NCBI GenBank assembly: GCA_019058015.1
Contig: JAHLWH010000110.1
Coordinates: 1 to 10,006 of the forward strand
From: Promethearchaeota archaeon
GTDB lineage: Archaea > Asgardarchaeota > Lokiarchaeia > Sigyniarchaeales > SOKP01
DNA: 10,006 nt
Reading direction: 5' to 3'
Shown: positions 1 through 10,006 of the stretch, one piece after another
How positions within the stretch are numbered: the first letter of the stretch is position 1
Layout: each line of letters starts with the position of its first letter
Program-made: the position numbers and the translations under genes
The notes under the pieces: generated by a model
Database searches by the model: none
What the model saw: only the letters and a program-made list of their open reading frames with translations
Told to the model about the DNA's origin: nothing

Positions 1-60
1 GTGTAAAACATCCTTTTTATCTGATTTATATGCATTTTTAATAATTGCGTGAAATTCTGA
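1..60 (-). pseudogene. In-frame continuation of the dehydratase gene beyond the TGA (runs off the window edge)
   Basis: The reverse complement of 60..1 reads SEFHAIIKNAYKSDKKDVLH with no stop, in the same frame. It resembles the 'G-S-E-F..hh' helix that follows this point in the family. Confidence 0.65.
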
Positions 61-552
61 TCATAACAAGAAACCTTTATTTCTATATTCAGAAATCTTT
101 TTTAATAACTTACGAATTTCATTCGTTAAATTTATTGCTTCATAAAGTTTTTTATCAGTTATTTCAACCCCAAAATGTTCTTCCAGTCGAAATTTTAATT
201 CTTTTAAATCATTAATAAAAAATTTTAAAGATATTTTATCTCGCTTTAATGGTGCATTTAAGAAATAATAAAAATCATAGGAAACATGCTCAAACCATAT
301 ATCATATTCGCGATTTGAACAATCACATGCGTGAGTTATAATAATTCCTTTTATATCTTTATCTAATCCGTTTAACCCTCTCTGAAGGCAATTTCTTGCC
401 CAGAAACAATGATTAGGGGGTACGAATTTATCAGCATCCATTAGATCAATTGTTGGATCCCCAAAAATTCTATATGGGATTAAATTCGCTGCTATCATTA
501 ATTCTTCCGGAGTATTAAAACTTGGATCAACATAACCTATTTTGTAAGCCAT
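61..552 (-). CDS. 2-hydroxyacyl-CoA dehydratase subunit (HgdB/FldC/BcrC-BadD family), N-terminal half, ending at a premature in-frame TGA
   Basis: Family motifs IGY..(x)PEELMIAANLIPYRI, NHCFWAR, HACDC and FFINDLKELKFRLEEHFGVEITDKKLYEAINLTNEIRKLL. At 163 aa it is about half the usual length, and the frame stays open after the TGA at 61-63. Confidence 0.85.
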   Translation of the reverse strand: MAYKIGYVDPSFNTPEELMIAANLIPYRIFGDPTIDLMDADKFVPPNHCFWARNCLQRGLNGLDKDIKGIIITHACDCSNREYDIWFEHVSYDFYYFLNAPLKRDKISLKFFINDLKELKFRLEEHFGVEITDKKLYEAINLTNEIRKLLKKISEYRNKGFLL

Positions 553-739
553 TTTATTTTAAATCCGGAAATTATAATTTAATTTTAACTAATGTTTAGT
601 TAAATTATATGATTAAATATTATAAGCTTTTTATTAATCACGAGAATATTCGCTTGAAATCAATACTTAAAATAAAAAAATATTTAAGTTTTAAAACAAA
701 ATACAACTTATAATCTAATCAAATTCAGTCGAAGATATT

Positions 740-1072
740 TTGGAACACGTACAGAATATTCATAATTATTTAGCAAAAGCGACGCTTCAGCCAAGTGTAA
801 GGATAAAAATTAAAATCTGGAACACTTACATAGTTGGAAAGATAATTAAATTTGATAATCATTTGAATCTTTTATTATCTGATGCAAGAGAAATTTATTT
901 GGGACCAGGGGGACATCGAGAAAAAGAACTTGGAAATATTATGATACGTGGTGCAAGCATTATACTAATTGGACAAGAATATGAAACCATAAATCTAAGT
1001 GAAGAAAAAATTTCCCAATTGATGGAAGATGAAGATGAAGGTATAAGTGACAATGGAGGAGCAGAATATTAA
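740..1072 (+). CDS. Sm-like archaeal protein (SmAP/LSm family RNA-binding protein) with an acidic C-terminal tail
   Basis: Sm1 motif IVGKIIKFDNHLNLLLSDARE and Sm2 motif LGNIMIRGASIILI. TTG start, with an in-frame TAA at 716-718 limiting any upstream extension. It lies directly upstream of rpl37e, a known archaeal gene pair. Confidence 0.9.
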   Translation: MEHVQNIHNYLAKATLQPSVRIKIKIWNTYIVGKIIKFDNHLNLLLSDAREIYLGPGGHREKELGNIMIRGASIILIGQEYETINLSEEKISQLMEDEDEGISDNGGAEY

Positions 1073-1093
1073 ATTTTAAAGAGTGAATAAATA

Positions 1094-1294
1094 ATGACAA
1101 AAGGAACACCAAGTTTTGGAAAACATAACAAAAGAGCCAGCCACAGAATATGCCGTAGATGTGGAAATAGATCTTATCACCGGCAGAAAAAAGTTTGTGC
1201 AAGTTGTGGCTTCGGAGCTAGCGCTAAATTAAGAAAATTTAATTGGAGCCATCACGTAGGAGCTTTTAACGGCCAAAAGGCATATCATAAGTGA
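1094..1294 (+). CDS. rpl37e: 50S ribosomal protein L37e (eL37)
   Basis: [11 protein letters not shown]-terminus, [18 protein letters not shown] zinc finger and KLRKFNW. SD-like GAGTGA at 1081-1086. Confidence 0.98.
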
Positions 1295-1359
1295 TTTATT
1301 ATCTAATTTTTTATGATATTAGACTTTTTATGTTTTATTAAATTTATAGATAATATATT

Positions 1360-1893
1360 ATGATAATTGAGAGTCCTCATAGTGGAAAAAAGCCAATTAT
1401 TCATGAATCGGTATTCATCGCCCCAACTGCAGTAATTATAGGTGATGTTGAGATTGGAGAGGGATCAAATATATGGTTTGGCGTAGTGTTGCGTGGAGAT
1501 TGGGGTAGAATTCGAATAGGAAAATTTACTTCAATTCAAGAGAATGTAACTGTTCATACCGAAGTCGATAAAGAAGCAATAATTGGAGATAATTGTATTG
1601 TTGGACATCATGCGATGATTCATGGACCGTGTGTTATTGAAAATGGATGTTTAATAGGAATAGGTTCTAATGTCCTTAATAATTCCAAATTAGGCGAAGG
1701 TTGTTTATTAGCTGGTGGGGCGGTTTTAACAAATAAGGAAATACCTCCAAGAAAATTAGTTGTTGGTATACCTGCTGAGATTAAAAAAGATTTAAAAAGT
1801 ACTGGAAAGGCATTGGGAGAAAAAAATTCAATGGGTTATTATATTAACGGTCAGGAATTCAAAAAACTTTTTGAAAATTTAAGTAAGAATTAA
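1360..1893 (+). CDS. Gamma carbonic anhydrase family protein (YrdA/PaaY/CaiE-like, left-handed beta-helix)
   Basis: Hexapeptide repeats, IIGDVEIG, IWFGVVLRGD, IQENVTVH and VGHHAMIHG (three putative metal-binding His), and LVVGIPA. Confidence 0.93.
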   Translation: MIIESPHSGKKPIIHESVFIAPTAVIIGDVEIGEGSNIWFGVVLRGDWGRIRIGKFTSIQENVTVHTEVDKEAIIGDNCIVGHHAMIHGPCVIENGCLIGIGSNVLNNSKLGEGCLLAGGAVLTNKEIPPRKLVVGIPAEIKKDLKSTGKALGEKNSMGYYINGQEFKKLFENLSKN

Positions 1894-1926
1894 AAATGGT
1901 TAAAAATTACCATAAGTTGAAATTTT

Positions 1927-2808
1927 ATGTTATTAAAAGGAAAAAATATTGTCATAACAGGTTCAGGGCGGGGCATTGGAAAGGAAATTGCATTGACTTG
2001 TGCAAGGGAAGGAGCCAACATAGGATTGACATCAAGAACTAGAGAAGAATTAGATAATGTGAAAAAAGAAATACAAAATATAGGATCTGGAGTAAAGGTT
2101 GTCATAGTGACTGGGGATATTTCAAAATATGAAGATACAGAAAATATTTTTAAAACATTGCATAATGAACTTGGTCCATTAGATGGTGTTATTGCAAATG
2201 CAGGATATTCTCGTAGGGGTTCTTCAGATACATTCGAAATTGAGAAATTCCGACAAATCCTTGATGTAAATATTCTTGGTGTCTATTATACATTAAGAGC
2301 AGCCTTACCGTATTTAAGAAAGGATGATAAAAAAAATAAAGCTAGGTTTATTGTGACTGGAAGTGGTGTTTATCAAACGGTAATGCCCTTGTTTGCAGCT
2401 TATACTGCTAGTAAATGGGGTGTAGTCGGTTTAGTTAAGGCGTTAGCGGCGGAATATAAGAAAGAGAACATTACTTTTAACATAATATTACCAACAATGG
2501 TAGATACACGATTGTTACGTGGAAGAAAAGCGGGTGATGGAAATAAAGATGATTTTATAATGAATCCATGGGATTTAAACGAATATTATCTATTTTTGTT
2601 ATCAGATGAAGCGAATAGAATAAATGATGAATTGATTTATACTCAAAATTTTCAACAAGTAAAAAAAATTATTAATGAAGCCCCAACCGATAAAAAGGAA
2701 AATTGGGAAATATTTCAAGAGTATTTAGAAGAAAAAAATCCTAAACTATTTAATTCCGTTAAAAAATTAAAAAAATTTATTGAATTTCTTTTATTGCGAA
2801 GTAAATAA
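1927..2808 (+). CDS. Short-chain dehydrogenase/reductase (SDR) family oxidoreductase
   Basis: ITGSGRGIG Rossmann motif, GDIS, ANAG, VNILG, catalytic YTASK, PTMVDT. It has a ~55-aa charged helical C-terminal extension. Confidence 0.95.
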   Translation: MLLKGKNIVITGSGRGIGKEIALTCAREGANIGLTSRTREELDNVKKEIQNIGSGVKVVIVTGDISKYEDTENIFKTLHNELGPLDGVIANAGYSRRGSSDTFEIEKFRQILDVNILGVYYTLRAALPYLRKDDKKNKARFIVTGSGVYQTVMPLFAAYTASKWGVVGLVKALAAEYKKENITFNIILPTMVDTRLLRGRKAGDGNKDDFIMNPWDLNEYYLFLLSDEANRINDELIYTQNFQQVKKIINEAPTDKKENWEIFQEYLEEKNPKLFNSVKKLKKFIEFLLLRSK

Positions 2809-2830
2809 GTTTTTATTTCTGTTTTTTTTC
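2809..2830 (+). terminator. Putative archaeal oligo(T) terminator after the SDR gene
   Basis: GTTTTTATTTCTGTTTTTTTTC directly follows the stop codon. Confidence 0.45.
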
Positions 2831-2960
2831 AATTTATTATTTATTAGCATAGAGATTTTATACAATCTAGACTTTAAATGTGCTAAAGATTGGTCTAAAA
2901 ATATTTTATTATATAGCGAAATCTTATTTTTTTAACAATTATTAGGAGTTTTAAAAAAAA

Positions 2961-4193
2961 ATGTATTGTTCAAATTGTGGAAAACAGATATCTGATGATG
3001 TAAAATTTTGTCCCGAATGTGGTGCTGATATTAAGACAGGGATAATACCTACAAAAGCAAAATCTGTCACTCCGACCCCACTTCAGGCTCGAAATCATAC
3101 AGGGAGAAATATAGCAATAATCATCATACTTGTAACCATTCTTATTATGGTGCCTGTTACTATTTTTGTAATTGTCCCTAATACAACATGGGAAAAATAT
3201 GAAGAATCTTTTGATTACTATTATACTCCAGCATCTCCATCGGGTTTAGAGTCAATGGACTTCAATCTCGATATAGGTGGGATGATTATTAAATATAATC
3301 AAACACCAACCCCACATGTTGCGAAAATTGATGTTGATTTCGATATTGAGGGTCCATTTGTAGCTGGGAAAACTTATACAGATTATTTTAAGCCAATTTC
3401 TTGGTTAAATACTAGCACACCCATAACATTTACTTTAGAGTCTAAACCGGACGCTTGGATTTCTCCCATAACATGGTTCTCTTTTCATCAAAATATCACT
3501 GTGACTATTACTCTTAGAACAGATATCATTTATGAGATTGATGCAACTACTACTACTGGAGGTGTGGAAATGACAGTTCCAAGTGGTGTTACTCTTGGTA
3601 ATCTCCAACTTATATCTATTACAGGTGGTGTTTCCCTAAATACGGCTAAAAATTCTACTTTCCAAGGAAATTTAACAACTCAAACAACAACAGGTGGAGT
3701 TTCGATATTAGCAAATGGCGCAAATTTTACTGAAAATCTTTATGGTCACACAACTACAGGGGGGCTTACAATGAATTTTACCAATTGTATTTTTGGAGGA
3801 AATATAGTGGAGGATGTCACTACAGGTGGAATTGATTTTAAAATCTATAATCCAGAATTTACACAAGCCAGTCAATGGACACTTACTTCTACAACTGGCG
3901 GTATTGATATTGAGATTTACCAATATAAGCCAATAGGTGCAAATATAACTGGGCAAGTAACAGTAACTACTGGTGGAATTGACTTGCTTTATGAGGATAA
4001 TCAGGCTTCAGTTGGTGCTAGATTTATTGGAACGACCACCACTGGAGGAGTTGATCTTGCAAATCTTGGAGGATTTACTCAAATTGGCAATGAAATATTA
4101 GAATCCAATGATTATGACACTGCCAGTTATAAATATACTTTTGATTTGCATACAACCACCGGCGGTATTGAAGTGGATGGTAAAAGTGCTTAA
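2961..4193 (+). CDS. Zinc-ribbon domain, single-pass membrane protein with a DUF4097-like (TTGG repeat) beta-solenoid ectodomain
   Basis: N-terminal CSNCG-x-FCPECG zinc ribbon, hydrophobic IAIIIILVTILIMVPVTIFVIV, and nine (T/I)TGG-[VIL] repeats. SD-like AGGAG at 2944-2948. Confidence 0.85.
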   Translation: MYCSNCGKQISDDVKFCPECGADIKTGIIPTKAKSVTPTPLQARNHTGRNIAIIIILVTILIMVPVTIFVIVPNTTWEKYEESFDYYYTPASPSGLESMDFNLDIGGMIIKYNQTPTPHVAKIDVDFDIEGPFVAGKTYTDYFKPISWLNTSTPITFTLESKPDAWISPITWFSFHQNITVTITLRTDIIYEIDATTTTGGVEMTVPSGVTLGNLQLISITGGVSLNTAKNSTFQGNLTTQTTTGGVSILANGANFTENLYGHTTTGGLTMNFTNCIFGGNIVEDVTTGGIDFKIYNPEFTQASQWTLTSTTGGIDIEIYQYKPIGANITGQVTVTTGGIDLLYEDNQASVGARFIGTTTTGGVDLANLGGFTQIGNEILESNDYDTASYKYTFDLHTTTGGIEVDGKSA

Positions 4194-4200
4194 ATAATAA

Positions 4201-4238
4201 TTTTTAATTTCTTTTTTTTTTTTGATTTTTTTACTTTT
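4201..4238 (+). terminator. Putative archaeal oligo(T) terminator
   Basis: Several T runs, including T12 at 4212-4223, beginning 8 nt after the TAA of the DUF4097-like gene. Confidence 0.55.
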
Positions 4239-4297
4239 GTCAAATGTTATCAAGATTTTTTAATTTAAAAAGCTAAACTACAAATTTCCTTATTTAT

Positions 4298-4305
4298 TTT
4301 ATATA
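4298..4305 (+). promoter_or_regulatory. Putative archaeal TATA box for the MBL hydrolase gene
   Basis: TTTATATA ends about 22 nt upstream of the TTG at 4327, which is the spacing expected for a leaderless or short-leader transcript. The AT-rich background lowers specificity. Confidence 0.35.
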
Positions 4306-4326
4306 GTATTTAATTTATTCAATCAT

Positions 4327-5364
4327 TTGGTTCAAAGTCTTCATATGTATAAGTCTGAATTTAGTGAAATTGAAGGGGTTTATCGATTTAAAATAGATGT
4401 TCCATTTGAGGTTAAATTTGTGTGTATATATCTATTAAAAATTGATAATAAGAATGTTCTGATTGATGCGGGTTTAAATTTAGGGGATTGGAGTAAGGTT
4501 TTTTTTTCTGTATTAAATGATGCAAAATTAAATATCAAAGATATCGATTATTGTATTATTTCACATGCCCATTTAGACCATGTTGGCTTACTAAAGAAAT
4601 TTAAACGTAAAAATCCTAATTTGCAGATATTAATGCATGATATTACTAATGAAATACTTAAGTGGAGCACTGATCCTGAAAACTTTAAAGAGATTGAAAT
4701 TTCAGCAAATAAAATGGCTCAAGAGATGATAAAATATGGAATTAGTGATAAACAGGGAAAAAGAATAAGTCAATTTTTTACTTCTTGGCCAAAAATGATA
4801 AGATATCAAAAACCAGATATGCTTTTACACGATGGTGATGAAATCACTTTTGGGACTAATAAATTAAAAATTATTTGGACACCAGGGCATAGTTTTGGAC
4901 ATATTTGCGTTTTTGATCAAAACAAACAGCATCTCTTCTCAGGTGATCACATTCTTTCGGAAATAACCCCACATATAGGAATCTTTAATATATCTCCGGC
5001 TCTTAAAGAGAAATATAATTTCAATAATATTCTTGGAAATTATTTGGAATCATTAGATCGTATTGATAAGTTAAGCCCCAAAATTATCTTTGCTGCACAT
5101 CAAAAAATCATTTATAACCCTCATCATCGTATTCTGGAAATTAAAGAACATCATAAAAACCGATTAAATGAAATTCATAACTTAATTATGGATAGTCCAT
5201 TAACTCCCTATATGATTTCGCAAATTCACTTCGGAGAAGATTTAGACGAAATGAATTCATTTTTAGCGTTAAATGAAGTGTTAAGTCATTTGATTTATTT
5301 AGAACATCAAGAAAAAGTAAAAAGAATCGAAAGGAATGAGAAAATTTTATTTACGGCTAATTAA
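4327..5364 (+). CDS. MBL-fold metallo-hydrolase with a C-terminal winged-helix-like domain (glyoxalase II/LACTB2-like family)
   Basis: LIDAG, SHAHLDHVG (HxHxDH), TPGHSFGH, LFSGDH, FAAH, and C-terminal EVLSHLIYLE..KV. Alternative ATG start at 4345. Confidence 0.92.
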   Translation: MVQSLHMYKSEFSEIEGVYRFKIDVPFEVKFVCIYLLKIDNKNVLIDAGLNLGDWSKVFFSVLNDAKLNIKDIDYCIISHAHLDHVGLLKKFKRKNPNLQILMHDITNEILKWSTDPENFKEIEISANKMAQEMIKYGISDKQGKRISQFFTSWPKMIRYQKPDMLLHDGDEITFGTNKLKIIWTPGHSFGHICVFDQNKQHLFSGDHILSEITPHIGIFNISPALKEKYNFNNILGNYLESLDRIDKLSPKIIFAAHQKIIYNPHHRILEIKEHHKNRLNEIHNLIMDSPLTPYMISQIHFGEDLDEMNSFLALNEVLSHLIYLEHQEKVKRIERNEKILFTAN

Positions 5365-5400
5365 TATGCAAGATTCATTAGATTAACTTAATATCCCATA

Positions 5401-6144
5401 TCATTTTGAACAAATACATTTTTCATGTCTTTGAACAGGAATTTTATCAAAAGACATATTAAGTAAATTTACCATTAACAAATTGTTTTCAAGAGTTTCT
5501 CCAATATTTAATATTGATTTAATTACCTCTAGAGCCTCTAAAGTACCTAACACTCCAGGAGTTACACCAATAACTGGTAAAGGTTCTTCCTTTATAGTTA
5601 ATTTTTCAGGTTCGCCAAAAAAAACACACCTATAACAAGCAGATTTTTTTGGATTAATTGTCATTATTTGTCCATAAAAATCTTTTACACCAGCAATTGT
5701 GCATTTCACATTATTTCTAAGGGCAGCATCATTAACCAGAAATTTCGTTTTGGCGTTATCGCTACAATCTACAATATAGTCTTTTCCTTTGATTAATTCA
5801 TCAATAGATTTATCATCAACATACATTTTTTTAATAATAATTTGTGTATCAGAATTCATATCATTTAATCTTTCTTTAGCTACCTCAACCTTCACTCGAT
5901 TCAATGAACTATCATCATATAATATTTGTCTCTGTAAATTTGATAACTCCAAAATATCATTATCAACAATAGTTAATTCTCCAATTCCAGCTGCCACCAA
6001 ATACATTGAACAAGGAGACCCTAACCCTCCCGCTCCTATCTGCAGTATTTTTGACTTTAATAATTTTTCTTGTCCTTTTTCTCCAATTTCCTGGCTAATT
6101 AACTGTCTTGCATATCTTATTTTTTGTTCTTCAGATAATGGCAT
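5401..6144 (-). CDS. ThiF/MoeB/HesA family E1-like adenylyltransferase
   Basis: RYARQ, GQEKL, IGAGGLGS, VDND.LELSNLQRQ, DCSDN, CYRC and a C-terminal CIC. SD-like AGGAG at 6155-6159 on the minus strand. Confidence 0.93.
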   Translation of the reverse strand: MPLSEEQKIRYARQLISQEIGEKGQEKLLKSKILQIGAGGLGSPCSMYLVAAGIGELTIVDNDILELSNLQRQILYDDSSLNRVKVEVAKERLNDMNSDTQIIIKKMYVDDKSIDELIKGKDYIVDCSDNAKTKFLVNDAALRNNVKCTIAGVKDFYGQIMTINPKKSACYRCVFFGEPEKLTIKEEPLPVIGVTPGVLGTLEALEVIKSILNIGETLENNLLMVNLLNMSFDKIPVQRHEKCICSK

Positions 6145-6293
6145 AATTCTACTACTCCTATTTTTTCTTTATTAAATTTGGTTGATTAAAAGAGATCAAC
6201 ATAATTGTTTTAAATGTTATGATTAAAATTTATTAATTTGCTAAAAATAAAAATGATAATATGGATATTTTAAAATATATTAAAAAAAATTAA

Positions 6294-7490
6294 TTATTTA
6301 GTATTAGCTATTTCTCTGCCGAATTCTACGCATTTTTCCAAACTTTTATCATCAGGGTTCCACAAAGCGCGTATACCGTCATTAATTACAGAAAAACCGC
6401 TCTTTTCTAAATGTTCCTTTATAACCTTTATTGATTCTCCACTCCATCCATAACAGCCGAATGACGCCGCTTTCTTGTTTTTAAAACGCATTCCTTTAAT
6501 CATCTCCAAAATTTCGGCAACACCAGATAGAATTCCTCCACCAATAGTAGGTGATCCTACAAGAATAATCCTAGATTTAAAGATCTCTGTAATTAAGTCG
6601 TTTTTATCGGTTTTTGCTATATTATACAATTTAACATTAACTTTCTTATCAATTTCACGAATTCCTTTTGTAATTGCTTCGGCCATTCTTTTTGTTCCAT
6701 CCCACATTGTATCGTATAATATTGTAATTTGGTTTTCTTGGTAATCGTTAGCCCAAGTTAAATATTTTTCTACGATTTGAGTTGGATTGTCTCTCCAAAT
6801 AACTCCATGACTTGTTGCAATAATATCAATAGGGATTTTAAGATCTAAAACCTCTTTTATTTTTTTATCAACAAACGCACTGAAAGGCGTGAGAATATTA
6901 GCATAATATTTTATGCATTCCGCATAAAGTTCATTTTGATCAACGAGATCGTTATACATAAATTCATTGGCGTAATGTTGACCAAAAGCATCGTTGCTGA
7001 ATAATATATTGTCTTTGGTCAAATAACATGCCATACTATCAGGCCAATGAAGCATCCTCATTTCTACAAAGATTAATTGTTTACCATTTCCTAGATCTAA
7101 CGTATCCCCCGTTTTTACTACTTGAAAATTCCAATCTTTATGATAATGTCCCCTTATTGACTTTACGCCATTTGCAGTACAATATATTGGCGTTTCTGGT
7201 ATTTTTTCCATGAGTTCCGGAAGTGCTCCGCTATGATCAATCTCCGCGTGATTTGCAATAACGTAATCAATTTTATTTAAGTCAACTTCTTTAGATAGAT
7301 TCTCAACAAATTCTTTCGAAAAGGGCTTCCAAACAGTATCAATTAGTACAATTTTTTCTTCCTTAATTAAGTAGGAATTGTAAGTAGAACCACGATTCGT
7401 GGAATATTCGTTTCCATGGAATTTTCTTAGTTCCCAATCTATTTTACCGACCCAATAAACATTATTTTTTATTTTAAAGCTCATATACAT
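6294..7490 (-). CDS. fprA: Flavodiiron protein FprA (class A: MBL diiron domain plus flavodoxin domain; O2/NO reductase)
   Basis: GSTYNSYLI, NHAEIDHSG, LHWPDSM, LFSNDAFG, SHG, YDTMWDGT, GSPT and FGCYGWSGE. No fused rubredoxin domain. The real start may be the ATG at 7484. Confidence 0.95.
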   Translation of the reverse strand: MYMSFKIKNNVYWVGKIDWELRKFHGNEYSTNRGSTYNSYLIKEEKIVLIDTVWKPFSKEFVENLSKEVDLNKIDYVIANHAEIDHSGALPELMEKIPETPIYCTANGVKSIRGHYHKDWNFQVVKTGDTLDLGNGKQLIFVEMRMLHWPDSMACYLTKDNILFSNDAFGQHYANEFMYNDLVDQNELYAECIKYYANILTPFSAFVDKKIKEVLDLKIPIDIIATSHGVIWRDNPTQIVEKYLTWANDYQENQITILYDTMWDGTKRMAEAITKGIREIDKKVNVKLYNIAKTDKNDLITEIFKSRIILVGSPTIGGGILSGVAEILEMIKGMRFKNKKAASFGCYGWSGESIKVIKEHLEKSGFSVINDGIRALWNPDDKSLEKCVEFGREIANTK

Positions 7491-7601
7491 TACCCAAATA
7501 ATTTATTATTATTAATTTAATTAACGATATTTTTCTTCCTTTAAAAATAGCGTTTCTCTATAATATTAGCGATTTTAGTTAGAAACGATCTTTTATTCTC
7601 A

Positions 7602-7847
7602 TTGAAAGGAAAAGAGATTATTCTTGTATTTGCTTCAAATAGAGTAATTTTCCAATATCCTTATAGAGATGCAGATTTCAGTAAAGTAACAAACAAAACA
7701 AAAAATCTATTACTAATTTCTTATGGTATACCAGGAATATCAATAGAATTATTAGAGAATTCTTTAAAGAAATTTAATTATGTGCTTGAAATGATTTCCG
7801 ATACCCAATTTTCTTGTTCAGAAATAAAAAAAATAAAAAATTATTAA
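7602..7847 (+). pseudogene. C-terminal fragment of a stand-alone B3/B4 (PheRS beta editing-like) domain protein
   Basis: LKGKEIIL...YPYRDADFSKVTNKTKNLLLISYGIPGIS.E.LE resembles the C-terminal third of B3/B4-domain proteins. An in-frame TAG at 7548-7550 and the divergent fprA gene leave no room for the N-terminal part. Confidence 0.6.
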
Positions 7848-7912
7848 AAAAAAGTTAGGTATAACCATAAATTTAGAAAAAAAAGATTAATTTATTTAAA
7901 TTAAATTAATAA

Positions 7913-8128
7913 TTATTTATTTGAAAATCCTAAAATAGTATCACAATGTGGGCAAGTAAACATTTTTATTAGGTAAATTCTTTTATTCTTGGATTGTTTT
8001 TCCGTCAATCCTGGAGAAAATTCTTCTCCGGAGAAATCATATGATGGATATTTGAATGTACCAGTTTCAATATTCTGAAAAAAATCTTTAAGATGAACTT
8101 CTTTCTTGCAATATGGACATTTTCCCAT
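7913..8128 (-). CDS. Small zinc-finger-like protein (CPYC...CPHC), hypothetical
   Basis: ATG start, MGKCPYC at the N-terminus and FTCPHCDTILGFS at the C-terminus. Two CxxC knuckles in 71 aa are unlikely by chance. Confidence 0.75.
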   Translation of the reverse strand: MGKCPYCKKEVHLKDFFQNIETGTFKYPSYDFSGEEFSPGLTEKQSKNKRIYLIKMFTCPHCDTILGFSNK

Positions 8129-8403
8129 AGATTTTACACTTTATTTTTCATTTTTTATCGGAATTAATATGATATCTATAAAAAATTGAGTATTTATATC
8201 CATCTGGGTTATTTTTAGTCATTTGTAGAAAAAGATAATATATGAAAATATTTTTTTTAAAGGTTATACCCACTTTTTTTATAAAAAAATTGATATATTA
8301 CTCAGTCTTCTTTTTTAATTTACTTATTAGCATCAATATTAAAGCTATTACCAAGAAAAACTTTTAGAAATAAAAAAAAAGAGCATAGATTTCATCCATT
8401 TTC

Positions 8404-9888
8404 TTAATTATTTTCTCTCCTAATTAGAAAATTTAAAAGAATAACTGAAACCAAACAGAGAGTATTAATTGCAATCCATAAACTATAATATAAATCGACA
8501 GGTAAATACCAGAGAGGTTGAGTCAAATCAGTAAATTTATGGGGGTCATTGGTTTTAACATAACTAACGCCTAAACACCAAAGTTGAGAATATCGCTCTA
8601 TGAAGTCAACAGTATATACAACCACCGAAATATTTGCTTCCGAATACTCTTTAAATTGTGTATTACTCAAACTATAATGAGTGTTAATTTGATCATAATC
8701 AGAATCTAAGAATTCCCCTACAGAACAAGCGCTCCTCATTTTTGTTATGTTAGGAGCTTTATCTTCAATCACATTAAATAATTCATCACCAGTGGGTATC
8801 CAAATCTTATCTTCAATACCCGTCGATACAATTAAGTCTATGCAAATATTGTAAAATTGCTGACGGTATGGATGACCCTCTGGAGGTCTTCTAAGGTCAA
8901 AATCAAAGATTAGATTATTATCTCTAGTAAAATTTAAAGCTTCTTCGAATGTTGGAATTTTAATCCCGCGATACTCTTCCGCTTGAGTAGGAGTGATAAG
9001 ACCCTTAGCTATAGCATAATATGGATCACTATCAACAAACCATGAACCCGCATCAAGTTGTTTAATCTCGGATAAAGTAAAATTGCTTGCCCTTAAATCA
9101 GCACGATCAGAAAAAATCACTTCAACATTAGTTGTTCGCTTGAGTGTTGAATCATGCATTAAAAAAGGTACACCATCGTAACTAATCATAACATCTGATT
9201 CCCACCCAACACATCCATAATTAACAGCTAATACGGCAGCTTTAATTGTATTTTCCGGGGCAAGATGAGCCGCCCCACGATGACCAACGATACCAGGTTT
9301 AGGAGGGAAAGGTCCTTTAATAACAATAGCAGGCACATATAAAAAAGGCAGACTAAAGATAAATCCATAAGATATGATATAACAACTTAAAATCAAAATA
9401 GATTTAGGTTGTCTTATTGAGGTCTTTATTATTGCAAGAATAGGGTCTGCAATAATTGCTATGCTAATAGCACCTCCAATAAAAATTAATATACTTATAT
9501 ATTCAAAAAGATGAGATACTATTGCCGCTTCCTCACCGAATAGGTCTAACATTATAAATAAAAGTGCGTTAATAACAACAATAAGAATTGTTGCAAGAAT
9601 TTTATGTGCTATATGAGGATCAATTCGATTAATTGTAAATATTTTTTTAAGATTGATTGTTAATAAAACAACAGAATATGTTAGTGGAATTCCAATTATA
9701 AGCAAAAAAATTAGAACATAATTTGCCTTGAATCCTATGAAATCTCCAAGATATTCATTGAAATCTGCCCATATCGGTTCTATCGCTATTAGTATCATTT
9801 CAAAAATAAACAAACTAACAAAATCAATTATGAATACTAGAAGCCATTTTTTTCCTTGTTTTCTATAAAATGATGCATACCAAGGCAT
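8404..9888 (-). CDS. Multi-pass membrane glycerophosphodiester phosphodiesterase, GDE2/GDE3/GDE6-like (5 TM - GDPD - 1 TM)
   Basis: GHRGA..LAPENT, WESDV..SYDGVPFLMHDSTLKRTTNV, LDAGSWF, IPTFEE, YTVD and GV..VKTNDP. Five hydrophobic segments precede the catalytic domain and one follows it. SD-like GAAGTGA upstream. Confidence 0.92.
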   Translation of the reverse strand: MPWYASFYRKQGKKWLLVFIIDFVSLFIFEMILIAIEPIWADFNEYLGDFIGFKANYVLIFLLIIGIPLTYSVVLLTINLKKIFTINRIDPHIAHKILATILIVVINALLFIMLDLFGEEAAIVSHLFEYISILIFIGGAISIAIIADPILAIIKTSIRQPKSILILSCYIISYGFIFSLPFLYVPAIVIKGPFPPKPGIVGHRGAAHLAPENTIKAAVLAVNYGCVGWESDVMISYDGVPFLMHDSTLKRTTNVEVIFSDRADLRASNFTLSEIKQLDAGSWFVDSDPYYAIAKGLITPTQAEEYRGIKIPTFEEALNFTRDNNLIFDFDLRRPPEGHPYRQQFYNICIDLIVSTGIEDKIWIPTGDELFNVIEDKAPNITKMRSACSVGEFLDSDYDQINTHYSLSNTQFKEYSEANISVVVYTVDFIERYSQLWCLGVSYVKTNDPHKFTDLTQPLWYLPVDLYYSLWIAINTLCLVSVILLNFLIRRENN

Positions 9889-9924
9889 AATAACTAGATA
9901 TTCACTTCAATAATTAATAAAAAT

Positions 9925-10006
9925 TTAGTTATGATTATTCGATTTTCTCATTTTTTTGTGTTTTAAAATTTGACCATTTAGAACGCCTAAATGTTCTCCT
10001 TTTGCA
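9925..10006 (-). CDS. 3' end of an upstream gene, probably an amidohydrolase (N-acyl-D-amino-acid deacylase-like C-terminus); partial
   Basis: The minus strand 10005..9925 reads AKGEHLGVLNGQILKHKKMRKSNNHN*. This resembles the terminal 'G.htG...G.hLr' motif of D-aminoacylase-type amidohydrolases. Only 26 residues are visible. Confidence 0.45.
   Translation of the reverse strand, partial: AKGEHLGVLNGQILKHKKMRKSNNHN

What the first reader, a model, noticed from the sequence alone, without database searches (positions are those of the whole stretch)
8404..9888. Archaeal full-length homolog of the animal six-TM ecto-phosphodiesterases GDE2/GDE3/GDE6 (GPI-anchor-cleaving family)
Seen: five N-terminal TM segments, then a GDPD domain, then one C-terminal TM. 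Beyond generic GDPD motifs it has PPKPGIVGHRGA, DGVPFLMHDSTLKRTTNV..IF, AGSWF..SDPY, FDLRRPPEGHPYR, SQLWCLGV and PLWYLPVDLY..LWI. From my recollection of human GDPD2/GDPD5 these correspond to PKPGLVGHRGA, DGVPFLMHD..L.RTTNV, FDLRRPP / PPREHPYR, SLLWCAGV and PLW.MPP..Y..MW. The membrane region also appears to align (WADFNEYL ~ YDEFNWYL; PHIAHKI ~ LHWLHKI; DLFGEE ~ QLWEDE). Established: GDE2 and GDE3 are six-TM ecto-enzymes that release GPI-anchored proteins (glypicans, RECK, uPAR), and ordinary prokaryotic GlpQ/UgpQ lack this architecture. Inference: this is a candidate eukaryotic-signature-like protein in a probable Asgard archaeon. It may cleave inositol/glycerophospho-headgroups of archaeal lipids or shed lipid-anchored surface proteins.
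Basis: partly seen in the sequence, partly recalled or inferred. Interest (0 to 1): 0.88.

Follow-up and report, generated by a model that had tools for sequence, protein, structure and literature searches.

The report
Asgard six-helix GDE2/3/6-type membrane phosphodiesterase
An Asgard archaeon carries an intact gene for a membrane enzyme built, from end to end, like the animal GDE2/GDE3/GDE6 enzymes that cut lipid-anchored proteins off cell surfaces, which gives that poorly understood animal family prokaryotic relatives whose origin is still unresolved.

Summary
Window 8404-9888 (-) is an intact 494-aa ORF with five N-terminal TM helices, a GDPD domain and one C-terminal TM helix.

It is a full-length homologue of named eukaryotic GDPD5 and GDPD2:
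- BLASTP gives 2e-62 and 7e-47, running from TM3 to TM6.
- The TM region alone, compared profile to profile, gives probability 98.6%, against 11.9% for a reversed control.
- The ordinary bacterial PF10110 membrane domain does not match (probability 2.6% or less).

The six-TM proteins separate from domain-only GDPDs and fall into three clades. These are Asgard (37 of 301 genomes sampled, including the closed P. syntrophicum MK-D1 chromosome), eukaryotes (animals, an ichthyosporean, two coccidia), and a narrow bacterial clade in Anaerolineae (3 of 401 Chloroflexota genomes sampled).

The branching order of the three clades is unresolved, because AU tests reject none of four arrangements. The "eukaryotic-signature" reading is therefore allowed but not shown.

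Function is inferred: an outward-facing, metal-dependent phosphodiesterase held at the membrane surface. Its substrate is unknown. GPI-anchor shedding has no support in this genome.

No paper in the searched library links this family to Asgard archaea. This is a new member of a known kind, of moderate to high interest.

The parts
8404..9888 (-). Complete CDS (494 aa plus stop) of a six-TM GDPD ecto-phosphodiesterase of the GDE2/3/6 type
   Evidence: ORF; Pfam; homology; model, pLDDT 94.2.
9340..9888 (-). Residues 1-183. A short cytoplasmic N-tail (15 aa), then TM1 to TM5 with a short outside helix (37-51) between TM1 and TM2. This is the family-specific membrane domain.
   Evidence: Hydropathy. 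Model helices. TM-only hhalign to eukaryotes gives probability 98.6% and to Anaerolineae 99.1%. No match to PF10110 domains.
8491..9339 (-). Residues 184-466. A linker and the GDPD TIM-barrel domain, predicted to face outside.
   Evidence: Pfam GDPD. Foldseek to solved GDPDs, best 2pz0 at E 2.4e-15 and TM-score 0.85 on the target. Positive-inside count.
9274..9282 (-). Codons for H203-R204-G205, the HRG motif at the start of the GDPD domain. H203 aligns with the HRG histidine of Xenopus GDPD5.
   Evidence: H203 is conserved in 96-100% of each of the three clades. The H233A mutant of GDE2 is described as catalytically dead in PMC7033719 (passages read). That H233 is this histidine is recalled, not tested.
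8404..8490 (-). Residues 467-494 plus stop: TM6 and a 5-aa cytoplasmic tail
   Evidence: W471 and Y467 are conserved across the clades.

Best explanation
The ORF is a real, intact gene of a Promethearchaeia (Asgard) archaeon. It encodes a six-transmembrane glycerophosphodiester-phosphodiesterase that is homologous over its whole length to the eukaryotic GDE2/GDPD5, GDE3/GDPD2 and GDE6/GDPD4 family.

Shown:
- The architecture is 5 TM + GDPD + 1 TM.
- The membrane domain and the catalytic domain are both homologous to the eukaryotic family.
- The GDPD residues H203, R204, E230, D232, H245, D246 and D331 are conserved.
- The family has three clades: Asgard, eukaryotes and Anaerolineae.

Inferred:
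- Both termini are cytoplasmic and the TIM barrel sits on the outer face, as the positive-inside rule predicts.
- The six-helix bundle holds the barrel against the membrane.
- The usual metal-dependent His/His GDPD chemistry cleaves a phosphodiester in a head group at or in the outer leaflet. Candidates are an inositol- or glycerol-phospholipid, a lysolipid or a lipid anchor.

The Asgard proteins are the minimal form of the family. They lack the long cytoplasmic tails of the eukaryotic and Anaerolineae proteins. The evidence does not settle which clade is ancestral.
For: ORF and domain.

Full-length homology:
- phmmer against 1.84 billion representatives gives 147 hits at E<=1e-30. Many are single stretches covering about query 15-488 in proteins of 540-650 aa.
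- BLASTP to X. laevis GDPD5 gives 2e-62, 31% identity, query 92-489. BLASTP to a named GDPD2 gives 7e-47.
- The reciprocal search of G000 with GDPD5 returns this ORF first at 7.2e-62. It also hits the TM-only fragment on C219 at 1e-12. The three soluble GDPDs reach only 1.6e-9 to 1.4e-6, over about 60 residues.

TM region alone (hhalign):
- Asgard vs eukaryote: probability 98.6%, E 1.4e-15, 187 columns.
- Asgard vs Anaerolineae: 99.1%.
- Reversed controls: 11.9% and 1.3%.
- PF10110 membrane-domain control: 2.6%, 0.3% and 0.3%.

Phylogeny: the six-TM proteins separate from the domain-only GDPDs on a 99% branch, and the eukaryote and Anaerolineae clades are each well supported. The Asgard sequences form a clade in the FastTree tree but are basal and paraphyletic in the outgroup-rooted IQ-TREE tree.

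Structure: pLDDT 94.2 and pTM 0.91 with six long helices and a barrel. The barrel matches solved GDPDs.

Topology: 13 K+R in 47 predicted inside residues, against 1 in 38 in the two short outside loops.

Not contamination:
- The gene is in 37 of 301 Asgard-phylum genomes sampled, across several families.
- It is on the closed chromosome of P. syntrophicum MK-D1.
- The contig is uniformly AT-rich.

Defining features of GDE2/3/6 (six TM helices, catalytic ectodomain, intracellular tails): PMC7033719, passages read.
Against: - No activity, topology or substrate was measured.
- Pfam's GDPD model covers only its first 105 of 244 positions in this protein, so the barrel is divergent in sequence. The fold search nevertheless covers it.
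- No solved six-TM structure exists in the PDB copy searched, and model coordinates could not be superposed on a eukaryotic model.
- No neighbouring gene is conserved around the Asgard genes beyond groups of 6 related loci, so gene context gives no functional hint.
- Peptidase_C13 and Gaa1 were not found in this 94%-complete genome. For Gaa1 the control rang in none of the 14 control genomes, so that blank says little.
- The eukaryote-type cytoplasmic tails are absent.
Confidence: 0.85

Rival explanations
1. Scavenging reading. The enzyme is a cell-surface version of GlpQ. It hydrolyses soluble glycerophosphodiesters from decaying biomass to supply glycerol phosphate, inositol or phosphate. 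The membrane domain is only a tether.
For: - All solved relatives of the barrel are soluble-diester GDPDs, or a lysolipid GDPD phospholipase D.
- The only other prokaryotes with the gene are Anaerolineae. That they share anoxic sediment and digester habitats with Asgard archaea is recalled.
- In Anaerolineae a PfkB sugar kinase follows the gene in 16 of 27 loci, and a SulP permease precedes it in 14 of 27.
- GDE2 itself releases choline from glycerophosphocholine in vitro (PMC7033719, passage read).
Against: - A mere tether would not need six helices that stay recognisable across Asgard, bacteria and eukaryotes.
- The genome already holds three soluble GDPDs.
- The Anaerolineae synteny may only reflect close kinship.
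Confidence: 0.3
2. Horizontal-transfer reading of the phyletic pattern. The eukaryotic family is not a vertical inheritance from the Asgard ancestor. It was acquired by an early holozoan or another eukaryote from a prokaryote (Asgard or Anaerolineae-like), or it moved from eukaryotes into prokaryotes.
For: - Distribution is patchy on every side: 37 of 301 Asgard genomes (12 of 90 high-quality), 3 of 401 Chloroflexota genomes.
- The only eukaryote labels obtained are animals, one ichthyosporean and two coccidian parasites of animals.
- The IQ-TREE quick tree joins eukaryotes with Anaerolineae at SH-aLRT 99.
- Eukaryotes show no specific affinity to any sequence titled Heimdallarchaeota.
Against: - AU tests reject none of the arrangements, including Asgard+eukaryotes (p 0.289).
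- The TM domain of eukaryotes scores higher against Asgard (101 bits) than against Anaerolineae (64 bits).
- Eukaryotes form one clade with the non-animal sequences at its base, which fits one old acquisition.
- Four deep eukaryote-clade representatives (P0227, P0255, P0135, P0212) could not be labelled, so the real eukaryotic range may be wider.
Confidence: 0.5
3. Generic prokaryotic membrane GDPD (the PF10110 'GPDPase_memb' + GDPD type), or a chance juxtaposition of hydrophobic segments with a GDPD domain, with no specific relation to GDE2/3/6.
For: Bacterial proteins of about 600-630 aa with PF10110+PF03009 are common among weaker hits.
Against: - P0001 has no PF10110 match even at E<=1.
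- hhalign of the N-terminal regions of 12 such proteins against the Asgard, eukaryote and Anaerolineae TM alignments gives probabilities of 2.6%, 0.3% and 0.3%.
- The eukaryotic profile scores six-TM relatives at 1e-64 to 1e-70, but generic GDPDs at 6e-32 or weaker.
Confidence: 0.02
4. Eukaryotic DNA mis-binned into the metagenome-assembled genome.
For: The genome is a 283-contig assembly with 3.4% estimated contamination.
Against: - Orthologues at 85-90% identity are found in all three other genomes of the genus, and one lies on a closed Asgard chromosome.
- The gene has no introns and sits among archaeal-type genes on a contig of even, low GC.
- The Asgard sequences group apart from the eukaryotic clade in both trees.
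Confidence: 0.01

Closest known systems
Animal GDE2 (GDPD5), GDE3 (GDPD2) and GDE6 (GDPD4): six-TM ecto-phosphodiesterases that cleave GPI-anchored proteins or glycerophosphoinositol
   Same: - The same 5 TM + GDPD + 1 TM order and the same predicted inside/outside topology.
- Homology over TM1-TM6 and the barrel.
- The same conserved HRG, E.D and HD residues.
- One grouping apart from other GDPDs.
   Different: - Identity is only 27-31%.
- The Asgard proteins have very short tails. The medians are 11 aa (N) and 12 aa (C), against 37 and 33 in the eukaryote clade.
- They lack the Cys-rich N-terminal motif seen in 6 of the 267 proteins held when it was searched for, all of which lie in the eukaryote clade.
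- Substrate and biological role are unknown. A GPI-anchoring system is not evident in this genome.
Uncharacterised six-TM GDPD proteins of Anaerolineae (Anaerolineaceae, Brevefilum; Chloroflexota)
   Same: Same architecture. The TM region matches at probability 99.1%. Identity is 27-31%.
   Different: - A separate, well-supported clade (100%).
- Long, low-complexity C-terminal tails (median 56.5 aa).
- Conserved neighbours (PfkB kinase, C_GCAxxG_C_C, SulP) that the Asgard genes lack.
- Found in 3 of 401 Chloroflexota genomes sampled.
Bacterial membrane GDPDs with the PF10110 (GPDPase_memb) domain
   Same: A multi-pass membrane region followed by a GDPD domain.
   Different: The membrane domain is unrelated. 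It is about 350 aa long rather than about 190. No C-terminal TM helix was looked for in them.
Soluble GDPDs GlpQ/UgpQ (e.g. PDB 2pz0, 5t9b, 3qvq) and S. aureus lysophosphatidylglycerol phospholipase D (8ghh)
   Same: Same TIM-barrel fold and the same catalytic N-terminal motifs.
   Different: They have no membrane domain. Sequence similarity is limited mainly to residues about 196-340. They fall outside the six-TM grouping.

Membership tests
GDE2/GDE3/GDE6 (GDPD5/2/4) six-TM ecto-phosphodiesterase family | Six transmembrane helices arranged 5 + 1 around the catalytic domain | tested here: met
   Hydropathy and the AlphaFold2 model. The scan gives the same pattern for the eukaryote-clade representatives P0174, P0173 and P0159.
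GDE2/GDE3/GDE6 (GDPD5/2/4) six-TM ecto-phosphodiesterase family | GDPD domain on the outside, with N- and C-termini cytoplasmic | tested here: inconclusive
   The positive-inside count strongly favours it: 13 K+R in 47 inside residues against 1 in 38 outside. No experimental topology is available.
GDE2/GDE3/GDE6 (GDPD5/2/4) six-TM ecto-phosphodiesterase family | Sequence homology to named family members over the membrane region as well as the GDPD domain | tested here: met
   with negative controls.
GDE2/GDE3/GDE6 (GDPD5/2/4) six-TM ecto-phosphodiesterase family | Groups with the family to the exclusion of other GDPDs | tested here: met
   A 99% branch separates the six-TM sequences from the domain-only GDPDs in FastTree (174 rows) and in the IQ-TREE C20 quick tree (65 rows). 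This sequence lies in the Asgard group, outside the eukaryotic GDE2/3/6 clade.
GDE2/GDE3/GDE6 (GDPD5/2/4) six-TM ecto-phosphodiesterase family | Catalytic histidine of the HRG motif and the acidic metal ligands present | tested here: met
   H203, R204, E230, D232, H245, D246 and D331 are conserved at 85-100% in all three clades. Their catalytic roles are taken from knowledge of GDPD enzymes, not tested.
GDE2/GDE3/GDE6 (GDPD5/2/4) six-TM ecto-phosphodiesterase family | Release of GPI-anchored proteins, or hydrolysis of glycerophosphoinositol or glycerophosphocholine | not testable with these tools
   This needs biochemistry.
GDE2/GDE3/GDE6 (GDPD5/2/4) six-TM ecto-phosphodiesterase family | Long regulatory cytoplasmic tails (trafficking signals; Cys-rich N-terminus) | tested here: not met
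   The tails are 15 aa and 5 aa. The Asgard medians are 11 and 12 aa. This is a eukaryote-specific elaboration rather than a fold-defining feature.
Eukaryotic signature protein of Asgard origin | Present in several Asgard lineages | tested here: met
   37 of 301 genomes and 13 of 70 genera. Titles name Heimdall-, Thor-, Hel-, Hermod-, Hod- and Promethearchaeota.
Eukaryotic signature protein of Asgard origin | Absent or rare in other prokaryotes | tested here: inconclusive
Three records titled otherwise are Asgard genomes by the genome grouping.
Eukaryotic signature protein of Asgard origin | Eukaryotes branch with or within Asgard | tested here: inconclusive
   AU tests give:
- Asgard+eukaryotes, p 0.289.
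- Asgard+Anaerolineae, p 0.137.
- Eukaryotes+Anaerolineae, p 0.638.
- Asgard monophyly, p 0.269.
None is rejected.
Eukaryotic signature protein of Asgard origin | Broad distribution in eukaryotes (traceable to LECA) | tested here: inconclusive
   Labels were obtained only for vertebrates, a cephalopod, Chromosphaera perkinsii (through the Nk52 gene-id prefix) and two coccidia.
PF10110-type bacterial membrane GDPD | Homology of the membrane domain to GPDPase_memb | tested here: not met

The most novel reading that the evidence does not exclude
The six-TM GDE family arose in Asgard archaea and was passed vertically to eukaryotes. It came as part of the Asgard-derived inositol-lipid and GPI-anchor toolkit that a 2026 Nature paper reports for GPI synthesis. 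In Asgard cells it remodels the surface by cutting inositol-phospholipid head groups or lipid-anchored surface proteins from the outer leaflet. The Anaerolineae clade is a later transfer from a lineage near the eukaryotic stem.
Probability: 0.2. Interest if true: 0.85.

Novelty: new member of a known kind. Interest (0 to 1): 0.62.

Why it matters
GDE2, GDE3 and GDE6 control neuronal differentiation, motor-neuron survival and tumour-cell behaviour by releasing GPI-anchored proteins. Yet the PDB copy searched here holds no solved structure of the six-TM form, and, as far as I recall, the role of the six-helix domain is not known.

Compact prokaryotic homologues without tails or introns are practical material for structure and enzymology. 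One of them comes from a cultured Asgard archaeon (P. syntrophicum MK-D1).

For eukaryogenesis, the family adds a membrane-surface lipid-remodelling enzyme to the short list of proteins shared almost exclusively by Asgard archaea and eukaryotes. PMC12872458 (passages read) calls GPI-anchor synthesis Asgard-derived.

The Anaerolineae clade and the patchy distribution are a useful test case for telling vertical descent from transfer.

Tried and rejected
Labels were therefore obtained indirectly from names in the search for homologous proteins, record titles in the search for related loci and a gene-id prefix in a paper. P0227, P0255, P0135 and P0212 remain unlabelled. The atlas call on P0227 only says that its nearest clusters are chordate GDPD5/GDPD2.

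2. A wrong recall. I first recalled 'Nk52' as a nucleariid. A search for Nk52+Parvularia found nothing. PMC6981761 (passages read) ties the Nk52_evm prefix to Chromosphaera perkinsii, an ichthyosporean. The recall was wrong and is dropped.

3. Profile search for names. The profile query A3 was a poor way to collect names. Of its 8 member sequences only P0191 came back, because few words are sampled.

4. Tree tests.
- The treekit AU test of Asgard+eukaryotes gave p 0.391.
- The second test, Asgard+Anaerolineae, returned the same numbers to five digits. I take that as a reused checkpoint and do not rely on it.
- I reran four constraints myself with IQ-TREE LG+F+G4, fast searches.
- A fuller search timed out.

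5. Gene context. No neighbour is conserved around the Asgard genes beyond groups of 6 related loci.

6. GPI link.
- Peptidase_C13 and Gaa1 were not found in G000. The Gaa1 control rang nowhere.
- PIG-L has 7 matches, but the family is broad.
- Across the 301 Asgard genomes, 21 of 37 with the gene also have a Peptidase_C13 match, against 88 of 264 without it (my cross-count). This is uncorrected for kinship, and C13 is not specific to the GPI transamidase, so the result is inconclusive.
- In one genome the two genes lie about 4.5 kb apart. In the five others I checked they lie on different contigs.

7. Other blanks.

9. Literature. There were 0 papers for Asgard+GDPD5, Asgard+'glycerophosphodiester phosphodiesterase' and Asgard+GDPD. 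The main text of PMC12872458 holds 0 occurrences of 'phosphodiesterase'. Its supplements and extended data could not be seen and may list this family.
Full report
THE OBSERVATION

Window 8404..9888 on the minus strand is a single open frame of 494 codons from ATG to stop. A hydropathy scan finds six hydrophobic segments, at 16-34, 60-78, 97-115, 133-151, 164-182 and 471-489. Pfam places a GDPD domain from residue 203 (3.4e-21). Its short C-terminal companion model, GDPD_2, covers 421-449 but falls below its cut-off. NCBIfam and the PDB sequence search find only generic GDPDs, over about residues 196-340.

An AlphaFold2 model built on a 118-sequence alignment is very confident (mean pLDDT 94.2, pTM 0.91). 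It shows:
- long helices at 13-35, 57-85, 93-130, 132-157, 161-183 and 464-493;
- a short extra helix at 37-51;
- a beta/alpha barrel at 199-446.

Foldseek against the PDB matches only the barrel. The best match is 2pz0, at E 2.4e-15 and TM-score 0.85 on the target. No chain covers the membrane part.

IS IT A FULL-LENGTH RELATIVE OF GDE2/3/6?

Yes.

Searches from the window protein:
- A search of 1.84 billion representative proteins gave 12,043 hits at E<=1e-3 and 147 at E<=1e-30. Many of the best are single alignments from about query residue 15 to 488, in proteins of 540-650 aa.
- A profile of eight of these retrieved proteins that NCBI or UniRef name GDPD5, GDPD4 or GDPD2, from Xenopus, many fishes and a cephalopod, at 1e-144 to 1e-104.

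Pairwise comparisons:
- The window protein aligns with X. laevis GDPD5 (P0268) at 2e-62, 31% identity, residues 92-489. That span runs from the start of TM3 to the end of TM6.
- It aligns with a named GDPD2 at 7e-47.
- Searching the window's own genome with the Xenopus protein returns this ORF first (7.2e-62, GDPD5 residues 72-532). Second comes a truncated copy on another contig that consists almost entirely of the membrane region (1e-12). The genome's three soluble GDPDs reach only 1.6e-9 to 1.4e-6, over about 60 residues.

The membrane region on its own. I cut every sequence six residues before the HRG motif, aligned each clade separately, and compared the profiles with hhalign:

| Comparison | Probability | E-value | Control |
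|---|---|---|---|
| Asgard vs eukaryote | 98.6% | 1.4e-15 (187 columns, all five helices in register) | reversed: 11.9% |
| Asgard vs Anaerolineae | 99.1% | 7.9e-19 | reversed: 1.3% |
| Eukaryote vs Anaerolineae | 96.1% | 3.1e-9 | reversed: 7.4% |
| Asgard, eukaryote, Anaerolineae vs PF10110 domains of 12 ordinary bacterial membrane GDPDs | 2.6%, 0.3%, 0.3% | - | - |

P0001 has no PF10110 match even at E<=1.

WHO HAS IT?

Asgard archaea:
- In one search, 20 of the 120 listed hits carry an organism name. Nineteen name Asgard lineages (Hel-, Hermod-, Hod-, Loki- and Promethearchaeota) and one names Bathyarchaeia.
It confirmed 571 stretches and kept the best 80, ranked against an Anaerolineae query.
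  - 27 are titled Chloroflexota lineages (Anaerolineaceae, Brevefilum and the like).
  - 25 are titled Asgard lineages, including the closed chromosome of Promethearchaeum syntrophicum MK-D1.
  - 3 are titled 'uncultured archaeon'.
  - 3 carry other titles (Deferrimicrobium, Nanopelagicaceae, Bathyarchaeia).
  - 22 are GDPD-domain-only matches, at 2e-23 or weaker.
- The three oddly titled records occupy the very same places as genomes G294, G159 and G292 of the Asgard-phylum sample. They are Asgard genomes by the genome grouping.
- In 301 sampled genomes of the window's phylum, 37 have a match at E<=1e-30. That is 12 of 90 high-quality genomes and 13 of 70 genera, and it includes all four genomes of the window's own genus.
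- One same-genus genome (G144) is the record titled 'Promethearchaeota archaeon'.

Bacteria. In 401 sampled Chloroflexota genomes only 3 have a match, one of them the genome the query came from.

Eukaryotes. Labels were obtained for:
- vertebrates and a cephalopod;
- Chromosphaera perkinsii, an ichthyosporean, through the EukProt gene-id prefix Nk52_evm (PMC6981761, passages read);
- the coccidia Cystoisospora suis and Besnoitia besnoiti.

Four deep-branching representatives of the eukaryote clade stay unlabelled.

TREES

FastTree on 174 rows. The rows were the window protein, the 106 of 150 representatives that are at least 430 aa, and 67 proteins translated from loci. The 44 shorter representatives were left out.
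- The six-TM proteins separate from the domain-only GDPDs at 99%.
- They split into an Anaerolineae clade (37 rows, 100%), an unlabelled-then-eukaryotic clade (62 rows, 94%) and an Asgard clade (65 rows, 95%).
- The fork joining the three clades is unresolved.

IQ-TREE LG+C20 PMSF 'quick' tree of 65 chosen rows, rooted on seven domain-only GDPDs.
- Eukaryotes form one clade (98%), with the coccidia, the ichthyosporean and two unlabelled sequences at its base.
- Anaerolineae form one clade (100%).
- The two are joined at SH-aLRT 99.
- Asgard sequences are paraphyletic at the base.

That picture does not survive testing.
- The best tree holding Asgard+eukaryotes together is only 4.77 log-likelihood units worse (p-AU 0.391).
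- My own constrained searches under LG+F+G4 reject none of four arrangements:
  - Asgard+eukaryotes, p 0.289;
  - Asgard+Anaerolineae, p 0.137;
  - eukaryotes+Anaerolineae, p 0.638;
  - Asgard monophyly, p 0.269.
- A second treekit test returned numbers identical to the first. I disregard it.

In short, the eukaryote and Anaerolineae clades are each well supported. The Asgard sequences group apart from both, although their monophyly depends on the root. Neither the eukaryotic nor the archaeal sequences nest among the bacterial ones. The root is not resolved.

HOW IT PROBABLY WORKS

Shown:
- The residues conserved at 85-100% in all three clades include H203, R204, G205, E212, E230, D232, H245, D246, R251 and D331 in the barrel.
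- P181, K197 and P198 at the TM5-barrel junction are conserved too (71-100%), as are W437, P458, Y467 and W471 near TM6.

Inferred from the positive-inside rule:
- The N-tail, the TM2-TM3 and TM4-TM5 loops and the C-tail carry 13 K+R in 47 residues.
- The TM1-TM2 and TM3-TM4 loops carry 1 in 38, and seven acidic residues.
- Both termini are therefore inside and the barrel is outside. This is the topology described for GDE2/3/6 in PMC7033719 (passages read).

Inferred from established knowledge of GDPD enzymes: hydrolysis is metal-dependent, with two histidines acting as general acid and base.

My reading is that the helix bundle positions the active site at the outer leaflet, so that the enzyme can reach head groups of lipids, lysolipids or lipid anchors. 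I put this at about 55-60%. The alternative is simple scavenging of soluble diesters, at about 30%.

Context in the genome:
- It holds three myo-inositol-1-phosphate synthase domains, so inositol compounds are plausibly made.
- It holds three soluble GDPDs.
- Peptidase_C13 and Gaa1 were not found. Protein shedding from GPI-type anchors is therefore unsupported here.
- Across the phylum, co-occurrence of the gene with Peptidase_C13 is modest and uncorrected for kinship: 21 of 37 against 88 of 264.

COMPARISON WITH WHAT IS KNOWN

The protein meets the structural and sequence criteria of the GDE2/3/6 family. It lacks the long regulatory tails. The median tails are 11 and 12 aa in the Asgard clade, 37 and 33 in eukaryotes, and 12 and 56.5 in Anaerolineae.

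JGI's automatic annotation already calls two Asgard relatives 'glycerophosphoinositol inositolphosphodiesterase'. Pipelines have therefore registered the resemblance.

No paper in the searched library combines Asgard with GDPD5, GDPD or 'glycerophosphodiester phosphodiesterase'. PMC12872458 reports GPI-anchor synthesis and the transamidase as Asgard-derived, but its main text does not mention a phosphodiesterase (passages read).

VERDICT

- The homology claim is supported.
- The Asgard assignment is supported.
- The evolutionary direction is open.
- The substrate is unknown.

This is a new member of a known protein family in a lineage where it matters. Interest: 0.62.

Noticed in passing
G000:C219:3-704 (locus L002): A second, truncated copy of the gene. 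It covers residues 1-234, is 85% identical and runs off a contig end. It could be a paralogue or strain variation within the bin.
   Followed up: partly
G071:C42:26537-29708 and G159:C45:3-3022: In two other Asgard genomes, two copies of the six-TM GDPD gene lie head to tail on one contig, so tandem duplication occurs in the family.
   Followed up: no
window 2961-4193 (+): A 410-aa protein with an N-terminal zinc ribbon, one hydrophobic segment and about ten repeats containing a TTTGG[VIL] motif. Pfam recognises only the zinc ribbon.
   Followed up: no
window 740-1072 (+), 5401-6144 (-), 6294-7490 (-): An LSM-domain protein with an acidic tail, a ThiF-family E1-like enzyme and a flavodiiron-type protein (ODP + flavodoxin) lie on the same contig. 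None is conserved next to the phosphodiesterase gene in other Asgard loci.
   Followed up: partly
window 7848-8403: A 556-base spacer downstream of the gene. The windows that cover it have the lowest GC of the contig (0.22 for 7501-8500). It holds no ORF of 80 aa or more and no Rfam family at gathering score.
   Followed up: partly
G000:C177:11118-17868: A myo-inositol-1-phosphate synthase domain and a soluble GDPD gene lie about 6 kb apart on one contig.
   Followed up: no
L032, L056, L048: Records titled Deferrimicrobium, Nanopelagicaceae and Bathyarchaeia (all 'SMAG' bins) are the same places as genomes that the genome grouping puts in the Asgard phylum (G294, G159, G292). The titles look wrong.
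   Followed up: yes
L087 (G113:C11:48000-62000): Here the six-TM GDPD gene lies about 4.5 kb from a Peptidase_C13 gene (497 aa). A 1470-aa protein with a weak prenyltransferase-toroid match lies between them. In the five other genomes checked the two genes are on different contigs.
   Followed up: partly
L005-L031 (Anaerolineae loci): Conserved neighbours of the bacterial homologue: a PfkB sugar kinase in 16 of 27 loci, a C_GCAxxG_C_C protein in 15 of 27 and a SulP/STAS permease in 14 of 27.
   Followed up: partly
(treekit.test_one_clade): Two different, mutually incompatible constraints returned identical likelihood differences and p-values. The second probably reused the first test's checkpoint.
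   Followed up: yes
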